IMG/VR virus record: IMGVR_UViG_2698536518_000008
Coordinates: 1 to 41,211 of that record
Reading direction: 5' to 3' (one strand)
Origin: a virus
Lineage: Duplodnaviria; Heunggongvirae; Uroviricota; Caudoviricetes
DNA: 41,211 nucleotides
Positions 1 to 41,211 of this stretch are shown in pieces (positions within the stretch are counted from its first letter, which is position 1; each line of letters starts with the position of its first letter). Both the position numbers and the translations under genes were made by a program. The notes beneath the pieces were generated by a model. The model had not been told where the DNA came from, ran no database searches, and saw only the letters and a list, made by a program, of their open reading frames with translations.

Positions 1-1194
1 ATGATCACCGACACAAAGCTCAGGAAGGCGCTCGGCAAGAAAAGAGATGATATCGAGATTATTTCTGATTCGCACGGGCTCAACGCCAGAATCAGCCAGG
101 CCGGAAAAATATCATTTTTCTATCGGTATCGCTGGGCCGGTAAAGCGGTAAAACTCAATGTTGGTGATTATCCTGCAATGAGTATCACCCAGGCAAGAGA
201 GCGTCGCCAACAATTCAGAAACTGGTTAACTGAGGGACTGGATCCGCGAGAGCAGGTGAAGCTGGATAAGCAGACCCGACAGGAAGCGATGTCCGTTGCC
301 GAAGCGTTCAATTACTGGATTGAAAGGCACTGTATCGCTAACGGGCTAGTTAAAGTCGATTACTATCGCCAGGTGTTTGAGAAACATATCGCCGAACCGA
401 TGAAGAATGTCAAAGTCGATAACACAGCGAAAATGCACTGGATCAACGTCTTCGATTCTATAGAAAGCAGGGTGATGGCTCATTACATGCTTTCGCTGTG
501 CAAACGGGCGTTTAGGTTCTGCGTTAACAGAAGTGTGATCGCCTCAAACCCACTCGAGGGATTACTGCCATCTGATGTCGGGCAAAAGCCTAAAAAGAGA
601 ACTCGCAGGATGGACGATGACGATCTGCGCAAAATCTATCAGTGGTTGAAAAGCCATATGTCGATAGAGTCCGTTTTCCTGGTGAAATTTATTATGCTTA
701 CCGGATGCCGTACGGCTGAGATTCGACTTAGTGAGAGATCATGGTTTCGATTGGATGATAATGAGTGGGTCGTGCCTGCGGGCAGTTATAAAACTCGGGT
801 ACATATTAGAAGGGGACTCTCAGACGCCGCCGTTAACCTGGTCAGAAATCACCTCAAGAAAATAAACACCAATCACCTGGTGACTTCACAACGTAAAATT
901 GATGGCGGGATCAAAGATTCGCCCGTTCATTCACCTGTGGCATCCAATTACGCCCGTTCTATTTGGAATGGAACAGGTATGGCAGAGTGGTCGCTTCATG
1001 ATATGAGGCGGACGATAGCCACAAATCTCTCTGAGTTAGGTTGCCCGCCGCACGTAATTGAAAAGCTGCTCGGGCATCAGATGGTGGGGGTTATGGCGCA
1101 TTACAACCTTCATGACTATATCGATGATCAGAAACACTGGCTCCGCGTTTGGCAGAGCCATCTTGAAGAGATCATCGGAGAGCCCTTCAGTTAA
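1..1194 (+). CDS. int: Tyrosine-type site-specific integrase
   Basis: 397-aa ORF; C-terminal catalytic signature of tyrosine recombinases (R in TGCRTAEI, H-x-x-R in LHDMRRT, Y in AHYNLHDY); convergent with adjacent Xis-like gene; window begins at its ATG so the att site upstream is not visible. Confidence 0.9.
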
Positions 1195-1433
1195 TTTATC
1201 TTCTTTTTATCCTCCCACTCTTTGATTGACTCAGAGCGCCAGCGGTTAGGGTTGCCGGGCCAGTCAGGGGGTGGGAACGGGCATACGAAGCCCCGAGGCA
1301 TTGTGTCTGCACTTTGCCATGACCAAAGGGTTTTGCGTGAAATTTTGTAGCGACTGGTCAGGTCTGACGTTACCAAAATATCATCCATAGCTCTCTCCAG
1401 TTGCCCGTTCGGGCCATTCAAAATCTTTTTCAA
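1191..1433 (-). CDS. AlpA/Xis-like small DNA-binding protein (putative excisionase)
   Basis: 80 aa; [11 protein letters not shown] motif typical of AlpA-family prophage regulators/excisionases; 4-nt overlap with int stop; last gene of leftward operon. Confidence 0.55.
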
Positions 1434-1675
1434 CCAACCTGCCCGGGCAGGGAGCGGAGACGGCGCATGCCGGTCATCGCTGTGGCCACGTAGCTCGCCT
1501 TTCGGTTCACCACCTCCACCCAGACTTTCACGCCTTCAACCTTCACCGTATAAGTCTCTTTCATCTTGCTTCGCCCATAGTCGCCATATGTTTGCAAGTG
1601 AGCTGCCAGCGCAACATCGCAAGCGCGGCGACCAATAGGTGATTGCTTACTGCGATTAATCAGCTTCATCATCAC
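1430..1675 (-). CDS. Hypothetical phage protein
   Basis: 81-aa ORF, ATGA-type overlaps with both neighbours (translational coupling) in leftward operon. Confidence 0.4.
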   Translation of the reverse strand: MMMKLINRSKQSPIGRRACDVALAAHLQTYGDYGRSKMKETYTVKVEGVKVWVEVVNRKASYVATAMTGMRRLRSLPGQVG

Positions 1676-2577
1676 TGCACTCCCAAAGTGGCTACGACAT
1701 CACTCGCTGTTTCGCGGGTACTGCCTTTGCTGGATATAGCCCGGCGAGCACTGACGCGGTGCAGCGTGAAGCCGTGCTGTTCGTAAAGTTCAATTACGCG
1801 CGGAGCGGTAGAATTGCTGATCACCACTTTTGCCCCCCGCTGGTGGGCTGCCACACAGCTTTCCGTAAGTTCTACCTGGCTATCCCATGAGAACCCACCA
1901 GCCGCGTAGTTAGTGAAACCAGCGGTGCCGGGCAGCGGTTCATAAGGCGGATCGCAGTAAACGACGTCACCATCACCTGCCAGCGCGAGCGTGCGCCTGA
2001 AGCCTGCATTCATGAATACGCATGCGTGAGCCTTCCGCTTAAATGCCCTGATCTCTTCTTCCGGGAAATATGGCGCTTTATATTTCCCAAAGCCGACGTT
2101 AAAAAAACCGTCCAGGTTATAACGGATCAGCCCGTTGAAGCAGTGCCGGTTGAGGTAAAGGAGCGCTGCTGCGCGCTCAACCGCATCCAGCCGCTGCGCG
2201 TTGAATGCTTCACGAATTACCGTGTAGTTTTCGGCATCATTCAGATGCCTGAATGCCTTCATTGCCTCATAGATCACCGAGTCGGGGACCACCGCCAGCA
2301 TCTGATACAGGTTAATCAGGTCAGCGTTGACGTCAGCCAGAAGAAAGCGTTCGTGCTTGTCTGAGTTAAGGAACACCGAGCCGCCACCCACAAAAGGCTC
2401 AATAAGGCGTTTCCCTGCGGGGATCAGGCGATCCAGTTCCGGCAGCAGCGAATATTTGCCGCCAGCCCATTTAAGGAACGGGCGCTGCCAAATTCGTGAT
2501 GCTGGATTGTGTGCGGGTGGCAGCTTAACCGCTTCATTGAATTGCTCAACGCAAACACTTACAAATCCGTAATTCAT
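1672..2577 (-). CDS. dam: DNA adenine methyltransferase (Dam-like, N6-adenine MTase)
   Basis: 301 aa; DPPY catalytic motif (VVYCDPPYEP) and N-terminal SAM-binding FLKWAGGK motif characteristic of D12-class N6-adenine methyltransferases. Confidence 0.85.
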   Translation of the reverse strand: MNYGFVSVCVEQFNEAVKLPPAHNPASRIWQRPFLKWAGGKYSLLPELDRLIPAGKRLIEPFVGGGSVFLNSDKHERFLLADVNADLINLYQMLAVVPDSVIYEAMKAFRHLNDAENYTVIREAFNAQRLDAVERAAALLYLNRHCFNGLIRYNLDGFFNVGFGKYKAPYFPEEEIRAFKRKAHACVFMNAGFRRTLALAGDGDVVYCDPPYEPLPGTAGFTNYAAGGFSWDSQVELTESCVAAHQRGAKVVISNSTAPRVIELYEQHGFTLHRVSARRAISSKGSTRETASDVVATLGVQ

Positions 2578-2732
2578 GCTGCCACCTGCTTTTCGTTAAG
2601 TTCTTCAGCCAGTCGTTGCGCCTTCAGTGGGTTGGTAACGACATCACCCCACGGCAGCAACCATCCGTTTTTCTCTTTGAGCCAGGGAAGGCGCAGTGTG
2701 CCAACCCTGATGTCGTCGTGAGCGTGAGTCAT
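2574..2732 (-). CDS. Small hypothetical protein (52 aa), not in supplied ORF track
   Basis: Translated by hand: MTHAHDDIRVGTLRLPWLKEKNGWLLPWGDVVTNPLKAQRLAEELNEKQVAA; start overlaps stop of upstream ORF and stop overlaps dam ATG (ATGA couplings on both sides). Confidence 0.35.
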   Translation of the reverse strand: MTHAHDDIRVGTLRLPWLKEKNGWLLPWGDVVTNPLKAQRLAEELNEKQVAA

Positions 2733-3157
2733 AGGATGGACTCCATTTCGTCGATGTAGAGGCCCTGAGCAATCAGGCGGCTACGGCGGGCGGCACGGGC
2801 TATGCACTCCTGCCGTCTACCTTCCTGCGATTGCTCAATGGCGCGCCGGGTGAACAGGCGCGATTTGCCCTGCGGCGTCACAACCTTCGGCTTCGTGACC
2901 AGGTCGAAAGTCCGGTCGCAGATGCCGTCCCCGTTGATCCACTTTTCCGACTCAACGATCTGCGCTATCTGTCCGGAGCCGCGGGTAATACCGTTGGCTA
3001 CCCGGTTAAACTCGATGAGCGTTACGCCAAACTTCTCAGCGATTTCGCTGCCGGTTACCGGGCGGCCGCGCGTCTGAATCATCCAGATAACGCGCTCACG
3101 AAGGCCGGAGAATTGCCCGGTGCGCCCTGGCCTGCGGTAAAATGGTGTGCGTTTCAT
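2729..3157 (-). CDS. Hypothetical protein, possible HTH DNA-binding
   Basis: 142 aa; segment VTGSEIAEKFGVT resembles a helix-turn-helix; overlaps YqaJ gene by ATGA. Confidence 0.45.
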   Translation of the reverse strand: MKRTPFYRRPGRTGQFSGLRERVIWMIQTRGRPVTGSEIAEKFGVTLIEFNRVANGITRGSGQIAQIVESEKWINGDGICDRTFDLVTKPKVVTPQGKSRLFTRRAIEQSQEGRRQECIARAARRSRLIAQGLYIDEMESIL

Positions 3158-3771
3158 GCTGCACGCTCTGTGATTTTCTGAATTTCCGATTCCAGATCTG
3201 CAAGGAAGCTCTTAACCTCAGATTCGATTTCGCGCGCCAGCTCTTCATCGAAATGAATCCGCTTCTTGAAATAGGCGAGGTCAGGCGGCAGGCGATCATC
3301 GAAACTAACGAAATCACACCATTTCCGCCCGGTGCACATCATCTGTGCATGCATTTGCAGCATGTACTGGCGCTTTGGCTCACCAGTTTTCAGCGTTTCA
3401 AGATGGGTCCAGGTGTTGGGGCATTTGATTTCGATAAGCCCGTCGTCGTTGACAAGTCCGTCCGGGCTGGCTGCGAATCCGGGTATGGTTGGGTGATCGA
3501 TGAGCCCAACTTCAGTGATTGCCGCATTGAACTCATTCAGCGCGTACATTTCGCGTGCCACTGGCTCAAGTTCAGTGCCGCGCATCATCGCGGCATTCGA
3601 AAACCCTTCCTCCAGCTTCCCGGTCAGCCGTTGGCAAATCAGCTCGGCCATGTAGTTCTGGCGGCTGGTGGAGTAGCCCGACTTAGTCCGGGCCATGACA
3701 TCAGCCAGGCGACTGGCTGTGACCTTGCCGCAGCGCGCAGCAAACCATTCAGGGGTGCGTTGCTCTATCAT
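3154..3771 (-). CDS. YqaJ-like phage alkaline exonuclease (lambda Exo-type recombination nuclease)
   Basis: 205 aa; begins MIEQRTPEWFAAR and contains EIKCP motif typical of YqaJ/lambda-exonuclease family; immediately downstream of recT as in RecET-like modules. Confidence 0.75.
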   Translation of the reverse strand: MIEQRTPEWFAARCGKVTASRLADVMARTKSGYSTSRQNYMAELICQRLTGKLEEGFSNAAMMRGTELEPVAREMYALNEFNAAITEVGLIDHPTIPGFAASPDGLVNDDGLIEIKCPNTWTHLETLKTGEPKRQYMLQMHAQMMCTGRKWCDFVSFDDRLPPDLAYFKKRIHFDEELAREIESEVKSFLADLESEIQKITERAA

Positions 3772-4529
3772 TCAGCCTCCGTCTCTGCGACATTGACAGG
3801 TTCGGCGTTGTCGACAGCAAGACTCATGTCATACATGCGTCGTTTCTCAACTGCGCCGATCACCTGTTTCTCTTCGGCGCTCAGCGCCACCCAGAACTCC
3901 TGATACTTAACGGTTCCAAGGCGCGCGGCGGACTCACCTTTTGCGATCAGTTCCGGGCGGCGGCTATCTGATTCATGGCCCGCATGAACCTCTGCCGTTG
4001 TTCCTTCAATTACTCGCTCTGCCTCATCCTGGTCGAAGATGCCAGCGAAACCAAAGGCCAGACGCGCGCACTGGATCAGCGTCTTGTGGCGAAGCATGCG
4101 GGTAGGGTGGGACTGCCATGGCTGAGTGTTGCGTTTGCACTCTCCCATGTACTCGGTGACGATGGTCGGGTGCTTACGGTCTTTGCGGTAAATCTTGCAG
4201 GTACACGCGCCTTCCTCCTTGTCGTAAGAGAACTCCATGCCGTCAAACTGAGGATGCTCGTTGATAATGCGAGCCCATCCATCAACGCCGACGACCGGGA
4301 CAATCCCGCCTTTATCTGGGAATGCGTAAATCTCTTTGGTCCATGGGTTCAGGCCGTACTGGTTGGCGACGATCAACAGGGCTGTAAACTGCTCGTCCGT
4401 GACGTTGCCACCTTTGAACGCTGTATTCTTCAGCGTATTCATCAGGTCTGTACCGGCATCCATGCCGAGGCGTGCGGCCAGTTTCCCGGCCATGGTGGAA
4501 AGTGCAGTACTCATTGTTAAATCCCTCAA
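3768..4529 (-). CDS. recT: RecT-family single-strand annealing recombinase
   Basis: 253 aa; LIVANQYGLNPW and surrounding motifs characteristic of RecT/Bet family; paired with exonuclease gene. Confidence 0.85.
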   Translation of the reverse strand: MRDLTMSTALSTMAGKLAARLGMDAGTDLMNTLKNTAFKGGNVTDEQFTALLIVANQYGLNPWTKEIYAFPDKGGIVPVVGVDGWARIINEHPQFDGMEFSYDKEEGACTCKIYRKDRKHPTIVTEYMGECKRNTQPWQSHPTRMLRHKTLIQCARLAFGFAGIFDQDEAERVIEGTTAEVHAGHESDSRRPELIAKGESAARLGTVKYQEFWVALSAEEKQVIGAVEKRRMYDMSLAVDNAEPVNVAETEAE

Positions 4530-4532
4530 AAA

Positions 4533-4817
4533 TTAAAACGGGCAGCCGGTACGGTGTTCCCAGTCGTATTCCGCCTGGGCGTAAGCAACTACCGAAATGA
4601 AATCGTTGTAGGCCTCGCCAGCTTTATCGCTGCGAAGCCCTTCGTATGGGCTGGAGTCTATCGGGATCGTGAAGTGGAAGAGGCCGGACGGCTCTTTAGG
4701 CATCATGTCGATGATTTTCTGCGCCCGGTCGTCGATCCACTTCTCTTTCTCGTCGGTGATCTGCTGCTCAGCCCAGCGCCGATCTTCGATGCGGTCGTAA
4801 GTGAGGTATGCGTTCAT
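4533..4817 (-). CDS. Hypothetical phage protein
   Basis: 94-aa acidic ORF in leftward operon. Confidence 0.45.
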   Translation of the reverse strand: MNAYLTYDRIEDRRWAEQQITDEKEKWIDDRAQKIIDMMPKEPSGLFHFTIPIDSSPYEGLRSDKAGEAYNDFISVVAYAQAEYDWEHRTGCPF

Positions 4818-4824
4818 GGTTGCC

Positions 4825-5796
4825 TCAGTAATGAATTTTCGCGCAGGGGATCAGGTCATCTTTCAGAGCGGTAAGCACTTCGATAGCCTGCTCGCGGGTT
4901 AAGCTGGTTTGGCTGGTGAGCGCGTTAACGATGTTGGTGCCGACCGTCTTGCGGTGCTTAACGTCAGCTTCACGCTTTGCCTGCTCATCGGCGAGGCGCT
5001 TCTCTTCGGCCAGGCGGGCATCTTCGGCCTGTTTGGCCTTCAGGCGCTCGGCTTCAACCGCCGCGGCTTTTTCGCGTTCCGCCCGGGCTTCCGCTTCCTG
5101 CTTCTCGCGAGCTGCACGCTGTTCCGCTTCGACGCGCTGGCGCTCCGCCAGTTCAGCGCGGGCTTTCTCTTCGGCTTCACGGCGCGCTGCGGCTTCAATC
5201 TCCGCTTTGTGCTTCGCTTCGGCATCGCGGCGGGCTTGTTCTGCCGCTTCCTGTTTCAGCCGCTCATCACGTTCACGCTGAGCCTGTTCCGCCAGACGGC
5301 GCTGCTCTTCGCGGTCACGGTCAAAATCCTTGTTCATCAGTAGAGCCATTTCGTGGTCCGCTTCGAACTTGGCAGCCAGCTCCTGATCGAACCTGATGTT
5401 CATCTCCAGCGCTTCGGCGTGCATCGCGTTCATGGCTTCTTCAGCCTTAATGCGTTCCTGCTCGGCTTCCCATTCGGTGAGTGGGCGGCGGGTCGCATCG
5501 CGCAGCTCGTCGCAGGCATCAACGAATCGCTTAATTTCGGCCTCAGCCGGACGCACAGCCTCTTTCAGGCGCTTCAGGTACTCACGGCCCGGCTTTTCGA
5601 TTGCCGTCTTGCTGCGGGACACCTGCGCTGCCAGAGAGGCAACACGGTCACGGCCTTTCTTCGTGGACAGGTCCGGCACTTCGTTTACAGCCTGGCGGAT
5701 TTGCTCAAGGTACGCGTCAAGGCCGCCCGCTACGTAAAGCACTGGGGCCTGTTCCGGCTTGATTTCGATGACAGTTAAGTCCGTTACTTCGCTCAT
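4825..5796 (-). CDS. Coiled-coil protein with long E/A/R/K-rich low-complexity repeat region
   Basis: 323 aa; central ~170 aa is almost pure AEQ/RERDE/KAE heptad-like repeats (EAEQRAAREKQEAEARAEREK...); DNA is GC-rich and repetitive, generating many spurious ORFs on the other strand. Confidence 0.5.
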   Translation of the reverse strand: MSEVTDLTVIEIKPEQAPVLYVAGGLDAYLEQIRQAVNEVPDLSTKKGRDRVASLAAQVSRSKTAIEKPGREYLKRLKEAVRPAEAEIKRFVDACDELRDATRRPLTEWEAEQERIKAEEAMNAMHAEALEMNIRFDQELAAKFEADHEMALLMNKDFDRDREEQRRLAEQAQRERDERLKQEAAEQARRDAEAKHKAEIEAAARREAEEKARAELAERQRVEAEQRAAREKQEAEARAEREKAAAVEAERLKAKQAEDARLAEEKRLADEQAKREADVKHRKTVGTNIVNALTSQTSLTREQAIEVLTALKDDLIPCAKIHY

Positions 5797-5866
5797 GGTT
5801 TCTCCTGAAATTTGGATGTGCAGATCCCGCCCGCGTAATGCCAGGCCGATCGGTTGAATAGGGTGG

Positions 5867-6064
5867 TTACTGCTGCGCGATGGATTTCGCCGGGAACTCG
5901 CCGTTGCGGATGATGCTTTCTACCGGCCAGCACTCAGCTGACACTTTCTGCTCTGTAGCTGCCAGGCTGCATTCCTGCTGGCTGTCGTAAACGCCGAGAA
6001 TGACATCCTGATAATCACCGTTGGTCATTGCCACGGTCAGGACGAGTGCGAATAAAGTTTCCAT
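5867..6064 (-). CDS. Small hypothetical protein (65 aa from METLF start)
   Basis: Track ORF 5867..6118 probably starts at internal Met (METLFALVLTVAMTNGDY...), hydrophobic N-terminus; its ATG overlaps by 1 nt the stop of the upstream 41-aa ORF. Confidence 0.35.
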   Translation of the reverse strand: METLFALVLTVAMTNGDYQDVILGVYDSQQECSLAATEQKVSAECWPVESIIRNGEFPAKSIAQQ

Positions 6065-6192
6065 CAGTGAAGAGTCCTCCCGATGGCGACGGCGTAAAGG
6101 CGTTTTGCTTCTTCCCACGCCGGAGCATTGCGATGGAGCACCGCGAACGACGCGAGCCGTTGGGCCTCTCTGATCTGCTGCTGGTTTACCAT
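6064..6192 (-). CDS. Small hypothetical protein (41 aa), not in supplied ORF track
   Basis: Hand translation MVNQQQIREAQRLASFAVLHRNAPAWEEAKRLYAVAIGRTLH; preceded by strong Shine-Dalgarno (AAGAGGAAATC-ATG on minus strand). Confidence 0.3.
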   Translation of the reverse strand: MVNQQQIREAQRLASFAVLHRNAPAWEEAKRLYAVAIGRTLH

Positions 6193-6332
6193 GATTTCCT
6201 CTTGGCCTTATCGCGGCGAACGGAACGGTTAATACAAGACTTCAACGCATTTATTCAGTGTTTCAATGGGCGGTGGATGGCCGCCGGTTGTCATAAATGG
6301 GCAGACTCGAAAATCTGCCTATGTATGGCCGA

Positions 6333-6353
6333 TAAAAAACCCGCCGGAGCGGG
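6333..6353 (-). terminator. Intrinsic terminator immediately downstream of the 222-aa gene (tL1-like position)
   Basis: Plus-strand sequence AAAAAA-CCCGC-cgga-GCGGG; on the minus strand this is a GC hairpin followed by a U-run, abutting the stop codon at 6354-6356. Confidence 0.5.
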
Positions 6354-7022
6354 TCATTCATTCTTTGGTATGCCGCAAAGGGCGTTTAGCGTTTCAACGG
6401 GAATGGCAAGTGCGGTGCTGGTCGCTTCACGGCGTTCCACCTCAGGCAAATATGGCACTGCATCAGGCCACATCTCAGCCAGTTTTTTAACAGTTGAGAC
6501 TTTGGTTAGAGCACCTTTAACCTGCAATTGGAAGGCATCAACTTCATCGTAAAGAACGTTGATGGTTACCGTCGATTCAGTGAGTCGGTCGTGTAATTTT
6601 CCAACTTTCTTCAGCGTGCTGTAACTTTCAGGAACGAAACCCGAATCAATTACAGGCGCGAAGGAAGCTCCGAAGAACAGGTCGCTTTCAAGATCGTGCT
6701 TACCAATATGTTTTCCACGGTGGAGATAGCGATGATCCAAACCGTTCCTGGCTAATTCGTGATACTCACCATTAATAATGACCTTTAAAATTGCAGTTTT
6801 AGCGCCGACCTGCATCTTGATGAAGGAGTTATCTTTGAAATCTTCCCGAGCCTTAGTTATTTGCTCATCGCTAGTGTTTTCCTGCTTGAGCAATGCCTGT
6901 CGAATTTCTTCAACAATTTTCGCCCTCTCATTAACCGCAGCTTTCGCTTTCTCAAACAATGGGGATGCGAGAAGCAGGTTATGGCATAGCTGATTTTTAA
7001 TTTCGTTGTTAAGACGAATCAT
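6354..7022 (-). CDS. Unknown protein (222 aa), AT-rich accessory gene in pL-proximal (N-equivalent) position
   Basis: ORF with SD (GAGGGT) 6 nt upstream; visibly AT-richer than flanking genes; first gene downstream of the OL operator cluster and ~400-nt leader; no motif I can recognise. Confidence 0.55.
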   Translation of the reverse strand: MIRLNNEIKNQLCHNLLLASPLFEKAKAAVNERAKIVEEIRQALLKQENTSDEQITKAREDFKDNSFIKMQVGAKTAILKVIINGEYHELARNGLDHRYLHRGKHIGKHDLESDLFFGASFAPVIDSGFVPESYSTLKKVGKLHDRLTESTVTINVLYDEVDAFQLQVKGALTKVSTVKKLAEMWPDAVPYLPEVERREATSTALAIPVETLNALCGIPKNE

Positions 7023-7437
7023 TGACTTACCCTCTGTCGTTACCCGCTGATGCGGGAGAAATGCTTTGGCGATGTGGTAGGTGGGAGACCCATTTCGACC
7101 CGATTCGGCCTACTTATCTTCGGCAATAGCTCCTCGGGCCTCGCCGCTTTACGTGCGACATATTCCCGTCCATGAACCCTTCACCACATCCCATAACATT
7201 CCCTGTATTGGTCAGCGCCAACTCCCTGCCAGTGTTGCCCGTTCTCACGCCGTTCTCGCTCTCGCGCGGGGATACTCTCTCACCGACCGGATCGCACCCG
7301 GTGATACAGCACGTTTACGTGTAGGGGTCTTAACAGGTCATTGACGCTGTAAATCTGCATGTTGTTAAAAAGCAGGCGACTTGCTGTCCGCCGCTGGCTA
7401 ACTTCGCTCAGCTGTCGATGTTTCGTTTCGATGGGGT

Positions 7438-7520
7438 AAATTTAGCGTGATGCTAAATTATGCGCAATAGCAAAATGCTAAATTGTTGAATGGTTTTATT
7501 TAGCGTATTGATTAATAAGC
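7438..7520. promoter_or_regulatory. OL-like operator cluster / leftward early promoter region
   Basis: Perfect palindrome AATTTAGC-N5-GCTAAATT at 7439-7459 plus two degenerate copies (about 7466-7486 and 7494-7514); same half-site as in the cI-cro intergenic region. Confidence 0.55.
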
Positions 7521-7564
7521 GATTAAAAATTTACAGCGAAGGAATTCGGGACGTAAAAAAGCCC

Positions 7565-7588
7565 GCGCGATGGCGGGCTTGAGGGGTT
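7565..7588 (-). terminator. Intrinsic terminator downstream of cI
   Basis: Plus-strand AAAAAA-GCCCGC-gcgatg-GCGGGC; on minus strand GC-rich hairpin followed by U6, 10 nt after the cI stop codon. Confidence 0.6.
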
Positions 7589-7598
7589 TTGCGTGAGG

Positions 7599-8276
7599 TT
7601 ATGGGATGTTTAGTATTTTGGCATCAACCACAACGCCGATGATTTTGCAGTTTCCATTAATTTCTAGCATTGGATATGCGGGGTTAAGGGGCTTTAGGAA
7701 GCGTCTGCCGGCATCGATTACAAGCTTCTTAAAGGTCGCTTCGTTATCGCCTTCTAGCTTCGCGACAACCAGCTTTCCGTTGCGCGGCTCGACTTCAGGA
7801 TCAACAAGTATCGCTGCTCCCTCGGGTATGCTCAGTCCAGCCGGGGAGGTCATAGAATCCCCTTTAACGTCCAGCCAGAATGAATCTTCTGAGCAGTCAA
7901 CAGTCGTGTCATACCAGCGATCTATCGCTCTTCGGTGATAAGGTTCTACAGCTTCCATCCATTGCCCCGCGCTTACCCAGCTGATTACAGGATAACTTCC
8001 TTTTGTCTCGTTCAGTCCTCGAAATGCAACGTTCGAAGGTTCTTCACTGGCGTGTAAAACATCCATCCAGCCAAAAGGCAGATCAAGCGCAGTTTCAATT
8101 TTGCGAGCCATCTTATCGCCGATATTGCGATGAGGGTTTGGTCCCAGTAGCTGGCTAAGCGCAGCCGGACTTGTCTCGATGAGCTCGGCAAACTGCGCTT
8201 TGGTCATTCCAGACTCGTGCTGACGCTTCTCGTACAGCGCTTCCAGGTTGGCTTTTCTGATTTCTTTATTTTCCAT
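7599..8276 (-). CDS. cI: CI-type prophage repressor (HTH + S24 LexA-like peptidase domain)
   Basis: Track ORF 7599..8393; likely start at internal Met 8276 (MENKEIRKANLEALYEKRQ...); N-terminal HTH, C-terminal autocleavage domain with GDSM serine motif and downstream lysine (VVAKLEG); divergent from cro. Confidence 0.85.
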   Translation of the reverse strand: MENKEIRKANLEALYEKRQHESGMTKAQFAELIETSPAALSQLLGPNPHRNIGDKMARKIETALDLPFGWMDVLHASEEPSNVAFRGLNETKGSYPVISWVSAGQWMEAVEPYHRRAIDRWYDTTVDCSEDSFWLDVKGDSMTSPAGLSIPEGAAILVDPEVEPRNGKLVVAKLEGDNEATFKKLVIDAGRRFLKPLNPAYPMLEINGNCKIIGVVVDAKILNIP

Positions 8277-8292
8277 ACCTGCATTGTTACTG

Positions 8293-8360
8293 CTTTTAGC
8301 AAAATGATAAATGTGCAAATTGCTAAATGATGCTTGCGTAGTATTTAGCATAACGCTAAA
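8293..8360. promoter_or_regulatory. OR-like operator cluster with divergent promoters (pRM/pR equivalents)
   Basis: TTTAGC-N5-GCTAAA perfect site at 8344-8360 and TTTAGC-N5-GATAAA at 8295-8311, further partial copy around 8316-8338; located between divergent cI and cro starts. Confidence 0.6.
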
Positions 8361-8392
8361 CTCCAAATCAAACGACTCACCCGGAGACACCA

Positions 8393-8626
8393 ATGAGCAC
8401 TGAACTACACCGCTGGCGCAAGGCCGCCACTACCGACGAATGGGCGCAGCTCGCAAAGTTGGCTAACACGACGCCAGGTTACCTGGACCAGATCGCCTAC
8501 GGAAATCGCCGGGCATCTCCAGAAATGGCATCTGCTATCGAGAAAGGCACGAAGAATTTTCACCGCCAGGCTCCGGTCCTAAAAGAAAGCCTGGTATTCG
8601 CATCGCCGCGTGATACTGCGGCCTAA
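8393..8626 (+). CDS. cro: Cro-like HTH regulator
   Basis: 77 aa; first rightward gene after operator cluster; HTH-like segment EWAQLAKLANTTPGYLDQIAYG. Confidence 0.7.
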   Translation: MSTELHRWRKAATTDEWAQLAKLANTTPGYLDQIAYGNRRASPEMASAIEKGTKNFHRQAPVLKESLVFASPRDTAA

Positions 8627-8643
8627 CCACGAAAGGGAAAGCA

Positions 8644-9186
8644 ATGCATTCACTTGCGTATCAACACAATACCGGAATACACCCGGGAGCGATGATAAAC
8701 CGCGCTCAAGCTAAAGCGACGCCGGACCACGAAAAGATCCGCGATGCGGTCCGTGCCTGGTCATCGGCGCTGGATAATCAGGACGTGGTGTCAGCGCTGA
8801 TCATCAACGAATACCGGGAGCAGGGCGGGACCGCCATCAGCTTTCCGGACGACATCAGCCGGGCGCGCCAGAAGCTGTTCCGCTTCCTGGATAACCGCTT
8901 CGACTCTGAGCAGTACCGCGAGAACGTGCGCCAGCTGACGCCCGCAATCATGGCCGTTTTGCCGCTGGAGTATCGCCATCGACTTCTTCCTGAGGACAGT
9001 TTTATGTCCCGCTTAGCTCGACTTGAGAAAGAAACGAGCGAGGCGAAAGTGGCCGTTGCGATGAACGCCCCGCGTCACCAGAAGCTCAAGGAACTCAGTG
9101 AGGGGATTGTAGAGATGTTCCGTGTCGACCCGGATCTGACCGCGCCGCTGATGGCTATGGTCACTTCGATGTTGGGGGTTATGTGA
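8644..9186 (+). CDS. Early regulatory protein (CII-like / YdaT-like by position)
   Basis: 180 aa immediately after cro, SD-like GGGAAAG upstream; assignment by synteny and vague recollection of long CII/YdaT-type proteins, not by firm motif. Confidence 0.4.
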   Translation: MHSLAYQHNTGIHPGAMINRAQAKATPDHEKIRDAVRAWSSALDNQDVVSALIINEYREQGGTAISFPDDISRARQKLFRFLDNRFDSEQYRENVRQLTPAIMAVLPLEYRHRLLPEDSFMSRLARLEKETSEAKVAVAMNAPRHQKLKELSEGIVEMFRVDPDLTAPLMAMVTSMLGVM

Positions 9187-9275
9187 TGGGAAGTTTCAAA
9201 AATGGCGAAAGCCAGTCTGCGCGAACAGAACTGGCCTTCAGATGCAAATCGTGTGCACTCATTGCAGGAGGAATA

Positions 9276-9422
9276 ATGGCAAAAAATCCACGCTATTACC
9301 ATACCGCTGTACATAAAAACATAACCCGCGACCGCTTCATCCGCTCGGTTAACCCGATTGTGGCAGAGAAGATGCGCGCCATCCTGGAAGAAATGAAACG
9401 TAAGGAGAGTGGCCGTGGGTAA
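9276..9422 (+). CDS. Small hypothetical protein (48 aa)
   Basis: Track ORF 9183..9422 likely begins at ATG 9276 (MAKNPRYYHTAVH...) which has a canonical AGGAGG SD 6 nt upstream. Confidence 0.35.
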   Translation: MAKNPRYYHTAVHKNITRDRFIRSVNPIVAEKMRAILEEMKRKESGRG

Positions 9423-10314
9423 CGTATCCAATTTAGCCGAAGCCAGAGAGGCCAGAAGGCTCCAGAAACCGCGCACGAATGACGGTAAGGGGTTTGCCTT
9501 GCTGCACCGTAAAATTATGGATGTGCCGTTCTACAAGGACGCTGAGGCGGCTCATTTATGGGTTCACATGCTCCTGCGTGCTAATCACGAACAGACACTG
9601 GTATCTACTGATGTTGGCGATGTGATCTGCGAGCGCGGAGAGTTCATCACCGGGCGAAACACACTGGCAATGGAAACGGGTTTGACCGCTGATCGCGTTA
9701 AATCCCTTCTCCGTAAATTCCAGAATCTGGGCATGATCACCACCAAATCGAACAACCGTTTTACTGTTCTAAAAGTGGTCAAATATGACGAATATCAGTC
9801 AAATTTTTGTCCAGCAGATGTCCAGCCAGCGTCCAGCCCAAACATAGTCGTACCAATGCCTGCGGAGGTGGAGTGTCCAGCCGATGTCCAGCCAGTGTCC
9901 ACAGATAACAATATATTAAATAACTTACTACCTAACGGTAGTAAGTATGTCGCAAATGACCAGAAACCCGCTGAAGAGAAAAAGTCTCGTTTGTCATGCG
10001 ATGAAGTATGGCAATGCCTGAAAGACGAACTGCCTGAAGCACGGGGATGGAGATGCCTCACTGATGAGCGACGCAATCTGATCCGCACATTCTGGGGTAA
10101 GGCTAATAAGATTGCCCGCAACCTGGACGGCAAGCCGATGGATATGGACGGTTTCAGAAGCTATCTGCGTTACATCGCTCAGAACTGCCGCTGGATGCTT
10201 GAAGACCGACCAGACCAGAAGTCTGGGAAGACCTGGCGCCGTATGAAATTCGATAAGTTCCTGACCGAAAAGCTCTACATCGAAGTGCGCGAGGGGGATC
10301 GTGATGACCGCTGA
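9409..10314 (+). CDS. Replication initiator (lambda O-like) containing the probable origin
   Basis: 301 aa; position before DnaB-type helicase; N-terminal DNA-binding-like region; gene body contains phased iterons, AT-rich tract and inverted repeat (see repeat feature); true start may be GTG 9415. Confidence 0.65.
   Translation: MAVGNVSNLAEAREARRLQKPRTNDGKGFALLHRKIMDVPFYKDAEAAHLWVHMLLRANHEQTLVSTDVGDVICERGEFITGRNTLAMETGLTADRVKSLLRKFQNLGMITTKSNNRFTVLKVVKYDEYQSNFCPADVQPASSPNIVVPMPAEVECPADVQPVSTDNNILNNLLPNGSKYVANDQKPAEEKKSRLSCDEVWQCLKDELPEARGWRCLTDERRNLIRTFWGKANKIARNLDGKPMDMDGFRSYLRYIAQNCRWMLEDRPDQKSGKTWRRMKFDKFLTEKLYIEVREGDRDDR
9809..9946. repeat. Putative replication origin: six 11-bp-phased GTCCAGCC-type iterons + AT-rich tract + 9-bp inverted repeat
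   Basis: GTCCAGC(C/A) copies start at 9809, 9820, 9831, 9875, 9886 and degenerate GTCCACAG at 9897 (all multiples of 11 bp apart); AT-rich 9905-9922; perfect IR ACTTACTAC-N6-GTAGTAAGT at 9923-9946. Confidence 0.6.
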
Positions 10315-11737
10315 TTTCATGGCTGTACCACAAAACCTCGAAGCAGAGCAGAGCGTTATCGGTGGCCTGCTGCTGGATGATGACAACAGCGAGCGAGTCC
10401 AGAAGGTTCTGGCGATGCTCAAGCCTGAATCGTTCTACAGCCGACCTCACCAGCTGATCTTTGCCGAGATGCGCCAGATGTTCCGCGACAACAAGCCAGT
10501 CGATGGTCTGACATTGTTCGACGCGCTCGAAGGCAAAGGGCTCGCGGAGCAGGTAGGTGGCTTTGCTTACCTGGCGGAGATCGCCAAGAACACTCCCAGC
10601 GCTGCAAACATCGTGGCATACGCTGCGTCAGTCCGGGAAGCCGCAATGGAGCGCTACGGTATCAGCCGCCTGACCGAAGCTACTGAGCTGCTGTATTCCC
10701 GCAATGGCATGAGCGCCACGCAGAAGTACGAGGCCATTCAGGGTATTTTCACCCAGCTCGCAGACCATTCAAAAACCGGTAGTCGCCGTGGGTTGCGGTC
10801 GTTCGGCGAGGTTATGGATGACTGGGTAGCAGATCTGGAGAAACGCTTTGACCCTTCAGGCGAACAGCGCGGCATGAGCACCGGCATCCCGTCACTCGAC
10901 CGGCTGCTGGCGCCGAAAGGTCTGGTTAAAGGCTCTCTGTTCGTGATTGGCGCAAGGCCAAAGATGGGCAAGACAACCCTGTACGGTCAGATGGCGATCA
11001 ACTGCGCGGTTCGTGAGAAAAAGCCAGCGCTGATTTTCAGCCTCGAAATGCCGGGCGACCAGATCCTCGAAAAACTGGTTGGTCAGAAGTCTGGAGTTAA
11101 CCCGAGCATTTTTTACATGCCAGCCACGGATGACGCCGATGACCAGTACCAGGGCGATTACGACGGCGACTTTAAGAAGGCGATCGCCACCGCCGGGCGA
11201 TTGAGTGAAATCGACATGCTGTACATCGACGATACTCCTGGCCTGTCACTGGCGCACATCGTTAGCGAAAGCCGCCGAATCAAGCGCGAGAAGGGCTGCG
11301 TAGGAATGATTCTGGTTGACTACCTGACTCTAATGACCGCCGAAAAAGCCGACCGTAATGACCTGGCCTACGGGATGATCACCAAAGGTCTGAAGAATCT
11401 CGCCAAAGAGCTTGGCTGCGTCGTCGTGCTGCTGACCCAGCTCAACCGCGAACTGGAGAAGCGAGTGAATAAACGCCCGTTGCCGAGCGATTCCCGCGAC
11501 ACAGGGCAGATTGAGCAGGACTGCGACTACTGGGTTGGTATCCACCGGGAAGGTGCTTTCGATGACAGCGTGCCGCCGGAAGAAACCGAGTTAATACTGC
11601 GACTCAACCGCCACGGCAGTACCGGAACGGTTTATTGCAATCAGAACAACGGGGCAATTTACGACACAGACCAGCAGGCCGCCGCCGCAGAACGCCGCGG
11701 GCGTGAGCAGCAGCCGAAAAAGAAAGGGGGGTTCTGA
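10301..11737 (+). CDS. Replicative DNA helicase (DnaB family)
   Basis: 478 aa; Walker A GARPKMGKTT, conserved DnaB C-terminal RecA-like domain motifs (LIFSLEM, ILVDYLTLM, VVLLTQLNRELEKR). Confidence 0.9.
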   Translation: MMTADFMAVPQNLEAEQSVIGGLLLDDDNSERVQKVLAMLKPESFYSRPHQLIFAEMRQMFRDNKPVDGLTLFDALEGKGLAEQVGGFAYLAEIAKNTPSAANIVAYAASVREAAMERYGISRLTEATELLYSRNGMSATQKYEAIQGIFTQLADHSKTGSRRGLRSFGEVMDDWVADLEKRFDPSGEQRGMSTGIPSLDRLLAPKGLVKGSLFVIGARPKMGKTTLYGQMAINCAVREKKPALIFSLEMPGDQILEKLVGQKSGVNPSIFYMPATDDADDQYQGDYDGDFKKAIATAGRLSEIDMLYIDDTPGLSLAHIVSESRRIKREKGCVGMILVDYLTLMTAEKADRNDLAYGMITKGLKNLAKELGCVVVLLTQLNRELEKRVNKRPLPSDSRDTGQIEQDCDYWVGIHREGAFDDSVPPEETELILRLNRHGSTGTVYCNQNNGAIYDTDQQAAAAERRGREQQPKKKGGF

Positions 11738-12081
11738 TGACCATAACAATTCGTGGGCAGATTCTTGCAGCCCTGCGTAATAACCCGGGCCTGAATAGTG
11801 CTTTCATTGCCAGGATGATCGGCATGACCACCAAAAAGATTTCCGGCCCGTTAAGTACGTTGTTTGCAGACGGCCTGATCGAGTTCGAAGGCAAGCACGG
11901 ACAGCGGCTTTATCGGCTGACCGATTACGGCATGAAATACGCACCAGAAACAATCCCGGCTATGCCGAAGGGAAATTCGAAGCTGGTGCAGCGTACAGAG
12001 GCAAACGTGATCTGCCAGGAGTGCCGGAAAAGTCCGGCTATGAAGCGAGTATTGATGGTTTGGGGGAGGGTAGGGGTATGA
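11737..12081 (+). CDS. Hypothetical protein, possible winged-helix DNA-binding
   Basis: 114 aa; ATGA overlap with helicase stop; LAALRNNPGLNSAFIARMIGMTTKKISGPLSTL resembles wHTH. Confidence 0.45.
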   Translation: MTITIRGQILAALRNNPGLNSAFIARMIGMTTKKISGPLSTLFADGLIEFEGKHGQRLYRLTDYGMKYAPETIPAMPKGNSKLVQRTEANVICQECRKSPAMKRVLMVWGRVGV

Positions 12082-12356
12082 AAATTTTAAAACTGAGTCA
12101 GCAGGCAACAGTTTCTCGTCCGGTCGATTCGATTATCGGTTGGGAAGAGAAAACAATCTACGAGCCAGTTTTTGTTGTGGCTGAGCATATTGAGTCGTTT
12201 TTGTTTGCTGGAGTAAGCTACATCAAAATGACCTCGGGCGAGAAGATAGTTGTACGAGAAACACCTGAGGAAATTCTCGCGCTGCTTGGCGTCGTTGTTC
12301 AAACGGATAGCCTGAAAACATGGGGTGAAATTGCGCAGAAGGAGGCCGCCCAATGA
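12078..12356 (+). CDS. Hypothetical protein (92 aa from MKILKL)
   Basis: Track ORF 12021..12356; likely start ATG 12078 overlapping upstream stop (ATGA) and preceded by G-rich SD-like GGGGAGGGTAGGGG. Confidence 0.4.
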   Translation: MKILKLSQQATVSRPVDSIIGWEEKTIYEPVFVVAEHIESFLFAGVSYIKMTSGEKIVVRETPEEILALLGVVVQTDSLKTWGEIAQKEAAQ

Positions 12357-12721
12357 GCAACATCGACAAACAGGCGCTGCGCCTAACAGCAGAAAAGGCA
12401 AAAGATAACTTCATGCCGAACTTTATGGTCCCCACTCGGGATGTGCTGGCGCTGCTTGATGAGCTGGAAGCCGCAGAGAAGCGCATAGCAGAACAACGTG
12501 AGTATTACGAAGGCGTTATTGCTGATGGAAGTCGTCGGATAGCAGAGCTGGAGGCGAAGATTGAAACATCTGACAAATTGCAGGATAGCGCGTTTCGCCA
12601 TGGCCTTCAGCATGGTTTTAGCTACGGACAGACAAACGACCAGGCTAGATATGAGCAATGCATAGCAGCATATAGCCCGAAAAAAATCGCCGATGGTATC
12701 ATCACTAAGGTGGGGGGGTAG
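12353..12721 (+). CDS. Ead/Ea22-like protein (N-terminal module)
   Basis: 122 aa; begins MSNIDKQALRLTAEKAKDNF, the hallmark N-terminus of Ea22-like proteins; coiled-coil centre; ends at in-frame TAG. Confidence 0.6.
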   Translation: MSNIDKQALRLTAEKAKDNFMPNFMVPTRDVLALLDELEAAEKRIAEQREYYEGVIADGSRRIAELEAKIETSDKLQDSAFRHGLQHGFSYGQTNDQARYEQCIAAYSPKKIADGIITKVGG

Positions 12722-12724
12722 GGT

Positions 12725-12889
12725 ATGGCTGAATTTACGAAACAGAGCATTATCGAAGACCTGAAAGCCTCGACGCAGAACGCCAGTGGTATGTTTGAAA
12801 TCAGCGAGGACACCATCTGCGCGTTGATGTCCATGCTCACTAGCACAGCACCACAGTTACCGCAGCCAGCGGTGTTATCAGTGTCTTAG
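12725..12889 (+). CDS. Small ORF (54 aa) in same frame as flanking Ea22-like and DUF551 ORFs
   Basis: Hand translation MAEFTKQSIIEDLKASTQNASGMFEISEDTICALMSMLTSTAPQLPQPAVLSVS; separated from each neighbour by a single TAG plus one codon. Confidence 0.3.
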   Translation: MAEFTKQSIIEDLKASTQNASGMFEISEDTICALMSMLTSTAPQLPQPAVLSVS

Positions 12890-12892
12890 GGC

Positions 12893-13261
12893 GTGCTTAA
12901 AAGCCTCTTACCCGATGTTGAGAAGTCCGAGTTCTGGTTTGAGCATAATGGGAAAATCTTTTTTGAAGGTGTGAGGTTTAACAATGCGGTATTTGAAGCC
13001 TGCCGCGCCGCCATGCTTCAGTCGTTCGGTAATTCCGAACAACTCAACTCTCCGGTGATTCAGGATGGTTGGGTGGCTTGCGTTGAGCGGATGCCGGAGA
13101 AAGCTGATGAAGTTTTGTGTGCCAAAGAATTCGATGGTCCAGGTGATTGGCGCCAAAAGGTTGGTTATTACTTAGCGGGGAAATGGACGGTGTATAGCGC
13201 ATCATGGACGCCGACCCACTGGATGCCACTGCCAGCAGCACCGCGGCAGGAGGTGAAGTGA
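12893..13261 (+). CDS. DUF551-like phage protein (C-terminal THWMPLP motif)
   Basis: 122 aa; track start is GTG; C-terminal WTPTHWMPLPAAP resembles the DUF551 signature common in lambdoid nin/ea regions. Confidence 0.55.
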   Translation: MLKSLLPDVEKSEFWFEHNGKIFFEGVRFNNAVFEACRAAMLQSFGNSEQLNSPVIQDGWVACVERMPEKADEVLCAKEFDGPGDWRQKVGYYLAGKWTVYSASWTPTHWMPLPAAPRQEVK

Positions 13262-13299
13262 CGAACAAGATGACGAGAGTTACCATAGATATAAATCAA

Positions 13300-13320
13300 G
13301 GCCCTTAGGGGCCTTTTATT
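13300..13320 (+). terminator. Short intrinsic terminator
   Basis: GGCCC-ttag-GGGCC hairpin followed by TTTTATT. Confidence 0.45.
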
Positions 13321-13354
13321 CTATGATAAACGGACTTTGTTTGAGAGTGACGCC

Positions 13355-13681
13355 ATGAAGCCCAAGAAGCTAAATGCTGAGCAGCAATACAAATTAGACC
13401 TTGAATTGGTCAAGAAGAAGCCTGCGAACCGGACCGAGGCAAAAGCCCATTTGGCCGCACAGTTACGGATCAGCAAGTACAAGACGCAGACCTCTTCCAA
13501 AATCCGCGTAGGCAGTTTTAAGGGGCGGAAGAAGGTACATTTCAGTAAGGCGGAACAAGCAGCCAGGGCAGCACTAAATAAAGCAAATGCCATTAGATTT
13601 TCCGAAGGGGAGGTCGAGTCCGTCGATACGGATAGAATCTCAGAAAGTAACAAACGCTGGCGCGGGAGAACTGCTGACTAA
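13355..13681 (+). CDS. Hypothetical basic protein
   Basis: Track ORF 13337..13681 uses TTG; more likely ATG 13355 ([11 protein letters not shown]...); lysine-rich. Confidence 0.4.
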
Positions 13682-13935
13682 TGTCTGACTGGAATATTGC
13701 TGCAAAGCCGCAGGAAGAACGCGACAAGGTTAATGTTGACCTGGCAGCCTCCGGCGTGGCCTACAAAGAGCGCCTGAATATGCCGGTTATCGCCGAGCAG
13801 GTAGCTCGTGAGCAACCAGAGCATCTACGAGAGTATTTCATGGATCGCGTGCGGCACTATCGCGAGCAGAGCGTTGCATTGCCTAAGGCATCTGATCCTC
13901 GCTACATTGAAATGACTGAGCAAAATGCAAAATAA
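13681..13935 (+). CDS. Hypothetical protein
   Basis: 84 aa; TAATG overlap with upstream ORF. Confidence 0.4.
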
Positions 13936-14212
13936 ATTTCAGGAGATTCAAATGGAAAATAGCATGAGCATCACAACGATTCTTGAAAGAGAAAGGGAGC
14001 TTGATGATCTTGTTAAGGTGTGCCTCGATGAGCTTGAGGTGATTGACATCCATGGACAGGTTTACTCAATTCCTCTTTCCCACCTAACGAACGCAGAGCA
14101 GGTGGTACATTGGGTCTGGAAGATTGCTGAGAGAGGTGATTTCGCCATGGATGTTGTTCGTAAATTTACTGAAGTTGCGTCCCATCATGTGGGGTTTGAC
14201 GCTAAAAAATAA
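13925..14212 (+). CDS. Hypothetical protein
   Basis: 95 aa; overlaps preceding ORF by 11 nt. Confidence 0.4.
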
Positions 14213-14282
14213 ATCGCCAAGGACCGATTTAATAGCTATACACATGTTTTACATTCCGCTCGCATCTTAACCAAATCTTTCT

Positions 14283-14291
14283 TGGTATAAT
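14283..14291 (+). promoter_or_regulatory. Extended -10 promoter element (TGgTATAAT)
   Basis: TGG-TATAAT at 14283-14291 in AT-rich intergenic region about 40 nt upstream of ORF 14331; weak -35. Confidence 0.4.
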
Positions 14292-14330
14292 GATTTTTTA
14301 CAGGCGAATGACGTGTGAGGTCCGGGATTT

Positions 14331-14528
14331 ATGACTTGTGAAGTATGTAACAAACAACCCCTTGGACGAAGGGACCCGCCTCTTCCATGCATGGTCTTGC
14401 AAGGCGATAAATCCGTTAACTTCAGCCATCACGGACGCGAAGCAAACGAGCGTTATTACAAATGCTCGGAATGCGGTCATGAGTGGATGAGAGAGACAGG
14501 AAATTGCGGCGAAGGCTGGATTCCTTAA
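14331..14528 (+). CDS. Small Cys-rich (zinc-ribbon-like) protein
   Basis: 65 aa with C-x2-C (CEVC) ... C-x2-C (CSEC) ... C pattern; own extended -10 promoter upstream. Confidence 0.4.
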   Translation: MTCEVCNKQPLGRRDPPLPCMVLQGDKSVNFSHHGREANERYYKCSECGHEWMRETGNCGEGWIP

Positions 14529-14620
14529 CTATATATTGTCGCTATTCGCAAATTGATTTTCTCAAATCATCCCGCCATAATTAAGTCGCAGTCGGCCTGA
14601 ACACCCGATTGTGACTTCTG

Positions 14621-14644
14621 CGCATTTAAGGGGACTTAAATGCG
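14621..14644 (+). promoter_or_regulatory. Perfect 10-bp stem hairpin with GGGA loop upstream of ninB
   Basis: CGCATTTAAG-ggga-CTTAAATGCG; no U-tract, so a regulatory hairpin or factor-binding palindrome rather than a canonical terminator. Confidence 0.4.
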
Positions 14645-14731
14645 ACCACAATATGAACTTCTCACCTTGTCACAGATGCAGAAATGCACCTGCGATTTTC
14701 TGTATTCTGCGTTACCTCTCGGAGGTGGCGT

Positions 14732-15169
14732 ATGAAACAGCCTGTTTTCTACCTCCGCGACGAACGCGTTCGCGATAACCTCATCGACTACATCAGGAAG
14801 CTGCCTGTTAACGACGCTCTGCCGCTCGTGGTGAAGTTTTCTGAGGCTGACCGCACTCTCGCCCAAAACGACCTCTTCCACGCTCTCTGTGGCGATACAG
14901 CGAAGCAATTGCAATGGGCTGGCAAGTCGCGCGACCTCGCTTCATGGAAAGTCCTGTATGTCTCAGGCCATGCCATTGCCACCGGTAAGCCTGGTGAAGT
15001 GGTGCCGGGTCTGGAAGGGGAGTTCTGCGCCATCCGGGAAAGCACTGCGAAGATGGGCATCCGTCGCATGACCAGTCTCATCGAATACAGCCAGGCATTT
15101 GCTGTGCAAAACGGCGTGCAACTCCGTGAAGTTCGCTACTCAGGTGATTACTTCGGGAGGGTTGCGTAA
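14732..15169 (+). CDS. ninB: NinB (Orf-family recombination mediator)
   Basis: Track ORF 14684..15169; likely start ATG 14732 after GGAGG SD; motifs RTLAQNDLFHALCGD and WAGKSRDLASWKVLY match lambda NinB pattern. Confidence 0.75.
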   Translation: MKQPVFYLRDERVRDNLIDYIRKLPVNDALPLVVKFSEADRTLAQNDLFHALCGDTAKQLQWAGKSRDLASWKVLYVSGHAIATGKPGEVVPGLEGEFCAIRESTAKMGIRRMTSLIEYSQAFAVQNGVQLREVRYSGDYFGRVA

Positions 15170-15339
15170 TGGCTAGCCCTCTCGCTCGCATCATCACCAA
15201 CGAAATCTACCGGGTCCGGACACGCACTAAGCGAAAGCCTGAACTCAAGCCATCCGAAATCCCATCACTGCTCGGCTACACCGCGCGACTGACCCAGGTG
15301 AAATGGGATCGCCTGAAAGCGCGGAGGTCACATGGCTAA
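15169..15339 (+). CDS. ninE: NinE-like protein (56 aa), not in supplied ORF track
   Basis: Hand translation [56 protein letters not shown] resembles lambda NinE (basic KRTRNKPKP..W..RW.RRR pattern); TAATG overlap with ninB. Confidence 0.5.
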   Translation: MASPLARIITNEIYRVRTRTKRKPELKPSEIPSLLGYTARLTQVKWDRLKARRSHG

Positions 15340-15622
15340 TTTATGCAAAGCGGCACGCGGCCGCGATTGTCAGGCGCGGATCCCCGGCGTATGCAACGGC
15401 AATCCTGAAACCTCAGTACTGGCTCACATACGTCTTGCTGGTCTATGCGGGACCGGAATCAAGCCGCCTGACCTGATCGCCACCATCGCATGCAGCAGTT
15501 GCCACGACGAGATTGATCGCCGCACCCGTCTGGTCGATGCGGAATTTGCAAAGGAGTGCGCGCTGGAAGGCATGGCTCGCACGCAGGTCATCTGGCTTAA
15601 AGAGGGGCTCGTGAAAGCATGA
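15332..15622 (+). CDS. DUF1364-like Cys-rich nin-region protein
   Basis: 96 aa; conserved cysteines (CKAARGRDC...CNGNPE...CSSCHDEID); position between NinE-like and RusA. Confidence 0.45.
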
Positions 15623-15981
15623 ATGAATACCGCATTAGCCTCCCGTGGCCGCCGAGCAACAACCGCTACTACCGGCATAACCGCGGGCGCACGCACATCA
15701 GCACAGAGGGGCAGGCGTACCGCGACAGTGTCGCCAGAATCATCAAAGACTCAATGCTGGATATCGGCCTGGCTACACCCGTGAAAATCCGCATTGAGTG
15801 CCACATGCCGGATCGCCGCCGCCGTGACCTGGACAACCTACAAAAGGCCGCATTCGACGCGCTGACGAAAGCCGGTTTCTGGATGGATGACGTACAGGTC
15901 GTCGATTACCGCGTGGTGAAAATGCCTATCGTCAAAGGCGGTCGACTTGAACTGACCATTACTGAACTGGAGTGCGCATGA
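15619..15981 (+). CDS. rusA: RusA Holliday-junction resolvase
   Basis: 120 aa; [13 protein letters not shown]-terminus and [22 protein letters not shown] with catalytic Asp residues typical of RusA. Confidence 0.85.
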
Positions 15982-16124
15982 CACTCGAATCCTACTTTGC
16001 TGATCATCTTCGTCTGCGATGGACTCGGTTACGCATCTATCGTCACCCAGGTTCATTTGCTACGGACTACCGAATTTTACGCAATTACATCAGCCGCTAT
16101 AAACCATCAGGAGCAGAAGCATGA
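15978..16124 (+). CDS. Small hypothetical protein (48 aa), not in supplied ORF track
   Basis: Hand translation [48 protein letters not shown]; ATGA overlaps at both ends (rusA stop and Q start). Confidence 0.3.
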
Positions 16125-16885
16125 ATCTCGAAAACACAGTGAAATACCACTTCGCGAAGTCAACGATGATTAGCGACGCTCCACGCGCGACAGCATCTGA
16201 CTCATTAACCGGCACTGACATTATGGCGGCGATCGGAATGACACAGAGCCGTGCTGCTCTCGGGTTCAGTGCATTCCTAGGAAAGATGGATATCAGTGAT
16301 TACGATCGCGAGCGAGCGATTGATTTGCTGACAAAATATGCAATTGAGCACTGCGATAAGGTTGCTGCCTTACGCAAGCTTGAGAGTGATGTTAAGCCAA
16401 AGGTAATGCAAGTTCTCGCAACTTTCGCCTTTGCTGATTACTCCCGGAGTGCGGCCAGCACCAGAACGTGCGACTGCTGCCATGGAAATAAGTTTGTCGA
16501 AGCTGAAGTAATGACGATGAAGCATATCGGACAGCCACACCTTAGCGAAAAAAGAGAGATGGTTAAGGTGCTTTGCCACAAATGCAAAGGGAAGGGTGCT
16601 CTGACCAACGCATGCCAGTGCAATGGCAAAGGAACAGTATTAGACAAAGAGAAAACTATTCTACAGCGCGGCGTTCCTGCATATAAAACCTGTACGCGCT
16701 GCAATGGGCGTGGTTATGCCAGATTGCTACCTGATAGCGTCCGTAAATACATCTGCGTAACGGTGATGGATATACCTGAAACCACGTGGCGCAGGTCTTA
16801 CAAGGATTTTTTCGAAAGTCTGGTAGGTGAGTGCATCAAGCAGGAAGAGTACGCAAACCAGATGTTGAACAAAGTCACGCGATAG
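16121..16885 (+). CDS. Q-like late-gene antiterminator (Cys-rich zinc-binding)
   Basis: 254 aa; four C-x2-C-like motifs (CDCC, CHKC, CQCNGKG, CTRCNGRG); last gene before a long non-coding region that precedes the lysis and structural genes. Confidence 0.6.
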   Translation: MNLENTVKYHFAKSTMISDAPRATASDSLTGTDIMAAIGMTQSRAALGFSAFLGKMDISDYDRERAIDLLTKYAIEHCDKVAALRKLESDVKPKVMQVLATFAFADYSRSAASTRTCDCCHGNKFVEAEVMTMKHIGQPHLSEKREMVKVLCHKCKGKGALTNACQCNGKGTVLDKEKTILQRGVPAYKTCTRCNGRGYARLLPDSVRKYICVTVMDIPETTWRRSYKDFFESLVGECIKQEEYANQMLNKVTR

Positions 16886-16927
16886 TGAATGTTTTCTATG
16901 AAATAGGATTTATCTAGAAAACTACAC

Positions 16928-16956
16928 TTTACAAAGTGGCGATTTTTGTTTAATCT
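16928..16956 (+). promoter_or_regulatory. Candidate late promoter (pR'-like)
   Basis: TTTACA-N17-TAATCT about 45 nt downstream of the Q stop codon. Confidence 0.35.
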
Positions 16957-17138
16957 CGATTCTAACGATGGGTTACTGACTTCGTTGGCGGTGAGGCAAA
17001 AGAGGCGGCTCTCACCACTGAACCGCCTAGTTGGTATCTTCGGCGCATCGTCTGGTACTCCAACCGTAGAGAGCTGAGAGGTTCTCCAAGACCTGAGTAA
17101 TCAGGCCGCCATCTGGATGATGGCGTTGTCATTCAATA

Positions 17139-17196
17139 GCCCGGCCCCGTTCGCAGACAATAGTTAGTATCTGCATAATGGCTCCGGGCTTTTTTA
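17139..17196 (+). terminator. Candidate tR'-like terminator (end of a possible 6S-like short late leader RNA)
   Basis: Compound hairpin GCCCGG...GCAGA-N12-TCTGC...CCGGGC followed by TTTTTTAT. Confidence 0.4.
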
Positions 17197-17410
17197 TATC
17201 TGCACAACAGGTAAGGGCATTTTCAGAGTTCGACTCTCTGGGTGGGTATTCGTGCCGACACGCGAGACGTGAGTGCTCTTTCCGTTGTGGTGAATTGTAA
17301 AGTCAGAGGACGTGATGTTAGGCGTAATCTGGAATTAGCCACCAGACACCACTATCTCAAATACCTACCAGGACCATAAGAGCGAAAGCTCAACGCACTA
17401 CCCTCATCTT

Positions 17411-17434
17411 GCCAGCATCGCCGCTGGCTTTTTT
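17411..17434 (+). terminator. Intrinsic terminator
   Basis: GCCAGC-atcgcc-GCTGGC followed by TTTTTT. Confidence 0.55.
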
Positions 17435-17511
17435 AAAGCGCATTACCACCAAGAACCAGACCCAACCAACTCATTGCTGAATATCTGTGGCTACGGTGAT
17501 TAGTGCGCTTC

Positions 17512-17539
17512 AAAAAAGAAAACCCAGCACATGGCTGGG
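17512..17539 (-). terminator. Minus-strand intrinsic terminator with no upstream minus-strand CDS
   Basis: Plus-strand AAAAAAGAAAA-CCCAGC-acatg-GCTGGG; U-tract follows the hairpin only on the minus strand. Confidence 0.45.
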
Positions 17540-17774
17540 CTTCGTGAAGATGGGCGGCAAGAGAACTGAATACTCGTCACCCGGAATGGTGCCTACGTAC
17601 CTGCGAAAGTCGAATTGATGTCTGGTTGCAGATGGCAGAAGCCATGCTGTACTTACCAATGTGTGATGTATTCGATAAAAAAGCTGATCGATTCCGGTTG
17701 CAAAGTTGCGCGGGGATTGCTTGAATTCAGCTATGCTCGCGAAGCTACACCCGCAGCGATAGATAAAAATTAAT

Positions 17775-17803
17775 AACCCGCCGATGAGCGGGTTTTCTTT
17801 TTT
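17775..17803. terminator. Bidirectional-looking intrinsic terminator upstream of the kinase cassette
   Basis: AACCCGC-cgatga-GCGGGTT followed by TTCTTTTTT and preceded by A-rich run. Confidence 0.55.
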
Positions 17804-17825
17804 GAGGTGTATTTAAGCTGCTGCA

Positions 17826-17893
17826 GGGTGTAGATAGATTTCTTTGGAAAATTAAACCTATTGATATGGTGTGGTTTTTCTTTTGGGTGTAGA
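17826..17893. repeat. Direct repeats GGGTGTAGAT upstream of kinase gene (candidate regulator sites/promoter region)
   Basis: GGGTGTAGAT at 17826-17835 and 17884-17893, related GGTGTAT at 17804-17810 and GGTGTGG at 17868; AT-rich surroundings with TTGATA hexamer at 17861. Confidence 0.35.
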
Positions 17894-17925
17894 TTTTGCT
17901 CATGAGAATTTTATGTGAGTAAGCT

Positions 17926-18708
17926 ATGGAACCCAGGGGTAATTACCTTATAAAACCATTGAGAGATCTAGGTTTTGGTGCTTTTGGTCGTGTGGAAAAG
18001 GTTGAGGTATATAACACCGATAGCCATCTTTGTGGTGAGTATGCAAGGAAAGTTCTTTCAGTTAATCCTGCGTTATTAAATGAATATTTTAGTGTAGATG
18101 ACTGGAAGCGTCGGTTTAAGCGTGAAGTCGACTACCAAGCCAAGTGCAATCATGATCATGTTGTAAGAATTTGCATACATCATTTAAGCATAGAAAACCC
18201 TTGGTTTGTGATGGAGTTGGCAGAAACAGACCTAAGAAGCGAACTAAAAGCGGGCGTTCTTTCTGATGATGAAAAGCTGTTAGCCCTGAAGATGGTGTTT
18301 GAAGGCGTTAAGTATATCCATGACGCTGGGTTGCTTCACAGGGATCTGAAACCTGAGAATATCCTCAAGTTTGAAGGAGGCTGTTACAAAATTTCCGATT
18401 TCGGCCTAATCAAAAGTATGGATTCGAAAGCCCAATCTGATTTTTTGTCAGGTGTACTTCAAAACAAAAAAATGGGTATTGGCACTGCTAAGTACATGTC
18501 TGACGAGGCTAAACGCGGAGTATATACACAGAAATCAGATATTTACGCGCTAGGTGTTATTACTAGTGAAATGAATCTATCTCATATTGACGGTATAACG
18601 ACATTAATCGATAAATCAGCGGCATTTACGCCTCGTTCAAGGTACGATTCTGTCACTGAGATGATAGACATTCTTGATGATATTGTTGCAGCAAGGAGAG
18701 GCAAATGA
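17926..18708 (+). CDS. Hanks-type (eukaryotic-like) Ser/Thr protein kinase, catalytic domain only
   Basis: 260 aa; Gly-loop GFGAFG (aa 16-21), catalytic Lys in YARKV (K42), HRDLKPEN catalytic loop (aa 138-145, nt 18337-18360), DFG (158-160), SDIYALG subdomain IX; AT-rich codon usage unlike flanking phage genes. Confidence 0.85.
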   Translation: MEPRGNYLIKPLRDLGFGAFGRVEKVEVYNTDSHLCGEYARKVLSVNPALLNEYFSVDDWKRRFKREVDYQAKCNHDHVVRICIHHLSIENPWFVMELAETDLRSELKAGVLSDDEKLLALKMVFEGVKYIHDAGLLHRDLKPENILKFEGGCYKISDFGLIKSMDSKAQSDFLSGVLQNKKMGIGTAKYMSDEAKRGVYTQKSDIYALGVITSEMNLSHIDGITTLIDKSAAFTPRSRYDSVTEMIDILDDIVAARRGK

Positions 18709-19496
18709 TTGAGTTGTTGAGCTGTGGTGCATTTTCATGCCCCAAAGATCATGGTCGTGAAAACCAAGATGCGTTACTACTCCCGCAACAATGTGATGAT
18801 GGCTTCATTTTTGCTATTGCTGATGGTGTCGGGTCTTATGCTGGTGCTAAAGAAGCAGCGCAAGCTGCAGTAGACTATGTCGCAACTCATAAACTGAAAG
18901 CCAGTTCTGATCCTGATGCGATACTTAGTGGTGCAAAAGACAAAATATCTGAACTATCTCAGTTCGATTCAGAGAAGCGCAAGGCCGCAACAACATTATC
19001 CTACTGTGTTGTACATGGTGAGTTACTTAATGTAATCCATGTAGGCGATACTCGGGTGTATGTAAAAATTGATAACAAATTAAAACTACTAACGAAAGAT
19101 CACTCACAGCATCAAGAGTTGCTCGACGATGGGTTATATACGAAAAGGGAATTGGAAGACTTACCAGGAAAGAACATGCTTACTGCAGCTATTTCTAAAG
19201 TCCTGCCAATAAAATTTCAGCATATTTCGTTACCCCTGTCAGATTTGATGGACCATGACGGTGTTGTTTCTCTTTTTCTGATGTCCGATGGAGCCCATCA
19301 CTTCTGGGAACGCCGCCCGCGTTTTTCTCCCAATACATTGAAGAATGCTACTAACTTTTCAACCAATCTTTTTAAGCGGATACAGCGCGCTGGACCAACT
19401 GACGATCATTCACTGATTGCTGTGAATTTAAAGATAAGCCTGAAAAATGAAGAATCACTTAACCCATTTAAACTACATAAGCCATTGGGTAATTGA
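18705..19496 (+). CDS. PP2C/PPM-family Ser/Thr protein phosphatase
   Basis: 263 aa; metal-binding motifs FAIADGVGSYAGA, HVGDTRVY, KDHSQ and LMSDGAHH typical of PPM phosphatases; ATGA overlap with kinase stop. Confidence 0.8.
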   Translation: MIELLSCGAFSCPKDHGRENQDALLLPQQCDDGFIFAIADGVGSYAGAKEAAQAAVDYVATHKLKASSDPDAILSGAKDKISELSQFDSEKRKAATTLSYCVVHGELLNVIHVGDTRVYVKIDNKLKLLTKDHSQHQELLDDGLYTKRELEDLPGKNMLTAAISKVLPIKFQHISLPLSDLMDHDGVVSLFLMSDGAHHFWERRPRFSPNTLKNATNFSTNLFKRIQRAGPTDDHSLIAVNLKISLKNEESLNPFKLHKPLGN

Positions 19497-19640
19497 TGCA
19501 ACTACAGTGCTGGCTCAATCTTAAACGGCCATCACAACCACAGGCGTCTGACCATAGGTGATGACATTTGCCATAACGGTGAAGCGGAAGTTTTAGAAGG
19601 ACCTCTCGCTCCACCTATATAAACAAGTTAACTCACTTCG

Positions 19641-19665
19641 AGGCTGCCAACTGGTGGCCTTTTTC
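19641..19665 (+). terminator. Intrinsic terminator downstream of phosphatase gene
   Basis: AGGCUGCC-aacu-GGUGGCCU stem (two G-U pairs) followed by TTTTCATTTC. Confidence 0.45.
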
Positions 19666-19775
19666 ATTTCAGGCTCACGGGAATCAATTACTACGTGCTT
19701 TGTTGATAAATCCAGCCCGTGAAGCCTGACCTTATCATCACACACAGCGCCATCCGAAAAATCGGAGGTGAGGCT

Positions 19776-20054
19776 ATGACCAGAATGAGCACCATTTACA
19801 GCAGACTTTCATATGGAACAGGAACCACGCTGACCGGCTGCGGTGTATCAGCGAAGGCATATGCCGAAACAGCTAAAACAGCAAAAGAGGTGTCCTGGAT
19901 GTTGGCCGACAGAATTGCAGGGTTAAGCCTGAGCGACTGGGCAATTATTGTCGGTATCGCATGTACGGTAATCACCTGTGCAGTGAACTGGTATTTCCGC
20001 TGGAAAGAACGGGAGGATCGGCGCAATGGGTATGCCACCAAAGCTGAGGAATAA
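19776..20054 (+). CDS. Holin (pinholin-like, S21-type) with dual-start motif
   Basis: Track ORF 19719..20054; probable start ATG 19776 after GGAGGTGAGG SD; begins M-T-R-M (two Met codons flanking Arg, classic holin/antiholin dual start); hydrophobic helix IIVGIACTVITCAVNWYF and charged C-tail RWKEREDRR. Confidence 0.65.
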   Translation: MTRMSTIYSRLSYGTGTTLTGCGVSAKAYAETAKTAKEVSWMLADRIAGLSLSDWAIIVGIACTVITCAVNWYFRWKEREDRRNGYATKAEE

Positions 20055-20574
20055 GCTGAGCGCAGCGGTCGTTGGTTTGATTCTTGCCGGGGCATCCGCG
20101 CCAGTTATTCTCGATCAGTTTCTGGATGAGAAGGAGGGTAATAGCGAGCAGGCGTATCGAGACGGCGGTGGGCTCTGGACGATTTGCCGTGGCGCCACGA
20201 TGGTTGATGGCAAGCCGGTAGTTCAGGGTATGAAGTTGTCAGCTGAGAAATGTGCCCAGGTGAATGCCATTGAACGCGACAAGGCGCTGGCGTGGGTTGA
20301 CCGAAATATCAAAGTACCACTGACCGAACCACAGAAAGCCGGGATCGCATCTTTCTGCCCCTATAACATCGGCCCCGGGAAATGTTTCCCGTCTACGTTC
20401 TATAAGCGAATTAATGCTGGCGACCGTAAAGGCGCATGTGAAGCTATTCGCTGGTGGATTAAAGATGGTGGCCGCGACTGTCGTCTGACCAAAGGCCAGA
20501 AAAATGGGTGCTATGGTCAGGTAGAGCGACGAGACCAGGAAAGCGCGTTAACGTGCTGGGGGATAGACCAGTGA
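20026..20574 (+). CDS. SAR endolysin (phage lysozyme, R21-like)
   Basis: 182 aa; N-terminal signal-anchor-release segment LSAAVVGLILAGASAPVI followed by lysozyme E..D..T catalytic region; overall resemblance to phage 21 R; start may be ATG 20032. Confidence 0.85.
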   Translation: MGMPPKLRNKLSAAVVGLILAGASAPVILDQFLDEKEGNSEQAYRDGGGLWTICRGATMVDGKPVVQGMKLSAEKCAQVNAIERDKALAWVDRNIKVPLTEPQKAGIASFCPYNIGPGKCFPSTFYKRINAGDRKGACEAIRWWIKDGGRDCRLTKGQKNGCYGQVERRDQESALTCWGIDQ

Positions 20575-21098
20575 GGGCTTACTGGAAGCCGCTGGCAGAA
20601 ATACTGCTGGTGGCTTTTTTGTTATGCGCGGTCGCGTACTGGTGTTATTCACGCGGGTATCAGGAGGCGGACTCATCCTGGAAATTGCAGTGGGCACAAC
20701 GTGACCTTACTGATGCGACCACTACATTGCAGCGTGAAGTAACCGAAAGAGCAGAAGAGCAGCGCCGCCAGCGGGCCGTAGATGAAGAACGAGAGAAAGC
20801 CGATGAAGAACTGGCAAAAGTACAGGCTGATGCTAACGCTGCTAAGCGTGCTCGCAGTGGGTTGCAACAGCAGCTCGCCGAAATACAACGGCAGCTCGCA
20901 ACAAGTGAAACAGGCAGAATTTCCGCAATTGCAGCAACAAGCCAGGCAAAAGCCGAGGCCGGAATATTGCTCGCCCAGTTGCTCAGCGAAGCTGACGATC
21001 TGGCGGGAAAATTCGCAAAAGAGGCTGATGAGCGTTATGTCGCCGGAAATACCTGTGAGCGCACCTACGACAAAGTAATAAGGCGCCATGATGAATAA
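20508..21098 (+). CDS. Rz: Rz-like i-spanin
   Basis: N-terminal TM helix LAEILLVAFLLCAVAYWCY then long coiled-coil periplasmic domain; possible real start GTG 20571 overlapping endolysin stop. Confidence 0.7.
   Translation: MLWSGRATRPGKRVNVLGDRPVRAYWKPLAEILLVAFLLCAVAYWCYSRGYQEADSSWKLQWAQRDLTDATTTLQREVTERAEEQRRQRAVDEEREKADEELAKVQADANAAKRARSGLQQQLAEIQRQLATSETGRISAIAATSQAKAEAGILLAQLLSEADDLAGKFAKEADERYVAGNTCERTYDKVIRRHDE
20803..21078 (+). CDS. Rz1: Rz1-like o-spanin lipoprotein embedded in Rz (+1 frame)
   Basis: ORF wholly inside Rz in another frame; lipobox LAVGC after hydrophobic signal (LMLTLLSVLAVGC); track ORF 20782..21078, start choice uncertain. Confidence 0.5.
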   Translation: MKNWQKYRLMLTLLSVLAVGCNSSSPKYNGSSQQVKQAEFPQLQQQARQKPRPEYCSPSCSAKLTIWRENSQKRLMSVMSPEIPVSAPTTK

Positions 21099-21099
21099 T

Positions 21100-21115
21100 G
21101 CCCGCATTTGCGGGC
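21100..21115. terminator. Hairpin between convergent Rz and minus-strand moron gene
   Basis: GCCCGC-attt-GCGGGC flanked by A/T-rich sequence on both sides. Confidence 0.45.
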
Positions 21116-21123
21116 ATTAACGT

Positions 21124-21684
21124 TTAACGATTTTCTGGATGCACTCTCGCGTTGAGTGTATCGATAAAATCATGTTTAGTAATGCCCACATTGTGAACCC
21201 AATTCTTAGCTCTGGCAGGAAGGAAAACTTCAAGCATACGTTGGTAAATTGCAACAGAGGGCATGTGAGAGTTCCGGGTGAGATCGTCTTTGCCGCTAAA
21301 CCGTCCCATTCGTTTCAATAAACTACCAATCAAAAGAAACTTTGATTCGTTGTTACCGTCAAATCCGGGGAATGTGAGTGATAATTTCTCATCGAAATTA
21401 CGAATAGATTTGGCAACCTCTGCTTTGTCTTCCGCACTGAATCGTTCGTATGTGTATTGGAGAATGTCATACATATCATAGGTATCAACGAAAAGCTGGA
21501 CTTCCCAGGGGGTCTCCTCTTCTTCATCTTGAAGGCCTGGGTATTCCCAGGATAAAGCCCAGTAGTTATCCGTGCTCACTGCTTCGTCAATGAGGTCAGG
21601 ATCAAATGAGTTTTCAATTTCTAATGCTCGGTGAATATCACTGAGCATCATGATCTGTAGTTTTTCTTGCTGTGAGTATTTCAT
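21124..21684 (-). CDS. Opposite-strand AT-rich moron protein, tentatively YfbU-like (UPF0304)
   Basis: 186 aa; AT-rich; only minus-strand gene in the late region; segments TYDMYDIL, LTFPGFDG and YQRMLEVF recall E. coli YfbU as I remember it (unverified). Confidence 0.45.
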   Translation of the reverse strand: MKYSQQEKLQIMMLSDIHRALEIENSFDPDLIDEAVSTDNYWALSWEYPGLQDEEEETPWEVQLFVDTYDMYDILQYTYERFSAEDKAEVAKSIRNFDEKLSLTFPGFDGNNESKFLLIGSLLKRMGRFSGKDDLTRNSHMPSVAIYQRMLEVFLPARAKNWVHNVGITKHDFIDTLNARVHPENR

Positions 21685-21771
21685 TCTAAATTCCTTGAAT
21701 TAATAGAGCGTTGATACTGCGTTATCAAAGATACATCTGATTAAATAGTTTTCAAGAAACTGAGGGTTAAA

Positions 21772-22770
21772 ATGGCAAAACCGGACTGGGGATCACTGCA
21801 ACACCAGTTCCTCGCCGAGCATGCTAAATCCGGTATTTCCCCCAAAGACTGGTGTGAAGCGCGGGGGCTGAATTACACATCTGCGCGGCGCTATATCAAA
21901 AAGCCAACTGCGCAAAAAAATGCGCAGAAGAAAGTGCGCAATGCGCAGACTGAACAAGCCCCTACCACTGCGCAGTATGAGCAATCCTCAACTGATGCGC
22001 AGACCGATATACAGGAAAGTGCGCAACCCTTCAACCTGCGCAATTACGGCCTTAACGATATGCAGATCAGGTTTGTCGAAGAGTATCTTCTCGATCTGAA
22101 CAGGACCGCTGCATACAAGCGAGCTGGCTATAAAGGTGAAGGAAATACGGCTTACGTTAACGCCTCGCGCCTGCTAAGAAATGCTAAGGTCAGCCAGGCA
22201 ATCCGCGACGCGCTGGACGAACGCTCGCGAAGAGTGAAGATAACGCAGGACGAAGTGTTGAAATGGTGGTGGGACATTGCGACGGCAGACGCTACGCAAC
22301 TTACTGAACATCACCGCGGCTGTTGCCGTTACTGCTGGGGACTCGGTTTTAACTACCAGTGGCGCGATGCAGTTGAGTTTGAGGAAGCGGAAGAAAAGGT
22401 TAAGGGGAAGGAAGGTGCCATGCAGCCTAAGGATACGGGCGGCTACGGCTACGACGGCACACTGGACCCGAACCCGGATTGCCCCCGCTGCAATGGCGTT
22501 GGTCTGAGCCGTCCTGTTTTCCACGATACACGAGATTTGAAGGGCGCAGAACGCCGCCTTTTTGCCGGGATTAAAGAGGGCAAATTTGGCCTTGAAATGA
22601 TCACCCGCAATCAGGATGAGGCTATGAAGATGGTCGCACAACACCTCGGCATGCTGAAAACCAAAACTGAGTTAAGCGGCCCGAATGGTGAGCCCATACA
22701 GCATAATCACACAGTAAGCGCGGAGGATCTGACTGATGAGCAGCTCGCCGCAATTATCGCTGGTAAGTAA
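21772..22770 (+). CDS. Terminase small subunit
   Basis: 332 aa; N-terminal HTH-like region, gene immediately upstream of and overlapping terminase large subunit. Confidence 0.65.
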   Translation: MAKPDWGSLQHQFLAEHAKSGISPKDWCEARGLNYTSARRYIKKPTAQKNAQKKVRNAQTEQAPTTAQYEQSSTDAQTDIQESAQPFNLRNYGLNDMQIRFVEEYLLDLNRTAAYKRAGYKGEGNTAYVNASRLLRNAKVSQAIRDALDERSRRVKITQDEVLKWWWDIATADATQLTEHHRGCCRYCWGLGFNYQWRDAVEFEEAEEKVKGKEGAMQPKDTGGYGYDGTLDPNPDCPRCNGVGLSRPVFHDTRDLKGAERRLFAGIKEGKFGLEMITRNQDEAMKMVAQHLGMLKTKTELSGPNGEPIQHNHTVSAEDLTDEQLAAIIAGK

Positions 22771-24154
22771 GCAGGAAGCAGCGGCCGAGTTACTCAAACG
22801 ACGCAATGCGCGGGCAAGCCTCCACGACTTCATTCAGTACATTAATCCCGAATACATCACCAGCAAGTTCTCTCAGACGGTCTGCGACGCTCTGGATCAG
22901 TTCCTGCTGGATATGATGAACGGGCTGCGCCCGATACTGATTCTCGGTGCGCCGCCGCAGCATGGTAAATCGGATATCGTTTCGCGTTACCTGCCAGCGT
23001 ATTTCTTCGGAAAATATCCTGAAATGCGCGTGGGCGCTTTGTCGTACTCCGCTGACCTTGCCGGGGACATGAACGCCGATGTTCAGCGCATTATGTCCAC
23101 GCCGGAATACCGCAACATATTTCCGGGTGCCTGGTTGGGAAATAAGCCGGCTGATGGTGTGGCCGTAAAGCGTAACACTGACGAATTCGGTATAGCCAAC
23201 CATAAGGGAACGTATGTCTGTGCGGGCGTAGGCGGCCCGTTAACAGGTAAGAAAATCGATCTCGGTATCATCGATGACCCGATAAAAAACGCCAAAGAAG
23301 CACTCAGCCCGACGACCAAAAAATCTATCTGGAACTGGTACGTTTCCACGTTTAAAACGCGTCTGTCGAAAAACAGCGGCGAAATCATCATGGCGACCCG
23401 CTGGGCGACAGATGATTTATCCGGGCGTGTGGTGGAAATCACGCCGCGCGCTAAGGTGCTGGCGTTCCCTGCAATCAACGAGCAGGGTGAAGCGCTGGTG
23501 CCTGAACTGCACCCGAAAGAAAAGCTGCTCGAAACCAAAACCATTCTCGGGGATTACTTCTGGTCTGCGATGTATCAGCAGTCACCAAAACAGGCCGGCG
23601 GCTCAATCTTCAAAGACGAGTGGATCAAGTATTACCTCCCGAAAGACTTGCCGACCAACTTCGATATTGTCGTCCATAGCTGGGATATGACCTTCAAAGA
23701 CAGCGAGGGCACCGACTACGTTGTCGGGCAGGTATGGGGGAAAAAAGGCGCCAATGCTTATCTGCTTCACCAGGTGCGCGCGCGCATGAGCTTTACCGCA
23801 ACACTCAAAGCCGTTAAACGCATGGCCGACGAATACCCCAAAGGCCTGCGCAAGCTGGTGGAGGATAAAGCCAACGGCCCGGCGGTTATTGATTCACTGA
23901 AAAGCACCGTAGCAGGACTCGTTCCCGTTGAACCGGACGGCAGCAAAGTCGCCCGGGCGCATGCGATCACCGCTGTATGGGAAGCAGGTAACGTTTTCCT
24001 TCCCCATAAAGACATCGCACCGTGGATCACTGAGACGGTCGAGGAAATTACCACGTTCCCTGTCGGCGCGAACGATGACGTTGTCGATGCAATGACACAG
24101 GGACTACGCGATTTGTATCAGAGAAAAACACTCAGCCCACTGGACATCATGTAA
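22736..24154 (+). CDS. Terminase large subunit (ATPase/nuclease)
   Basis: 472 aa; Walker A LGAPPQHGKSD, Walker B-like DLGIIDDP, C-terminal nuclease-like region; conserved position before portal. Confidence 0.85.
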   Translation: MSSSPQLSLVSKQEAAAELLKRRNARASLHDFIQYINPEYITSKFSQTVCDALDQFLLDMMNGLRPILILGAPPQHGKSDIVSRYLPAYFFGKYPEMRVGALSYSADLAGDMNADVQRIMSTPEYRNIFPGAWLGNKPADGVAVKRNTDEFGIANHKGTYVCAGVGGPLTGKKIDLGIIDDPIKNAKEALSPTTKKSIWNWYVSTFKTRLSKNSGEIIMATRWATDDLSGRVVEITPRAKVLAFPAINEQGEALVPELHPKEKLLETKTILGDYFWSAMYQQSPKQAGGSIFKDEWIKYYLPKDLPTNFDIVVHSWDMTFKDSEGTDYVVGQVWGKKGANAYLLHQVRARMSFTATLKAVKRMADEYPKGLRKLVEDKANGPAVIDSLKSTVAGLVPVEPDGSKVARAHAITAVWEAGNVFLPHKDIAPWITETVEEITTFPVGANDDVVDAMTQGLRDLYQRKTLSPLDIM

Positions 24155-25443
24155 TGACGAGAAAAAATATCGTTGGTCGTCTGAATGATGGCCTGGTTAG
24201 CTTAATGACTTCGCTCGGCGAGAAGATTGGCGCAGTGCGGTATAGCAGCAGTAAGCCTGACGTACCTGATAAAGAGCTGCTCGCGATGTATAAAAAATCG
24301 TGGGTGGTGAAAAAGTACATCAACAAAACCGCCGACGACATGCTGAAGTTGCCCCGTAAATTTTCGGGCGACGTCGATAGCTCCATAACCAAACGCATCG
24401 CTGACGCTGAAAAAGAACTGAAATTAAACGCAGTCTTTCACAGCGCGCTGGGATGGGCCTCTCTGTTGGGTGACTCGCTAATCGTGGCTATCACGGATTG
24501 TGCTGATGACCAGATAGCCTTGCCGCTCAATTTGCAGAGCGAAGATATCGTTAAATTCCTGGTGTTCCGTAAAGGGGAGTACACGCCGGACAGTAATGTC
24601 ATCACCGACATACGTTCGGACTGTTTTGGTGAGCCGCTGACGTATCAACTTGATGTCGGGACGAAGCAACTCAGGTTTCATCATTCCCGCTGCTGCCGGA
24701 CAAAGCTGGGCAATCACAGCATTAAGGATCGCGCAAAGTTTGGCACGTCAGACCTTCAGGCGCCCTATGAGCATATCAAAACCTTCGACACAGCAATCCT
24801 CAGCACCGGAGACACCATACAGGAGGCAAACGTCGATGTGCTGTTTATCCCCGGCATGAATAACCAGATCGCAGCGGGTCAGGAAGGGCAGGTGCGCGAA
24901 TACGCCAGGGTGATGAAGGAAACTAAATCCTCAACCGGGCTGCTGCTAATTGACGCTGGTGATACAACATCTCAAGGGCGCTATGAGCAGAAAAACGCGC
25001 AATTTACCGGACTGTCGGATGTGATCAGCAAAATGGCGATTGTACTGGCCGGTGCTCTGGACAGGCCCATAACGGTTCTGTTTGGTGAGTCTGCCAGCGG
25101 GTTCAGCAGCGGAGAGGAAGACAATAAATCCTATTACGAGACGATTAACGGACTTCAGGAGTCCCGGCTTCGTCCAATGCAGGATTTCGCCGACCAGTTC
25201 ACGCTGGATAAACTCGCCATAACGGAAAGCCTTACCTACGAATACCCGACAATCGACAGTATTAATGAGGCTGACGAAGCTAACCGGTTTAGCCAGTACG
25301 CCACCGGATTTAATACGCTGGTAACGGGTTCAATCCTGACGGAAGAAGTTGCTATCAGGGAAATGATAAACCGGGGCGTACTGAAGACGGTCACCGAAGC
25401 AGAAATTAAGGCGATTGTCGCAGGGGGTGGCACATGGACCTGA
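24154..25443 (+). CDS. Portal protein (putative)
   Basis: 429 aa; position between TerL and MuF-like head morphogenesis protein; ATGA overlap with TerL. Confidence 0.65.
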   Translation: MTRKNIVGRLNDGLVSLMTSLGEKIGAVRYSSSKPDVPDKELLAMYKKSWVVKKYINKTADDMLKLPRKFSGDVDSSITKRIADAEKELKLNAVFHSALGWASLLGDSLIVAITDCADDQIALPLNLQSEDIVKFLVFRKGEYTPDSNVITDIRSDCFGEPLTYQLDVGTKQLRFHHSRCCRTKLGNHSIKDRAKFGTSDLQAPYEHIKTFDTAILSTGDTIQEANVDVLFIPGMNNQIAAGQEGQVREYARVMKETKSSTGLLLIDAGDTTSQGRYEQKNAQFTGLSDVISKMAIVLAGALDRPITVLFGESASGFSSGEEDNKSYYETINGLQESRLRPMQDFADQFTLDKLAITESLTYEYPTIDSINEADEANRFSQYATGFNTLVTGSILTEEVAIREMINRGVLKTVTEAEIKAIVAGGGTWT

Positions 25444-26285
25444 AACAGCTGCTGGAGCGCAAACAGGGGCGCCTTAAACCACGACGCCGACGGATGCGGC
25501 CACCAACCGCCAGCAAGCGTGCAGAGGTCTGGTATCGAGACAGGCTGATTGAGTTTGTCGATAGCATGCTTCAGACACTCCTGGACGAGCTGGACAAGCC
25601 CACACTCACCGATGCGCCCGATACCACTCCTTTGTCGATTACAGCGCGCCTTGCGGCAGTCATGCAGCGATTAGCGAGCATTTCAATTCAGGAGGTCGCC
25701 GCCCGACTCTCTGCCGGATTCGTTACGCGGGCAAACCTGCAGAACAAAGAGCAGACTCAGCGCACTTTCTCTCAGGCTTTTGGGATTGATCTGACCGGGA
25801 TGCTCGGCGATGGCGCGATAAAGCCAGAAATGGAAAAGGCGGTTAATGACAATGTCGACCTGATCACCTCCATCCATACCGACTTTATCCACGATATCGG
25901 CGCGGAGGTTTTCGAGAACATGAAAGACGGCGGCCGACATGAAAACCTGATCGACATAATCAAGGAGCGCGGGAATGTCACCCGCAACCGCGCCAGGCTA
26001 ATCGCACGTGACCAGACCTCAAAACTGAACGCAGACCTGACTGAAGCGCGAAATGTTGCTCTTGGTCTTGACCTGTATGAGTGGGGAGGTACTGGCGACG
26101 AACGGGAGCGTGACAGTCATTCCGCGTTAAACGGCATGCTCTGTAAATACTCCGATCCGACGGTCTACTCAGACGACGGCGGCAAAACGTGGAAGAAACG
26201 CTCAACCATCGGGGCATTCATCGGTAAACCCGGCGAGGATTACCAATGCCGATGCCTGGCCCTCCCTTACGTCTCATGGGATTAA
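25434..26285 (+). CDS. Head morphogenesis protein (Mu F / SPP1 gp7 family)
   Basis: 283 aa; RARLIARDQTSKLNADL ... LYEWGGTGDERERDSHSALNG motif typical of MuF-like minor head proteins. Confidence 0.75.
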   Translation: MDLKQLLERKQGRLKPRRRRMRPPTASKRAEVWYRDRLIEFVDSMLQTLLDELDKPTLTDAPDTTPLSITARLAAVMQRLASISIQEVAARLSAGFVTRANLQNKEQTQRTFSQAFGIDLTGMLGDGAIKPEMEKAVNDNVDLITSIHTDFIHDIGAEVFENMKDGGRHENLIDIIKERGNVTRNRARLIARDQTSKLNADLTEARNVALGLDLYEWGGTGDERERDSHSALNGMLCKYSDPTVYSDDGGKTWKKRSTIGAFIGKPGEDYQCRCLALPYVSWD

Positions 26286-26288
26286 TCA

Positions 26289-27434
26289 ATGAAGTGGAAA
26301 CGAACACCGCAGGGGTATGTGATTACCACTGCGACGATCACCCGCGCAGGGCCGATTGAATATTACGGTCACGAACTGGGATTAACTGGCAGCGATGCCA
26401 ACAAAAAAATCACCGTTGTCCGCACCCTCGACGAATTATCAAAACCTGAAACACTCGCTTCATTCAATGGCCTCCCGTTCACCATAACGCACCCCGACGA
26501 CGGGGAAGTCACCGCAGCAGACCACAAAGACAAAGCATCCGGTCATATCGCCAATACCCGTATCGAGGGTGGTGAGGTGGTCTGCGACGTTTTTCTGACG
26601 GATGCCGTTGCAATTAAGACGCTGGAAGAAACGGGGATTCGTGAAGTATCCGTTGGATATGAGCCTGCTGAACTCGAGGAAAGGGGCGGTAAGTATTACC
26701 ACATCAACATTCGCGGCAATCATGTCGCGGGCGTGGCAGAGGGGCGCTACGGGCCTCAGTGTAAGTTAAACGACAAAAAAGGTAAGCCGATGTTCAAAAC
26801 ATTAACTGACGCCCTGAGTTTCCTGAAGGGCAAAAAACTGAAGGATGCGGACGGTGCAGCGCTAACTCCTGACGAACTGGTCGGCATGATCGCCGCGCTG
26901 GAAAAAGCACTGGCAGAACTCCAGGGGCAAGGGACTGACGAGGCGACGGCAAAGGCTCAGGAAGTGCTGGCGCAACTCGCTGACCTTAAAACTCAACTGG
27001 AAGGCATGACGGGGGCACCATCGCCGAACGATGAAGATCCTGCCGCTGGTGGTGACGACAAGGACGCGAAAATCACTGCGCTGGAAACCGAAAACGCCGA
27101 TCTGAAAGCGAAGGTTAAAGCGCTGGAAGAAGAACTGGAGCAGCTGAAATCCGGCAACGAAACCAGCACCACACTGGCAGACGCGAAAGCCCGCTTCCCT
27201 AAAGTCAGCTTCAATGATGCCAAATCAGCGCGTGACGTGCGTGCCGCCGTACTGGTGAGCACTAAAGCATTTAACGATGCTGAGGTCAAAGCAATGACTG
27301 ACAGCGAAGTCCGCGCGGCATATGCGGCTATTCAAGCCACCTCGAAGCCACGCAGTGAAATCGGTGCTCATCTGTTTAACGACTCCGCGAACAAAAGCAC
27401 TAAAACCGCAACTCAACGCCTTGGGGGTAAATAA
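26289..27434 (+). CDS. Putative scaffolding / prohead-maturation protein
   Basis: 381 aa; C-terminal half strongly alpha-helical/coiled-coil (ALEKALAELQ, TALETENADLKAKVKALEEELEQLKS); position between MuF-like and capsid genes. Confidence 0.5.
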   Translation: MKWKRTPQGYVITTATITRAGPIEYYGHELGLTGSDANKKITVVRTLDELSKPETLASFNGLPFTITHPDDGEVTAADHKDKASGHIANTRIEGGEVVCDVFLTDAVAIKTLEETGIREVSVGYEPAELEERGGKYYHINIRGNHVAGVAEGRYGPQCKLNDKKGKPMFKTLTDALSFLKGKKLKDADGAALTPDELVGMIAALEKALAELQGQGTDEATAKAQEVLAQLADLKTQLEGMTGAPSPNDEDPAAGGDDKDAKITALETENADLKAKVKALEEELEQLKSGNETSTTLADAKARFPKVSFNDAKSARDVRAAVLVSTKAFNDAEVKAMTDSEVRAAYAAIQATSKPRSEIGAHLFNDSANKSTKTATQRLGGK

Positions 27435-27436
27435 CT

Positions 27437-27928
27437 ATGGCTTTCGGATTTACTGACTGGGATGGTGCCGACGGCACTATTAAACCAGGTTCAATCAAAC
27501 GCGCCTCCAGCTCTAACGATAAAGTCTGGGGGGAAGAGAACCTGACCGAAACGAAATTGCCCTACGGCACGTTCGTAGCTGTCAACCCGGACGGCGGCGT
27601 GATGCCTCTCGCAGCTGGCAAACGCATTCACGGGATTGTGGTGCGCGACATTTACGGCGAAGGTGCACCGCACACCAAGCAGGTCAACGTAGGGAATTTC
27701 TCTCACGGCGACTGCGTCGGCGCGCTGACAGTCGATGACGCTGATTTTACTCGTGGCGCGGCGGCTTACATCGTGGCGACGGGTGCCGATGCCGGAAAGG
27801 TGACGACAGAAGCAGCCGGAAATATTGATTTGGGTTTCTGGGTGGAAGATGTGAGCGCGGGTAATAACTGCGTGGCTATCACCCTGGGCTACGTACAACA
27901 GGCAGTTCAGCAGACGGAAGGAGCATAA
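27437..27928 (+). CDS. Putative head decoration/structural protein
   Basis: 163 aa Gly/Ala-rich protein directly upstream of major capsid gene. Confidence 0.4.
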   Translation: MAFGFTDWDGADGTIKPGSIKRASSSNDKVWGEENLTETKLPYGTFVAVNPDGGVMPLAAGKRIHGIVVRDIYGEGAPHTKQVNVGNFSHGDCVGALTVDDADFTRGAAAYIVATGADAGKVTTEAAGNIDLGFWVEDVSAGNNCVAITLGYVQQAVQQTEGA

Positions 27929-27931
27929 CCA

Positions 27932-28900
27932 ATGCCTATGGAATCAGCAGATTTCGAAGAAGTGCTGCAGGAAGCGCTAACTGAGCGTGATATGCAGTTG
28001 CAAGAAAAAGAACTTCCAGAGATCAACATCGGTGAAGCCCTCCCGGTTAAAGACGGCCTGGATTTTTCTCTGGAATATGTGGATTTCGGCGTGTCAGAAG
28101 TGGTCGGGTCGGTTAAAGACGGCATCATTGGTAACAAAACCAACAGCCTGAAAACCATTGATAGTGAAATCGAATGGCTGAAAGCGCCTGTTGGCCAGTG
28201 GGCTAAAGCTGCAACCTGGACTCAGCAGGAACTGGAGAAGATCGCACGTCTGAACATCAACCTGCAGACCAAAAAGCAGGATGATCTGTATGCCAACGCC
28301 CTCGCTACCATTCAGTATGCCGGTTACGTCGGCCATCGCGGCGTTAAAGGTCAGGAAGGGTTGCTGACAGGGACGAAAGTACAGCTTATCACCGACACGT
28401 CAGGCAAAACCATTGCCGAAATGACCTCTGATGGGTTCGTGAAACTGGTGCTGGATGCTTATAACGCGGCATGGCGCAAATCCGGCTATCGTATCCAGCC
28501 AACGCATATCGCCATGGACGCCAGCGACTTTATGCTCGCCATGCAGAAATTCGACCCGAATCCGATTGTTGTGGGTACTGACCTGCTCCCGATTGCGGCG
28601 ATGGATCGCATTATGGCGGCGCTGCGTAAGGCTTCTGGTAATGAGTCTTTCAACATTACTTTCGTGAAAGTCCCGAGCAATTACGCGGTAGGTATCAAAT
28701 CGGGTAAAACCCGCCTGGCAATCTACACCTACGAAGCCGATTACATCGAAATGGAAGTGCATATGCCAGAACTGCTGGCAGCACGACAGCGTGATCTGCT
28801 GACCTATGAGTGTGGTTATCGCTCTGCCTTCGGTGGCGCGATGTGGAAACAGCCGCAGTCCGGGGTGTATGTGGATTACAAATCCTCTCCGGCAGAGTAA
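27932..28900 (+). CDS. Major capsid protein (putative)
   Basis: 322 aa; size and position (after scaffold/decoration, before connector genes) typical of major capsid. Confidence 0.6.
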   Translation: MPMESADFEEVLQEALTERDMQLQEKELPEINIGEALPVKDGLDFSLEYVDFGVSEVVGSVKDGIIGNKTNSLKTIDSEIEWLKAPVGQWAKAATWTQQELEKIARLNINLQTKKQDDLYANALATIQYAGYVGHRGVKGQEGLLTGTKVQLITDTSGKTIAEMTSDGFVKLVLDAYNAAWRKSGYRIQPTHIAMDASDFMLAMQKFDPNPIVVGTDLLPIAAMDRIMAALRKASGNESFNITFVKVPSNYAVGIKSGKTRLAIYTYEADYIEMEVHMPELLAARQRDLLTYECGYRSAFGGAMWKQPQSGVYVDYKSSPAE

Positions 28901-28914
28901 TCACAGGGGGTAGC

Positions 28915-29277
28915 ATGGAATTCACCGTTCGTTACCCCGAGTTCGCCAGTGTTGCCCCTGCTCGAATAGAAGGGGCGCTACAGGATGCAGCAAACCAGAT
29001 GAGCCGCAAAGTATGGAACAAGCTCTATGAGCAAGGGCTTCATGCTTTAGCGGCACATCTTCTTTATGCCTCAGGTGCGTTAACCCCTTCCGGAAATTCC
29101 AGCGGCAAAACTGCCCAGTCAATAACCAGTCGTTCAGTGGCTGGATTGTCTTTAGGGTATTCCGCCCCGGATGCCGGGTTTGGTGCAAATCACGATGGTT
29201 ATGCCTCCAGTTCTTACGGCCAGGAATACATCAGGTTACGTAAGCTGGTGGGCGTCCACGTGCTGGCGATTCGTTAG
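28915..29277 (+). CDS. Head-tail connector / head completion protein (putative)
   Basis: Track ORF 28810..29277; likely start ATG 28915 (MEFTVRYPEF...). Confidence 0.4.
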   Translation: MEFTVRYPEFASVAPARIEGALQDAANQMSRKVWNKLYEQGLHALAAHLLYASGALTPSGNSSGKTAQSITSRSVAGLSLGYSAPDAGFGANHDGYASSSYGQEYIRLRKLVGVHVLAIR

Positions 29278-29283
29278 GGCGGA

Positions 29284-29865
29284 GTGTTTCTCATGACGCC
29301 AGAAGAAACCTTAAGACTAACCACGGAATATCTGAAGAACCTTCAGGCGATGAAAACCCATTACGTCGCCGTAGGTTTGCCAGCGGGCAAGGTGGGAAAT
29401 AAAACCCACGATGACGGAACATCGATAATTGAGATCGGGGCGGTTCACGAGTTCGGTGCTGAAATCGATCACCCTGGCGGGACGGGGTATATGGCAACCG
29501 GTGGAAAAGCTACGTTTACCCGCAAGACCTTCATGGGTCCGGTTAGCGGATTTACAGCGGCTCACAAGATAACGATTCCTGAACGATCCTTTCTTCGCGC
29601 TCCTTTCACCCTCAAAAAGTCGGAAATTAACCGGGCAATCGAAAAGGCCTGTGAAGCCGTAGGCTCCGGGCGTATGGATGCTGACACCGCATTAAATTTG
29701 ATAGGCGCGACGGCGCGAAATATCAGCGTGAAGGCCTTTGAGATTGCCGGGTATGGCACGTGGTCAGATATCACTGCTGCAACTAAAAAGGCTAAAGGAT
29801 CGTCTGCGCCGTTAATTGATACAGGCGCCCTGCGTGGTGCCATAACGTGGGAGGTTCGTAAGTGA
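29284..29865 (+). CDS. Hypothetical virion morphogenesis protein
   Basis: 193 aa in head-tail joining gene block. Confidence 0.4.
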   Translation: MFLMTPEETLRLTTEYLKNLQAMKTHYVAVGLPAGKVGNKTHDDGTSIIEIGAVHEFGAEIDHPGGTGYMATGGKATFTRKTFMGPVSGFTAAHKITIPERSFLRAPFTLKKSEINRAIEKACEAVGSGRMDADTALNLIGATARNISVKAFEIAGYGTWSDITAATKKAKGSSAPLIDTGALRGAITWEVRK

Positions 29866-30218
29866 GCGACTTATCAGACCTTGATATGAGCGACGCGTTA
29901 ATCGGCTGGGAACAGCCTGTAAAACTCAAAACCCGCACTGAAACCACCATCGATTTTGAACCGGTCGTGACTGTTAACAGCCAGGACATTCTGGCGGTGG
30001 TGCAAAGTGCGAACAAAGAGAATCTGACGCTGGATAGCCTGGACTGGTCGAAAGAATATCTGCTGATTCATGCACGGCTGAAAATTGAAACCGGTCAGTT
30101 TATTGAGAAGGGAGGCAAGGACTACAAAGTCGTGTCCCCGGCCGATTTTATGGATTACGGATTCTGCGCTGTCATCGCCGAGGAAACCCGGCTCCCGCTA
30201 CTGGTGCCAACGCCATGA
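29862..30218 (+). CDS. Hypothetical virion morphogenesis protein
   Basis: 118 aa; ATGA coupling with neighbours. Confidence 0.4.
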   Translation: MSDLSDLDMSDALIGWEQPVKLKTRTETTIDFEPVVTVNSQDILAVVQSANKENLTLDSLDWSKEYLLIHARLKIETGQFIEKGGKDYKVVSPADFMDYGFCAVIAEETRLPLLVPTP

Positions 30219-30703
30219 CACAACCCCATCTGAAAGCTGTCGCGCGTTTCGTACGTGACCTTCTGGACTACGACGAACAGCTGATCAAGTTCGACCGTCG
30301 GAACGTGCAGGCGTCCGACTTTTCCACCAGTTATATCGTGGTAAACGGCTCACTACCGCAATCAGTGCTGGCCCGTGGCCAGCGCTTTAATGGTGACGCG
30401 GAAGTGATGACTTATAGCGCCTCAGTGAGCCACGCGATTGTCCTGGAGTTTTACGGGGATAAGGCTTACGTCAACGCTGAAAGCTTCATGATGCTGAGTG
30501 AAAGCCAGCACGCGAACGAACTGCGCCGCACGCATTCACTCACCATCATGGCCGTCTCAAACATCATCGATGTGGGGCAACTCCTGGGGCAGTCCCACGG
30601 TAATCGTGTTCACCTGAGTTTCAATGTTCAGTATGCCCCTGCGCGGGACGTGCAGACACTGCGCATCGATACGCCGCAGTTTCAATTTTTAGAGGACAAG
30701 TAA
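30215..30703 (+). CDS. Hypothetical tail completion/terminator-like protein
   Basis: 162 aa immediately upstream of sheath gene. Confidence 0.4.
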   Translation: MTQPHLKAVARFVRDLLDYDEQLIKFDRRNVQASDFSTSYIVVNGSLPQSVLARGQRFNGDAEVMTYSASVSHAIVLEFYGDKAYVNAESFMMLSESQHANELRRTHSLTIMAVSNIIDVGQLLGQSHGNRVHLSFNVQYAPARDVQTLRIDTPQFQFLEDK

Positions 30704-32206
30704 ATGTCGGCATCAATTAATAACGTCATTAATGTGACGCTTCTCGAAGAGGGACGGGCGGCGGCGCGAGATAACATCAACGTTTGCGCAATTCTGACCA
30801 GCCAGACGGGGGTATTGAGCACTGCTGAACGCTGGCGTTCATACAAAAGCGCATCTGCTGTCGAACAGGACTGGGGGGCTTCTTCAGTCACCGCAGCTTT
30901 TGCGAATGTGTTTTTCGGGACCAGTCCTAACCCGGTATCCGCGGGCGGCACGCTGATCGTCGGTTACTGGAACGCTGCCGGGGAAACGCTGCCTGCGACC
31001 AGCGGTGTACTGCGTGGCGGTGAGATTTCTCAGGCAGTCGTACTGCCAGCGTTACGCGAGAAGTCTGACTGGTCATTCAGTATTGAGATTGACGGCACTA
31101 AGCACGATGTGACTGAAATTAATGGCATGACGGCGACGACACTGGCAGATGTCATCGCCCAAATCCAGGCGAAAATTACGCCAGATGTTGCATCGGTTGT
31201 TTTTGATGGCAGCCGTATAGCGATTACCAACAAATCGACAGGGACTAACTCTGTTGTTGGTTATCCGACAGTGCTGGATGGTGGCTCTTTTATTGGCGAT
31301 CTGCTGGCGGTTGCGGAGGGTTCCGGCGCTTCGCTGGTAAACGGTAGCGCATCAACTGAGATTTCACCGGAAACACAACTGGAATCTCTCAGCAAACTCA
31401 AAGCGCAGGTCAACGTAAAAGGCGCGGCCTTCATCGACAAAATTCTCGATGCGCAGGTGCCGTTGATCGCTTCATGGGCTAAAGCGAACGCGGTAATCGT
31501 GTATGAGACATTTACCGGTTCGGCAGCTCTGGAAGTTGATCCGACTAACCCGGCATGGGCGGTAACACTCGCCAGCCAGAGTAATTTCCGCATGCTCTAC
31601 AGCAAAACAGGCAACCGGAAATTTGGTGTTAGCTATATGGCGCGCACGCATACCGTTAATTTCAACGGAGAACGCACTGCAATCACTTTGCACCTCAAAA
31701 CGATGAACGTGCCGGCCGAAAGTTATGAGCAGACGGAGATCGACAAAGCGAAGCGTGTAGGTCTCGACATCTACACCACGATTAAAGACGTTCCCTGCGT
31801 GCTGTCGAGCGGTGCTAATGATTTTGTCGACAACGTCTATAACCTGATGGCCTACGTTGACGCAGTGCAGACGGATTCCTTCAACCTCCTTAAAACCACG
31901 CCGACTAAAGTCCCACAAACCTATTATGGCGTTGATCAGTTAGAGGACTGTGTAGAGAAAACCACGCATGGGTTTGTGAAGGCTGGGGTGTTCAATCCGG
32001 GTACCTGGACGCTGCCTGACTTCTTCGGGGATCGGGATATGTTTCTGCGAAATATCGAGCAAAACGGGTATTACGTGCTGGCCGGTGACCTGAAAGACCA
32101 GTCAACCGCAGACAGGCAGGAACGCAAATCCCCGGTTGTTCAGGTAGCAGTGAAGAATGCTGGTGCTGTTCACAGTGCCGATATCATCATCAATTTCAAT
32201 AAATAA
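30704..32206 (+). CDS. Tail sheath protein (contractile tail)
   Basis: 500 aa; conserved order sheath - tube - chaperone - tape measure; family recognition tentative. Confidence 0.65.
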   Translation: MSASINNVINVTLLEEGRAAARDNINVCAILTSQTGVLSTAERWRSYKSASAVEQDWGASSVTAAFANVFFGTSPNPVSAGGTLIVGYWNAAGETLPATSGVLRGGEISQAVVLPALREKSDWSFSIEIDGTKHDVTEINGMTATTLADVIAQIQAKITPDVASVVFDGSRIAITNKSTGTNSVVGYPTVLDGGSFIGDLLAVAEGSGASLVNGSASTEISPETQLESLSKLKAQVNVKGAAFIDKILDAQVPLIASWAKANAVIVYETFTGSAALEVDPTNPAWAVTLASQSNFRMLYSKTGNRKFGVSYMARTHTVNFNGERTAITLHLKTMNVPAESYEQTEIDKAKRVGLDIYTTIKDVPCVLSSGANDFVDNVYNLMAYVDAVQTDSFNLLKTTPTKVPQTYYGVDQLEDCVEKTTHGFVKAGVFNPGTWTLPDFFGDRDMFLRNIEQNGYYVLAGDLKDQSTADRQERKSPVVQVAVKNAGAVHSADIIINFNK

Positions 32207-32216
32207 GGAGCGGTAA

Positions 32217-32648
32217 ATGTCTCAGATTGTTATCAGTGCAGATACCGCGACCATCGTTCTGAATGGGCGAATCATCACGGATATCGCTGCGGGGGACTAC
32301 GTCACGCTGACGCCATCCAATCCGCTTACAAGCCGCGCCAATAGTGCGAATAACGGCGTCACAATCTCGGGGCGTGTTGATGCCGGGGTGCATGTGATGG
32401 TGATACGTGTCCAGAAATTTTCTAACGATGATATCTGGCTTAACCAGCAGCGTACCGCCGCGATCCCCGTTGTCTTTAACGGCTCAGTTAAAGAGTCGTT
32501 CGTGCGCGACGGCGCGGCACTGAAGGAAACCTACGATCTTCAGGCCGGTTCTATCACCACACAACCGACGCAAACCAAAAACAACCAGGACGTTAACGCA
32601 CTGATGGAATACACCATTGAGTACCGCAATGTCGTGCGTAATGTATAA
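32217..32648 (+). CDS. Tail tube protein
   Basis: 143 aa directly after sheath gene. Confidence 0.55.
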   Translation: MSQIVISADTATIVLNGRIITDIAAGDYVTLTPSNPLTSRANSANNGVTISGRVDAGVHVMVIRVQKFSNDDIWLNQQRTAAIPVVFNGSVKESFVRDGAALKETYDLQAGSITTQPTQTKNNQDVNALMEYTIEYRNVVRNV

Positions 32649-32656
32649 GGTCAGAT

Positions 32657-33070
32657 ATGTCTAAAGAACAGCAGAAAAAAGCACTCGAGATGATCAAGGC
32701 GGTCTACGATGACGGTTTTGCTGAAATCAACGGCAACCGCTACGACTTTGCTGCGATGACACACAAAAAACGCCGCAAGGTTTTTGCCTTCTTCACAGGC
32801 ATTGCCTCTGAGTTATCGCGGCAGTCTCTTGAGTTTCTGGACTCAGAGCGATTTGAGGAAATTGAACGCCTGATGTTCGATTACGTTCTGTTTGACGGTG
32901 TGCAACTGTCTAAGCAGCCGGAACACTTCGAATCCTACCCTGGTGATTACGTCATGCTAATCACAACAGCGCTTCAGGTTATCAGCCTGCCTTTTATGGG
33001 CGGGAGCAATATGAACTCACGTTCAGAAGCTCCAGACGTTCAGAAATTTACGTTAAATCCTCGAACATAA
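32657..33070 (+). CDS. Tail assembly chaperone (gpG-like)
   Basis: 137 aa acidic protein immediately upstream of tape measure; overlapping alternative-frame ORF present (see next feature). Confidence 0.55.
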   Translation: MSKEQQKKALEMIKAVYDDGFAEINGNRYDFAAMTHKKRRKVFAFFTGIASELSRQSLEFLDSERFEEIERLMFDYVLFDGVQLSKQPEHFESYPGDYVMLITTALQVISLPFMGGSNMNSRSEAPDVQKFTLNPRT

Positions 33071-33237
33071 GCGACGACATGAGCATGTATCTGGCGCTAT
33101 CAAAGGCCGGATACGGCCCCTATCACGAACTTGTTAAATTAGACACACCAGAGCTGTTTGACATGCTTGAGTTCGAGAATATCAGCGCAGACATTCAACA
33201 CTACGAGATGGAGAAGGCGCGGAATGGCGATAGTTAA
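32947..33237 (+). CDS. Probable -1 frameshift extension of tail chaperone (gpGT-like fusion segment)
   Basis: Frame -1 relative to chaperone is open from 32947 to TAA 33235-33237, overlapping the last ~40 codons of the chaperone and ending at the tape-measure start; slippery site not pinpointed. Confidence 0.35.
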   Translation, partial: LRHANHNSASGYQPAFYGREQYELTFRSSRRSEIYVKSSNISDDMSMYLALSKAGYGPYHELVKLDTPELFDMLEFENISADIQHYEMEKARNGDS

Positions 33238-35020
33238 CGAGCTTATTACCAAATTCGGTTTTATCGGTAATCTGGCGCCGCAGGAAACCTTCAATGCAAA
33301 TCTGAAAGCATCTATTGGTTTGCTTGCCGGGCTTGGAGCCGCTATCGCCGGTTCGGCTGCGGGGGTTGCTGGCTGGGTGACGTCTGTCAGTCAGTCTATT
33401 GATCCGCTGGTCCAGTTCTCCCGGGAAACGGGGGTGGCGATCGAGACCGTTCAGTCACTGGGTTACGCGGCGTCTGTAAATGGCTCAAGTGTTGATGCGT
33501 TGCAGGCTTCGCTAGGTGAGATGACAAAAAGAGTGGGGGAGTTCGTTTCCACCGGTGAGGGGGAGGCGAAAGACGTTGCGGAAAGGCTGGGCCTTCAGTT
33601 CAAGGATATGAACGGGCAGGTAAAAAACTCCGATGTGATATTTCGTGAACTGGCCGACAAACTGCACGGCATGAGCCAGGCAGAGAAGTTTTCTGTTCTG
33701 GATAAGATGGGTATCGACCGTTCCATGGTGCAGTTGCTATCCATGACGGGCGAAGAAATATCTTCGTTGCAGAACAAGGCCGAGGCGCTTGGTGTTGTCA
33801 CGCAAGACCAGGCCGATCAGTTTGCAGCCTACAACGATTCTCTGACAACGCTGGGGAAAGGCTTTGATGGTATCAAATTTCAGGTTGCCGTCGGATTTGT
33901 GCCGGTACTGAAAGACCTGGTGGATGGGTTTACGGACATTCTCATTGCTAATAAGGATCTCATCAAAAACGGGCTGGCCCATCTTGGGGAAATTATCTTC
34001 TCCGTTATGGGTATGATCCGTCGCTTCCTGCCGATTATTGGTCTTATTACCACCGGATTTGTAGCCTGGAAAATTGCTGCTATAGGACTTAGAGCGGTGC
34101 TGGCAACCATATTCTCTCCTGTCGTACTGATCACTGCCGCCATTATCGCTGTCGTTCTTGTTATCGATGATTTGCTGACGGCTATGGAAGGTGGCCAAAG
34201 CGTTATTGCTGATTTCTTCAAAGATAACTGGGGAATAGATATTGTTCCCGCACTGAAAGAGGCGAAAGCGTCGCTCATGGCTTTCATAAACTACGCTATT
34301 GGCGTGTTTAAACCGCTTGCTGATGCGATTGCCTCCATGTTCAGGATGGTGTGGCATCTCATCACAGGTGCGTTTACGGGTGATTTTCAGGGTGCGATGA
34401 AGGATGCGCAGAATATCTTTGATTCTCTTATAGCGTTTATCACTGGTGCATTTGGTGTCGTTGGTGATGCGATTAAATACGTGTTTGGCGATGCCGGCGC
34501 GTTTGTCGTTGATGTATTCACTACTGCCATCGAAAACACGAAGCTGATGTTCTCAGCACTATGGAAGTTAGTCGCTGGCGATTTTGAAGGTGCATGGGGG
34601 GATGTGGTAAAAATCTTCGATAACGGCGTCGAACTGATGAAAAAACCATTCACGGCTTTTATTGACTGGGCGAAAAACATCTTTGCTGGGCTGGGGGAAT
34701 ACATCAGCAATATTATCAGCAACGCTGCTTCAAATGCCTGGAATGCGACAAAGTCATTCTTCGGGGTCGGTGAGGATGAACAGCAGCAGGGAGTAACCGG
34801 CGGCGGTAACGGCGGCATGAGTCCTGGTGGTATTCCTTACGGCATGAATGCTGCGGTGGGACTCGGTGGTGGTGGCGTGACAAGCAATTCAAGCGTCAGC
34901 CAGCAGAACACGATTCACATCAACACATCCGATCCGGTTGTCGCCGGGAATACTGCGGCAGATAGCCTGCAACAAAACATGAAGGATGCCAACCGGTTGA
35001 GTGGCAGAGGAGGTCGGTAA
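33224..35020 (+). CDS. Tail tape measure protein
   Basis: Track ORF 33158..35020; likely start ATG 33224 (MAIVNEL...); ~600 aa with internal hydrophobic segments, repetitive FxxxAxGD/GAW motifs and Gly-rich C-terminus. Confidence 0.8.
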   Translation: MAIVNELITKFGFIGNLAPQETFNANLKASIGLLAGLGAAIAGSAAGVAGWVTSVSQSIDPLVQFSRETGVAIETVQSLGYAASVNGSSVDALQASLGEMTKRVGEFVSTGEGEAKDVAERLGLQFKDMNGQVKNSDVIFRELADKLHGMSQAEKFSVLDKMGIDRSMVQLLSMTGEEISSLQNKAEALGVVTQDQADQFAAYNDSLTTLGKGFDGIKFQVAVGFVPVLKDLVDGFTDILIANKDLIKNGLAHLGEIIFSVMGMIRRFLPIIGLITTGFVAWKIAAIGLRAVLATIFSPVVLITAAIIAVVLVIDDLLTAMEGGQSVIADFFKDNWGIDIVPALKEAKASLMAFINYAIGVFKPLADAIASMFRMVWHLITGAFTGDFQGAMKDAQNIFDSLIAFITGAFGVVGDAIKYVFGDAGAFVVDVFTTAIENTKLMFSALWKLVAGDFEGAWGDVVKIFDNGVELMKKPFTAFIDWAKNIFAGLGEYISNIISNAASNAWNATKSFFGVGEDEQQQGVTGGGNGGMSPGGIPYGMNAAVGLGGGGVTSNSSVSQQNTIHINTSDPVVAGNTAADSLQQNMKDANRLSGRGGR

Positions 35021-35826
35021 TGGGGATTCTAGACGGCCTCATGCAGGCGCAATCTTCTGGCAAAGATACTGTTAAAAAGGTAGGGATCGGCGGGTTCTCA
35101 ATGTTTGCCCGAGTGAGCGATGCTACTGAATACCCGTCTCAGGTTCCTGTAGACGTGCTGGAGGATGGCAGTAACGCGTCAGACGACATTATCAATGGCC
35201 CGCTGACGATAAAAATCAGCGGTGTTGTTGCCGATATTTTTGTCGATGCGAAACCAAACTCTTCTTTTAGCCTGATGCCAGATTATTCGAAGTATGGTGA
35301 GGTGCTGGAGTACATCCCCGCAAAGACGCAGCAGCAGTTGCAAAAAATGAATGAGATTGCCGACCGCGCAGAGCAGGCCATCTTAAAGGCAAAACGCCTG
35401 GCTGATAAAGGAGCCGACCTGTTTGGGCTGGTGGGCAACCCGTCTACTGGTGGCGCTAAAGGTATACGCGAGCAATTTCTCGACTTCATTGAGGGGGTGT
35501 ACTACGGCAAGCAGCTTATTTCCGTGGAGGTGGATTATCGCACCCATGAAAATATGGCGTTAAGCGGCCTGACCATCAGTACCGACAATCAAACGATGGA
35601 AACTAAGTTTGAAGCCAGTTTTACAAAAATCACCTTCACGCAACTGACTACCGCACCGATTGAGCAGCACTTCAAATCCCCCTCGGCAGCTGCTAAATCA
35701 AAAACGGCGGGCGTTGCTAATAAGGGGGCGCAGACGCCCGCTGATAATTCTAAAAAAAGTAACGGGACCAGCCAGTCAAAATCAGTCATGACCTCGTTAA
35801 AAGGGGCGGCGAAATCTTTATTCTAA
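35020..35826 (+). CDS. Tail/baseplate protein (putative DNA-circulation or hub-associated)
   Basis: 268 aa directly after tape measure, ATGG overlap. Confidence 0.4.
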   Translation: MGILDGLMQAQSSGKDTVKKVGIGGFSMFARVSDATEYPSQVPVDVLEDGSNASDDIINGPLTIKISGVVADIFVDAKPNSSFSLMPDYSKYGEVLEYIPAKTQQQLQKMNEIADRAEQAILKAKRLADKGADLFGLVGNPSTGGAKGIREQFLDFIEGVYYGKQLISVEVDYRTHENMALSGLTISTDNQTMETKFEASFTKITFTQLTTAPIEQHFKSPSAAAKSKTAGVANKGAQTPADNSKKSNGTSQSKSVMTSLKGAAKSLF

Positions 35827-35838
35827 TGAGAGCAACGT

Positions 35839-36174
35839 ATGGATCCGATAACCAACATCACTGACGAACCTATCCAGCGGCATGTTCTGATTTTTGACCG
35901 TGGTGAGGCTGTGGTCACTATTCGTTATCTGCCTACGGTTGAAATGTGGAAAATGCGCGTGGAGTACAACGGTGATTACATCGACGGCGTGAAGCTGTCC
36001 CTCGGGACGCTACATTTTCGGCACAAGAACTGGCCTTTCGACGTTGTGTTACTTTGCGCTGACAATTCCGGCATTGACCCATATCGGGCTGACGACTTCG
36101 CCAGTGGTCGCATCGAAATGTATCTGGTCACGCCGGAAGAGATGATTGATATTCGCGGGGGAGACGTGCCGTGA
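35839..36174 (+). CDS. Hypothetical tail/baseplate protein
   Basis: 111 aa in baseplate block. Confidence 0.4.
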   Translation: MDPITNITDEPIQRHVLIFDRGEAVVTIRYLPTVEMWKMRVEYNGDYIDGVKLSLGTLHFRHKNWPFDVVLLCADNSGIDPYRADDFASGRIEMYLVTPEEMIDIRGGDVP

Positions 36175-37118
36175 TGGATACTTTTTACCGTGATTATCGG
36201 CTGACGGTGGGGATCGGCAATCAAGCAGTGATTATCGAGCCACCGATCACCGTGTCATTCAAGGCGCTGGAAACTGTGGACAAGAAGTCACTCGGCAAGC
36301 TGAGTGTGTCCATCAACGGGCTAAAGCCTTCCACGCGTCTGCAATTGCTCAAGTCCGAAGATGAAGAGAAGTATATCCCCGTTCGACTCGAGGTTGGTTA
36401 CGACGGCAAGCTGCGCCAGGTATTTCAGGGTTCGGTTAAAAGCGGAGCAGTAAAGCGTGAGGGGGCGATCCACATCGTCAGCCTGGAATGTGAAGACGGT
36501 GGCCACGACTATATCAACGCTTTCACATCGCGCACGGTACGCGGGAAAGATCAGGTCGTCGATTCTGTCTTGCAGGATATGCCAAACACGAAAAAAGGCT
36601 CTGTGACGAAGCAACAAGCACTCATCAGGCCGAAGGTTCTGGTAGGTAGCTCCAGTAAAATTCTTACCGATACCCTTGCGTCCGACGAGTCATTTTTCAT
36701 CAAAGATGAGCGCGTCCACATCCTCAAGGCTAATGAGGTTACATCGGGTAACATTCCAGTCGTGAATGCGCGTAGCGGTCTGCTAAATACGCCTCAGGCA
36801 ACGAAGATTAGCGCACAGGATGACGGGGGGAAGAAAGCCAAGATGCCAACCAATGAGCCTGATACGGATCCGGCAGGCAAAAAAGATACTGACTCGAGTA
36901 CCTTAGCCAAATCCTCGAAAGGGCAGATCGTATTCGATACGAAACTGAATCCTATGCTGGTGATCGGTGGGCTTTGCGCTGTTGAAAGCGTGACGAACCC
37001 CGCGTTAAACGGGGTTTATAAGATATACCAGATTGAAACCAGCGGGCAGAACAACGGGGCAGCCTGGTATCAGAAGGTGGTATGCCAGCCTGCCGGAAAT
37101 TACTCAGTTGTTAACTGA
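36171..37118 (+). CDS. Putative baseplate hub protein
   Basis: 315 aa; position in baseplate block. Confidence 0.4.
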   Translation: MMDTFYRDYRLTVGIGNQAVIIEPPITVSFKALETVDKKSLGKLSVSINGLKPSTRLQLLKSEDEEKYIPVRLEVGYDGKLRQVFQGSVKSGAVKREGAIHIVSLECEDGGHDYINAFTSRTVRGKDQVVDSVLQDMPNTKKGSVTKQQALIRPKVLVGSSSKILTDTLASDESFFIKDERVHILKANEVTSGNIPVVNARSGLLNTPQATKISAQDDGGKKAKMPTNEPDTDPAGKKDTDSSTLAKSSKGQIVFDTKLNPMLVIGGLCAVESVTNPALNGVYKIYQIETSGQNNGAAWYQKVVCQPAGNYSVVN

Positions 37119-37637
37119 AGATTTTACTTCTTGCGTTACGCTGGAATTGGTTTTTTCTGGTGGGTGACGATCTGAAAGCCAGCCAAGAGCAAAAATAATG
37201 ACTGTGAGAATAAAAATTTTCTCGCCTATTGAAAACTTCACCTTACCACCTGCATTTTTAAATGCCGTTTTCTCCTCGGTTGATAGTTTTCTAAATTGCT
37301 TATGGGTTAATACCATGACCAATGGGCGAGGTGGTTGAATATCTTCCTGACCATCCTCTAACAACGTTGAGTCCGAAAAGAAACCAAGCCGCTCAGGTGC
37401 TTGTTCCTCTACGTTCTCAGCGTGTTTACCGGTGGAGTTCTTTTGACCCGCGAGCAAGTTTCCACTCGTGTAAGACAAACCGGTACCGGGAATGCCTGCG
37501 GTTGCCTTTACCCCTTTTTTACCAACGTTCAGGGTAGCACCAGCCTTACCAATTGATGCGCTAGTAATGCCTGTTTTACCTATGTTTATATGAATGCCTG
37601 GTGCAATTTTGATGCGCTGTCTGAATTTGAATCCCAT
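37104..37637 (-). CDS. DUF4236-like protein with C-terminal TM helix (opposite-strand moron in tail module)
   Basis: 177 aa; N-terminus MGFKFRQRIKIAPGIHINIGKTGITSASIGKAGATLNVGKKG matches the DUF4236 pattern as I recall it; C-terminal hydrophobic helix KIFILTVIIFALGWL; good SD (AAGGAGAG) upstream; AT-rich; convergent 15-nt overlap with upstream plus-strand gene. Confidence 0.55.
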   Translation of the reverse strand: MGFKFRQRIKIAPGIHINIGKTGITSASIGKAGATLNVGKKGVKATAGIPGTGLSYTSGNLLAGQKNSTGKHAENVEEQAPERLGFFSDSTLLEDGQEDIQPPRPLVMVLTHKQFRKLSTEEKTAFKNAGGKVKFSIGEKIFILTVIIFALGWLSDRHPPEKTNSSVTQEVKSSVNN

Positions 37638-37752
37638 GAGTGACTCTCCTTAGTATTAAACGCTGGCGCAGGTTCGCTCTACGGCGATTAGTATGAGTAT
37701 TTATCTAGCCATCCATTGAACCCACTCTGGCGGTTTTTTATGGGCTTAATTT

Positions 37753-38370
37753 ATGATCGAAGAACTTCACGACACTATCGGCCTGGGTGTTGAATTTGCT
37801 CTGGCCGATGTTCACACCATTGTTGTCGCAAAAATAACGTCTGTAAATGACAAAACAATCAGTTGCGTCCCCGTTATCAATCGGGTTGTGAAAGGGAGCA
37901 GCAAGCAACTCCCAGAGTTCATTGAAGTCCCCCCGGTAATTTTGCAAGGCGGTGATAGTTATATCGCCGAACCAATTGCGGCTGGTGACTATTGCCTCGT
38001 CCTTATCTCTGAGCGTTGTTATGACGCTTGGTATGCGGGTAGCGACTTTGTTTCACCACTTGAAATGCGTATGCACGATTATTCAGATGGCTTCGCTCTG
38101 TGTGGGGTTAACCCACAGGCTACCGCGATCAATATCCCTAAGAAGAACAGGATGATGAAGGGGGATTCTGACCACGAGGGTGATTTAAACCTCACAGGAA
38201 ATATTACCCAGAAAGATGGTAAGACGACTCTGGAAGAATGCGATGTTCTGAATGTACTTCAATATTCCCAGGTAAAGACAGGCGGTAAGTCTGGGGTGTC
38301 TGGTTCATTTCGAAGCGATGACGGGAAAACAATCACAGTTACCAACGGTATTGTCACGGAGATCTCATGA
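37753..38370 (+). CDS. Putative baseplate spike/assembly protein
   Basis: 205 aa; position before baseplate wedge genes; weak RBS so start uncertain. Confidence 0.4.
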   Translation: MIEELHDTIGLGVEFALADVHTIVVAKITSVNDKTISCVPVINRVVKGSSKQLPEFIEVPPVILQGGDSYIAEPIAAGDYCLVLISERCYDAWYAGSDFVSPLEMRMHDYSDGFALCGVNPQATAINIPKKNRMMKGDSDHEGDLNLTGNITQKDGKTTLEECDVLNVLQYSQVKTGGKSGVSGSFRSDDGKTITVTNGIVTEIS

Positions 38371-38747
38371 TTGTTTCAGCACTTGATAAAAATGACGACT
38401 GGGGATTTGGGCGCGGGAAGGCAAACTATATAACTGGCGGTGCTGCTATCGCGCAGAAAGCCAAATGCCGGATCCGCTCGTTCAAAAACGATAATCCTCT
38501 CAACATGGATGACAACATCGACTGGCTTTACCTGTTATCAGAGAAAAACACCGAGCAGGAGATTCTGCGGGAGATAGAGCGCGTGACGCTGGCGACGGAT
38601 GGGGTTATGCGCATTACCGCTCTGGCGATGGAGGTCAATAAGGCCACCCGGTCACAAAAAATCGAACTCAGCATTGAGACCGTCTATGACCAGCAGACGA
38701 TCACCTTCCCGGTCAACGGAGCGTTGAAGAATGGCACTACAGTTTAG
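38367..38747 (+). CDS. Putative baseplate wedge protein (gpW/gp25-like by position)
   Basis: 126 aa; ATGA overlap; immediately upstream of baseplate J-like gene. Confidence 0.4.
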   Translation: MIVSALDKNDDWGFGRGKANYITGGAAIAQKAKCRIRSFKNDNPLNMDDNIDWLYLLSEKNTEQEILREIERVTLATDGVMRITALAMEVNKATRSQKIELSIETVYDQQTITFPVNGALKNGTTV

Positions 38748-39912
38748 CGACAACGGCCTTGAGACAAGCACTCTCCGGGAGTTATTTCAGGAACTGAGCG
38801 ACGGATATAAGGGAATTTATGGTCAGGATATCGATTTAGACCAGGAATCTCCCGACGGTCAACGCGTGGCAATCGAAGCTCAGGCTCGGGCAGATATTGA
38901 AGCCGCGCTGCAATGGCTTTATTCCCAAATGGACCCCGATTTTAATACTGGTGATATGCAGCAGATTATCGCCAAACTTCACGGGCTTTTCCTTCGCCCC
39001 GGCTCCCGGTCTCAGCGTGACCTTAAAGTCACAACAGACAGGCCGGTGCTTCTCTATAGCGGGTACAAGATACGGGACCAGGCAAATCAGGTCTGGGCTA
39101 TCCGACAGGACGTGACCGTTCCGGCGGGCGTCACAACAGCCACCTTTTTTGCTCAAAACTTTGGGAAAGTTACTGGGCTTGTGAACGACACCTTCACTCA
39201 ACTCACACCAGAACCAGGGATTGTGAGCATTATCTCTGATTCCGCGGTTGTGGTCGGTCGGGATGAGGAAACGCCTGAAGAATTCAGGCAACGCCGGAAC
39301 CGGTCGCTTGAGAACCCGGCAACAGGTAGCACTGGGGCGGTTTTCGCTAAAGTTGCTCAACTGACAGGTGTAATTGATCTGAATATCGGAGAGAACGACA
39401 CAAAAATTGATAATCCGACGACGGGTATCCCGGCCAATTCAATATGGCTGGTCGTTGAGGGGGGAGCGATTTCAGAAATTGTGGAGGTGATGGTTAAACA
39501 GAAAGGCGGTGGAACGGGAACGAAAGGCAGCATAACCGGACGTTTTACCGAGACCCTGATTCGGCCTGACGGCACTTCATTTCTGATAGCCCATGAACTT
39601 CAGTTTGATCGGCCCATCTATAAGCCGCTTCATATCAGGCTTAATGCCCGCCGGAAGATTCAAAGCGAACCGATAGATATCGATACTCTCAAAAAATCTC
39701 TTGCATCACGCACCATGCATATTGGTGAGTCTGTGGATGCCAATGAATTTTATGAGAATGGGTATGGGGTAGGACGGGTAAATTTTGTGCTGACCAATCT
39801 GCAAATTAGCAGTAATGGGGCAGATTACACCGATGCTGAGTTATCGCCAGGCTTTCAGGGAAAGTTCACGTTGAGTGTGGAAAATATAGACGTTAACGAG
39901 GTGGTCCAGTGA
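38731..39912 (+). CDS. Baseplate J-like protein
   Basis: 393 aa; EETPEEFRQRRNRSLE motif resembles the conserved baseplate-J family region. Confidence 0.7.
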   Translation: MALQFSDNGLETSTLRELFQELSDGYKGIYGQDIDLDQESPDGQRVAIEAQARADIEAALQWLYSQMDPDFNTGDMQQIIAKLHGLFLRPGSRSQRDLKVTTDRPVLLYSGYKIRDQANQVWAIRQDVTVPAGVTTATFFAQNFGKVTGLVNDTFTQLTPEPGIVSIISDSAVVVGRDEETPEEFRQRRNRSLENPATGSTGAVFAKVAQLTGVIDLNIGENDTKIDNPTTGIPANSIWLVVEGGAISEIVEVMVKQKGGGTGTKGSITGRFTETLIRPDGTSFLIAHELQFDRPIYKPLHIRLNARRKIQSEPIDIDTLKKSLASRTMHIGESVDANEFYENGYGVGRVNFVLTNLQISSNGADYTDAELSPGFQGKFTLSVENIDVNEVVQ

Positions 39913-40631
39913 ATGACGACATCATTAACCGCTACACGCTAATGCTCATCAAACAATATTGGGAAAAGAAAAAAGCAAGATCAGAGATACAGGCCATGCT
40001 CAGGCACTGGCAAATCATCGCCGATTTTATTCGTAACCCAGATAACTTTGATCTCGACCGGGTTACCGGATACCGGCTTGATGTCATTGGCCGGATAGTC
40101 GGCCTTCACCGTAGTGTGCCTGCTGTTATTGCCCGTGTATTTTTCGGGTTTGACGGACATCTGAATACCGCAGGCTTCGACAGTAAATCTAATGCGGCGT
40201 ATGTCGGCGCACCTTTCTACAGCAAGTTTTCGCCGGCATATGGTGACTATCAACTGGCTGACAATGAGTATCGCAGGTTCCTTCGGGTCAAAATTGCGCG
40301 AAACGCCGCAGGTACAACGATAGCGTCAGACGATCGGGTCAGCCTGCAGGATGTTATACAGACGGCTTTCAACGGCGAAGCTTACGTGACCGACAGAAAA
40401 GACATGACGCTTGCTTTGAACGTTTCGCCGCGGGTATCAGTTGAAGAGTTACGCCTGATTGTGAAGCTTGGCCTGCTGCCGAAACCTGCGGGCGTTCGAT
40501 ACGATTATTTTTATCAGGTGACTCCTGGTCTGACATTCGGTTTCTCGCGAAACCCTTCGGCCAGAGGATTCGCCAGCAAGTTTAATACCGCCTACCAGGG
40601 CGGTTTTTTTTCGAGGAAAATCCATGTCTAA
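39909..40631 (+). CDS. Putative tail protein (gpI-like baseplate/tail fibre adaptor)
   Basis: 240 aa following baseplate J-like gene. Confidence 0.45.
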   Translation: MNDDIINRYTLMLIKQYWEKKKARSEIQAMLRHWQIIADFIRNPDNFDLDRVTGYRLDVIGRIVGLHRSVPAVIARVFFGFDGHLNTAGFDSKSNAAYVGAPFYSKFSPAYGDYQLADNEYRRFLRVKIARNAAGTTIASDDRVSLQDVIQTAFNGEAYVTDRKDMTLALNVSPRVSVEELRLIVKLGLLPKPAGVRYDYFYQVTPGLTFGFSRNPSARGFASKFNTAYQGGFFSRKIHV

Positions 40632-41211
40632 GATTGTACGATATCAGGGAGATGTTCGGGCTTTTGCCTCTGATGCACAGGGAATGGAAAGAACCGTGTT
40701 TGGTGGAACAAATCAGGCGGATGACCTGACCTCGCAAATTACGGCATCTTTCCTTCGCGGATGGGGCATTGTTGGCGCTTCCGAACACCCCTCGCTTGAG
40801 GACTTCAATGCGGCAATGTATGCAATGAGTCAGTTCATTGCGTATCAGCACCAAATGGGGGTTCCAGAGTGGCATGCAGAACAGGAATATCATATCGGTT
40901 CGATCTGCACACATAACGGTGAATCTTATCAGTCCTTACAAAATGCAAATATTGGTAGCCAGCCGCCATCAGCAAAATGGACTCCTGTATTAACGTCAAA
41001 AAACTGTCTCGCAAACCTTGGTTTGGGAGAAGGCTCTGCATTACCGGTTGGGGTGCCTGTTCCGTGGCCTTCAGCCACTCCGCCAACAGGCTGGCTGAAA
41101 TGCAACGGTGCCGCTTTTTCTGCTGAAGAATACCCGGAACTGGCAAAGGCTTATCCGACAAATAAATTGCCTGATTTACGTGGTGAGTTTATTCGTGGCT
41201 GGGATGACGGG
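40624..41211 (+). CDS. Tail fibre protein, 3' end truncated by window edge
   Basis: Open frame from ATG 40624 to end of window (196 codons, no stop); contains VPVPWPSATPPTGWLKCNGAAFSAEEYPELAKAYPTNKLPDLRGEFIRGWDDG, the conserved tail-collar fibre motif. Confidence 0.7.
   Translation, partial: MSKIVRYQGDVRAFASDAQGMERTVFGGTNQADDLTSQITASFLRGWGIVGASEHPSLEDFNAAMYAMSQFIAYQHQMGVPEWHAEQEYHIGSICTHNGESYQSLQNANIGSQPPSAKWTPVLTSKNCLANLGLGEGSALPVGVPVPWPSATPPTGWLKCNGAAFSAEEYPELAKAYPTNKLPDLRGEFIRGWDDG

What the first reader, a model, noticed from the sequence alone, without database searches (positions are those of the whole stretch)
6354..7437. AT-rich 222-aa unknown gene in the N-equivalent position with ~400-nt structured leader and immediate terminator
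Downstream (leftward) of the OL-like operator cluster there is a ~400-nt GC-rich, ORF-poor leader, then a 222-aa AT-rich ORF with no recognisable motifs, then an intrinsic terminator abutting its stop codon (6333-6353). This copies the lambda pL-N-tL1 layout, yet the protein is nothing like N (too large, not Arg-rich), and no nutR-sized space exists between cro and the next gene. Either the phage uses a different antitermination strategy (protein or cis-acting RNA in the leader) or this is a lysogeny-expressed accessory gene (superinfection exclusion or anti-defence) placed at the first pL position.
Basis: partly seen in the sequence, partly recalled or inferred. Interest (0 to 1): 0.6.

Follow-up and report, generated by a model that had tools for sequence, protein, structure and literature searches.

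The report
Nmad5 gene swapped into N slot
The "unknown" gene is a member of the widespread but uncharacterised phage Nmad5 family. It sits where phage phi80 keeps its N gene, behind phi80's own leader and in front of a shared terminator, so the layout is inherited mosaic rather than a new kind of system.

Summary
The ORF (6354-7022, minus strand), the ~410-nt leader, the terminator abutting the stop codon and the three-operator OL cluster are all real. The protein is not motif-free: it matches Pfam PF18757 (Nmad5) over its full length (E=5e-29), and RefSeq names identical E. coli prophage genes that way.

The leader (7018-7439) is 99% identical to the phage phi80 pL-nutL-N leader. Identity stops 3 nt before the ATG. 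The terminator block (6269-6354) is 100% identical to HK639. A 42-nt hairpin+SD "junction" (7026-7067) precedes at least 23 unrelated first genes in related phages. The gene therefore occupies a hypervariable first slot of the pL operon, with N lost.

Nmad5 is not an N substitute. It co-occurs with true N proteins in related prophages. In several unrelated phage lineages it lies next to exonuclease/annealase/SSB/polymerase genes. Its predicted fold is a coiled-coil hairpin with no enzyme-like relatives.

It lies under pL/OL, so it should be immediate-early, not lysogen-expressed. Its function is still unknown; the best guess is a non-catalytic DNA-metabolism or counter-defence accessory.

The leader core is a structured RNA with covariation and an rrn-like boxA. 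Most phages carrying it have no recognisable N, which is the one open point.

The parts
7440..7516 (.). OL operator cluster: three 19-bp operators at 7440-7458, 7465-7483 and 7498-7516, consensus ATTTAGCNNNNTGCTAAAT
   Evidence: Repeat families D1/D2 and inverted repeats shared with three OR copies at 8294-8361.
7439..7467 (-). Predicted pL promoter: -35 TTGCGC at 7467-7462, 17-nt spacer, -10 TAAATT at 7444-7439. It is overlapped by OL1 and OL2.
   Evidence: Read from the sequence. The -10 coincides with the annotated phi80 pL -10 when coordinates are mapped (window = L001+4076). It falls below the strict consensus scan threshold.
7023..7432 (-). About 410 nt of pL leader, a mosaic of known lambdoid pL leader modules
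   Evidence: 7018-7439 is 99% identical to phi80. 7058-7374 is 95% identical to PA2-type Stx phages. 7225-7439 is 98% identical to HK225. 7064-7193 is 91% identical to the HK97/933W-type N leader. 7389-7440 is 92% identical to HK639.
7362..7374 (-). boxA, UGCUUUUUAACAA. The rrn consensus (from my own knowledge) is UGCUCUUUAACAA, and PA2-type phages carry that exact sequence.
   Evidence: Alignments A1/A4. Annotated as putative nutL boxA in phi80. It is the only boxA-like site in the window.
7214..7348 (-). Structured RNA core of the leader. It contains a boxB-like mini-hairpin CACG-UAAA-CGUG (7321-7310), a covarying helix (7309-7295 paired with 7289-7275), a GC hairpin (7269-7250) and closing helices.
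   Evidence: RNAalifold on 62 sequences. Pair counts: 99.5% of cells paired, 6 pairs with changes on both sides, 0/500 shuffles reach this, slid controls 0. Columns 118-151 of A4 were fixed by the search pattern and carry no information.
7026..7067 (-). Junction element: hairpin CCCGC-AUCA-GCGGG followed by SD GAGGG (7034-7030). It acts as a portable linker in front of alternative first genes.
   Evidence: The same element lies directly before phi80 N, before Nmad5 in 6 other loci and before HK639 gene 44. In 57 of 120 IMG/VR contigs it precedes at least 23 unrelated ORF families.
6354..7022 (-). Nmad5-family gene, 222 aa
   Evidence: PF18757 E=5.4e-29, full length. phrog_1965 E=2.8e-48. 99.9% identical prophage genes are named Nmad5 by PGAP. 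Purifying selection. AF2 model pLDDT 83.7.
6330..6355 (-). Intrinsic terminator (tL1 equivalent) overlapping the stop codon
   Evidence: 7-bp stem, loop of 4, U6. dG -16.1 kcal/mol. 6269-6354 is 100% identical to the HK639 block that carries two annotated terminators.
6262..6319 (-). Two further hairpins downstream of tL1, a possible second terminator
   Evidence: MFE -21 kcal/mol, z -3.75. Homologous to the second annotated HK639 terminator.

Best explanation
The window is a phi80-related lambdoid prophage.

What is shown:
- Its first leftward gene slot holds a Nmad5-family gene (PF18757) instead of the phi80 N gene. The slot is bounded upstream by a conserved hairpin+SD junction element and downstream by a shared intrinsic terminator block.
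- The ~410-nt leader is the inherited phi80-type pL leader. It carries an rrn-like boxA, a boxB-like hairpin, a covarying helix and an HK97/933W-type N-leader segment.

What is inferred from the layout:
- The gene came to occupy the slot by modular recombination at the conserved junction and terminator sequences.
- pL is overlapped by the operators and the terminator abuts the stop codon. The gene should therefore be silent in the lysogen. On induction or infection it should be the only product of the immediate-early pL-to-tL1 transcript.

What is inferred from synteny and fold, at about 0.4 probability:
- Nmad5 is a non-catalytic protein: a long helical hairpin, a beta insert and an invariant C-terminal tail that looks like a partner-binding peptide.
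- It works with the phage exonuclease/annealase/SSB/polymerase machinery on incoming or replicating phage DNA. For example, it could recruit that machinery or shield DNA ends.

It is not an N-type antiterminator and is probably not a base-modifying enzyme.
For: Identity of the gene:
- Pfam and PHROG hits.
- PGAP names the 99.9% identical prophage genes Nmad5.
- The family has 437 representatives at E<=1e-10, almost all single-domain proteins of 190-250 aa.

Cassette exchange:
- phi80 identity runs from the pL -10 to 3 nt before the ATG, then resumes downstream of the terminator.
- The terminator block is 100% identical to HK639, where an unrelated 149-aa gene fills the slot.
- The junction element precedes at least 23 unrelated ORF families.
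- Junction, Nmad5 and terminator travel together: among the 19 IMG/VR loci with close homologues, 16 carry the junction and all 19 the terminator, behind different leaders and immunity regions.

Not N:
- No arginine-rich motif; pI 6.7.
- An 80% homologue lies downstream of a true N (PF25694, E=2e-13).
- A 38% homologue lies directly after a phi80-type N.
- The family also occurs in Guernseyvirinae, Jilinvirus and Dhillonvirus.

Link to DNA metabolism:
- In at least half of 80 IMG/VR loci, Nmad5 is on the same strand and next to PD-(D/E)XK or YqaJ exonuclease plus annealase or SSB, sometimes with PolA, in at least 5 lineages.

Non-enzymatic fold:
- AF2 pLDDT 83.7.
- No Foldseek PDB hit and no PDB sequence relative.

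Real gene: pN 0.12-0.14 against pS 0.82-0.84.
Against: - No experiment or solved structure assigns a function to any Nmad5 protein.
- In Dhillonvirus the gene lies alone among head genes on the opposite strand. There it is dispensable and toxic when cloned, and a missense change in it lets the phage escape the Tmn defence (PMC11846954). That fits a defence-interaction role at least as well as a recombination role.
- In the window a strong terminator separates the gene from the Rec module.
- The synteny panel used tblastn against a hand-made reference set. About 20 of the 80 loci gave no panel hit.
- With no N in the window, how transcription passes tL1 is unexplained.
Confidence: 0.8

Rival explanations
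1. Nmad5 is a counter-defence or host-takeover protein. It is made first after induction or infection to neutralise or evade a host immune system.
For: - It occupies a hypervariable first-gene slot that is otherwise filled mostly by small, often acidic, unrelated ORFs.
- Its position is immediate-early.
- Its GC content is lower than its neighbours, suggesting horizontal acquisition.
- In Dhillonvirus, Tmn escape mutations map to nmad5 and the gene is toxic to clone (PMC11846954).
Against: - Deleting nmad5 did not change Tmn sensitivity (PMC11846954).
- Its synteny with exonuclease/annealase/SSB genes across distant phage lineages is unusual for anti-defence cargo.
- There is no PADLOC hit, though none would be expected for an anti-defence gene.
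- The family is large, with a conserved length and an invariant tail.
Confidence: 0.3
2. Nmad5 is the functional replacement of N. It would be a new kind of antiterminator protein acting at the phi80-type nutL so that pL transcription passes tL1.
For: - It sits exactly in the phi80 N slot behind the same SD.
- nutL-like boxA and boxB are retained.
- No N homologue or arginine-rich-motif ORF is found elsewhere in the window.
- Strong terminators follow it.
Against: - It co-occurs with a Pfam N_peptide protein and with a phi80-type N.
- It occurs in other phage groups (Guernseyvirinae, Jilinvirus, Dhillonvirus) without this leader.
- The same leader core is followed by dozens of unrelated first genes.
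- The protein is near neutral and not Arg-rich.
Confidence: 0.05
3. Nmad5 is a component of a DNA base-modification pathway, as its family name implies.
For: - In M6/SN1-like Pseudomonas phages it adjoins the thymidine hypermodification cassette (PMC9476957).
- A Dam-type orphan methyltransferase lies in the same pL operon at 1672-2577.
- Methyltransferase or Mom-like genes occur within a few kb in some other loci.
Against: - The predicted fold is not enzyme-like, and there is no nucleotide-binding or catalytic relative.
- In most contexts there is no adjacent modification enzyme.
- The Dam gene here is 4 kb away and beyond the terminators.
- Methyltransferases are common in phage early regions anyway.
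Confidence: 0.1
4. The arrangement is a dead end: a defective recombinant prophage that lost N, so the gene and leader have no current role.
For: - No N is present.
- Tandem terminators block the rest of the pL operon.
Against: - The same arrangement is found at 99.9% identity in at least 4 complete E. coli genomes from different sources and in about 10 IMG/VR contigs.
- The 90%-identity protein cluster has 285 member sequences.
- Purifying selection acts on the gene.
- The rest of the window encodes an apparently complete phage, including integrase, Rec module, replication genes and Q.
Confidence: 0.05

Closest known systems
Phage phi80 early left region: pL - putative nutL (boxA, core) - N - tL1A/tL1B (GenBank JX871397, M11919)
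   Same: - 99% nucleotide identity from the pL -10 through boxA and the nutL core to the SD (422 nt).
- 93% identity again downstream of the terminator.
- The same cro/cII (YdaT-like) junction.
- No nutR annotated, and no room for one.
   Different: - The 98-aa N gene is replaced by the 222-aa Nmad5 gene.
- The immunity region (cI, operators, cro) is of another specificity.
- The terminator sequence is of the HK639 type, not phi80 tL1A.
Pfam PF18757 Nmad5 / phrog_1965 (for example Dhillonvirus nmad5, Edwardsiella phage eiAU, Pseudomonas phage M6/SN1)
   Same: - Full-length profile match.
- Same length class.
- Same invariant C-terminal motif W-P...LN..CG.P.
- Predicted structure matches only other family members in BFVD.
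   Different: - Only 22-50% identical to the phage members outside its own prophage clade.
- Here it is the first gene of a lambdoid pL operon, behind a nut-like leader.
- There is no adjacent base-modification cassette.
Phage HK639 pL region (putL-like antiterminator RNA, gene 44, two terminators)
   Same: - The first 52 nt of the leader, the junction element and the 86-nt terminator block are shared at 92-100% identity.
- The slot architecture is the same.
   Different: - HK639 has a put-like RNA where the window has the boxA/boxB-like core.
- The HK639 slot holds an unrelated 149-aa, apparently membrane, protein.
Lambda pL-nutL-N-tL1 with its long N leader (known from the literature)
   Same: - An immediate-early transcript ending at tL1.
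- boxA plus an A-rich-loop hairpin in a long structured leader.
- One gene before the terminator.
   Different: - No N protein.
- boxA and the hairpin are 40 nt apart, against about 8 nt in lambda (my own knowledge).
- No nutR counterpart.

Membership tests
Nmad5 (Pfam PF18757) | Full-length match to the family profile above the gathering score | tested here: met
   102.2 bits against a cut-off of 27. Residues 2-219 match profile positions 1-206 of 206. phrog_1965 gives 166 bits.
Nmad5 (Pfam PF18757) | Conserved family motifs, namely the C-terminal W-P and LN..CG.P | tested here: met
   G85, G94, W185, A206, L212, N213, C216, G217 and P219 are invariant in 42 sequences at 20-84% identity.
Nmad5 (Pfam PF18757) | Genomic association with nucleotide or base-modification genes, the basis of the family name | tested here: inconclusive
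   The only candidate is a Dam-type methyltransferase 4 kb away in the same operon. Most related loci show exonuclease, annealase, SSB or PolA neighbours instead.
Lambdoid N antiterminator proteins | N-terminal arginine-rich motif, or a match to an N family profile | tested here: not met
   No PF25694 or other N hit. 10 Arg of 222 residues, pI 6.7. No similarity to phi80 N.
Lambdoid N antiterminator proteins | Position: first gene after pL and nutL, followed by tL1 | tested here: met
Lambdoid N antiterminator proteins | Mutually exclusive with other N genes in one operon | tested here: not met
   Homologues lie downstream of an N_peptide protein (L009/L158) and of a phi80-type N (L212).
nut site (leader core) | boxA close to the consensus | tested here: met
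   UGCUUUUUAACAA at 7374-7362. Variants in 62 sequences keep GCU..UUAA.AA invariant while the upstream flank diverges.
nut site (leader core) | boxB hairpin with a purine/A-rich loop | tested here: inconclusive
   A 4-bp stem CACG/CGUG carries loops UAAA, AAAA, AGAAA, AAAAA or AUAAA. One compensatory change and one breaking change are seen. It lies 40 nt from boxA.
nut site (leader core) | Cognate N protein encoded by the phage | tested here: not met
   None in the window. Only 9 of 120 contigs that carry the core encode a phi80-type N, and none encodes another known N.
put-type cis-acting antiterminator RNA (HK022, HK639) | Sequence or structure similarity to a known put RNA | tested here: not met
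   The window matches HK639 only before and after its putL-like element. Rfam gave no significant hit in the leader.
put-type cis-acting antiterminator RNA (HK022, HK639) | Promotes terminator read-through in cis without a phage protein | not testable with these tools
   Needs a reporter or in vitro transcription assay.
Intrinsic terminator | GC-rich stem-loop followed by a U tract | tested here: met
   7-bp stem (5 GC pairs), loop of 4, U6, dG -16.1 kcal/mol.

The most novel reading that the evidence does not exclude
The conserved leader core (7214-7374) may be a self-sufficient, Nus-factor-assisted cis-acting antitermination RNA. It would be a third class beside N/nut and put, letting pL transcription pass tL1 without any phage protein. 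The core comprises an rrn-type boxA, an A-rich-loop mini-hairpin and a covarying helix. Under this reading the first gene slot is free to hold arbitrary cargo such as Nmad5, and phi80 'N', which has no arginine-rich motif and no family, would be just another cargo or a modulator.
Probability: 0.2. Interest if true: 0.7.

Novelty: new member of a known kind. Interest (0 to 1): 0.35.

Why it matters
As found, the result is mostly a tidy explanation. The gene is an already named family member, although the family has no known function. The layout is inherited from phi80-like phages by cassette exchange.

Three things are useful beyond that:
1. It marks a precisely bounded, hypervariable first-gene slot in lambdoid pL operons (junction hairpin+SD ... 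shared terminator). This is a good place to mine immediate-early accessory or anti-defence genes.
2. It places Nmad5 as an immediate-early product linked by synteny to recombination and replication genes, with a fold that argues against the 'modification enzyme' label used in recent papers.
3. It shows that a covarying, boxA-containing leader RNA is shared by at least 120 viral contigs, 189 phage records (about 110 of them Stx-converting phages by name) and 623 E. coli genomes, most without any recognisable N. This makes early antitermination in these phages directly testable.

Tried and rejected
- Rfam scan of 5800-8800 at permissive E-values found only sub-threshold chance or terminator-driven hits: Trp_leader, isrK and AgvB at 18-23 bits.
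- tblastn of phi80 N against the window gave nothing.
- A scan of all ORFs for arginine-rich N-termini gave only out-of-frame or spurious hits. The Arg-rich extension of the DUF1482 ORF is not real: the true start is ATG 6064 with a strong SD, and it is coupled to a 42-aa ORF.
- PADLOC and NCBIfam gave no hits for Nmad5.
- Papers on Eru-type and O104 Stx phages do not discuss N or nutL. The phi80 genome paper is not held.
- A small protein encoded in the leader was rejected. The 44-aa sense ORF (7114-7248) and the 87-aa antisense ORF (7081-7344) both run past the point (~7211) where related leaders diverge.
- The PA2-type Stx phages do not hide an N in the 293-nt gap after the leader. No suitable ORF is there, and the next gene is a Rha-family protein.

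Full report
**Observation**

- The minus-strand ORF 6354..7022 (222 aa, ATG) is present as described. SD GAGGG lies 7 nt upstream of the ATG.
- Its TGA stop overlaps a 7-bp GC-rich stem followed by U6 at 6355-6330 (dG -16.1 kcal/mol). Two more hairpins follow at 6262-6319.
- Upstream, three 19-bp operators (7440-7458, 7465-7483, 7498-7516) share a consensus with three copies between cI and cro (8294-8361). The OL cluster is therefore real.
- A plausible pL (TTGCGC-17-TAAATT, 7467-7439) lies under OL1/OL2. This gives a leader of about 410 nt.
- Composition differences are real but modest: ORF GC 0.447, leader 0.549, window 0.512.

**The protein**

- Contrary to the finding, the protein is recognisable. 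It matches Pfam PF18757 'Nmad5' over its whole length (E=5.4e-29) and phrog_1965 (E=2.8e-48).
- Prophage genes 99.9% identical in complete E. coli genomes are named 'Nmad5 family putative nucleotide modification protein' by PGAP.
- The family is large. A profile search of 1.84 billion representatives gave 437 hits at E<=1e-10, almost all stand-alone proteins of 190-250 aa.
- The gene is under purifying selection: pN 0.12-0.14 against saturated pS 0.82-0.84 versus homologues of 80-84% identity.
- An AlphaFold2 model built on 42 sequences (pLDDT 83.7, pTM 0.74) has four parts:
  - a long antiparallel helical hairpin (6-61 and 143-172);
  - a beta insert (78-137);
  - a small C-terminal helical region;
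  - an invariant tail (A206, L212, N213, C216, G217, P219) that follows a low-confidence linker.
- The only functional paper found reports the following for Dhillonvirus nmad5 (PMC11846954):
  - a K-to-E change lets the phage escape the Tmn defence;
  - deletion of the gene is viable and does not change Tmn sensitivity;
  - the gene is toxic to clone.
- In M6/SN1-like phages the gene adjoins a thymidine hypermodification cassette (PMC9476957). Gene-neighbourhood association of this kind appears to be the basis of the family name.

**The leader and terminator are inherited modules**

- Window 7018-7439 is 99% identical to phage phi80, from the annotated pL -10 through the annotated putative nutL boxA and 'core' to the SD of phi80 N. 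Identity ends 3 nt before the ATG.
- Homology to phi80 resumes at 6197-6314, downstream of the terminator.
- The terminator block 6269-6354 is 100% identical to HK639. There it carries two annotated terminators and follows an unrelated 149-aa gene.
- Sub-segments of the leader recur elsewhere:
  - 7058-7374 in more than 160 phage records, mostly Stx-converting phages of the PA2/TL-2011c type, at 95%, unannotated there;
  - 7225-7439 in HK225;
  - 7064-7193 in HK97, HK106 and 933W-like phages, where it ends 17 nt before N.
- A 42-nt junction element (7026-7067) consists of the hairpin CCCGC-AUCA-GCGGG plus the SD. It stands directly in front of phi80 N, Nmad5 in six other loci and HK639 gene 44.
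- In 57 of 120 IMG/VR contigs that carry the leader core, the junction precedes at least 23 unrelated, mostly small ORF families.
- Junction, Nmad5 and terminator travel together behind different leaders and immunity regions. Among the 19 IMG/VR loci with close homologues, 16 carry the junction and all 19 the terminator.
- The gene therefore sits in a hypervariable first-gene slot, and the exchange points are the conserved linkers.

**Is Nmad5 an N substitute? No.**

- The window has no phi80-N homologue and no credible ORF with an arginine-rich motif.
- An 80% Nmad5 homologue lies downstream of a true N (PF25694, E=2e-13) and two small ORFs in the same pL operon.
- A 38% homologue lies directly after a phi80-type N.
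- In other E. coli prophages a 70-aa ORF precedes it.
- Nmad5 also occurs in phages without this leader:
  - in Guernseyvirinae and Jilinvirus it sits near the head of early operons, upstream of a PD-(D/E)XK exonuclease and a gp2.5-like annealase or SSB;
  - in Dhillonvirus it lies alone among head genes on the opposite strand.
- In a sample of 80 IMG/VR loci, at least half show Nmad5 on the same strand and next to exonuclease plus annealase or SSB, sometimes with PolA, in at least five lineages.
- This conserved synteny, the non-enzymatic fold and the invariant tail lead me to favour a non-catalytic accessory of phage DNA recombination or replication, at about 0.4.
- A counter-defence role is the main rival, at about 0.3. 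The two are not exclusive.

**Expression**

- pL is the only recognisable promoter and it is covered by operators. The consensus scan found no promoter in 5700-8700.
- The gene should therefore be repressed in lysogens. It should be the sole product of the immediate-early pL-to-tL1 transcript.
- This contradicts the 'lysogeny-expressed' option. It is an inference from the layout, not a measurement.

**The leader core**

- Alignment of 62 distinct copies shows conservation that starts exactly at boxA. The window has UGCUUUUUAACAA. PA2-type phages carry UGCUCUUUAACAA, which is the rrn consensus as I know it. Conservation ends near 7211.
- RNAalifold and explicit pair counts support a multi-helix fold:
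  - 99.5% of cells are paired;
  - six pairs have compensatory changes in at least two lineages;
  - 0 of 500 shuffles reach this, and slid controls give none.
- Five of the six covarying pairs lie in the helix 7309-7295 / 7289-7275. One lies in the boxB-like hairpin CACG-(U/A-rich loop)-CGUG at 7321-7310.
- Caveat: the sequences were collected with an exact 34-nt seed inside the core, so those columns are uninformative and diversity is limited.
- Of the 120 contigs, 91 have at least 1.5 kb of sequence downstream of the core. Only 9 of the 120 encode a phi80-type N, and none encodes a lambda-, HK97- or P22-like N.
- None of 40 representative downstream ORFs hits a Pfam N family.
- The window has no second boxA, and phi80 has no annotated nutR.
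- phi80 N itself has no arginine-rich motif and no family.
- How these phages pass tL1 is thus unexplained. A cis-acting, Nus-assisted RNA is a live possibility, but it is untested. By sequence the core is unrelated to the HK639 put-like RNA.

**Verdict**

It is not an antiterminator protein and is probably not lysogen-expressed.
- The gene is a new member of a known, functionally uncharacterised family, in a known type of regulatory layout.
- Interest is moderate to low for the gene as such. The open question about the leader RNA is the most novel thread.

Noticed in passing
window 7026-7067 (-): A 42-nt junction element (hairpin CCCGC-AUCA-GCGGG plus SD GAGGG) recurs directly upstream of at least 23 unrelated first genes of pL operons in related phages. 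These include phi80 N and HK639 gene 44. It looks like a recombination linker or portable translation-initiation cassette.
   Followed up: partly
Only 9 of the 120 contigs encode a phi80-type N and none encodes another known N.
   Followed up: partly
L001 2650-2946 (phi80 N); L212 5156-5470: The protein annotated as phi80 N has no arginine-rich motif and matches no Pfam or NCBIfam family. It sits in the same hypervariable slot as the other cargo genes. A roughly 55% identical homologue in L212 shows it is a real protein family. Whether it acts as an antiterminator could not be checked here.
   Followed up: no
window 6064-6192 (-) and 5867-6064 (-): A 42-aa ORF with a good SD (AAGAGGA) ends in TGATG, overlapping the ATG of the DUF1482 gene, whose own SD is GGGAGGA. 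The longer GTG-started DUF1482 ORF with an Arg-rich N-terminus is an artefact of ORF calling.
   Followed up: yes
window 7599-8393 (-): The cI (S24/LexA-like) ORF as listed, and the PGAP call in identical prophages, run through the OR operators at 8294-8361. The true start is probably ATG 8276 (MENKEIRK...).
   Followed up: partly
window 4825-5796 (-): A 323-aa coiled-coil protein rich in charged residues (phrog_1376, function unknown) lies between the DUF1482 gene and gamL. Relatives of it follow Nmad5 in most lambdoid loci and in some distant ones (L205, L211-L213).
   Followed up: no
window 1672-2577 (-): A Dam-type (D12 class) orphan N6-adenine methyltransferase lies at the distal end of the pL operon. 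It is the only nucleotide-modification gene near Nmad5.
   Followed up: partly
window 6354-7022 (-), residues 203-222: The C-terminal tail is invariant across homologues of 20-84% identity (A206, L212, N213, C216, G217, P219). It follows a low-confidence linker. This is the signature of a short peptide that docks onto a conserved partner protein.
   Followed up: no

Follow-up and report, generated by a model that had tools for sequence, protein, structure and literature searches.

Gene organization around the repressor

We analyzed a viral stretch of 41,211 nucleotides (the window), in which a first-pass annotation had described the immunity region of a prophage. The repressor gene, cI (7599 to 8276, minus strand), encodes a 225-amino-acid protein with two Pfam domains, HTH_3 (PF01381) and Peptidase_S24 (PF00717), and is homologous to the lambda repressor (3bdn; E = 5e-32) over residues 10 to 218. 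The helices of its helix-turn-helix (HTH) comprise residues 26 to 32 and 37 to 43 (PAALSQL), and the N-terminal domain has pLDDT values of 81 to 92 in the AlphaFold model. Ala103-Gly104 aligns with the cleavage site of the lambda repressor, and Ser141 and Lys183 align with the S24 catalytic pair; all of these residues are invariant among homologues. Their lambda counterparts are A111-G112, S149, and K192. Downstream of cI lies an intrinsic terminator (7559 to 7580, minus strand; AAGCCCGCC...GGCGGGCTT followed by TTTTTT) that is conserved in relatives and separates the cI transcript from the leftward promoter region.

A Cro-like regulator of 77 amino acids (8393 to 8626, plus strand; weak HTH_3 match, phrog_35) is encoded divergently from cI, and its gene is found in all enterobacterial relatives. 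It is followed by a gene for a CII-like activator of the YdaT family (8644 to 9186, plus strand; 180 amino acids; PF06254, E = 7e-27), which also matches phrog_163, "CII-like transcriptional activator" (E = 1e-59). This is the cI/cro context that had been read from the sequence at first pass.

Two clusters of inverted repeats flank cI

Six sites built from inverted TTTAGC half-sites with a 5-bp spacer are located in two clusters, one just past the cI terminator at the candidate leftward promoter (OL) and the other inside the 116-bp cI-cro spacer (OR), 903 bp apart. In the first cluster, OL1 (7441 to 7457; TTTAGC-GTGAT-GCTAAA) has no mismatches and is the core of a perfect 21-bp palindrome, AATTTAGC-GTGAT-GCTAAATT (arms of 8 + 8, 7439 to 7459). 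OL2 (7466 to 7482; AATAGC-AAAAT-GCTAAA) and OL3 (7499 to 7515; TTTAGC-GTATT-GATTAA) have two mismatches each, the left half of OL3 being good and its right half, GATTAA, weak. The second cluster consists of OR3 (8295 to 8311; TTTAGC-AAAAT-GATAAA; one mismatch), OR2 (8311 to 8327; ATGTGC-AAATT-GCTAAA; three mismatches), and OR1 (8344 to 8360; TTTAGC-ATAAC-GCTAAA; no mismatches). OR2 is the weakest assignment among the six: only its right half is good, the left half is degraded to GC, and it has one base pair in common with OR3. Center-to-center distances are 25 bp (OL1-OL2) and 33 bp (OL2-OL3) in the first cluster, and 33 bp (OR1-OR2) and 16 bp (OR2-OR3) in the second.

The first-pass annotation had given the palindrome and the sites at 8344 to 8360 and 8295 to 8311 with exact coordinates and sequences, and the degenerate neighbors that it mentioned near the palindrome correspond to OL2 and OL3. 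Its proposal that OL-like and OR-like clusters share half-sites also held. The claim of three sites per cluster stands insofar as six sites could be located, with the qualification that OL3 and OR2 have one good half each. An OR site placed 25 bp from OR1, at the OL1-OL2 spacing, was rejected, as positions 8319 to 8335 carry no half-sites and are partly variable in relatives. No half-site for a fourth OR site was found to the right of OR1 (8362 to 8392), a stretch that differs among relatives.

The strong sites are far more frequent than base composition predicts. The 41 kb contain two perfect TTTAGC-N5-GCTAAA sites, versus 0.0022 expected; 337 bp of intergenic DNA contain five sites with two or fewer mismatches (0.019 expected); and 207 bp contain eight exact TTTAGC/GCTAAA hexamers (0.096 expected). 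Outside the clusters, the whole window has only two sites with two mismatches (35266 and 36771; 1.4 expected). When three mismatches were allowed, 25 sites were found in the whole window against 17 expected, which is not a significant excess; thus, the signal lies in the strong sites and in their clustering. As a control, we searched the immunity regions of prophages whose repressors are of other types (206 kb in total) and found no sites with one or no mismatch.

Candidate promoters overlap the sites

A consensus scan of positions 6900 to 8700 returned no sigma-70 promoter at a threshold of 9/12, the promoters described here matching the consensus at 8/12 (PL) or fewer positions; therefore, their positions were inferred from conservation in relatives and from the annotation of phage phi80. 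The predicted leftward promoter, PL (7439 to 7467, minus strand), has a -35 element TTGCGC (7467 to 7462), a 17-bp spacer, and a -10 element TAAATT (7444 to 7439), with a start near 7432. Its -10 and -35 positions align base for base with those of the annotated phi80 pL, and the TTG and TAAAT are kept in relatives. OL1 would overlap the -10 element and spacer of PL, and the left edge of OL2 would provide the TTG of its -35 element.

The predicted rightward promoter, PR (8334 to 8362, plus strand), read from the sequence, follows the same design, with a -35 element TTGCGT (8334 to 8339), a 17-bp spacer, and a -10 element TAAACT (8357 to 8362). Transcription from PR is predicted to start at about 8365 to 8369. 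OR1 would lie between the -35 and -10 elements, its right half forming the latter. The TTG and TAAAnT are kept in all relatives, H-19B included. For cI itself, a candidate PRM (8283 to 8311, minus strand), likewise read from the sequence, would consist of TTTATC (8311 to 8306), a 17-bp spacer, and AACAAT (8288 to 8283), the -35 element coinciding with the right half of OR3. The A at the second and the T at the sixth position of this -10 element are present in 38 of 38 distinct relatives, and their distance from the cI ATG does not vary. Transcription from PRM would start approximately at the A of the cI ATG (8276), which predicts a leaderless cI mRNA. The public annotation begins cI at an ATG at 8351, giving a 250-amino-acid protein. 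We rejected this start: the ATG is made by the OR1 spacer and half-site and lies upstream of the candidate PRM, and homologues, including that of H-19B, begin with MENK or MESK.

The leader of the candidate PL transcript (7026 to 7438, minus strand) matches the PL leader of phi80 at 99.8% identity and contains a boxA-like sequence, TGCTTTTTAACAA (7374 to 7362), and a conserved GC-rich block (about 7225 to 7345). A Put-type antiterminator was considered for this leader and rejected on the evidence at hand; the match to HK639 is limited to the first 46 nt of the transcript (7389 to 7434), and inspection by eye showed no similarity to the window in the stretch that follows, which holds the annotated putL-like RNA of HK639. 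Folding of the leader was not significantly more stable than that of shuffled sequence (z = -1.2). An Rfam search of 6900 to 8700 (E up to 1) gave only subthreshold chance matches (Trp leader on the cI terminator, rli45, and bxd).

Half-sites are selectively conserved in relatives

We then compared the sites across relatives that had been found by protein or DNA similarity rather than by motif (KO-TP1, Chronis, and loci L003 to L008, L024, and L027; repressors 53 to 98% identical). In these relatives, the half-sites are invariant and most 5-bp spacers and flanks vary; the OL1 spacer, for example, is GTGAT, GTGTT, GTAAT, GCAGT, TCAAT, or GCGAT. No indels occur in the site-to-site distances among relatives. 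In alignment A3, CAATAGC and GCTAAAT of OL2 and TTTAGC and TTGATT of OL3 are invariant. OR3 retains TTTAGCA and GATAAAT around a variable spacer, and the invariant part of OR2 is limited to CA and GCTAAA(T). OR1 is nearly invariant in 35 distinct relatives, including its spacer ATAAC; thus, some of the OR1 conservation may reflect promoter constraint rather than repressor contact. This selective conservation of the half-sites supports a function as operators.

The half-sites persist with considerably more distant repressors. TTTAGC is retained with DNA-binding domains that are only 39 to 57% identical, and the combined PL/OL1/OL2 geometry, AATTTAGC-N5-GCTAAAT-N5-xCAATAGC-N5-GCTAAAT, persists with repressor N-domains of as little as 39% identity. 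The first-pass annotation had proposed that the half-site defines the immunity specificity of the prophage and that comparison with the operators of related prophages would delimit its immunity group. The comparison did yield fixed half-sites and variable spacers; however, the same half-site recurs with repressors that have diverged widely, so that an immunity group cannot be defined from the motif alone, and the claim about specificity has to be qualified accordingly. The motif is absent from four loci (L009 to L012) whose repressors have the same C-terminal domain and a different N-domain.

In one branch, the half-site itself has changed. H-19B and two Pantoea loci (CI N-domains 51 to 55% identical) have the same layout with TTTATC/GATAAA half-sites, and a G-to-T change at half-site position 5 marks this branch. 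A simple recognition-helix code for G versus T at this position was sought without success: no single residue explains the switch, because H-19B is unique at a Thr in the helix (SQLTQ) and Pantoea at the preceding Asn. Pseudomonas phage Solano (49%) has unrelated repeats of the TGTACA type.

The degraded halves raise the question of how many of the six sites are bound. It is possible, though on balance unlikely, that the operators comprise the strong sites only (OL1, OR1, OR3, and perhaps OL2), with OR2 and OL3 unbound and the clusters not tripartite. The three mismatches of OR2, whose left half keeps only GC, the GATTAA half of OL3, and the sterically awkward appearance of two sites, OR2 and OR3, that are 16 bp apart and overlap by one base pair all point in this direction. 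Site number also varies among lambdoid relatives, with two OL sites reported for 933W and four OR sites for H-19B (PMC8065619, citing Shi and Friedman 2001 for H-19B). However, the good halves of these weak sites (GCTAAAT in OR2 and TTTAGC in OL3) and the distances to their neighbors are invariant down to 57% repressor identity while their surroundings change, and conservation of this kind is hard to explain without binding.

A motif-only scan recovers the repressor domain

In a reverse test, we scanned IMG/VR for ATTTAGC-N5-GCTAAAT with no protein information and obtained 120 loci. A homologue of the CI N-domain is encoded at 70 of the 81 loci with clustered sites, at a median distance of 561 bp from the site, but at only one of the 39 single-site loci (Fisher p = 4e-20). 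Because most IMG/VR loci were chosen by motif, the invariance of the selected site among them is circular, and only the loci retrieved by protein or DNA similarity are independent in this respect. Contigs with the shared motif and geometry range from 47% to about 70% GC.

The scan also bears on which protein reads the repeats. The main or only binder could be Cro or another regulator (CII or a host factor) rather than CI, although we consider this very improbable. Cro is an HTH protein encoded beside OR, it accompanies the motif in all enterobacterial relatives, and its sequence, too, differs in H-19B (61% identity), where the half-site differs; in lambda, moreover, Cro uses the operators of CI. 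Yet the diverged motif-bearing members, on contigs of 55 to 70% GC, have motif clusters beside a CI N-domain homologue and no detectable Cro homologue, and the motif therefore follows CI, which alone among the proteins is shared by every motif-bearing locus. The presence of a second cluster on the far side of cI, at PL, also suits a repressor of both early operons, and CII-type activators use direct repeats in lambda. Least probable of all, to the point that we give it almost no weight, is that the repeats are not operators but AT-rich promoter elements (-10-like TAAAnT) with chance palindromes. In favor of this reading, GCTAAA(T/C)T makes the -10 elements predicted for PL and PR, the conservation of the OR1 spacer is what promoter DNA would show, and three-mismatch sites occur at chance frequency. 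Against it, the half-sites free of promoter elements (on the left in OR3 and OL3, on the right in OL2, and on the distal side of OL1) are equally invariant, and promoters are not characterized by inverted symmetry around a gap fixed at 5 bp. Moreover, the observed counts are 100 to 1000 times those expected even with the local AT-rich composition, and a specific repressor domain can be predicted from the motif.

Comparison with known lambdoid switches

The closest known counterpart is H-19B, for which a review reports repressor operators in the homologous region and four OR sites (PMC8065619, citing Shi and Friedman 2001). Its CI N-domain and Cro are 51% and 61% identical to the window proteins. 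The cI-cro spacer is 113 bp (116 bp in the window) with sites in the same register, the PR elements (-35 TTGCGG and -10 TAAAGT) are placed as in the window, and a -10-like element lies at the same distance upstream of the cI ATG. The half-sites of OR1 and OR2 differ, however, being TTTATC and GATAAA or GGTAAA, with T or C replacing G at position 5. OR1 of H-19B reads TTTATC-AAAAT-GGTAAA, the right half of its OR2 is GATAAA, and TTTAGC is found only in the left half of OR3. H-19B also has a candidate fourth OR site (TTGTTC-TGTGT-GATAAA, 18 bp to the right of OR1) that has no counterpart in the window. Its CI C-terminal domain is of a different sequence type, and an N gene takes the place of the window's phi80-type leader. 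The repressor DNA-binding domain and Cro of the window belong to the H-19B family; the operators of the two are related but probably differ in specificity.

The repressors of the window and of lambda are homologous, including the C-terminal domain of self-cleavage, which in lambda also mediates cooperativity; both systems have 17-bp operators and divergent cI and cro. The predicted promoter positions would add further likenesses: O1 sites over the lytic promoters, a site placed at about -42 relative to PRM, and a cI mRNA that seems to be leaderless. In sequence, the operators are unrelated to the lambda consensus (TATCACCGCCGGTGATA), and the lambda sites are about 24/23 bp apart, versus 25/33 and 33/16 bp in the window. 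OL and OR are separated by about 2.4 kb in lambda versus 903 bp, and no rex genes lie between cI and OL in the window. Given these spacings, lambda-style pairwise cooperativity cannot be assumed, and the first-pass description of lambda-type cooperative operators is best kept as a resemblance, an analogy rather than a result.

With phi80, the window shares the leader with its putative nutL (7026 to 7439, 99.8% identity), the annotated pL -10, -35, and first operator, which align with PL and OL1, and a CII-like protein of the same length. The homology ends at 7439, the first operator base pair, and the immunity type is not matched: CI is only 23% identical, and the phi80 operators are 19 bp long and unrelated in sequence (e.g., AATTAAACATCATGTGGAT). 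In phi80, gene 40A lies between cI and OL and N follows the leader, where the window has an Nmad5-family gene. The Klebsiella phages KO-TP1 and vB_Kpn_Chronis (CI N-domains 94% and 71% identical, respectively) have the same six sites except for spacer changes. Neither record annotates operators, and our literature search found no study of either switch. Nor did our literature search find a paper that gives the TTTAGC-N5-GCTAAA operator code.

Model for the switch

Taken together, the sequence evidence makes it very likely that the two clusters are OL and OR of an enterobacterial prophage whose lambdoid immunity module is related to the one in H-19B. In the model that we propose, a CI dimer would read each 17-bp operator through its HTH, with residues 37 to 43 (PAALSQL) as the recognition helix; each operator would consist of two inverted TTTAGC half-sites, and the 5-bp spacer would probably not be contacted. 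OL1 and OR1 would cover the spacer and -10 element of PL and PR, respectively, with GCTAAA supplying the -10 sequence (TAAATT and TAAACT); with CI bound there, RNA polymerase would be blocked and the two early operons would be silent. From OR2, some 42 bp upstream of the predicted PRM start, bound CI could activate cI transcription, and OR3, over the PRM -35 element, could mediate negative autoregulation. Cro presumably binds the same operator sites. Induction would proceed through RecA-stimulated self-cleavage of CI at Ala103-Gly104 via Ser141 and Lys183. We infer binding, the order in which the sites would be occupied, any cooperativity, and induction, as we do the promoter positions, from sequence and homology.

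Distribution and implications

The immunity module occurs in 27 of 5,426 complete Escherichia coli genomes and in further genera, among them Enterobacter, Klebsiella, and Citrobacter; two sequenced Klebsiella phages also carry it. The switch is an ordinary lambdoid one of a kind already known, and the understanding of how lambdoid switches work is unchanged. What the analysis offers is an annotation rule for a recurrent prophage immunity module, with six operator sites, three predicted promoters, and a corrected cI start, and it predicts which prophages and phages should mutually exclude each other. The repressor-operator pair, near to that of H-19B yet distinct from it, could serve in studies of immunity specificity or as an orthogonal regulatory part. 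More tentatively, a single operator code (TTTAGC-N5-GCTAAA with the same PL/OL1/OL2 geometry) may be common to a very broad repressor family, a possibility that we rate as less probable than its opposite. If it were so and the repressors cross-bind, many otherwise unrelated prophages, from Enterobacterales as well as from hosts of higher GC content, would belong to one large cross-immunity network. Heteroimmunity would then arise from switches of a single base pair and a single residue, and these phages would provide a natural set for the study of repressor-operator coevolution.

Putative operators flank the repressor gene

The first-pass annotation had proposed TTTAGC-N5-GCTAAA as the operator of the CI repressor, and reading 6600-9200 directly and scanning the whole window for the motif bore out all of its site sequences and coordinates. 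The left cluster, beyond cI, comprises OL1 (7441-7457, TTTAGC-GTGAT-GCTAAA, no mismatches, enclosed by a perfect 21-bp palindrome at 7439-7459), OL2 (7466-7482, AATAGC-AAAAT-GCTAAA, two mismatches), and OL3 (7499-7515, TTTAGC-GTATT-GATTAA, two). The right cluster, in the cI-cro spacer, comprises OR3 (8295-8311, TTTAGC-AAAAT-GATAAA, one), OR2 (8311-8327, ATGTGC-AAATT-GCTAAA, three), and OR1 (8344-8360, TTTAGC-ATAAC-GCTAAA, none). Center-to-center distances are 25 bp (OL1-OL2) and 33 bp (OL2-OL3) on the left and 33 bp (OR1-OR2) and 16 bp (OR2-OR3) on the right, with one base pair common to OR2 and OR3; 903 bp separate OL1 from OR1.

Two perfect sites were observed against 0.0022 expected in 41 kb from base composition, five sites with at most two mismatches in 337 bp of intergenic DNA against 0.019 expected at its local, AT-richer composition, and eight exact half-site hexamers within 207 bp against 0.096. 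The remaining 24 hexamers in the window are near background (19 expected for the whole window), and the only further window sites with at most two mismatches, at 35266 and 36771, are at chance level in number. Because the motif is not enriched window-wide at three mismatches (25 observed versus 17 ± 4 expected), OR2 is not callable from the window alone. No site with at most one mismatch was found in 206 kb of sequence taken from the immunity regions of prophages with other repressor types. The operator finding is correct and cleanly supported, yet a specialist would expect it beside a cI gene.

The cI gene and its neighbors

Between the clusters, an ORF on the minus strand (7599-8276) encodes a protein of 225 amino acids whose match to Peptidase_S24 is strong and to HTH_3 borderline. 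Residues 10-218 align with the lambda repressor (3bdn, E 5e-32); Ala103-Gly104 aligns with the cleavage site of the lambda protein, and Ser141 and Lys183 with its catalytic residues; all are invariant among homologs. In an AlphaFold model the DNA-binding N-domain is confident (pLDDT 81-92); the two helices of its helix-turn-helix span residues 26-32 and 37-43 (PAALSQL). A strong intrinsic terminator (7580 to 7559, minus strand) ends the cI transcript directly before the left cluster. To the right, and divergent from cI, lie genes for a Cro-like protein (8393-8626, 77 amino acids) and a CII-like protein of the YdaT family, phrog_163 (8644-9186, 180 amino acids). The latter, a CII-like lysogeny activator, carries the Pfam family name "YdaT toxin" and the RefSeq label "toxin YdaT domain-containing protein", a name that likely misleads for a gene product from the cII position of a lambdoid prophage.

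Public annotations give the repressor as 250 amino acids (e.g., P0001 and the NCTC9040 CDS) or 264 (Klebsiella phage Chronis), and the 250-residue version starts at an ATG at 8351 built from the OR1 spacer and half-site. The long form is probably an annotation artifact, since its N-terminal extension (8277-8351, minus strand) spans the operators and lies upstream of the putative PRM, and homologs, including H-19B cI, begin at MENK/MESK (8276 in the window).

The module occurs in 27 of 5,426 complete Escherichia coli genomes; in NCTC9040 it is 99.9% identical and lies within a lambdoid prophage carrying int, exo/bet/gam, kil, replication genes, a nin region, and Q.

The motif is conserved with the repressor

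We compared loci found independently of the motif, by protein or DNA similarity: Klebsiella phages KO-TP1 and Chronis and Enterobacter, Citrobacter, Atlantibacter, Phytobacter, Biostraticola, and Pantoea prophages, with repressors 53 to 98% identical to that of the window. Every half-site and every inter-site distance was retained, while the OL1 spacer varied (GTGAT, GTGTT, GTAAT, GCAGT, TCAAT, GCGAT) and flanking DNA diverged; the Biostraticola OL is displaced to 1.6 kb beyond cI, with no other change. Where only the C-terminal domain of CI is shared and the N-domain is of another kind (L009-L012), the motif is absent.

In the reverse direction, 2.9 million viral contigs were scanned for ATTTAGC-N5-GCTAAAT alone, which returned at least 120 loci. 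Among the matches listed, 81 of 120 were clustered (two or more sites within about 120 bp), and a CI N-domain homolog (35 to 100% identity) was encoded in 70 of these 81, compared with only 1 of 39 isolated-site loci (Fisher p = 4e-20). The diverged members (helix SPAHLSQ, contigs of 55 to 70% GC) have two motif clusters flanking the repressor gene and no detectable Cro homolog; hence the motif follows CI. Invariance of the selected site in these IMG/VR loci is circular, because they were chosen by motif; the loci retrieved by protein or DNA similarity are the only independent ones. In several of them (L066, L078, L095, L146, L135, L110, and others), AT-rich TTTAGC-N5-GCTAAA sites with GC-rich spacers occur within the 55 to 70% GC contigs. 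Their clusters lie about 0.9 to 1.2 kb apart around a repressor whose N-domain is 35 to 48% identical to that of the window, and the PL/OL1/OL2 cassette is recognizably the same, including CGATGG directly downstream of the PL -10.

A lambda-style switch is the best-supported reading

By transfer of the phi80 annotation, the putative early-left promoter PL has a -35 (TTGCGC, 7467 to 7462) and a -10 (TAAATT, 7444 to 7439) 17 bp apart and would start near 7432. The putative PR has the same design (TTGCGT, 8334-8339; 17 bp; TAAACT, 8357-8362), and in both the -10 is formed by the promoter-proximal half-site of O1. Upstream of cI, the putative PRM combines a -10, AACAAT (8288 to 8283), with a weak -35, TTTATC, that is the right half of OR3. 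This -10 lies 6 nt from the cI ATG, and its A2 and T6 are retained in all 38 distinct relatives. PRM would start at about the ATG and therefore yield a leaderless mRNA, as lambda cI does. None of the three promoters passed a generic promoter scan.

The reading with the most support is a lambda-style switch. CI dimers at OL1 and OR1 would cover the -10 elements of PL and PR, and the weaker OL2, OL3, and OR2 would be occupied with the aid of adjacent dimers; the CI C-terminal domain is homologous to the lambda domain that mediates such help. PRM would be activated via OR2, whose center lies near -42 relative to the putative start (lambda CI activates PRM from about -42), and turned off via OR3; Cro would bind at the sites of CI, and induction would proceed by RecA-stimulated self-cleavage. 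This scheme is least secure on cooperativity and on what OR2 does, because the site spacing, with its shared OR2-OR3 base pair, is unlike that of lambda. Lambda-like OL-OR looping over the 903 bp is possible.

A mosaic joint at the operator

Over 7026-7439 the window matches the phi80 PL leader with 99.8% identity. The match breaks off sharply at 7439, opposite the base pair that opens the annotated phi80 operator and pL -10; in the window this position begins the palindrome around OL1 and ends the PL -10. At the other end, 7026 lies directly ahead of the first PL gene, whose start codon is at 7022. These endpoints indicate that the immunity module was exchanged exactly at the operator boundary.

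On the minus strand, the leader contains a hairpin (7392 to 7375) followed directly by a boxA-like TGCTTTTTAACAA (7374 to 7362). It differs at a single position from the rrn boxA consensus, TGCTCTTTAACAA, a sequence that Stx2 phage PA2 carries exactly. Next comes a GC-rich block of about 110 nt (within 7200-7400), which is kept in phi80, HK225, KO-TP1, and PA2/TL-2011c-type Stx2 phages, with a Klebsiella phage at 75% identity. RNAalifold gave 40 pairs, six with compensatory changes; the region had no Rfam match, and the single-sequence fold had a z-score of -1.2. This part of the leader may serve in antitermination, as a nut-like or a protein-independent element.

Phages differ in the gene that comes next after the leader (in the window, 6354-7022 on the minus strand; compare L001 2201-2497 and L171 8546-8758). 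This gene encodes N (98 amino acids) in phi80, a 70-residue Lys/Arg-rich protein (phrog_5305) in the NCTC9040 prophage, an Nmad5-family protein (PF18757, phrog_1965) in the window, and in Stx2 phage PA2 a 215-residue hypothetical protein at the same position. From PL to 7022 the window showed no N-like ORF.

Immunity specificity

Despite the phi80 leader, a phi80 immunity type is ruled out, as its CI is only 23% identical and its operators are unrelated. Specificity varies within the repressor family: Pseudomonas phage Solano (N-domain 49%) has unrelated TGTACA-type repeats. The closest characterized system is the H-19B immunity region (CI N-domain 51% and Cro 61% identical), which belongs to the same family. 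H-19B and two Pantoea loci share the spacer architecture of the window but carry TTTATC/GATAAA half-sites, and because this differs from TTTAGC/GCTAAA at position 5, the window module is most likely of another immunity type.

In a passage of a review (PMC8065619) citing Shi and Friedman 2001, H-19B OR is described as having four operator sites. A candidate fourth is TTGTTC-TGTGT-GATAAA, about 18 bp right of the H-19B OR1, between PR and cro; the window has no counterpart, and 8362-8392 varies among relatives. No description of a TTTAGC-N5-GCTAAA operator was found in the library of papers searched.

The suggestion that the motif defines the immunity specificity of the prophage holds only in part, because half-sites and OL1-OL2 geometry are unchanged even with repressors whose DNA-binding domains are as little as 39 to 57% identical. 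Tentatively, and against the odds as we judge them, these phages might form a cross-immunity family of very wide extent, with single base-pair changes giving rise to switches of specificity.

Follow-up and report, generated by a model that had tools for sequence, protein, structure and literature searches.

We identify in this stretch of DNA, a window of 41,211 nucleotides, what is very probably a theta-type replication origin, carried in the linker-coding part of the window's own initiator gene. Two triplets of an 11-bp direct repeat with the core TGTCCAGC span positions 9808-9906, and an A-rich tract and a perfect hairpin follow them on the way to the coding part of the C-terminal domain. 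The window is a mosaic lambdoid prophage with an integrase-type ORF at its start, and its origin locus is an ordinary sequence variant of an architecture already annotated or published in homologous phages. Upstream, the initiator gene is preceded by a lambdoid immunity region that comprises an S24 repressor, a cro-like gene, and a gene with a YdaT domain; downstream, the ORF list shows no helicase loader gene between the initiator and helicase genes. The elements are the following.

9409-10314, plus strand: initiator ("O-like") gene, 301 aa from GTG 9409, from the ORF list and a phrog_345 match
9484-9798, plus strand: predicted winged-helix-like N-terminal DNA-binding domain, residues ~26-130, from the AF2 model
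9808-9840, plus strand: iteron block 1, units TGTCCAGCAGA, TGTCCAGCCAG, and CGTCCAGCCCA
9841-9873, plus strand: inter-block spacer of 33 bp, free in sequence and fixed in length
9874-9906, plus strand: iteron block 2, units TGTCCAGCCGA, TGTCCAGCCAG, and TGTCCACAGAT, the last degenerate and merging into the A-rich tract
9901-9922, plus strand: A-rich tract ACAGATAACAATATATTAAATA, the presumed DNA-unwinding element, from composition and conservation
9923-9946, either strand: perfect inverted repeat ACTTACTACC-TAAC-GGTAGTAAGT, arms of 10 bp around a 4-nt loop, potentially folding into a hairpin or cruciform
9988-10311, plus strand: helical C-terminal domain, residues ~194-301, AF2 pLDDT about 80-88
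10301-11737, plus strand: DnaB-like replicative helicase gene, overlapping the initiator stop codon (Pfam DnaB 2.5e-31, DnaB_C 1.4e-58)

The initial annotation, made from the sequence alone, had described six copies of GTCCAGC(C) at multiples of 11 bp. Five are exact and start where it placed them (9809, 9820, 9831, 9875, and 9886); the sixth, at 9897, reads GTCCACA and takes the core form TGTCCACA. A repeat finder pairs 9808-9835 with 9874-9901 at 93% identity, with starts 66 bp apart, and reports no inverted repeat inside the array, whose units are without dyad symmetry. The iterons are not due to chance, because first-order Markov simulations of the window (n=200) never reached the five exact in-phase copies of one 7-mer that are present here inside 100 nt (a maximum of 2 copies in 199 runs and of 3 in the remaining one). 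A periodicity check proposed for the region agrees with this, as no other position in the entire window is as strongly 11-bp-periodic as the two blocks. The array is also the sole iteron cluster in the 41 kb, with no second one found. Outside it GTCCAGC occurs 6 times against 5.6 expected by chance, and we therefore attribute to chance the two that lie in the repressor gene, at 7835 and 7869. The further suggestion that the repeats lie on one face of the helix holds for the spacing, in exact multiples of 11 bp, but is only approximate as geometry because the 11-bp period differs from the 10.5 bp of B-DNA; the first-to-last core distance of 88 bp amounts to 8.4 turns at 10.5 bp per turn. It is a matter of speculation that the invariant 11n spacing could reflect slight untwisting of the bound DNA. 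A likeness to the DnaA box was considered and set aside: the last iteron, GTGTCCACA, differs from TTATCCACA by at least two mismatches by eye, and the fit is worse in other iteron classes.

The AT-rich tract reported at 9905-9922 is present and now extends over 9901-9922. Ranked by AT content among 24-nt windows, it falls within the top 0.11% of a sequence that is 51% GC overall, and GC content is 0.275 over the 40-nt window 9900-9939. The adjoining inverted repeat is perfect, as had been claimed, and occupies 9923-9946, although its arms are 10 bp long around a 4-nt loop rather than 9 bp around six nucleotides. Folded as single-stranded DNA, the hairpin has an energy of about -9 kcal/mol and a z of about -5, whichever strand is taken. 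Its pairing is maintained by covariation in an ungapped 28-nt alignment of 15 distinct 10+4+10 variants, where 96.7% of cells are paired and each of the 10 pairs varies at both of its bases; the nine inner pairs stay intact throughout and pass through no intermediates changed on one side only (G-U type). The observed values were not reached in any of 500 shuffles, and controls slid along the alignment dropped to 28-47% paired. The loop is kept as T(A/G)A(C/A) across the variants. Which stem variant a locus has does not depend on its iteron class, C-domain, or helicase, and this argues for a structure-dependent element and not a site read by one such protein. A tie between the stem and the C-domain or helicase was rejected because one and the same stem accompanies widely differing partners, with C-domains 49-98% and helicases 69-99% identical to those of the window.

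To place the locus among its relatives, 105 further loci were taken from viral contigs and GTDB genomes, and about 110 homologous loci were compared. Almost without exception, a locus has its strongest 11-bp periodicity ~395 nt into the gene. The order of 3+3 units of 11 bp, A-rich tract, and hairpin is common to six iteron classes, namely that of the window and five others sampled, and the terminal iteron variant CCA(C/T)A is kept in all of the iteron classes. Every two-block homologue, whatever its class, has a block-to-block distance of exactly 66 bp; spacings of 63 or 69 bp would keep the reading frame too, and neither is used. The last core lies 24 nt from the hairpin in the window and in 93 of the 110 loci.

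The level at which selection acts can be read from 66 distinct sequences of the GTCCAGC class. Across the 48 iteron core positions the minor-allele fraction is 0.002, with all three codon positions alike, and it is 0.090 for the inter-core bases and 0.095 for the 33-bp spacer, in both cases equal at all codon positions. The A-rich tract stands at 0.014 and the hairpin at essentially 0, whereas flanking coding DNA gives 0.030, 0.023, and 0.067 at codon positions 1, 2, and 3, the normal third-position excess. Selection thus targets the origin DNA rather than the linker peptide. The repeats do encode the duplicated peptide that had been pointed out (CPADVQPASSPN and CPADVQPVSTDN in the translation), but the iterons are not a peptide repeat, because 11 is not divisible by 3 and the three units of each block are therefore read in three frames; the duplicated peptide is thus a by-product of the 66-bp register. 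Homologues that keep the peptide and lose the DNA repeats had been named as evidence against an origin, and the comparison came out the opposite way: the peptide varies and the DNA cores are fixed.

Iteron copy number differs among homologues, as the initial annotation had proposed to check. Proteins of 277, 299-301, 321, and 343 aa correspond to one, two, three, and four three-iteron blocks, an assignment that follows from lengths differing by whole units of 22 aa (66 bp). One-block variants with only three iterons do exist (for example the IMG/VR viral-contig locus L023), and we count these against the origin reading.

Iteron class tracks the identity of the N-domain and not that of the C-domain, and natural recombinants separate the two. 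Locus L091, whose N-domain is 99% identical to that of the window and whose C-domain is 50% identical, retains GTCCAGC; L086, in which the identities are 63% for the N-domain and 98% for the C-domain, has TACCAGC iterons next to the same hairpin as the window. Two further loci, L106 and L107, retain the N-domain of the window's family together with six iterons, A-tract, and hairpin, and from the hairpin onward continue into a lambda-O C-domain with 62% identity to lambda O residues 162-299. Only these two genes have a lambda P homologue (PF06992) as their downstream neighbour, in place of the DnaB-like helicase; in homologues with the window-type C-domain, the DnaB-like helicase gene always comes next. 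Judged by their sequences, these natural chimeras behave like domain swaps, and they suggest that the N-domain and iterons together form the origin-recognition module and that the C-domain pairs with the helicase or loader partner.

The initiator itself matches phrog_345, "replication initiation O-like," over its full length (E 1.5e-67, residues 5-301), and in full-length alignment is 41-55% identical at the amino acid level to HK620 O, phage L gp18, Sf6 gp43, and the O protein of Yersinia phage 30.14. Annotated homologues start two codons downstream, at GTG 9415. Searches for a Pfam or NCBIfam family found no significant one for this protein, and a sequence search of solved structures gave no meaningful match. 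Its AF2 model is of moderate confidence (mean pLDDT 64.7). The N-domain is modelled as a helix-turn-helix with a beta wing (residues ~32-130, pLDDT about 60-84), and residues 131-193 are predicted to be a disordered linker (pLDDT about 30), followed by the helical C-domain over residues 194-300. In this model the origin elements, which correspond to residues 134-180, would lie wholly inside that linker. Foldseek against the PDB returned weak matches, at E of 0.01 or more, all of them to winged-helix DNA binders, which is consistent with the domain assignment without being proof of it. The C-terminal domain is presumed to be a helicase-recruiting module.

We infer from homology and from the anatomy of the locus that the initiator binds the repeats, unwinds the neighbouring DNA, and recruits the helicase, and we propose a role for the hairpin. 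Initiation may begin with binding of the N-terminal winged-helix domain to the 11-bp repeats, probably by one protomer per unit, head to tail, in two groups of three held in the fixed 66-bp register. The resulting nucleoprotein complex would then destabilise the A-rich tract on supercoiled DNA, and the C-terminal domain would bring in the phage DnaB-like helicase encoded immediately downstream. The hairpin on the far side of the A-rich tract could act as an accessory, structure-dependent element that bounds unwinding or serves as an entry signal for helicase or primase.

Other explanations of the same features have to be weighed against the origin. The repeats could be a duplicated peptide tolerated in a flexible linker, or slippage-prone DNA with no function at the DNA level, and both the predicted disorder of the encoded linker and the expansion and contraction of the 66-bp unit would fit such a history. 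We find this barely credible, given that conservation of the cores is even over the three codon positions with the spacer peptide left free, that each block is read in all three frames, that the core sequence shifts together with the N-domain, and that the register stays at 66 bp though two other in-frame spacings were available. A different argument accepts the iterons as true initiator sites and makes them mainly regulatory, through titration, autoregulation, copy pairing, or an oriR-like fork barrier, with initiation taking place elsewhere. Plasmid iteron arrays do serve both initiation and control. PMC3485210 describes SPP1 G38P as binding a second, late site as well, oriR, which is thought to stall forks. 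A mainly regulatory role is nevertheless very unlikely here: there is one cluster only in the 41 kb, the conserved A-rich tract always comes directly after the iterons, an arrangement that marks an unwinding site, and in SPP1 initiation takes place at oriL, the homologous site within the gene.

The hairpin invites a separate objection, that together with the A-rich tract it is an intrinsic terminator for leftward transcription on the minus strand and not part of the origin. A consensus scan does class minus-strand positions 9946-9923 as a terminator-like site whose tail is TATTTAATAT, the phage L record carries predicted minus-strand terminators at the equivalent place, and covariation of the stem would also fit an RNA hairpin. 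The stems, however, are AT-rich (of 9-10 pairs, 1-4 are G-C) and fold as RNA at only -6 to -14 kcal/mol; the inner nine pairs lack the G-U intermediates mentioned above, and terminator-like matches are not enriched (4 found against 3.8 expected). In a sigma-70 promoter scan covering 7400-11000, neither strand yielded a promoter-like site, which gives no support to an origin-proximal or antisense promoter. A search of the whole window against Rfam at gathering thresholds returned nothing, the only match near the origin being one to isrF at chance level (E 0.83). The proven origin of lambda has the same kind of element. On all these grounds we consider a terminator unlikely, and this explanation touches the hairpin only and would be compatible with the origin reading.

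Taking a replication origin as the preferred interpretation, we tentatively advance a broader reading, which may well prove wrong in either of its two parts. The in-gene origin could be an ancient design shared by the G38P-like superfamily, spanning Firmicutes phages (SPP1, Lrm1 with the same TGTCCA core, and Staphylococcus phage 2339) and enterobacterial lambdoid prophages, with the 66-bp block as the modular unit that sets iteron dosage. The covarying hairpin, 24 nt past the last iteron, could in turn be a structure-specific working part of the origin, possibly a single-strand entry hairpin for helicase or primase; it could also be a target of defence systems that sense origin hairpins, as has been reported for OLD at ori-lambda (bioRxiv 10.64898/2026.07.10.737580).

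In practical terms, the origin can be marked with confidence in this prophage and in its many Enterobacter, Klebsiella, and Salmonella relatives. Studies of origin specificity and of origin hairpins can draw on ready material in the natural chimeras, the copy-number series in 66-bp steps, and the covariation of the hairpin. Current understanding is not overturned by these results, whose added value is modest and lies in the link to SPP1, the strictly modular build in 66-bp units, the naturally occurring chimeras, and the hairpin's covariation.

The closest known systems are the phages with initiators of the HK022, HK620, Sf6, and L type. Records of HK620, Sf6, and phage L annotate a rep_origin at the equivalent place in the homologous gene, and in L gene 18 Zaworski et al. 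(PMC8022706) described six repeats of 11 bp, which they considered the likely origin. The window shares with this group a homologous full-length initiator, repeats at the same gene position, two 11-bp triplets in 66-bp register with a degenerate last unit, an A-rich tract followed by a perfect hairpin with a 4-nt loop, and a DnaB-like helicase gene that comes next. It differs in the iteron core, which is TGTCCAGC in the window, TGTCCAAC in L and Sf6 (GTCCAAC), and (G/T)TACCAGC in HK620 (TACCAGC), with TGCCAAC or TACCAAC in the Yersinia phage; in the hairpin stem (ACTTACTACC versus TCTCTAATAC); and in the N-domain, which is 45-63% identical between the window and this type. A literature search on the enterobacterial family found no experimentally mapped origin and no demonstrated protein-iteron complex, and a search with the iteron strings returned unrelated papers only. 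The nearest published phages are Enterobacter phage CobraSix and Klebsiella phage Chronis (98% and 93% DNA identity over the gene, respectively); both have the array as in the window, with the origin unannotated and the gene called hypothetical.

The comparison with lambda requires more care. The locus had been called a lambda-like ori-within-O arrangement with an 11-bp unit, which is right for the layout and the in-gene position, but the protein is not a lambda O homologue: BLASTP against lambda O gives E=13, hhalign a probability of 0.2%, and there is no match to PF04492, which lambda O itself matches at 5.7e-36. "O-like" is therefore a functional label, because the N-domain is homologous to SPP1 G38P and not to lambda O, and the label of these "O" proteins is corrected to relatives of the SPP1 replisome organizer. 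The two systems have in common a mid-gene origin, the sequence of iterons, A-rich tract on the same strand, and 4-nt-loop palindrome, and a specificity that is modular between N-domain and C-domain. The lambda palindrome, with 12-bp arms and a 4-nt loop, likewise lies directly after the A-rich tract. Unlike the 11-bp direct repeats of the window, lambda has four iterons of 18-19 bp that are internally dyad-symmetric and are each bound by a dimer of O (PMC6022878). Its A-rich tract is about 40 bp long, compared with about 20 bp in the window, and its partners are the P loader and host DnaB, in place of a phage-encoded DnaB-like helicase.

Plasmids offer a looser parallel. RepA_N-type plasmids, such as that encoding pSK41 RepA, have a winged-helix initiator with iterons in its own coding sequence. 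Among the weak fold matches of the window's initiator are 4pql, "N-terminal domain of DNA binding protein," and 4pt7, "Structure of initiator" (E about 0.03-0.06), both of which we take to relate to pSK41 RepA. This weak structural resemblance is an analogy only.

The relationship to SPP1 is of a different order. An hhalign comparison aligns residues 25-133 of the initiator with residues 2-114 of G38P, the SPP1 "replisome organizer," at 97.6% probability (E 3.7e-12, 32% identity over 109 columns), and by this sequence comparison we regard the two N-domains as homologous. SPP1 oriL, within gene 38, consists of G38P-bound direct repeats together with an AT-rich unwinding element, and a 356-bp oriL fragment drives theta replication in vitro (PMC5737612, PMC6316719). 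As in the window, the repeats lie inside the initiator gene, right after the part that codes for the N-domain, and an A-rich element follows; their 11-bp periodicity (29/33 from +353 nt in the gene) is the strongest in the 18 kb examined. In contrast to the window, the SPP1 repeats are GAAACGACAC-like and form five contiguous units rather than 3+3, oriL shows no equivalent perfect hairpin, and G38P has a Phg_2220_C C-domain (PF09524), for which the window's initiator has no match, together with a separate helicase loader, G39P. More distant relatives of the N-domain extend the pattern. Lactobacillus phage Lrm1 has in-gene units TGTCCATCxAC, with a terminal TGTCCACA as in the window, and Staphylococcus phage 2339, a Vibrio phage, and a Paenibacillus prophage have in-gene 11-bp repeats; in all four an A-rich tract follows the repeats. 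Because the initiators of this family relate to the SPP1 replisome organizer, SPP1 oriL is a better experimental guide to the origin described here than the origin of lambda.

We identify two natural chimeras in which the enterobacterial phrog_345-type N-domain is joined to a C-domain of the lambda-O type:

L106, 1423-3062, chimeric initiator locus of a Dryocola prophage
L107, 1486-3131, chimeric initiator locus of a Pantoea prophage

In both loci, the N-domain is that of the window's family, as are the six 11-bp iterons, the A-tract and the hairpin, and the junction with the lambda-O-type C-domain (62% identity) lies at the hairpin. The gene that follows encodes a homologue of lambda P in place of the DnaB-like helicase.

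Initiators of the family also differ in length by whole units of 22 aa (66 bp), giving one, three or four iteron blocks versus two in the window:

P0002-P0008, initiators of 277 aa
P0122-P0147, initiators of 321 aa
P0121, initiator of 343 aa
L023, length-variant locus

Genomes of Klebsiella and Salmonella have the one-block form, in one case on 17 contigs. The three- and four-block initiators are of the HK620 type, and almost all of them come from E. coli. At its 5' end, the initiator gene shares 85–86% DNA identity over ~150 nt (9416-9567) with the O genes of HK620, HK022 and Stx phages; for the remainder of the gene, megablast returned no match to these phages. The segment 9416-9567 has the appearance of a conserved mosaic piece or joint. 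A small upstream ORF (9183-9422) with a weak DUF2740 match overlaps part of it.

The iteron core recurs upstream, in the S24 repressor gene (7599-8393):

7835-7841, + strand, GTCCAGC
7869-7875, + strand, GTCCAGC

These copies are spaced 34 bp apart, and one of them, ACGTCCAGCCAG, agrees with an iteron at 11 of 12 positions. Given that the window holds six copies outside the origin against 5.6 expected by chance, the repressor-gene pair is probably coincidental. At 8299-8334, a 16-bp unit, GCAAAATGATAAATGT, is present in about two copies according to Tandem Repeats Finder; these copies are within or adjoin the divergent repressor/cro control region and could be operator repeats. The usual cII position of lambdoid phages is occupied by a gene (8644-9186) with a YdaT_toxin domain (PF06254, E 6.9e-27). 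Directly 3' of the helicase gene, a small ORF (11737-12081) has weak winged-helix/MarR-type matches (E 4e-4 to 7e-3); the counterpart in Chronis is annotated as 'MarR family' and that in CobraSix as 'putative protein ren'.

Distant relatives of the N-domain likewise carry 11-bp direct repeats inside the gene, followed by an A-rich tract:

L113:1553-1665, Lactobacillus phage Lrm1
L115:1540-1690, Staphylococcus phage 2339
L114:1516-1610, Vibrio phage 1.165.O
L111, ~1960-2060, Paenibacillus locus
L117:9932-10040, SPP1 gene 38

The tract has a 9-bp periodicity in L113, L114, L115 and L117, the four loci in which this was assessed. Although protein identity between Lrm1 and the window is only ~27%, the two have the TGTCCA core in common and their terminal repeat unit, TGTCCACA, is identical.

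What the first reader, a model, noticed from the sequence alone, without database searches (positions are those of the whole stretch)
12353..13261. Three consecutive ORFs in one reading frame separated only by single in-frame TAG codons (Ea22-like ... DUF551)
ORFs 12353-12721, 12725-12889 and 12893-13261 are all in the same frame; each junction is TAG + one Gly codon + start (TAG GGT ATG and TAG GGC GTG). Read through, they would form one ~300-aa protein with an Ea22-like N-terminus and a DUF551-like C-terminus. This could be two amber nonsense mutations in a formerly fused gene, modular gene boundaries created by recombination, or programmed amber read-through.
Basis: seen in the sequence. 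Interest (0 to 1): 0.45.

Follow-up and report, generated by a model that had tools for sequence, protein, structure and literature searches.

The report
Amber-broken DUF551 prophage gene
The three in-frame ORFs are really two prophage accessory genes, an Ea22-like gene and a DUF551 gene, and a single G-to-T change has put a premature stop codon in the second; this is ordinary gene decay, not programmed read-through.

Summary
ORFs 12353-12721, 12725-12889 and 12893-13261 share one frame and are joined by TAG GGT ATG and TAG GGC GTG. The two junctions have different origins.

Junction 2 (TAG 12887-12889) is a nonsense mutation. Phage HK225 gp57 and an IMG/VR contig match the window for 176 and 452 nt around it, differing only by G instead of T at 12887 (GAG, Glu). 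Unbiased pattern scans gave 12 of 12 GAG. Sixty-three homologue clusters read through this point as one polypeptide (52 Glu, 11 Asp). The 'GTG start' of ORF3 has no Shine-Dalgarno sequence and is a Val codon in relatives.

Junction 1 is a true gene boundary. It has a strong Shine-Dalgarno sequence in a G7 run, 32 of 33 homologue clusters start at MAEFTK, and close relatives place the two genes out of frame. Its in-frame state is chance: 7 of 33 tight junctions in this window are in frame.

The amber allele is real. It occurs in at least 13 contigs from at least 9 samples and in three phage backgrounds, all at least 99.9% identical, so it is young. The host is E. coli, and the window carries no tRNA gene. 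Interest is low.

The parts
12353..12721 (+). Complete Ead/Ea22-like gene (122 aa), ending in TAG 12719-12721. It is a separate gene, not part of the broken one.
   Evidence: Pfam Ead_Ea22 scores 38.9 bits against a cut-off of 27. The start has a strong SD (dG -11.7). The identical 122-aa protein is on 17 contigs and is named 'ead/Ea22-like family protein' in E. coli and Enterobacter hormaechei records. The same gene precedes intact DUF551 genes in L028-L030 and L023.
12708..12724 (+). Junction 1: AGGTGGGGGGG TAG GGT. It holds the Shine-Dalgarno sequence for the DUF551 gene (G7 run 12712-12718) inside the last codons of the Ea22-like gene, then the stop and a 3-nt spacer.
   Evidence: Anti-SD pairing is dG -11.8 against a background of -2.85 +/- 2.6. 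The junction is identical in L023 and L027-L030, where the downstream gene is intact. E. coli relatives have TAGGGATATG with a 4-nt spacer, which puts the genes out of frame. P0126 shows a one-base phase variant. P0029/L024 lacks five bases here relative to the window and fuses the two genes.
12725..12886 (+). Codons 1-54 of the DUF551 gene (N-terminal 'module A', MAEFTK...; the start of 'module B' lies from about 12846).
   Evidence: Module A lies at the N-terminus in 32 of 33 homologue clusters that have it. The window is identical to L023 over 12570-13021 except at base 12887.
12887..12889 (+). Premature amber codon TAG. T12887 is the mutated base; relatives have G, giving GAG (Glu).
   Evidence: It is the only mismatch in 176 nt against HK225 gp57 and in 452 nt against L023. 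Scans gave 7 of 7 IMG/VR and 5 of 5 metagenome hits with GAG. Of 63 homologue clusters that span the site, 52 have Glu and 11 have Asp.
12890..13261 (+). Codons 56-178 and the TGA stop of the DUF551 gene, now downstream of the amber codon. The DUF551 domain maps to about 13067-13243. The 'GTG start' at 12893 is an internal Val codon.
   Evidence: Pfam DUF551 scores 49.7 bits against a cut-off of 22, over residues 59-117 of ORF3. There is no SD before GTG 12893 (dG -3.4). Only 2 of 76 clusters that carry this segment begin near here, and one of them is the amber allele itself. The segment is a mosaic: 12846-13021 matches HK225 gp57 at 99.4%, and 13063-13320 matches the E. coli L6-21 DUF551 gene at 98.4%.
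13298..13323 (+). Terminator-like hairpin (AAGGCCCTTAGGGGCCTT) followed by a T-rich tail, just after the DUF551 stop.
   Evidence: Found by the consensus scan. HK639 annotates a terminator at the equivalent position after its homologous gene. Its function here is inferred.

Best explanation
The region holds two genes of an E. coli lambdoid (phi80-integrase type) prophage, lying between the replication genes and ninB. These are (i) an intact 122-aa Ead/Ea22-like gene (12353-12721) and (ii) a 178-codon DUF551 gene (12725-13261).

A single G-to-T transversion at 12887 turned Glu codon 55 (GAG) of the DUF551 gene into an amber stop. Translation of that gene now ends after 54 residues, so the normal product with its C-terminal DUF551 domain is lost or strongly reduced. 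ORF3 is an ORF-finder and annotation artefact: the next in-frame GTG is a Val codon of the original gene and has no ribosome-binding site.

The upstream TAG GGT ATG junction is the ordinary, tightly packed boundary between the two genes. The Shine-Dalgarno sequence of the second gene lies in the G-rich end of the first, and this probably couples their translation. That boundary happens to be in frame in this lineage.

Shown: the base change, the continuity of the gene in relatives, the RBS difference between the two junctions, and the spread of the allele. Inferred: loss of function, the low cost of the mutation (an accessory gene of unknown function), and translational coupling at junction 1.
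For: Junction 2:
- HK225 gp57 is one 281-aa ORF containing ...PQLPQPAVLSVSEGVLKSLLPDVEKSEF... It matches window 12846-13021 at 175 of 176 nt, and the only mismatch is G/T at 12887.
- IMG/VR locus L023 matches window 12570-13021 except at the same base. It encodes an intact 262-aa DUF551 protein behind the same Ea22-like gene and the same junction 1.
- L028-L030 carry the same upstream genes (99- or 114-aa, 92-aa and 122-aa products) followed by one intact 180-aa DUF551 gene.
- Pattern scans with N at the critical base gave 7 of 7 GAG (viral contigs) and 5 of 5 GAG (metagenomes), in at least 5 different protein contexts.
- Among the top 120 homologue clusters, 63 span the site (52 E, 11 D), and 30 carry modules A and B in one protein. 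No cluster has module A alone apart from the amber allele's own 54-aa ORF2.
- SD strength is -11.7 for ORF1 and -11.8 for ORF2, against -3.4 for the ORF3 GTG (background -2.85).

Junction 1:
- 32 of 33 clusters start at MAEFTK.
- Relatives have a 4-nt spacer or a one-base phase variant.

The allele is real and circulating. The exact ORF3 is on 12 contigs and a 1-aa variant on 1 more, from at least 9 samples. These are 99.9-100% identical to the window over 3-4.3 kb and sit next to three different replication/immunity modules.
Against: - No intact copy of exactly this mosaic (module A + module B + SFGNSEQLNSPVIQDGW linker + this DUF551 domain) was found, with Glu or with any single-base revertant residue, in an exact look-up of about 15 billion proteins. 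The immediate ancestor is therefore inferred from parts, not observed whole.
- The allele has persisted through at least one module exchange. That is compatible with neutrality but also with the split being tolerated or useful.
- Loss of the C-terminal product is not shown. A GTG lies 3 nt after the stop, and natural stand-alone DUF551 proteins of 107-150 aa exist, so a reinitiated fragment could be functional.
- The host genome could not be checked for a suppressor tRNA.
Confidence: 0.9

Rival explanations
1. A split but still functional gene. After termination at TAG 12887-12889, ribosomes reinitiate at GTG 12893, three bases downstream. The locus would then produce a 54-aa N-terminal peptide plus a 122-aa DUF551 protein resembling natural short DUF551 proteins. 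This accepts the amber mutation as the origin but denies loss of function.
For: - A start-capable GTG lies 3 nt after the stop.
- Stand-alone DUF551 proteins of 107-150 aa with nearly the same C-terminal domain are common.
- The allele occurs in at least 3 phage backgrounds and at least 9 samples.
- Reinitiation after nonsense codons is established for lacI and T4 rIIB (general knowledge, not tested here).
Against: - There is no Shine-Dalgarno sequence before GTG 12893 (dG -3.4, equal to background).
- All amber copies are at least 99.9% identical, so persistence reflects youth, not demonstrated selection.
- The only substitution inside ORF2/ORF3 among amber copies is non-synonymous (E79Q in the DUF551 domain), while the other four in that locus are synonymous. 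With n = 1 this is weak, but it points to relaxed constraint.
- A 54-aa module-A-only product occurs in no other homologue.
Confidence: 0.12
2. Programmed or suppressor-dependent amber read-through. One or both TAG codons would be partly decoded, giving a full-length DUF551 protein of about 178 aa, or an Ea22-DUF551 fusion of about 300 aa, alongside the short products.
For: - Both stops are TAG and both are followed by GG.
- TAG is a rare stop in this window.
- Proteins that combine Ead_Ea22 and DUF551 exist: P0063 and P0102, Ea22_V2 of Stx phages (PMC10834534), and one fusion across junction 1, P0029.
Against: - The junction 2 stop is not conserved: 12 of 12 unbiased hits and 63 clusters have a sense codon there.
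- The sequence around it is identical to GAG alleles for 176-452 nt, so there is no allele-specific stimulatory element.
- Relatives put ORF1 and ORF2 in different frames, so a read-through fusion cannot be conserved.
- The window has no tRNA gene.
- The known fusions join the domains through other linkers, not through this junction.
Confidence: 0.03
3. Two amber mutations in a formerly single three-part gene (Ea22-like + module A/B + DUF551).
For: One cluster (P0029, 9 contigs) has an Ea22-like N-terminus fused directly to module A (...FWCGGMDEFTKQ...).
Against: - Junction 1 has a strong SD and an ATG.
- 32 of 33 clusters begin at MAEFTK.
- The same TAG GGT ATG junction precedes intact DUF551 genes in L023 and L027-L030.
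- Relative to the window junction, the P0029 junction lacks five bases, consistent with loss of one GGGTA copy. The fusion therefore looks derived, not ancestral.
Confidence: 0.03
4. Sequencing or assembly error at 12887.
For: It is a single-base difference from relatives.
Against: The same T is present in 13 contigs from independent isolate assemblies (GCA_001575885.1, GCA_041727315.1), ENA metagenomes and Logan assemblies of different runs.
Confidence: 0.01

Closest known systems
Intact DUF551 genes of lambdoid phages and prophages (HK225 gp57 YP_007112190.1; E. coli WP_113255288.1 and WP_000807438.1; clusters P0009, P0010, P0014, P0023)
   Same: They share the same N-terminal module (MAEFTK...ICALMSML), the same middle module (APQLPQPAVLSVS-E-GVLKSLLPD...ACRAAMLQ, up to 100% identical), the same C-terminal DUF551 domain, and the same position after an Ea22-like gene in the early-right/nin region.
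   Different: In the window the gene is interrupted at codon 55 by TAG. The particular combination of linker and DUF551 domain was not found intact anywhere.
Lambda Ea22 and the mosaic Ea22 variants of Stx phages (Ea22_V2 carries a DUF551 C-terminal domain; PMC10834534)
   Same: ORF1 has the Ead_Ea22 signature (the MSNIDK N-terminus and the LALLDELEAAEKRIAE coiled-coil segment). The family is a known mosaic of portable modules, and Ea22 plus DUF551 in one chain is a described architecture.
   Different: Here Ea22-like and DUF551 are two genes with their own start signals, and they lie to the right of the replication genes, not in the exo-xis region. The pro-lysogenic function shown for lambda and Stx Ea22 was not tested for this protein.
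Nonsense (amber) pseudogenes in prophage accessory genes, with possible reinitiation as described for lacI and T4 rIIB nonsense mutants (general knowledge)
   Same: A single-base change creates a premature stop, an in-frame start-capable codon lies nearby, and the gene is non-essential.
   Different: Nothing differs in kind. Whether reinitiation occurs here is untested.
Programmed stop-codon read-through in phages (for example the Q-beta A1 protein, UGA read-through; general knowledge)
   Same: An in-frame stop is followed by a long open extension.
   Different: The stop is not conserved in homologues, there is no dedicated context, and the extension is simply the remainder of a gene that is continuous elsewhere.

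Membership tests
Pfam PF13935 Ead/Ea22-like (ORF1) | Score above the curated gathering threshold | tested here: met
   ORF1 scores 38.9 bits against 27 (E = 1.6e-9), but only profile positions 98-139 of 139 are matched, the coiled-coil end. Sources name the identical protein 'ead/Ea22-like family protein'.
Pfam PF04448 DUF551 (ORF3 / reconstructed gene) | Score above the curated gathering threshold over the whole domain | tested here: met
   ORF3 scores 49.7 bits against 22, covering profile positions 1-67 of 68. NCBI names the identical 122-aa product 'DUF551 domain-containing protein [Escherichia coli]'.
Intact modular DUF551 gene (module A + module B + DUF551 in one ORF) | One uninterrupted reading frame from MAEFTK to the DUF551 C-terminus | tested here: not met
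   The window has TAG at codon 55. Relatives are uninterrupted: 30 clusters have A and B in one chain, and 63 span the site.
Independent gene starting at GTG 12893 (ORF3 as annotated) | Its own ribosome-binding site, and homologues that start at the same place | tested here: not met
   SD pairing is -3.4 kcal/mol, equal to background. Only 2 of 76 clusters carrying this segment start near it, and one is the amber allele itself.
Ordinary coupled gene boundary (junction 1) | An SD within about 4-10 nt of an ATG, and homologues that begin at that ATG | tested here: met
   dG is -11.8. Homologues begin there in 32 of 33 clusters. The identical junction lies upstream of intact genes in L023 and L027-L030.
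Programmed stop-codon read-through | The stop codon is conserved at the same position across diverged homologues | tested here: not met
   0 of 12 unbiased pattern hits have TAG. At the site, 52 clusters have Glu and 11 have Asp. TAG copies are all at least 99.9% identical to each other.
Programmed stop-codon read-through | A suppressor tRNA supplied by the phage or the host | tested here: inconclusive
   No tRNA gene lies in the 41-kb window.

The most novel reading that the evidence does not exclude
The amber allele is not a dead gene but a selected split. It would yield a 54-aa module-A peptide plus a reinitiated or read-through DUF551 product in a fixed ratio. That could explain why it persists in several phage backgrounds and why the intact parent of this exact mosaic is absent from databases.
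Probability: 0.04. Interest if true: 0.4.

Novelty: already known. Interest (0 to 1): 0.08.

Why it matters
The biological importance is small. A non-essential prophage accessory gene of unknown function has a recent nonsense mutation, and current annotation reports its two halves as separate proteins (WP_249506726.1 'hypothetical protein' and WP_061359063.1 'DUF551 domain-containing protein'). The practical value is as an annotation correction and as a caution. In the tightly packed, mosaic early regions of lambdoid phages, runs of in-frame ORFs separated by single stops arise both from ordinary gene boundaries and from point mutations, and a comparison with relatives separates the two in minutes. 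If the minority reading were true (a maintained split or read-through), it would give a natural handle on the function of the DUF551/Ea22 module family.

Tried and rejected
- The genome-contig scan (species-representative genomes) for the 26-nt pattern around the TAG found nothing. It is uninformative, because prophage content of single representatives is sparse.
- Megablast against 5,426 complete E. coli genomes found no genome with at least 80% of the region. Only mosaic pieces matched, so the allele frequency there is effectively 0.
- A PDB sequence search with the reconstructed 178-aa protein gave no hit at E <= 1. PADLOC gave no defence-family hit for ORF1 or the reconstructed protein. 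PHROGs gave only 'unknown function' families.
- An exact look-up of the reconstructed intact protein with E, Q, K, Y, W, L or S at the stop found none of them in the collection.
- A window-wide search for other in-frame stop-separated ORF pairs looked for signs of a general amber-suppression lifestyle. The one other in-frame TAG case between candidate genes (29275) is an ordinary boundary after a full-length DUF4054 gene, so that idea was rejected.
- A selection test among amber copies was not possible: there are only 0-5 substitutions per 3-4 kb.
- Structure prediction, fold search and RNA-structure tools were not used. The question was settled by sequence comparison, and the sequence around the TAG is identical to sense-codon alleles.

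Full report
**1. The observation**

Reading the sequence, listing ORFs and translating 12353-13261 in one frame confirm the description. The three ORFs are 12353-12721 (122 aa, ATG), 12725-12889 (54 aa, ATG) and 12893-13261 (122 aa, GTG). They share one frame and are separated by TAG GGT and TAG GGC.

Pfam places ORF1 in Ead_Ea22 (38.9 bits, cut-off 27; only the coiled-coil end of the profile) and ORF3 in DUF551 (49.7 bits, cut-off 22; whole domain). ORF2 matches nothing. PHROGs gives only families of unknown function.

**2. Context**

The window begins at the ATG of a phi80-type integrase. The same integrase lies next to opp-cls-kch in E. coli assemblies. NCBI records carrying the identical ORF2 and ORF3 products are E. 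coli.

The three ORFs lie between a DnaB-type helicase gene (10301-11737) with two small genes after it, and a DNA polymerase III theta homologue, NinB, NinE, YbcO and RusA. This is the variable accessory stretch to the right of the replication genes of a lambdoid prophage. A terminator-like hairpin follows ORF3 at 13298-13315. The window has no tRNA gene.

**3. Junction 2 is a point mutation inside a gene**

- Megablast against phage records showed only short mosaic matches. One of them was decisive. HK225 gp57 is a single 281-aa ORF containing ...APQLPQPAVLSVSEGVLKSLLPDVEKSEFWFEHNGKIFFEGVRFNNAVFEACRAAMLQ.... It matches window 12846-13021 at 175 of 176 nt. The alignment shows the one mismatch is G in HK225 against T12887 in the window, that is GAG (Glu) against TAG.
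- An IMG/VR contig (L023) matches the window from 12570 to 13021 except at that same base. This stretch covers the end of ORF1, junction 1, all of ORF2, junction 2 and the first 43 codons of ORF3. L023 encodes one intact 262-aa DUF551 protein.
- Loci L028-L030 have the same three upstream genes (products of 99 or 114, 92 and 122 aa) followed, after the same 3-nt spacer, by one intact 180-aa DUF551 gene.
- A homologue search with the reconstructed 178-aa protein returned 1119 hits. Of the best 120 clusters, 63 run through the junction as one chain (52 Glu, 11 Asp). Thirty contain the ORF2-like and ORF3-like modules together. Only two begin near the junction, and one of those (P0002) is a 1-residue variant of the amber allele itself.
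- Scans with a 26-nt pattern carrying N at the critical base gave 7 of 7 GAG in IMG/VR and 5 of 5 GAG in JGI metagenomes, in at least five different protein contexts.
- GTG 12893 has no Shine-Dalgarno sequence. Anti-SD pairing is -3.4 kcal/mol against a window background of -2.85 +/- 2.6, whereas ORF1 and ORF2 have -11.7 and -11.8.

ORF2 plus ORF3 is therefore one DUF551 gene of 178 codons with a GAG-to-TAG mutation at codon 55. 'ORF3' is the remainder of that gene, and its apparent start is an internal Val codon.

**4. Junction 1 is a normal gene boundary**

- The ATG at 12725 is preceded by AGGTGGGGGGG, a strong SD embedded in the last codons of ORF1.
- Thirty-two of 33 homologue clusters that contain the ORF2-like module start with it (MAEFTK...).
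- The identical TAG GGT ATG junction precedes intact DUF551 genes in L023 and L027-L030.
- Its phase is not conserved. Three E. coli prophages have GGGG(A/G)GTAGGGATATGGCTGAG, a 4-nt spacer that puts the two genes in different frames. A variant of ORF1 (P0126) ends ...KVGGVGYG, which is what a one-base phase change would give, with the stop then overlapping ATGGCTGA.
- One cluster (P0029, 9 contigs) fuses an Ea22-like gene to the module. Its DNA reads GGGGGTATGGAT where the window has GGGGGTAGGGTATGGCT. It thus lacks five bases relative to the window, consistent with loss of one GGGTA copy, which makes the fusion look derived.
- In-frame neighbours are common in this window: 7 of 33 tight same-strand junctions, including two other 3-nt spacers. 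The other in-frame TAG junction, at 29275, follows a DUF4054 gene that matches its profile end to end.

The in-frame state of junction 1 is therefore chance.

**5. The amber allele is real but young**

The exact ORF3 product is encoded on 12 contigs, and a one-residue variant on a 13th. Sources include two NCBI isolate assemblies, ENA gut metagenomes and Logan assemblies. All carry TAG.

These copies match the window at 99.9-100% over 3-4.3 kb starting exactly at 11737. Upstream of 11737, L010 and L011 have O/DnaC-type replication genes and different repressors instead of the window's helicase-type module. The allele has therefore passed through at least one module exchange, which rules out sequencing error.

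Divergence among copies is 0-5 substitutions. The single change within ORF2/ORF3 is non-synonymous (E79Q in the DUF551 domain), while the other four in that locus are synonymous. This is too little for a selection test.

No intact protein with exactly this module combination exists in the 15-billion-protein collection, with Glu or with any single-step revertant residue. The best full-length intact hit is 74% identical because of a different module A.

**6. Mechanism and consequences**

Shown: one transversion created a premature amber codon, and the gene is continuous in relatives.

Inferred: translation stops after 54 residues and the DUF551 domain is not made, or is made only at a low level. 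The gene is dispensable. It is an accessory gene of unknown function. DUF551 also occurs in the cryptic-prophage protein YfdS and in Ea22_V2 of Stx phages, and Ea22 itself favours lysogeny (PMC10834534 and PMC4776307).

A minority possibility is termination-reinitiation at GTG 12893. It would give a 122-aa protein similar to natural short DUF551 proteins of 107-150 aa. Against it stand the absence of an SD and the absence of any other homologue with module A alone.

Programmed read-through is contradicted by three findings: the stop is not conserved, the flanks are identical to sense-codon alleles, and the phase of junction 1 varies.

**7. Comparison with known systems and novelty**

ORF1 is a member of Ead/Ea22-like, and ORF2+ORF3 is a nonsense-interrupted member of the mosaic DUF551 family. 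Published work already describes these genes as mosaics of portable modules, including Ea22+DUF551 fusions.

Nothing here is a new kind of feature. The result is an annotation correction: two database proteins are halves of one broken gene.

**8. Verdict**

Confidence is 0.9 and interest is low at 0.08.

Noticed in passing
window 12708-12727; L002-L004 about 1500-1515; L024 about 2740-2765: The Ea22-like/DUF551 boundary sits on a G7 homopolymer and a GGGTA-GGGTA direct repeat. Relatives differ here by one base (4-nt spacer; the P0126 tail VGYG) or by five bases (the P0029 fusion). The boundary therefore behaves as a slippage-prone joint that shifts the relative frame of the two genes or fuses them.
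   Followed up: partly
window 12338-13320 compared with L001-L007 and P0001-P0120: The Ea22/DUF551 genes are extreme mosaics. Similarity switches partner at short conserved linkers (MSNIDK..., LALLDELEAAEKRIAELEA, APQLPQPAVLSVSEGVLKSLLPD, ACRAAMLQ, GNSPVIPDGW, THWMPLPAAPQQE). These look like preferred recombination points inside coding sequence.
   Followed up: partly
window 11737 (start of the 114-aa winged-helix-like gene): There is a sharp module boundary here. From 11737 rightwards, L010 and L011 match the window at 99.97-100% for at least 3 kb. Leftwards they carry O/DnaC-type instead of DnaB-helicase-type replication genes, and different repressors.
   Followed up: partly
window 13681-13935 (+): A phage-borne homologue of DNA polymerase III subunit theta (Pfam E = 6e-35) lies in the nin-side accessory region. 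It is also present in HK639 and in E. coli L6-21 prophages.
   Followed up: no
window 12078-12356 (+): A 92-aa ORF has a sub-threshold FlbD (flagellar/swarming) Pfam match (22.6 bits against 24.7) and a strong match to PHROG 8458 ('flagellar protein', 4e-27). Its start overlaps the preceding gene's stop as ATGA, within a GGGGAGGGTAGGGGTATGA joint that resembles junction 1.
   Followed up: no
window 17926-19496 (+): A eukaryotic-type Ser/Thr protein kinase (260 aa) and a PP2C phosphatase (263 aa) overlap by 4 nt. They lie downstream of the Q-type antiterminator gene, in a moron-like position.
   Followed up: no
window 6354-7022 (-): A 222-aa protein with a full-length Nmad5 (nucleotide modification associated domain 5) match lies beside the repressor gene.
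   Followed up: no
window 29275-29286: This is another in-frame TAG junction (cgt TAG ggc gga gtg), between a DUF4054 gene and a 193-aa ORF. DUF4054 matches its profile end to end, so it is an ordinary boundary.
   Followed up: yes
window 13298-13323: A terminator-like hairpin with a T-rich tail lies directly after the DUF551 stop. HK639 annotates a terminator at the equivalent position.
   Followed up: partly
window 1-1194: The window starts exactly at the ATG of a phi80-type integrase (99.5% identical to mEp237 and HK225). The identical integrase is indexed in more than 15,000 collection blocks and sits beside opp-cls-kch in E. coli assemblies.
   Followed up: partly

Follow-up and report, generated by a model that had tools for sequence, protein, structure and literature searches.

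The 1,040-nt region between the antiterminator gene Q and a kinase gene (positions 16886–17925 of the 41,211-nt stretch of viral DNA analysed here, hereafter the window) is very probably a lambda-type late-gene switch of a lambdoid prophage, built from the modules of different phages. A first-pass annotation had proposed a late-control region at this site, and the region indeed sits downstream of an antiterminator of the Q-lambda family (PF03589). From Q onwards, a module of Q and promoter is followed by a lambda-like leader, a leader segment of the P22/HK633 type, the 3′ remnant of a DUF1133 gene with a terminator, and a kinase/PP2C cassette (Table 1), with the mosaic joints located at short shared sequences. 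Demonstrated parts of this reading are the homology and anatomy, the boundaries of the mosaic and the covariation. Terminator-like sites are enriched in 16000–19000 (8 versus 2.3 ± 1.6 expected in the scan), and all terminator hairpins of the region have stable predicted folds. The late-control system is of a known kind, present here as a new mosaic, and a structured RNA element within it is the one possibly new item.

Table 1 Features of the late-control region and its neighbours (positions in the window).
Feature	Positions	Strand	Basis or remark
Q antiterminator gene, Q-lambda family, 254 aa	16121–16885	+	Pfam PF03589 Antiterm, E = 8e-44
Candidate late promoter pR′, TTTACA-N17-TAATCT	16928–16956	+	Alignment with lambda pR′ and the P22 annotated promoter
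Parts of candidate pR′: −35 TTTACA; 17-nt spacer; −10 TAATCT	16928–16933 (−35); 16951–16956 (−10)	+	
Predicted transcription start (16964) and −10-like AACGAT element	16964–16969	+	Alignment with lambda and P22
Predicted 6S-like late leader RNA, 233 nt	16964–17196	+	Homology to lambda 6S through tR′
43-nt insertion relative to lambda 6S, containing hairpin 17107–17125	17092–17134	+	Alignment
tR′ compound intrinsic terminator, nested three-part stem and U6	17138–17196	+	Lambda tR′ architecture
Lambda-homologous segment after tR′, including T-arm-like hairpin 17224–17240	17197–17300	+	Alignments
Conserved linker acting as recombination joint	17340–17410	+	Common to SI8, E. coli KCJ3K291 prophage and contig L240
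Terminator 2, GCCAGC/GCUGGC stem and U6	17411–17434	+	Terminator scan
Conserved structured late-leader element, ~124 nt	17424–17547	+	Covariance model, covariation
Stem P1 (long, basal)	17429–17445 with 17501–17518	+	Covariance model; inner stems P2, P3
Hairpin P4, trailing	17519–17543	+	
P4 read on the minus strand, canonical intrinsic terminator CCCAGC/GCUGGG and UUUUCUUUUUU	17510–17543	−	Scan
Recombination junction, shared sequence GGCAAGAGA	17556–17564		Similarity limits
3′ remnant of DUF1133 (Q21-related) gene, codons 138–192 and stop	17557–17724	+	Similarity
Terminator 3, stem from DUF1133 module, U-tract at left boundary of kinase cassette	17775–17803	+	Scan
AT-rich region upstream of cassette, GGTGT four times (17806, 17827, 17868, 17886)	17797–17925	+	Repeat search
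Ser/Thr kinase and PP2C phosphatase cassette	17926–19496	+	Pfam Pkinase, PP2C_2
Fourth plus-strand terminator, just upstream of holin gene	19640–19668	+	Scan

The window Q shares 36% identity with lambda Q, from which it also differs by two insertions in the Zn region, 83% with the Q of SI8 and 100% with that of an E. coli prophage. The Q stop codon lies at 16885, and the candidate promoter starts 43 nt further on. The promoter sequence named in the first-pass annotation is present, although its match to the consensus is no better than chance: the hexamers agree at five of six (−35) and three of six (−10) positions, below the consensus-scan threshold, and the scan returned 6 promoter-like sites versus 4.8 ± 2.0 in shuffled sequences. 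The support for this candidate comes from homology: it aligns column by column both with lambda pR′ and with the late promoter P that the P22 record annotates, and the qut site and RNA start of that record also align with the window. In sequence, the hexamers and spacer of the lambda and window promoters are unrelated, and P22 has a promoter of the lambda type, unlike that of the window. Positions 16886–16956 are 100% identical in four E. coli prophages; in one that was examined, an identical Q is followed by the identical 71 nt, the match stops at the end of the −10 hexamer and a different leader follows, while SI8 carries the same promoter with its 83%-identical Q. To judge from these alignments, Q and promoter are inherited as one module that breaks exactly at the −10 hexamer. 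The 17-nt spacer (AAGTGGCGATTTTTGTT) is wholly different from the lambda Q-binding element, so its presumed role as the Q-binding element here is suggested only by its co-inheritance with this Q. In lambda, a −10-like AACGAT element induces a sigma70-dependent pause. The same motif occurs in the same alignment columns in the window, lambda and P22, where the record places the 5′ nucleotide of the late RNA at its first A; AACGATGGGTTA at +1 is conserved with lambda and SI8, and its P22 counterpart is AACGATGGATAA.

The candidate promoter opens a counterpart of the lambda pR′-qut-6S RNA-tR′ unit, in the same position directly after a gene of the Q-lambda family. BLAST homology to lambda starts at the first A of AACGAT and extends through tR′, with the match to lambda 6S falling in two pieces (79.8% identity; window 16964–17221). 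The leader core at 16990–17082 is mostly at least 90% conserved across 77 unique leaders, a conservation not due to lambda orf-64, since the start codon of that frame is absent from the window and SI8 alike. The predicted leader (minimum free energy −85.1 kcal/mol, z = −2.8) exceeds the 194 nt of the lambda leader because of a 43-nt insertion, whose hairpin folds with −13.8 kcal/mol and which occurs in none of the fetched leaders with a lambda-type tR′ core. The compound hairpin and U-tract that had been suggested to end a 6S-like RNA proved to be a homologue of lambda tR′ (stem 17138–17190, UUUUUU 17191–17196), as shown by the alignment, the same fold and stems that differ by compensatory changes from lambda and also from the Stx1 phage copy. 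Its predicted energy is −24.2 kcal/mol (z = −4.0), none of 200 shuffles folds as well, and the version found in the window is unique among 16 variants. After the terminator, TATCTGCACAACAGGTAAG is the same in lambda and the window; the region ceases to resemble lambda at about 17340. The P22 leader, unlike that of the window, is ~55 nt long with a simple terminator and without a 6S body.

Hfq binds both lambda 6S and StxS, the latter with demonstrated regulatory activity. StxS (Stx phages) and IsrK (Gifsy-1) are regulatory RNAs that arise when transcription from a phage promoter under antitermination control ends early, and the window shares their logic, in which a constitutive late promoter and a terminator would give a short RNA in lysogens (PMC7547250, PMC4825925). 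The Q-proximal position showed no sequence resemblance to StxS, and Stx phages share the window tR′ hairpin solely in a copy located downstream of cI. Lambda pR′ is a constitutive promoter whose 6S RNA is present in lysogens and associates with Hfq (PMC7547250; bioRxiv 10.1101/2024.10.31.621285), both of these 6S properties being known from lambda only (bioRxiv 10.1101/2024.10.31.621285).

Downstream of tR′ the sequence changes source repeatedly. In the lambda-homologous segment, the T-arm-like hairpin has a stem that covaries with Enterobacter phage CobraSix (AGAG/CTCT versus AGGG/CCCT). It is the sole tRNA-like feature, and a tRNA gene or remnant was ruled out (no ARAGORN prediction in the window and no Rfam tRNA match); Stx phages and CobraSix have a tRNA gene in their Q-to-lysis region, whereas the window has no detectable cloverleaf. 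At the linker, contig L240, which has a different Q and leader, joins the sequence of the window at about 17340–17358. A further joint lies at the shared sequence GGCAAGAGA, with similarity of the SI8/P22 type extending to 17564 and that of the DUF1133 type beginning at 17556; this exact junction has no match in species-representative genomes. The DUF1133 piece is 97.5–98.3% identical in DNA to E. coli prophage genes, and its amino acids are 100% identical to residues 138–192 of an intact 192-aa E. coli prophage protein that matches both PF06576 and PF06530 Phage_antitermQ. Compared with genes of the Q21 (PF06530)/DUF1133 type, the window keeps the C-terminal 55 codons followed by the downstream terminator, and no usable start codon precedes them in the ORF check. 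The piece is thus the dead tail of a displaced Q21-related gene, while the acting antiterminator is of the Q-lambda family. A search of the available literature collection gave no paper on DUF1133. A second late promoter inside the remnant, with 8 of 12 consensus matches by eye, was rejected, as none passes the scan.

The two further plus-strand terminators listed in the first-pass annotation were both recovered by the scan, terminator 2 as 17411–17428 and T6 (hairpin −11.6 kcal/mol) and terminator 3 as 17775–17794 and TTCTTTTTT (−11.4 kcal/mol). Their suggested origin as scars of cargo acquisition fared less well on comparison with cargo-free relatives. Terminator 2 is not such a scar, being part of the structured leader element that cargo-free P22, HK633 and SI8 also carry; terminator 3 came with the DUF1133 remnant and is likewise present in a cargo-free E. 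coli prophage. What stands of the idea is that the cassette does begin at a terminator, because similarity to that cargo-free prophage (L002) ends at 17796, inside the terminator 3 U-tract. HK633-type phages have a hairpin of other sequence (GGGCU/AGCCC) at the position of terminator 2. Homology between terminator 2 and P22 tR′ was considered and dropped, as P22 tR′ has an unrelated sequence and is located ~20 nt farther upstream.

We infer initiation, pausing, Q loading, termination efficiencies and the function of the structured element as follows. By analogy with lambda, pR′ would be constitutive, with transcription starting at about 16964, and AACGAT in the first transcribed bases would hold the sigma70-RNA polymerase in a promoter-proximal pause, where Q, bound in the promoter spacer, would join it. 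Without Q, transcription would stop at the tR′ homologue, with a 3′ end at about 17191–17196, yielding the 233-nt 6S-like RNA, and any leak-through would meet three more intrinsic terminators before the holin gene (17411–17434, 17775–17803 and 19640–19668). With Q, the polymerase would pass all four and continue through the kinase/PP2C cassette into the lysis and structural genes.

The kinase of the cassette matches the PADLOC mad6 and PD-T4-6 kinase models, although PD-T4-6 models describe single-gene kinases whereas the window kinase is coupled, translationally, to a PP2C phosphatase. Both phiES15 and Flotzy carry the same pair elsewhere in their late regions, and an identical kinase was found in 286 blocks of a public collection; among species-representative genomes only a 65%-identical kinase was found, in a Buttiauxella MAG, and the cassette is absent from 5426 complete E. 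coli genomes. The pair resembles a moron in lying between terminators in the Q-to-holin hotspot, but its downstream terminator (19640–19661; −13.7 kcal/mol, z = −3.3) belongs to a segment that is conserved beside the holin gene and common to E. coli prophages with other cargo there, and upstream of the pair lie four copies of GGTGT and the conserved motif GGTGTA but no recognisable sigma70 promoter. The cassette could nevertheless be transcribed mainly from its own promoter in 17797–17925, with the upstream terminators shielding that promoter from pR′ read-through as in a classic moron, a reading that we hold to be possible at somewhat less than even chances. The four GGTGT copies greatly exceed the ~0.12 expected (four were reached in 3 of 20,000 shuffles), GGTGTA-N2-TT recurs in distant kinase cassettes, ~35 nt before the start codon (phiES15 and the Buttiauxella MAG, degenerate in Flotzy), terminators flank the cassette on both sides, and the kinase resembles defence kinases, which are needed before infection. 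However, no sigma70-type promoter passes the scan in 17797–17925, and the cassette, which points the same way as the late operon, would be transcribed by Q-modified polymerase anyway. A promoter of its own would be compatible with the late switch rather than an alternative to it.

The structured element, whose 5′ edge is terminator 2, is present in 128 fetched loci, mostly viral contigs, in the Q-to-holin interval and on the late strand; Q was found upstream in 87 of the 95 loci with enough flank and holin downstream in 71 of 98. The covariance model (R1) scores 152 bits in the window and matches all 71 loci searched, with no match in the lambda locus, which lacks the element. In P22 the element occupies 37957–38082 of the record, within the untranslated stretch between genes 23 and 13 and immediately after tR′, and is unannotated there; the P22 copy, unlike that of the window, is not directly preceded by a hairpin and U-tract. 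In the alignment, 88.5% of cells pair, compared with 77.0 ± 0.5 in shuffles and 33–46% with slid partners, and 19 of 29 pairs have changed on both sides, although aligning the sequences with a covariance model of the proposed structure somewhat inflates the pairing counts. Diverse variants fold alike when folded independently. An unguided MAFFT and RNAalifold analysis did not recover the long stem, as its 3′ arms were misaligned and out of register, and was replaced by per-sequence folding and covariance-model alignment. Read on the minus strand, hairpin P4 forms a terminator of −14.7 kcal/mol that is conserved in P22, HK633 and SI8.

At about even odds, we consider the element to be an undescribed family of cis-acting structured RNAs in the late leaders of Q-lambda-type lambdoid phages, including P22, HK633, SI8 and many prophages, and maybe a module for RNase III processing and 5′ stabilisation combined with an antisense terminator, setting the level of late mRNA. 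Its long duplex would most likely be a processing or stability signal in the read-through leader, conjecturally an RNase III site whose cleavage would leave P4 near the new 5′ end, while P4 read on the minus strand would terminate antisense transcription. Alternatively, and in our view rather doubtfully, the element may be a bidirectional transcription insulator of two convergent terminators around a spacer instead of an RNA-processing signal. Hairpin 1 with U6 on the plus strand and P4 with its U-tract on the minus strand are each canonical on their own strand, and on the minus strand of window-type loci model R1 gives a second, lower-scoring match (33.7 bits at 17404–17522), indicating a quasi-palindromic layout. 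In addition, related prophages have reverse-oriented cargo genes between Q and holin, which makes antisense transcription plausible. Against insulation alone, P22-type variants have retained the long stem through many compensatory changes although no hairpin adjoins their 5′ U-rich arm, termination has no need of P2, P3 or the conserved loop sequences, and the G-U pairs fit plus-strand RNA alone, assigning the structure to that strand. Insulation and RNA processing are not mutually exclusive roles.

Layered insulation of late transcription by the stacked terminators would be a reasonable functional consequence of the switch. It is unlikely that recombination merely left the extra terminators and DUF1133 remnant as neutral debris without a role and that only pR′ and tR′ matter, with termination at tR′ sufficient. 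The remnant is dead, terminator 3 was inherited from a source module without cargo and the joints fall at short shared sequences, all of which such debris would show; terminator 2, however, lies inside an element under clear structural selection, and other lambdoid Q-to-holin regions also stack several terminators (three in L002). Moreover, Q, the 1,040-nt region, kinase and PP2C are at least 99.7% identical in seven of eight contigs with differing flanks, suggesting that the module persists as a unit, though recent spread alone may explain this.

The absence of any ORF of 60 aa or more in the region was upheld (longest 56 aa, minus strand, 16962–17132; next 52 aa), and the DUF1133 remnant, an in-frame gene end, is the one qualification to the earlier description of the region as non-coding. 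It is highly improbable that the region codes for at least one small protein, such as an orf-64-like peptide or the product of a short ORF on the minus strand, instead of acting as regulatory RNA and DNA: orf-64 is annotated in lambda overlapping 6S, the homologous area of SI8 has an annotated 46-aa minus-strand CDS and ORFs of 39–56 aa are present, but the orf-64 start codon is missing as described above, the SI8 ORF has no counterpart of at least 30 aa in the window, and conservation tracks base pairing and terminator structure rather than a reading frame. A permissive Rfam covariance-model scan gave only chance-level matches driven by terminator hairpins, the best being Trp_leader (22.6 bits versus a cut-off of 41), which reflects the terminator hairpin alone, with no match at 16964–17200 or 17424–17547.

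For annotation, the late-switch reading marks the likeliest late transcription start and stops in a widespread prophage module. It also gives a base-level view of how lambdoid late regions are rebuilt: Q and promoter are exchanged together with a break at the −10 hexamer, leaders are exchanged at short conserved linkers, the tail and terminator of an antiterminator gene stay in place after the rest has been displaced, and cargo is attached at a terminator U-tract. The four serial terminators before the kinase and holin genes offer a testable case for the silencing of a constitutive late promoter in lysogens. Experiments could be rewarded by the predicted constitutive 233-nt 6S-like RNA in lysogens and by the conserved leader element, which has neither an Rfam family nor a P22 annotation. 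If the proposed role of that element is true, it would set the amount of late mRNA, for holin and here also for the kinase, once Q acts.

Sequence comparison established the anatomy, homologies and module boundaries of the Q-to-kinase region (16886-17925) and the covariation within it, and supports reading it as a pR' promoter followed by a 6S-like leader that ends in tR'. The longest ORFs here are 56 and 52 aa, in line with the first-pass annotation, which had claimed none of 60 aa or more; the Rfam covariance-model scan that it had proposed returned no credible family match for the region, and no tRNA genes were found in the window. After the kinase gene, Pfam assignments give the order PP2C_2, holin, lysozyme and DUF2514 protein.

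Features of the Q-to-kinase region and its flanks
Feature	Coordinates	Strand	Basis
Q gene, 254 aa	16121-16885	+	Pfam PF03589 (Q-lambda family), E = 8e-44
Late promoter candidate pR', TTTACA-N17-TAATCT	16928-16956	+	sequence; alignment with lambda and P22
Lambda-like leader module	16964 to ~17300	+	lambda homology
Insertion, 43 nt, with its own hairpin	~17092-17134	+	alignment against lambda
tR'-type compound hairpin	stem 17138-17190, U6 17191-17196	+	-24.2 kcal/mol, z = -4.0
P22/HK633-type segment	17340-17564	+	~93-96% identical to SI8-group Salmonella phages
Terminator 2	17411-17428 + T6	+	terminator scan
DUF1133 remnant and terminator 3	17556-17796	+	97.5-98.3% identical to E. coli prophages
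Terminator 3	17775-17794 + TTCTTTTTT	+	terminator scan
Ser/Thr kinase gene	17926-18708	+	Pfam Pkinase
Fourth terminator, just before holin gene	19640-19668 (stem 19640-19661)	+	scan

The promoter hexamers are present where the first-pass annotation had placed them. Their description as a sigma70-like late promoter draws support from homology to lambda and P22, but was not confirmed by a consensus scan, in which the candidate fell below threshold (hexamers 5/6 and 3/6) and promoter-like sites were not enriched (6 versus 4.8 ± 2.0 in shuffles). In a three-way alignment of lambda, phage SI8 and the window, the -35 hexamers (lambda TTGACT, window TTTACA) and the -10 hexamers (TAAATT, TAATCT) occupy the same columns, and all three sequences keep AACGATGGGTTA. 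Annotated in the P22 record are a late promoter, a qut site of lambda-like type, tR' and the 5' nucleotide of the late RNA, the last of which aligns to the first A of AACGAT, window position 16964. In lambda, the AACGAT element was reportedly found by Ring, Yarnell and Roberts in 1996 to induce a sigma70-dependent promoter-proximal pause, the site of Q loading. Few of 77 unique leaders share the window's promoter type, the majority being of the lambda/P22 type. Relative to lambda Q, the window's Q (16121-16885) carries insertions of 34 and 13 aa (cysteine-rich region), the source of extra CxxC motifs and a weak DnaJ_CXXCXGXG match, and since the promoter spacer beside it is also unrelated to that of lambda, it may represent a distinct specificity class inside the Q-lambda family.

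BLAST against phage genomes matched lambda to 16964-17221 at 79.8% identity in two pieces, with homology extending from the first A of AACGAT through tR'. The compound hairpin and U-tract proposed to end a 6S-like leader were borne out: a nested three-part hairpin followed by U6 ends both the window's leader and lambda 6S, and across the window, lambda and a Stx1-phage copy the stems carry compensatory changes (GCCCGG/CCGGGC, TCCCGA/TCGGGA, GCCCAG/CTGGGC), as does the inner stem (GCAGA/UCUGC versus GCAGG/CCUGC). The predicted leader is 233 nt long, versus 194 nt in lambda, because of the 43-nt insertion. The lambda orf-64 start codon is absent from both the window and SI8 in the three-way alignment, and orf-64 therefore does not explain the conservation of the leader. 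Lambda pR' is constitutive, lambda 6S RNA is found in lysogens, processed and Hfq-bound, and the StxS sRNA is an Stx-phage leader analogous to it (PMC7547250; bioRxiv 10.1101/2024.10.31.621285).

Stx1 and Stx2a phages also have a copy of the tR'-type terminator directly 3' of cI (~90% identity; positions 1501-1558 of the Stx1 phage AU5Stx1 were compared with window 17138-17195), placing one terminator module in two regulatory contexts. Within 17168-17223, TATCTGCATAATGGCTCCGGGCTTTTT, the 3' half of tR', runs straight into a degenerate repeat of itself, TATCTGCACAACAGGTAAGGGCATTTT (74% identity), which occurs in the same place in lambda and whose first part is found in other lambdoid leaders. 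The hairpin CAGAG-TTCGACT-CTCTG (17224-17240) resembles a tRNA T-arm, with no intact tRNA here; comparison with the homologous hairpin of Enterobacter phage CobraSix shows covariation in the stem, and in that phage the homologous segment starts ~100 nt 3' of a tRNA-Arg gene.

Both of the additional plus-strand terminators that had been proposed were recovered by scan, which found 8 terminator-like sites in 16000-19000 versus 2.3 ± 1.6 in shuffles. The U-tract of terminator 2 and the next bases (17428-17445) were found by repeat search to be complementary to 17501-17518, which is directly followed by a hairpin, P4 (17519-17543), whose minus strand reads as a terminator. The segment 17395-17560 is predicted to adopt a multi-branch fold (-57.6 kcal/mol, z = -3.8; 0/200 shuffles as stable), and an anchor-pattern scan of viral contigs yielded 119 loci with 74 unique variants, nearly all of which fold separately into the same long basal stem despite very different stem sequences. 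Unguided MAFFT and RNAalifold did not recover this stem because its 3' arm was out of register, and a covariance model was therefore built from nine consistently aligned sequences; it matched 71/71 loci searched. In the covariance-model alignment, 88.5% of cells are paired (shuffled 77.0 ± 0.5%; partners slid 33-46%) with a covariation score of 0.330 (shuffled 0.137; partners slid 0.02-0.06), 0/500 shuffles reaching either value, and both-sided changes occur in 19/29 pairs (213 cells), although these figures lean towards the model structure because the alignment was fitted to it, a bias from which the per-sequence folds are free. G-U pairs assign the structure to the plus strand; the model also matches the minus strand at 17404-17522 of window-type loci with a low score (33.7 bits), owing to a quasi-palindromic layout of hairpin, U-tract, stem-loop, A-tract and hairpin. 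The model found no match in lambda, Rfam holds no family for the element, and the P22 record has no annotation in the homologous stretch. Among 128 element loci, 95 have enough flanking sequence for a Q-family gene to be sought upstream, and 87 of these carry one in the same orientation (median 240 nt); downstream, a known holin is present in 71 of 98. We conjecture that the long duplex could be an RNase III site or stability signal, and that P4 could also halt antisense transcripts.

The region is assembled from several sources. Four E. coli prophages match positions 16886-16956 at 100% identity; in the one examined, the Q protein is likewise 100% identical and the DNA match goes no further than the last base of the -10 hexamer, where a short P22-like leader takes over, so Q and the promoter, including the presumed Q-binding spacer, form one module. 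A contig that shares the kinase but has another Q and a short leader joins the window sequence at ~17340-17358, which identifies this linker as a recombination joint. Beyond it, 17429-17564 is ~77% identical to P22 just after P22 tR'. In E. coli prophages, 17556-17796 has its counterpart in the final 169 nt of a DUF1133 gene and the 72 nt that follow; the P22/HK633-type segment and this piece share GGCAAGAGA at their junction. The remnant covers residues 138-192 of 192 at 100% amino-acid identity, and PF06530, the Q21-family model, is a further match of the intact DUF1133 protein. From 17797, within the U-tract of terminator 3, similarity to a cargo-free prophage is lost and kinase cassette sequence starts, the outcome of a comparison that the first-pass annotation had called for. 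Its idea that the extra terminators are scars of cargo acquisition holds only in part: it fits this boundary but not their origins, terminator 2 being an ancestral part of the conserved leader element and terminator 3 the tail left by a displaced antiterminator gene. Terminator 3 itself ends in a tail that differs from the one in the DUF1133-type source prophage and resembles those of P22-type elements, which suggests that recombination took place within terminator U-tracts. A perfect 16-nt inverted repeat, TCAAAAAAGAAAACCC / GGGTTTTCTTTTTTGA (17510-17525 and 17790-17805), flanks the remnant. The ~80-nt segment of the fourth terminator is common to many E. coli prophages with other Q-to-holin cargo (82-94% identity), marking a hotspot for insertions here.

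The public collection indexes 286 blocks with the identical kinase. In 7/8 contigs examined, the module that runs from Q through the 1040-nt region to kinase and PP2C shows identity of at least 99.7%, and the flanking nin and lysis genes vary. The kinase (cassette 17926-19496) matches the PADLOC defence-kinase models mad6, PD-T4-6 and Stk2, and its reading frame overlaps the PP2C phosphatase gene start by 4 nt. The pair was not found in 5426 complete E. coli genomes; elsewhere, Cronobacter phage phiES15 carries it after a Q82-type Q and E. coli phage Flotzy after the spanin. GGTGT occurs four times at 17806-17894 (17806, 17827, 17868 and 17886; ~0.12 expected, at least four in 3/20000 shuffles), including two exact GGGTGTAGAT copies. 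The kinase cassettes of phiES15 and a Buttiauxella MAG have GGTGTA-N2-TT ~35 nt before the start codon, and that of Flotzy has a degenerate form; this motif may be a cassette promoter or regulator site.

By analogy with lambda and P22, pR' would initiate constitutively at ~16964 and polymerase would pause at the AACGAT element, where Q would load. Without Q, transcription would stop at tR' to give a 233-nt RNA, with leak-through caught by terminators 2 to 4; Q-modified polymerase would pass all four terminators into the kinase/PP2C, lysis and structural genes. The region is a new mosaic example of a well-known type of late-control system, and the structured leader element is its sole candidate for something not yet described.

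What the first reader, a model, noticed from the sequence alone, without database searches (positions are those of the whole stretch)
17775..19665. Terminator-insulated Ser/Thr kinase + PP2C phosphatase cassette in the Q-to-lysis moron slot
Two translationally coupled genes (ATGA overlap at 18705) encode a minimal Hanks-type kinase with all catalytic motifs intact (GFGAFG, K42, HRDLKPEN, DFG) and a PPM/PP2C phosphatase with intact metal-binding motifs. The cassette is visibly AT-rich compared with the phage backbone, sits between the Q antiterminator and the holin (the classical cargo site of lambdoid phages), and is bracketed by intrinsic terminators (17775-17803 upstream, 19641-19665 downstream) with its own AT-rich upstream region containing GGGTGTAGAT direct repeats. 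This looks like an autonomously transcribed moron. Kinase-based abortive infection or superinfection exclusion is established in principle (for example staphylococcal Stk2), so a kinase held in check by a cognate phosphatase is a plausible undescribed phage-defence or host-manipulation module; the specific function is inference.
Basis: partly seen in the sequence, partly recalled or inferred. Interest (0 to 1): 0.85.

Follow-up and report, generated by a model that had tools for sequence, protein, structure and literature searches.

The report
Mobile kinase–phosphatase pair in prophage
A temperate phage carries a foreign two-gene unit, a protein kinase coupled to its own phosphatase, that travels between many phages and plasmids and probably kills or arrests the cell when a rival phage infects, although its function has never been tested.

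Summary
Window 17926-18708 encodes a 260-aa Hanks-type Ser/Thr kinase. Window 18705-19496 encodes a 263-aa PP2C phosphatase, joined to it by an ATGA overlap. The pair lies between antiterminator Q and the holin, in the most AT-rich 1.7 kb of the window.

All catalytic residues are invariant across about 40 homologues of each protein, and both folds are predicted with confidence.

The pair is a conserved mobile module. Every one of about 100 loci examined has the kinase directly followed by the phosphatase. It sits in at least six accessory slots of lambdoid phages, including the rexAB position just after cI in 12 contigs. It also occurs on a filamentous prophage, on plasmids beside Septu-like and RelE genes, and next to a NACHT gene.

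Relatives keep a terminator before and after the pair and a -10-like element about 30 nt before the start codon.

The idea of a kinase held in check by a cognate phosphatase is already published for the KKP module (Guo et al. 2024). This cassette is not KKP: it has one kinase, the reverse gene order, no CSD or FHA domains, and only fold-level similarity. It is best read as an untested two-gene variant of a phosphorylation-based toxin-antitoxin defence.

The parts
16121..16885 (+). Antitermination protein Q; left neighbour of the slot
   Evidence: Pfam PF03589 Antiterm, 8.4e-44. It is 83% identical in DNA to the Q region of P22-like Salmonella phage SI8.
16886..17564 (+). Post-Q leader region of the backbone, P22-like, presumed to hold PR'/qut. 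It has terminator-like hairpins at 17107-17125 and 17411-17428.
   Evidence: blastn: 16802-17091 (88%) and 17358-17564 (96%) match SI8 downstream of its Q gene. Hairpins. The position of PR' is inferred, not shown.
17557..17724 (+). 3' remnant (55 codons) of a second, different Q-like gene (DUF1133 family); a recombination scar
   Evidence: It is 100% identical over 55 aa to residues 138-192 of an E. coli prophage DUF1133 protein. That protein also hits Phage_antitermQ. The DNA match 17556-17796 is 97%.
17775..17803 (.). Intrinsic terminator upstream of the cassette: hairpin 17775-17794 with T run, and an A run on the other side, so it is bidirectional
   Evidence: found on both strands. It came in with the DUF1133 fragment. 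Relatives in the Q slot have a hairpin of different sequence at the same distance, 124-136 nt before the ATG.
17797..17925 (+). AT-rich upstream region (GC 0.34) with candidate promoter elements. These are an extended -10 TGATATGGT at 17862-17870, a -10-like TAGATT at 17889-17894 inside the second GGGTGTAGAT copy, and repeat copies at 17826-17835 and 17885-17894.
   Evidence: Homology with the Pectobacterium cassette starts at 17836. Conserved blocks appear. The TAnnTT hexamer about 30 nt before the ATG keeps its position across distant cassettes. The generic promoter scan found nothing here at 9 of 12 matches, so promoter activity is inferred.
17926..18708 (+). Minimal Hanks-type Ser/Thr protein kinase, 260 aa
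   Evidence: Pkinase 2.9e-32 and phrog_2361 7.4e-70. Invariant residues are G18, G21, K42, E67, HRD138-140, K142, N145, DFG158-160 and D205. AlphaFold pLDDT is 88.8 with a disordered activation loop at 170-183. Foldseek TM is 0.7-0.79 to protein kinases, including PknB.
18705..19496 (+). PP2C/PPM phosphatase, 263 aa, translationally coupled by the ATGA overlap, with a strong SD (AAGGAGAGG, 18693-18701)
   Evidence: PP2C_2 5.7e-15. Invariant residues are N20, D22, D40, G41, G43, GDxR114-117, SDG194-196 and DD233-234. pLDDT is 92.3. TM is about 0.8 to PstP, STP and tPphA. The predicted SD duplex is -8.5 kcal/mol against -2.2 for the kinase.
19434..19496 (+). Window-specific C-terminal tail of the PP2C (about 18 aa); right-hand recombination junction
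   Evidence: Homology with relatives ends at 19433, aa 243-248. Homologues are about 245 aa. The tail is unaligned and has low pLDDT. The same 263-aa allele exists in an ENA metagenome as P0121.
19534..19661 (+). Backbone pre-holin piece: an isrI-like element at 19534-19626, then an intrinsic terminator at 19640-19661
   Evidence: Rfam isrI scores 40.1 bits, below the gathering score of 45. Terminator. The same sequence lies directly upstream of the holin in E. coli SC476, HK225, Louie and Klebsiella phages that lack the cassette.
19776..20054 (+). Holin; right neighbour of the slot. The ORF is callable from GTG 19719 and the likely ATG is at 19776.
   Evidence: Phage_holin_2_3 2.9e-11. The length matches the 279-nt holin of E. 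coli SC476. The SD GGAGGTGA is read.

Best explanation
Identity (shown). The cassette is a self-contained, horizontally mobile two-gene module. It encodes an active-looking Ser/Thr kinase followed by its cognate PP2C phosphatase, inserted as a moron between Q and the lysis genes.

Mechanism (inferred). It most likely works as a phosphorylation-based toxin-antitoxin, abortive-infection or superinfection-exclusion system.
- In the lysogen the pair would be made from its own weak promoter, about 17860-17900. Upstream terminators shield it from PR' read-through. A downstream terminator protects the lysis genes.
- The phosphatase has a much stronger ribosome-binding site than the kinase and is translationally coupled to it. 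It would therefore be made in excess. It would keep the RD-type kinase, or its substrates, dephosphorylated.
- A protein of an infecting phage would tip this balance, either by inhibiting the phosphatase or by activating the kinase.
- The kinase would then phosphorylate many host or phage proteins and stop growth and phage production.
- During this phage's own lytic growth the cassette is also expected to be read through by Q-modified polymerase.
For: Enzymes are intact and under selection:
- Catalytic residues are invariant in about 40 homologues of each protein.
- Both folds are predicted with confidence.

Obligate cognate pair:
- The kinase is directly followed by the PP2C in 21 of 21 kinase-seeded loci and 80 of 80 PP2C-seeded viral contigs. 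The junction is an ATGA overlap or a 1-2 nt gap.
- Identities of the two proteins fall together: 90/80, 73/58, 53/51, 44/45, 37/38%.

Mobility typical of defence or TA cargo:
- Q to lysis slot, about 13 contigs.
- Lysis to terminase slot, about 18-20 contigs.
- Directly after cI on the same strand, 12 contigs. This is the rexAB position of lambda and the position of stk in 933W.
- After N, 4 contigs.
- Near tail genes.
- At the end of a Zot/Rep filamentous prophage in Vibrio vulnificus.
- Next to a NACHT/nSTAND gene and SymE in Xanthomonas.
- On small Acinetobacter plasmids beside an AAA-ATPase plus HNH pair or a RelE/ParE pair.

Moron anatomy is conserved:
- Upstream terminators keep their position but differ in sequence. 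Downstream terminators follow most relatives.
- The -10-like hexamer keeps its position.
- This is the lowest-GC stretch of the window.

Asymmetries expected of a toxin and antitoxin:
- The PP2C SD is stronger than the kinase SD in 16 of 16 loci.
- Two independent deletions removed the kinase catalytic half while leaving the PP2C intact. No intact kinase without a PP2C was seen.

Precedent:
- In KKP the kinases are toxic, the PP2C neutralises them, and T4 Gp59 inhibits the phosphatase to trigger defence (PMC11341870).
- 933W Stk excludes HK97.
Against: - There are no expression, toxicity or phage-challenge data for any member of this family.
- No consensus sigma-70 promoter was found in 17797-17925 by the generic scan. 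My promoter candidates are weak, at 2-4 of 6 matches in the -35.
- In this window, and in about 40% of viral contigs, the pair sits co-oriented inside the late operon. That placement fits a lytic-cycle role equally well.
- PADLOC hits (mad6, PD-T4-6, Stk2) cover only the generic kinase domain and score like Pfam Pkinase. PD-T4-6 models also call housekeeping kinases.
- The PP2C has no significant defence-library match; PDC-M21C scores 1e-4.
- The SD and deletion asymmetries come from related sequences and small numbers.
- The window's PP2C has a non-native C-terminal tail whose effect is unknown.
Confidence: 0.5

Rival explanations
1. Lytic-cycle host takeover or counter-defence. The kinase is made with the late (or, in other phages, early) genes and phosphorylates host proteins or defence systems to favour the phage's own growth, as the T7 kinase does. 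The phosphatase limits the extent or timing.
For: - The cassette is co-oriented with the late operon, downstream of Q and the presumed PR'.
- About 30 of 80 viral contigs place it in late-operon slots, and 4 place it after N in the early-left operon.
- Phage kinases that disarm defences are described: a T7 kinase preprint and JSS1_004 (abstracts listed).
Against: - Terminators before and after the pair, and a promoter-like element that travels with it, are unnecessary for a gene that simply rides the late transcript.
- Late expression is too late for counter-defence.
- The pair also lives on plasmids, in chromosomal islets and directly after cI, where no lytic programme drives it.
- An obligatorily coupled antagonist is not a feature of the T7-type kinases.
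Confidence: 0.17
2. Prophage regulatory switch. The kinase/phosphatase balance tunes lysogeny or induction of this or co-resident prophages by phosphorylating a nucleoid-silencing protein (H-NS family) or a repressor. KKP does this through MvaU.
For: - KKP controls Pf virion production through MvaU phosphorylation (PMC11341870).
- Twelve contigs place the pair right after cI.
- The cassette is strongly AT-rich, the kind of DNA that H-NS binds (the H-NS link is established knowledge, not tested here).
Against: - The pair is also found on small plasmids and in non-prophage islets with no prophage to regulate.
- It sits in many unrelated slots.
- There is no DNA- or RNA-binding or FHA domain to direct it to a regulator.
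- This role could coexist with defence, as it does in KKP.
Confidence: 0.13
3. Pure addiction module or host-physiology conversion. The pair stabilises its carrier element as a toxin-antitoxin, or alters host stress or virulence signalling, with no role against phages.
For: - It lies next to RelE/ParE on a 10.7-kb plasmid.
- The decay pattern is that of a TA pair.
- From my own knowledge, the Salmonella Typhi prpZ-prkY-prkX cluster, which I believe is the CT18 KKP module, was linked to macrophage survival. I did not check this in the library.
Against: - A stable enzyme antitoxin does not give classical post-segregational killing.
- Its neighbours include recognised defence genes: an AAA+HNH pair annotated as retron or defence-related, and NACHT.
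- TA modules in such places usually turn out to defend.
- There is no secretion signal or effector domain.
Confidence: 0.12

Closest known systems
KKP (PfpC-PfkB-PfkA) kinase-kinase-phosphatase module of Pf6 and of P2, P4 and Mu-like prophages (Guo et al., Nat Commun 2024, PMC11341870)
   Same: - Prophage or MGE-borne Hanks-type Ser/Thr kinase together with a PF13672 PP2C_2 phosphatase.
- The logic proposed here is the one shown there: the kinase is toxic, the phosphatase neutralises it, and a phage protein upsets the balance.
- Both are found on filamentous and tailed prophages.
   Different: - Two genes, not three.
- Gene order is kinase then phosphatase, not phosphatase, kinase, kinase.
- The kinase is a bare 260-aa catalytic domain with no CSD or FHA domain, and those domains are required for KKP toxicity.
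- The PP2C is about 245 aa, not more than 300.
- Against a KKP-type locus I found in Klebsiella phage Kp4865-2, the kinase is 27-31% identical and the PP2C shows no significant BLASTP similarity.
Stk of Shiga-toxin phage 933W
   Same: - A eukaryote-like kinase carried by a lambdoid prophage.
- It is encoded in the PRM operon after cI, where 12 relatives of this cassette also sit.
- It is reported to block HK97.
   Different: - Only 20% identity, at fold level.
- 348 aa.
- No adjacent phosphatase.
- It is described as a tyrosine kinase, whereas this one has the Ser/Thr-type HRDLKPEN and GTxxYM motifs.
Single-gene kinase defences: staphylococcal Stk2 and E. coli PD-T4-6; also MAD6 of the MADS system
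   Same: A Hanks-type kinase domain, and kinase-dependent abortive infection as the proposed output.
   Different: - PADLOC matches cover only the catalytic domain: Stk2 positions 153-357 of 500, PD-T4-6 17-202 of 292, mad6 53-249 of 659.
- The NCBIfam MAD6 score is 59 against a cut-off of 460.
- Those systems have no cognate phosphatase, and they have extra domains that this kinase lacks.
Lambdoid morons (lambda bor and lom, stx in the Q-S slot, rexAB after cI)
   Same: - Foreign composition.
- Inserted between genes that are adjacent in relatives (SI8, E. coli strain 44 and SC476).
- Flanked by terminators, with its own promoter-like region.
   Different: The cargo is an enzyme pair that acts on proteins, not a surface or toxin protein. 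Its promoter activity has not been shown.

Membership tests
KKP module (Guo et al. 2024) | Three adjacent genes in the order PP2C, kinase, kinase | tested here: not met
   There are two genes in the order kinase then PP2C, and no second kinase within the slot. All of about 100 relatives have the same two-gene order.
KKP module (Guo et al. 2024) | PfkA-like kinase with a C-terminal cold-shock domain, and PfkB-like kinase with a C-terminal FHA domain | tested here: not met
   The kinase is 260 aa. Pfam finds only Pkinase, PK_Tyr_Ser-Thr and a sub-threshold ABC1 kinase-like match over residues 12-217. The model shows one kinase domain and nothing else.
KKP module (Guo et al. 2024) | Phosphatase of Pfam family PF13672 (PP2C_2) | tested here: met
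   PP2C_2 5.7e-15, above the gathering score. There is no significant BLASTP similarity to the PP2C of a KKP-type locus.
KKP module (Guo et al. 2024) | Kinase toxicity neutralised by the phosphatase; defence against lytic phages | not testable with these tools
   This needs expression and plaque assays.
Hanks-type (eukaryote-like) Ser/Thr protein kinases | Gly-rich loop, VAIK Lys, alphaC Glu, HRDxKxxN catalytic loop, DFG, and a GT..(A/S)(P/D)E P+1 segment | tested here: met
   G16, G18, G21, K42, E67, H138, R139, D140, K142, N145, D158, F159, G160, G186, T187 and E194 are invariant or nearly so in 40 sequences. The fold is confirmed.
PPM/PP2C phosphatases | Metal-binding Asp residues of motifs I, II, VIII and XI, on a beta-sandwich fold | tested here: met
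   D22, D40 (DGxGG), D195 (SDG) and D233-D234 are invariant in 39 sequences. TM is about 0.8 to PstP, STP and tPphA.
933W Stk family | Sequence relatedness beyond the kinase fold | tested here: not met
   20% identity over 220 columns in BLASTP. 933W is absent from the tblastn hits at E<=1e-5.
Stk2 / PD-T4-6 / MAD6 defence kinases (PADLOC, NCBIfam) | Full-length match to the family model | tested here: not met
   Only the catalytic core matches. MAD6 scores 59 bits against a cut-off of 460. PD-T4-6 models are known to call housekeeping kinases.
TerY-P triad (from my own knowledge of Anantharaman, Iyer and Aravind 2012 and Gao et al. 2020; not re-read here) | A TerY/vWA protein next to the kinase and the PP2C | tested here: not met
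   The neighbours are a Q-gene remnant and the holin, and no third gene lies in the cassette. No vWA domain appears in any annotated neighbourhood.
Moron (autonomous accessory transcription unit of lambdoid phages) | Inserted between genes adjacent in related phages; atypical composition; a terminator downstream | tested here: met
   GC is 0.403 against 0.517. Terminators follow 5-62 nt after the PP2C in relatives and 144 nt after it here.
Moron (autonomous accessory transcription unit of lambdoid phages) | Own promoter, active in the lysogen | tested here: inconclusive
   A conserved -10-like TAnnTT lies about 30 nt before the ATG, and the close clade has an extended -10. The generic scan found none. 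There are no transcript data.

The most novel reading that the evidence does not exclude
The two-gene kinase-PP2C pair is an evolutionarily independent, minimal phosphorylation-based immune module. The phosphatase acts as the sensor that invading phages disable, and a bare kinase domain acts as the executioner. It is spread across more than 100 tailed and filamentous phages and plasmids of Gammaproteobacteria, and in many phages it occupies the place that RexAB holds in lambda.
Probability: 0.4. Interest if true: 0.6.

Novelty: new variant of a known kind. Interest (0 to 1): 0.47.

Why it matters
If confirmed, this would be the simplest phosphorylation-based defence or toxin-antitoxin module known: one bare kinase domain and one small PP2C, about 1.6 kb in all.

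- It would show that the KKP principle does not need the CSD and FHA accessory domains or a second kinase.
- It would show that the principle arose more than once.
- Its small size and sharp boundaries, and the natural experiments already found, make it easy to test. Those experiments are the many insertion slots and the deletions that remove only the kinase.
- It would be a convenient system for asking how a phage protein tips a kinase/phosphatase balance.
- It would add a candidate that current defence finders either miss or mislabel as PD-T4-6.

Tried and rejected
- **Genome-contig scan seeded with the kinase alignment.** The tool chose the generic HRDLKPxN and YKISDFGL motifs and returned only unrelated kinases from Planctomycetes, Actinomycetes and others.
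- **tRNA search.** None found, so this slot is unlike the tRNA-bearing Stx-phage slot.
- **Near-identity DNA search.** The cassette is absent from 5,426 E. coli genomes and from the phage collection. Only flanking backbone pieces match.
- **PADLOC.** High-scoring kinase hits (mad6, PD-T4-6, Stk2) were rejected as family assignments because they cover the catalytic domain only.
- **Rfam Trp_leader hit at 17701-17801 (22.6 bits, E 0.37).** Rejected. It is the terminator hairpin.
- **5'-UTR hairpin overlapping the kinase SD.** It is present in six relatives, but its energy is no better than shuffles in most (z from -0.3 to -2.0). It is not claimed.
- **The 52-aa ORF 17615..17773.** I first took this for the DUF1133 remnant, but it is in the wrong frame. 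The real remnant is 17557-17724.
- **First GGGTGTAGAT copy as a regulatory repeat.** It is not conserved in any relative.
- **Membership in KKP or the 933W Stk family by sequence.** Rejected.
- **Literature searches.** No paper was found that tests this two-gene family. The library is limited to open-access papers and bioRxiv.
Full report
**1. What is in the sequence**

The two ORFs are as described: 17926..18708 (260 aa) and 18705..19496 (263 aa), overlapping in ATGA at 18705-18708.
- Pfam assigns the first to Pkinase (2.9e-32) and the second to PP2C_2 (5.7e-15) and PP2C.
- PHROGs places the kinase in phrog_2361, 'serine-threonine kinase', and the phosphatase in phrog_5650, of unknown function.
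- No NCBIfam model reaches its cut-off.
- On the left is antiterminator Q (PF03589, 16121..16885). On the right are a holin (ORF 19719..20054, likely ATG at 19776), a lysozyme and an Rz-like gene.
- The cassette is the most AT-rich 1.7 kb of the window: GC 0.403 against 0.517, and GC3 0.35 against 0.53-0.63 in backbone genes.

**2. Are the enzymes functional?**

I aligned the window proteins with about 40 homologues each, down to 35-38% identity.
- In the kinase, G18, G21, K42, E67, H138, R139, D140, K142, N145, D158, F159, G160 and D205 are invariant. G186, T187 and E194 are nearly so. HRDLKPEN and GT..YM are the Ser/Thr-type forms of these motifs; that reading rests on the established Hanks subdomains.
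- In the phosphatase, N20, D22, D40, G41, G43, G114, D115, R117, S194, D195, G196, D233 and D234 are invariant.
- AlphaFold models are confident, with pLDDT 88.8 and 92.3. Only the kinase activation loop (170-183) and the last 18 residues of the phosphatase are poorly ordered.
- Foldseek returns protein kinases at TM 0.70-0.79, including PknB. It returns bacterial PP2Cs (PstP, STP, tPphA) at TM about 0.8.

**3. The slot is a mosaic**

Pairwise blastn shows four pieces.
- 16802-17091 and 17358-17564 resemble the region after Q in P22-like Salmonella phage SI8. In SI8, Q is followed by the holin with no cargo.
- 17556-17796 is 97% identical to the end of a DUF1133 gene and its downstream hairpin in an E. 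coli prophage. Window 17557-17724 encodes its last 55 residues at 100% identity. DUF1133 is itself Q-like.
- The cassette proper, shared at 80% with a Pectobacterium prophage, runs from 17836 to 19433.
- From 19548 on, the sequence matches the pre-holin region of prophages that lack the cassette. This piece includes a sub-threshold isrI-like element and the terminator at 19640-19661.

Three conclusions follow.
- The right-hand junction lies inside the phosphatase gene. That explains why this allele is 263 aa while relatives are about 245 aa.
- The upstream terminator arrived with a fragment of another phage's Q-like gene.
- The downstream terminator belongs to the backbone.

**4. A conserved, mobile pair**

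- The kinase family comprises about 110 clusters of 243-263-aa proteins. The phosphatase family comprises about 120 clusters of about 245-aa proteins. Both are confined to Gammaproteobacteria: Enterobacterales, Vibrio, Aeromonas, Xanthomonas, Pasteurellaceae and Acinetobacter.
- In every locus examined the kinase is directly followed by the phosphatase. This holds for 21 of 21 kinase-seeded loci and 80 of 80 PP2C-seeded IMG/VR contigs, out of 116 found.
- The junction is ATGA in most loci and a 1-2 nt gap in the rest.
- The identities of the two proteins to the window copy fall in parallel, as expected of a co-evolving pair.

**5. Where the pair sits**

- Same slot as here, Q to lysis: phiES15, a Pectobacterium prophage and about 11 other contigs.
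- Between Rz and the terminase: Flotzy, Enterobacter hormaechei, Pantoea and about 18-20 contigs, with different terminase types on the right.
- Directly after a CI-type repressor gene on the same strand, 111-340 nt away: 12 contigs. The CI genes were identified by HTH_3, Peptidase_S24 and Phage_CI_repr. This is the position of rexAB in lambda (established knowledge) and of stk in the pM operon of 933W.
- After an N-like gene: 4 contigs.
- Beside tail genes.
- At the end of a Zot/Rep_trans filamentous prophage in Vibrio vulnificus.
- Beside a NACHT/nSTAND3 gene and SymE in Xanthomonas.
- In small chromosomal islets in Aeromonas and Pectobacterium.
- On small Acinetobacter plasmids beside an AAA-ATPase plus HNH pair annotated as defence-related, or beside RelE/ParE, and on a conjugative Vibrio plasmid.

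This is the distribution of a self-sufficient accessory module, not of a phage core function.

**6. Transcription-unit anatomy**

- All seven relatives in the Q slot have an intrinsic-terminator hairpin 124-136 nt before the kinase ATG. The sequence differs in each lineage.
- Most relatives have a terminator 5-62 nt after the phosphatase stop.
- The roughly 90 nt before the ATG are conserved with the Pectobacterium cassette.
- A simple position-weight scan finds a -10-like hexamer (TAGATT here at 17889-17894; TAAATT, TACATT or TAACTT elsewhere) ending about 30 nt before the ATG. It is present even in cassettes at 44-53% protein identity that sit in other slots.
- The close clade also has an extended -10, TGnTATGGT, at 17862-17870.
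The first copy is not conserved.
- The generic scan calls no promoter here, so promoter activity is inferred.
- The phosphatase has a strong Shine-Dalgarno sequence, AAGGAGAGG, with a predicted duplex of -8.5 kcal/mol. The kinase has a weak one at -2.2. The phosphatase site is the stronger in 16 of 16 loci, and distant kinases often start with GTG or TTG. The module thus seems built to make more brake than engine. This is an inference, and the loci are related.

**7. Decay pattern**

- Three viral contigs carry a kinase that has lost its promoter and catalytic half while the phosphatase is intact.
- The breakpoints show two independent deletions.
- I saw no intact kinase lacking its phosphatase.
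- The numbers are small, but this is the asymmetry expected if the kinase is harmful when unopposed.

**8. Comparison with what is known**

KKP is the closest functional precedent (PMC11341870).
- It is a PP2C_2 phosphatase (PfpC) followed by two kinases with FHA and CSD domains, found in more than 1,000 prophages.
- The kinases together are toxic and the phosphatase neutralises them.
- The module defends against lytic phages, and T4 Gp59 binds and inhibits the phosphatase.
- The present cassette fails the KKP architecture tests: gene number, gene order, and the CSD and FHA domains.
- I found a KKP-type locus in P2-like Klebsiella phage Kp4865-2: PP2C_2 of 364 aa, then kinases of 358 and 356 aa, next to the integrase. 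I identified it from architecture only, because Pfam did not detect CSD or FHA at E<=0.001. Against it, the window kinase is 27-31% identical and the phosphatase shows no significant similarity.

Other comparators:
- 933W Stk is only 20% identical and has no phosphatase.
- PADLOC hits to mad6, PD-T4-6 and Stk2 are catalytic-domain matches of the same strength as Pfam Pkinase.
- PD-T4-6 models also pick up housekeeping kinases.
- I found no paper that tests this two-gene family.

**9. Most likely mechanism and its rivals**

I favour, at about 0.5, a phosphorylation-based toxin-antitoxin or abortive-infection module. It would be expressed in the lysogen, with the phosphatase as brake and probable sensor and the kinase as effector.
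- Shown: the enzymes' integrity, the obligate pairing, the mobility, the conserved terminators, and the placements after cI and beside defence genes.
- Inferred: promoter activity, the stoichiometry, toxicity, the trigger and the outcome.

Rivals:
- A lytic-cycle takeover or counter-defence kinase, about 0.17. The late-operon placement favours it. The insulation, the coupled antagonist and the non-phage locations weaken it.
- A lysogeny or induction regulator, about 0.13. This could coexist with defence, as it does in KKP.
- A pure addiction or host-physiology function, about 0.12.

**10. Verdict**

The moron reading is well supported by comparison. The underlying principle is already published, so this is a new two-gene variant of a known kind rather than a new kind of system.

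Noticed in passing
window 17557-17724: A 3' remnant (55 codons, 100% identical to an E. coli prophage protein) of a second, DUF1133-type Q-like antiterminator gene lies downstream of the intact PF03589 Q. The slot therefore records an earlier recombination with a phage that had a different late regulator.
   Followed up: yes
window 19534-19661: An isrI-like element (Rfam RF01392, 40.1 bits, just under the gathering score) is followed by a terminator directly upstream of the holin. It is conserved in prophages without the cassette. It may be a leftover late-leader RNA (like lambda 6S) of another phage type, or a prophage sRNA.
   Followed up: partly
window 21124-21684 (- strand): A YfbU-domain gene (PF03887, phrog_6084) lies on the opposite strand between Rz and the small terminase. 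This is the other slot in which the kinase-phosphatase pair sits in many relatives. It is probably a second, unrelated moron, in a region of low GC (0.43-0.46).
   Followed up: partly
L174 5138-5810, L176 186-974, L177 4923-5739: Two independent deletions removed the promoter and catalytic half of the kinase while the PP2C stayed intact, in phages where a DUF3560 gene precedes the pair.
   Followed up: yes
L186 2291-5482 (Klebsiella phage Kp4865-2, OK490418.1, unannotated record): A phosphatase-kinase-kinase locus of KKP type (364, 358 and 356 aa) lies next to the integrase of a P2-like phage. Pfam did not detect CSD or FHA domains in the C-terminal parts at E<=0.001.
   Followed up: partly
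MT837907.1, MT835987.1, MT836046.1, MT835527.1 (human faecal 'Bacteriophage sp.' contigs): Distant relatives (24-33% identity) of both proteins occur in the opposite order, PP2C before kinase, separated by about 190-340 nt. This may be a third arrangement of the same idea in gut phages.
   Followed up: no
L010/L011 7590-8237 (Aeromonas veronii): In the Aeromonas islet the pair is followed at 7 nt by a DUF4760 gene with membrane-like features. This may be a three-gene variant.
   Followed up: partly
window 17897-17922 and the same place in L005, L019, L021, L023: A small hairpin in the presumed 5' UTR has a 3' arm that covers the weak kinase Shine-Dalgarno sequence, with one G-U to G-C change between relatives. 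Its folding energy is not better than shuffles in most sequences.
   Followed up: partly
PHROG phrog_5650: The PP2C matches positions 273-526 of a 565-column profile. Some members of that PHROG may therefore be kinase-phosphatase fusions, or the profile may be built from concatenated gene calls.
   Followed up: no
window 17743-17752 (-), 17826-17835 (+), 17885-17894 (+): Three of the five window-wide matches to GGGTGTAGAT (at up to 1 mismatch) cluster within 150 nt upstream of the kinase, one of them inverted. Only 1 of 100 shuffles reaches five matches. No binding protein is known.
   Followed up: partly
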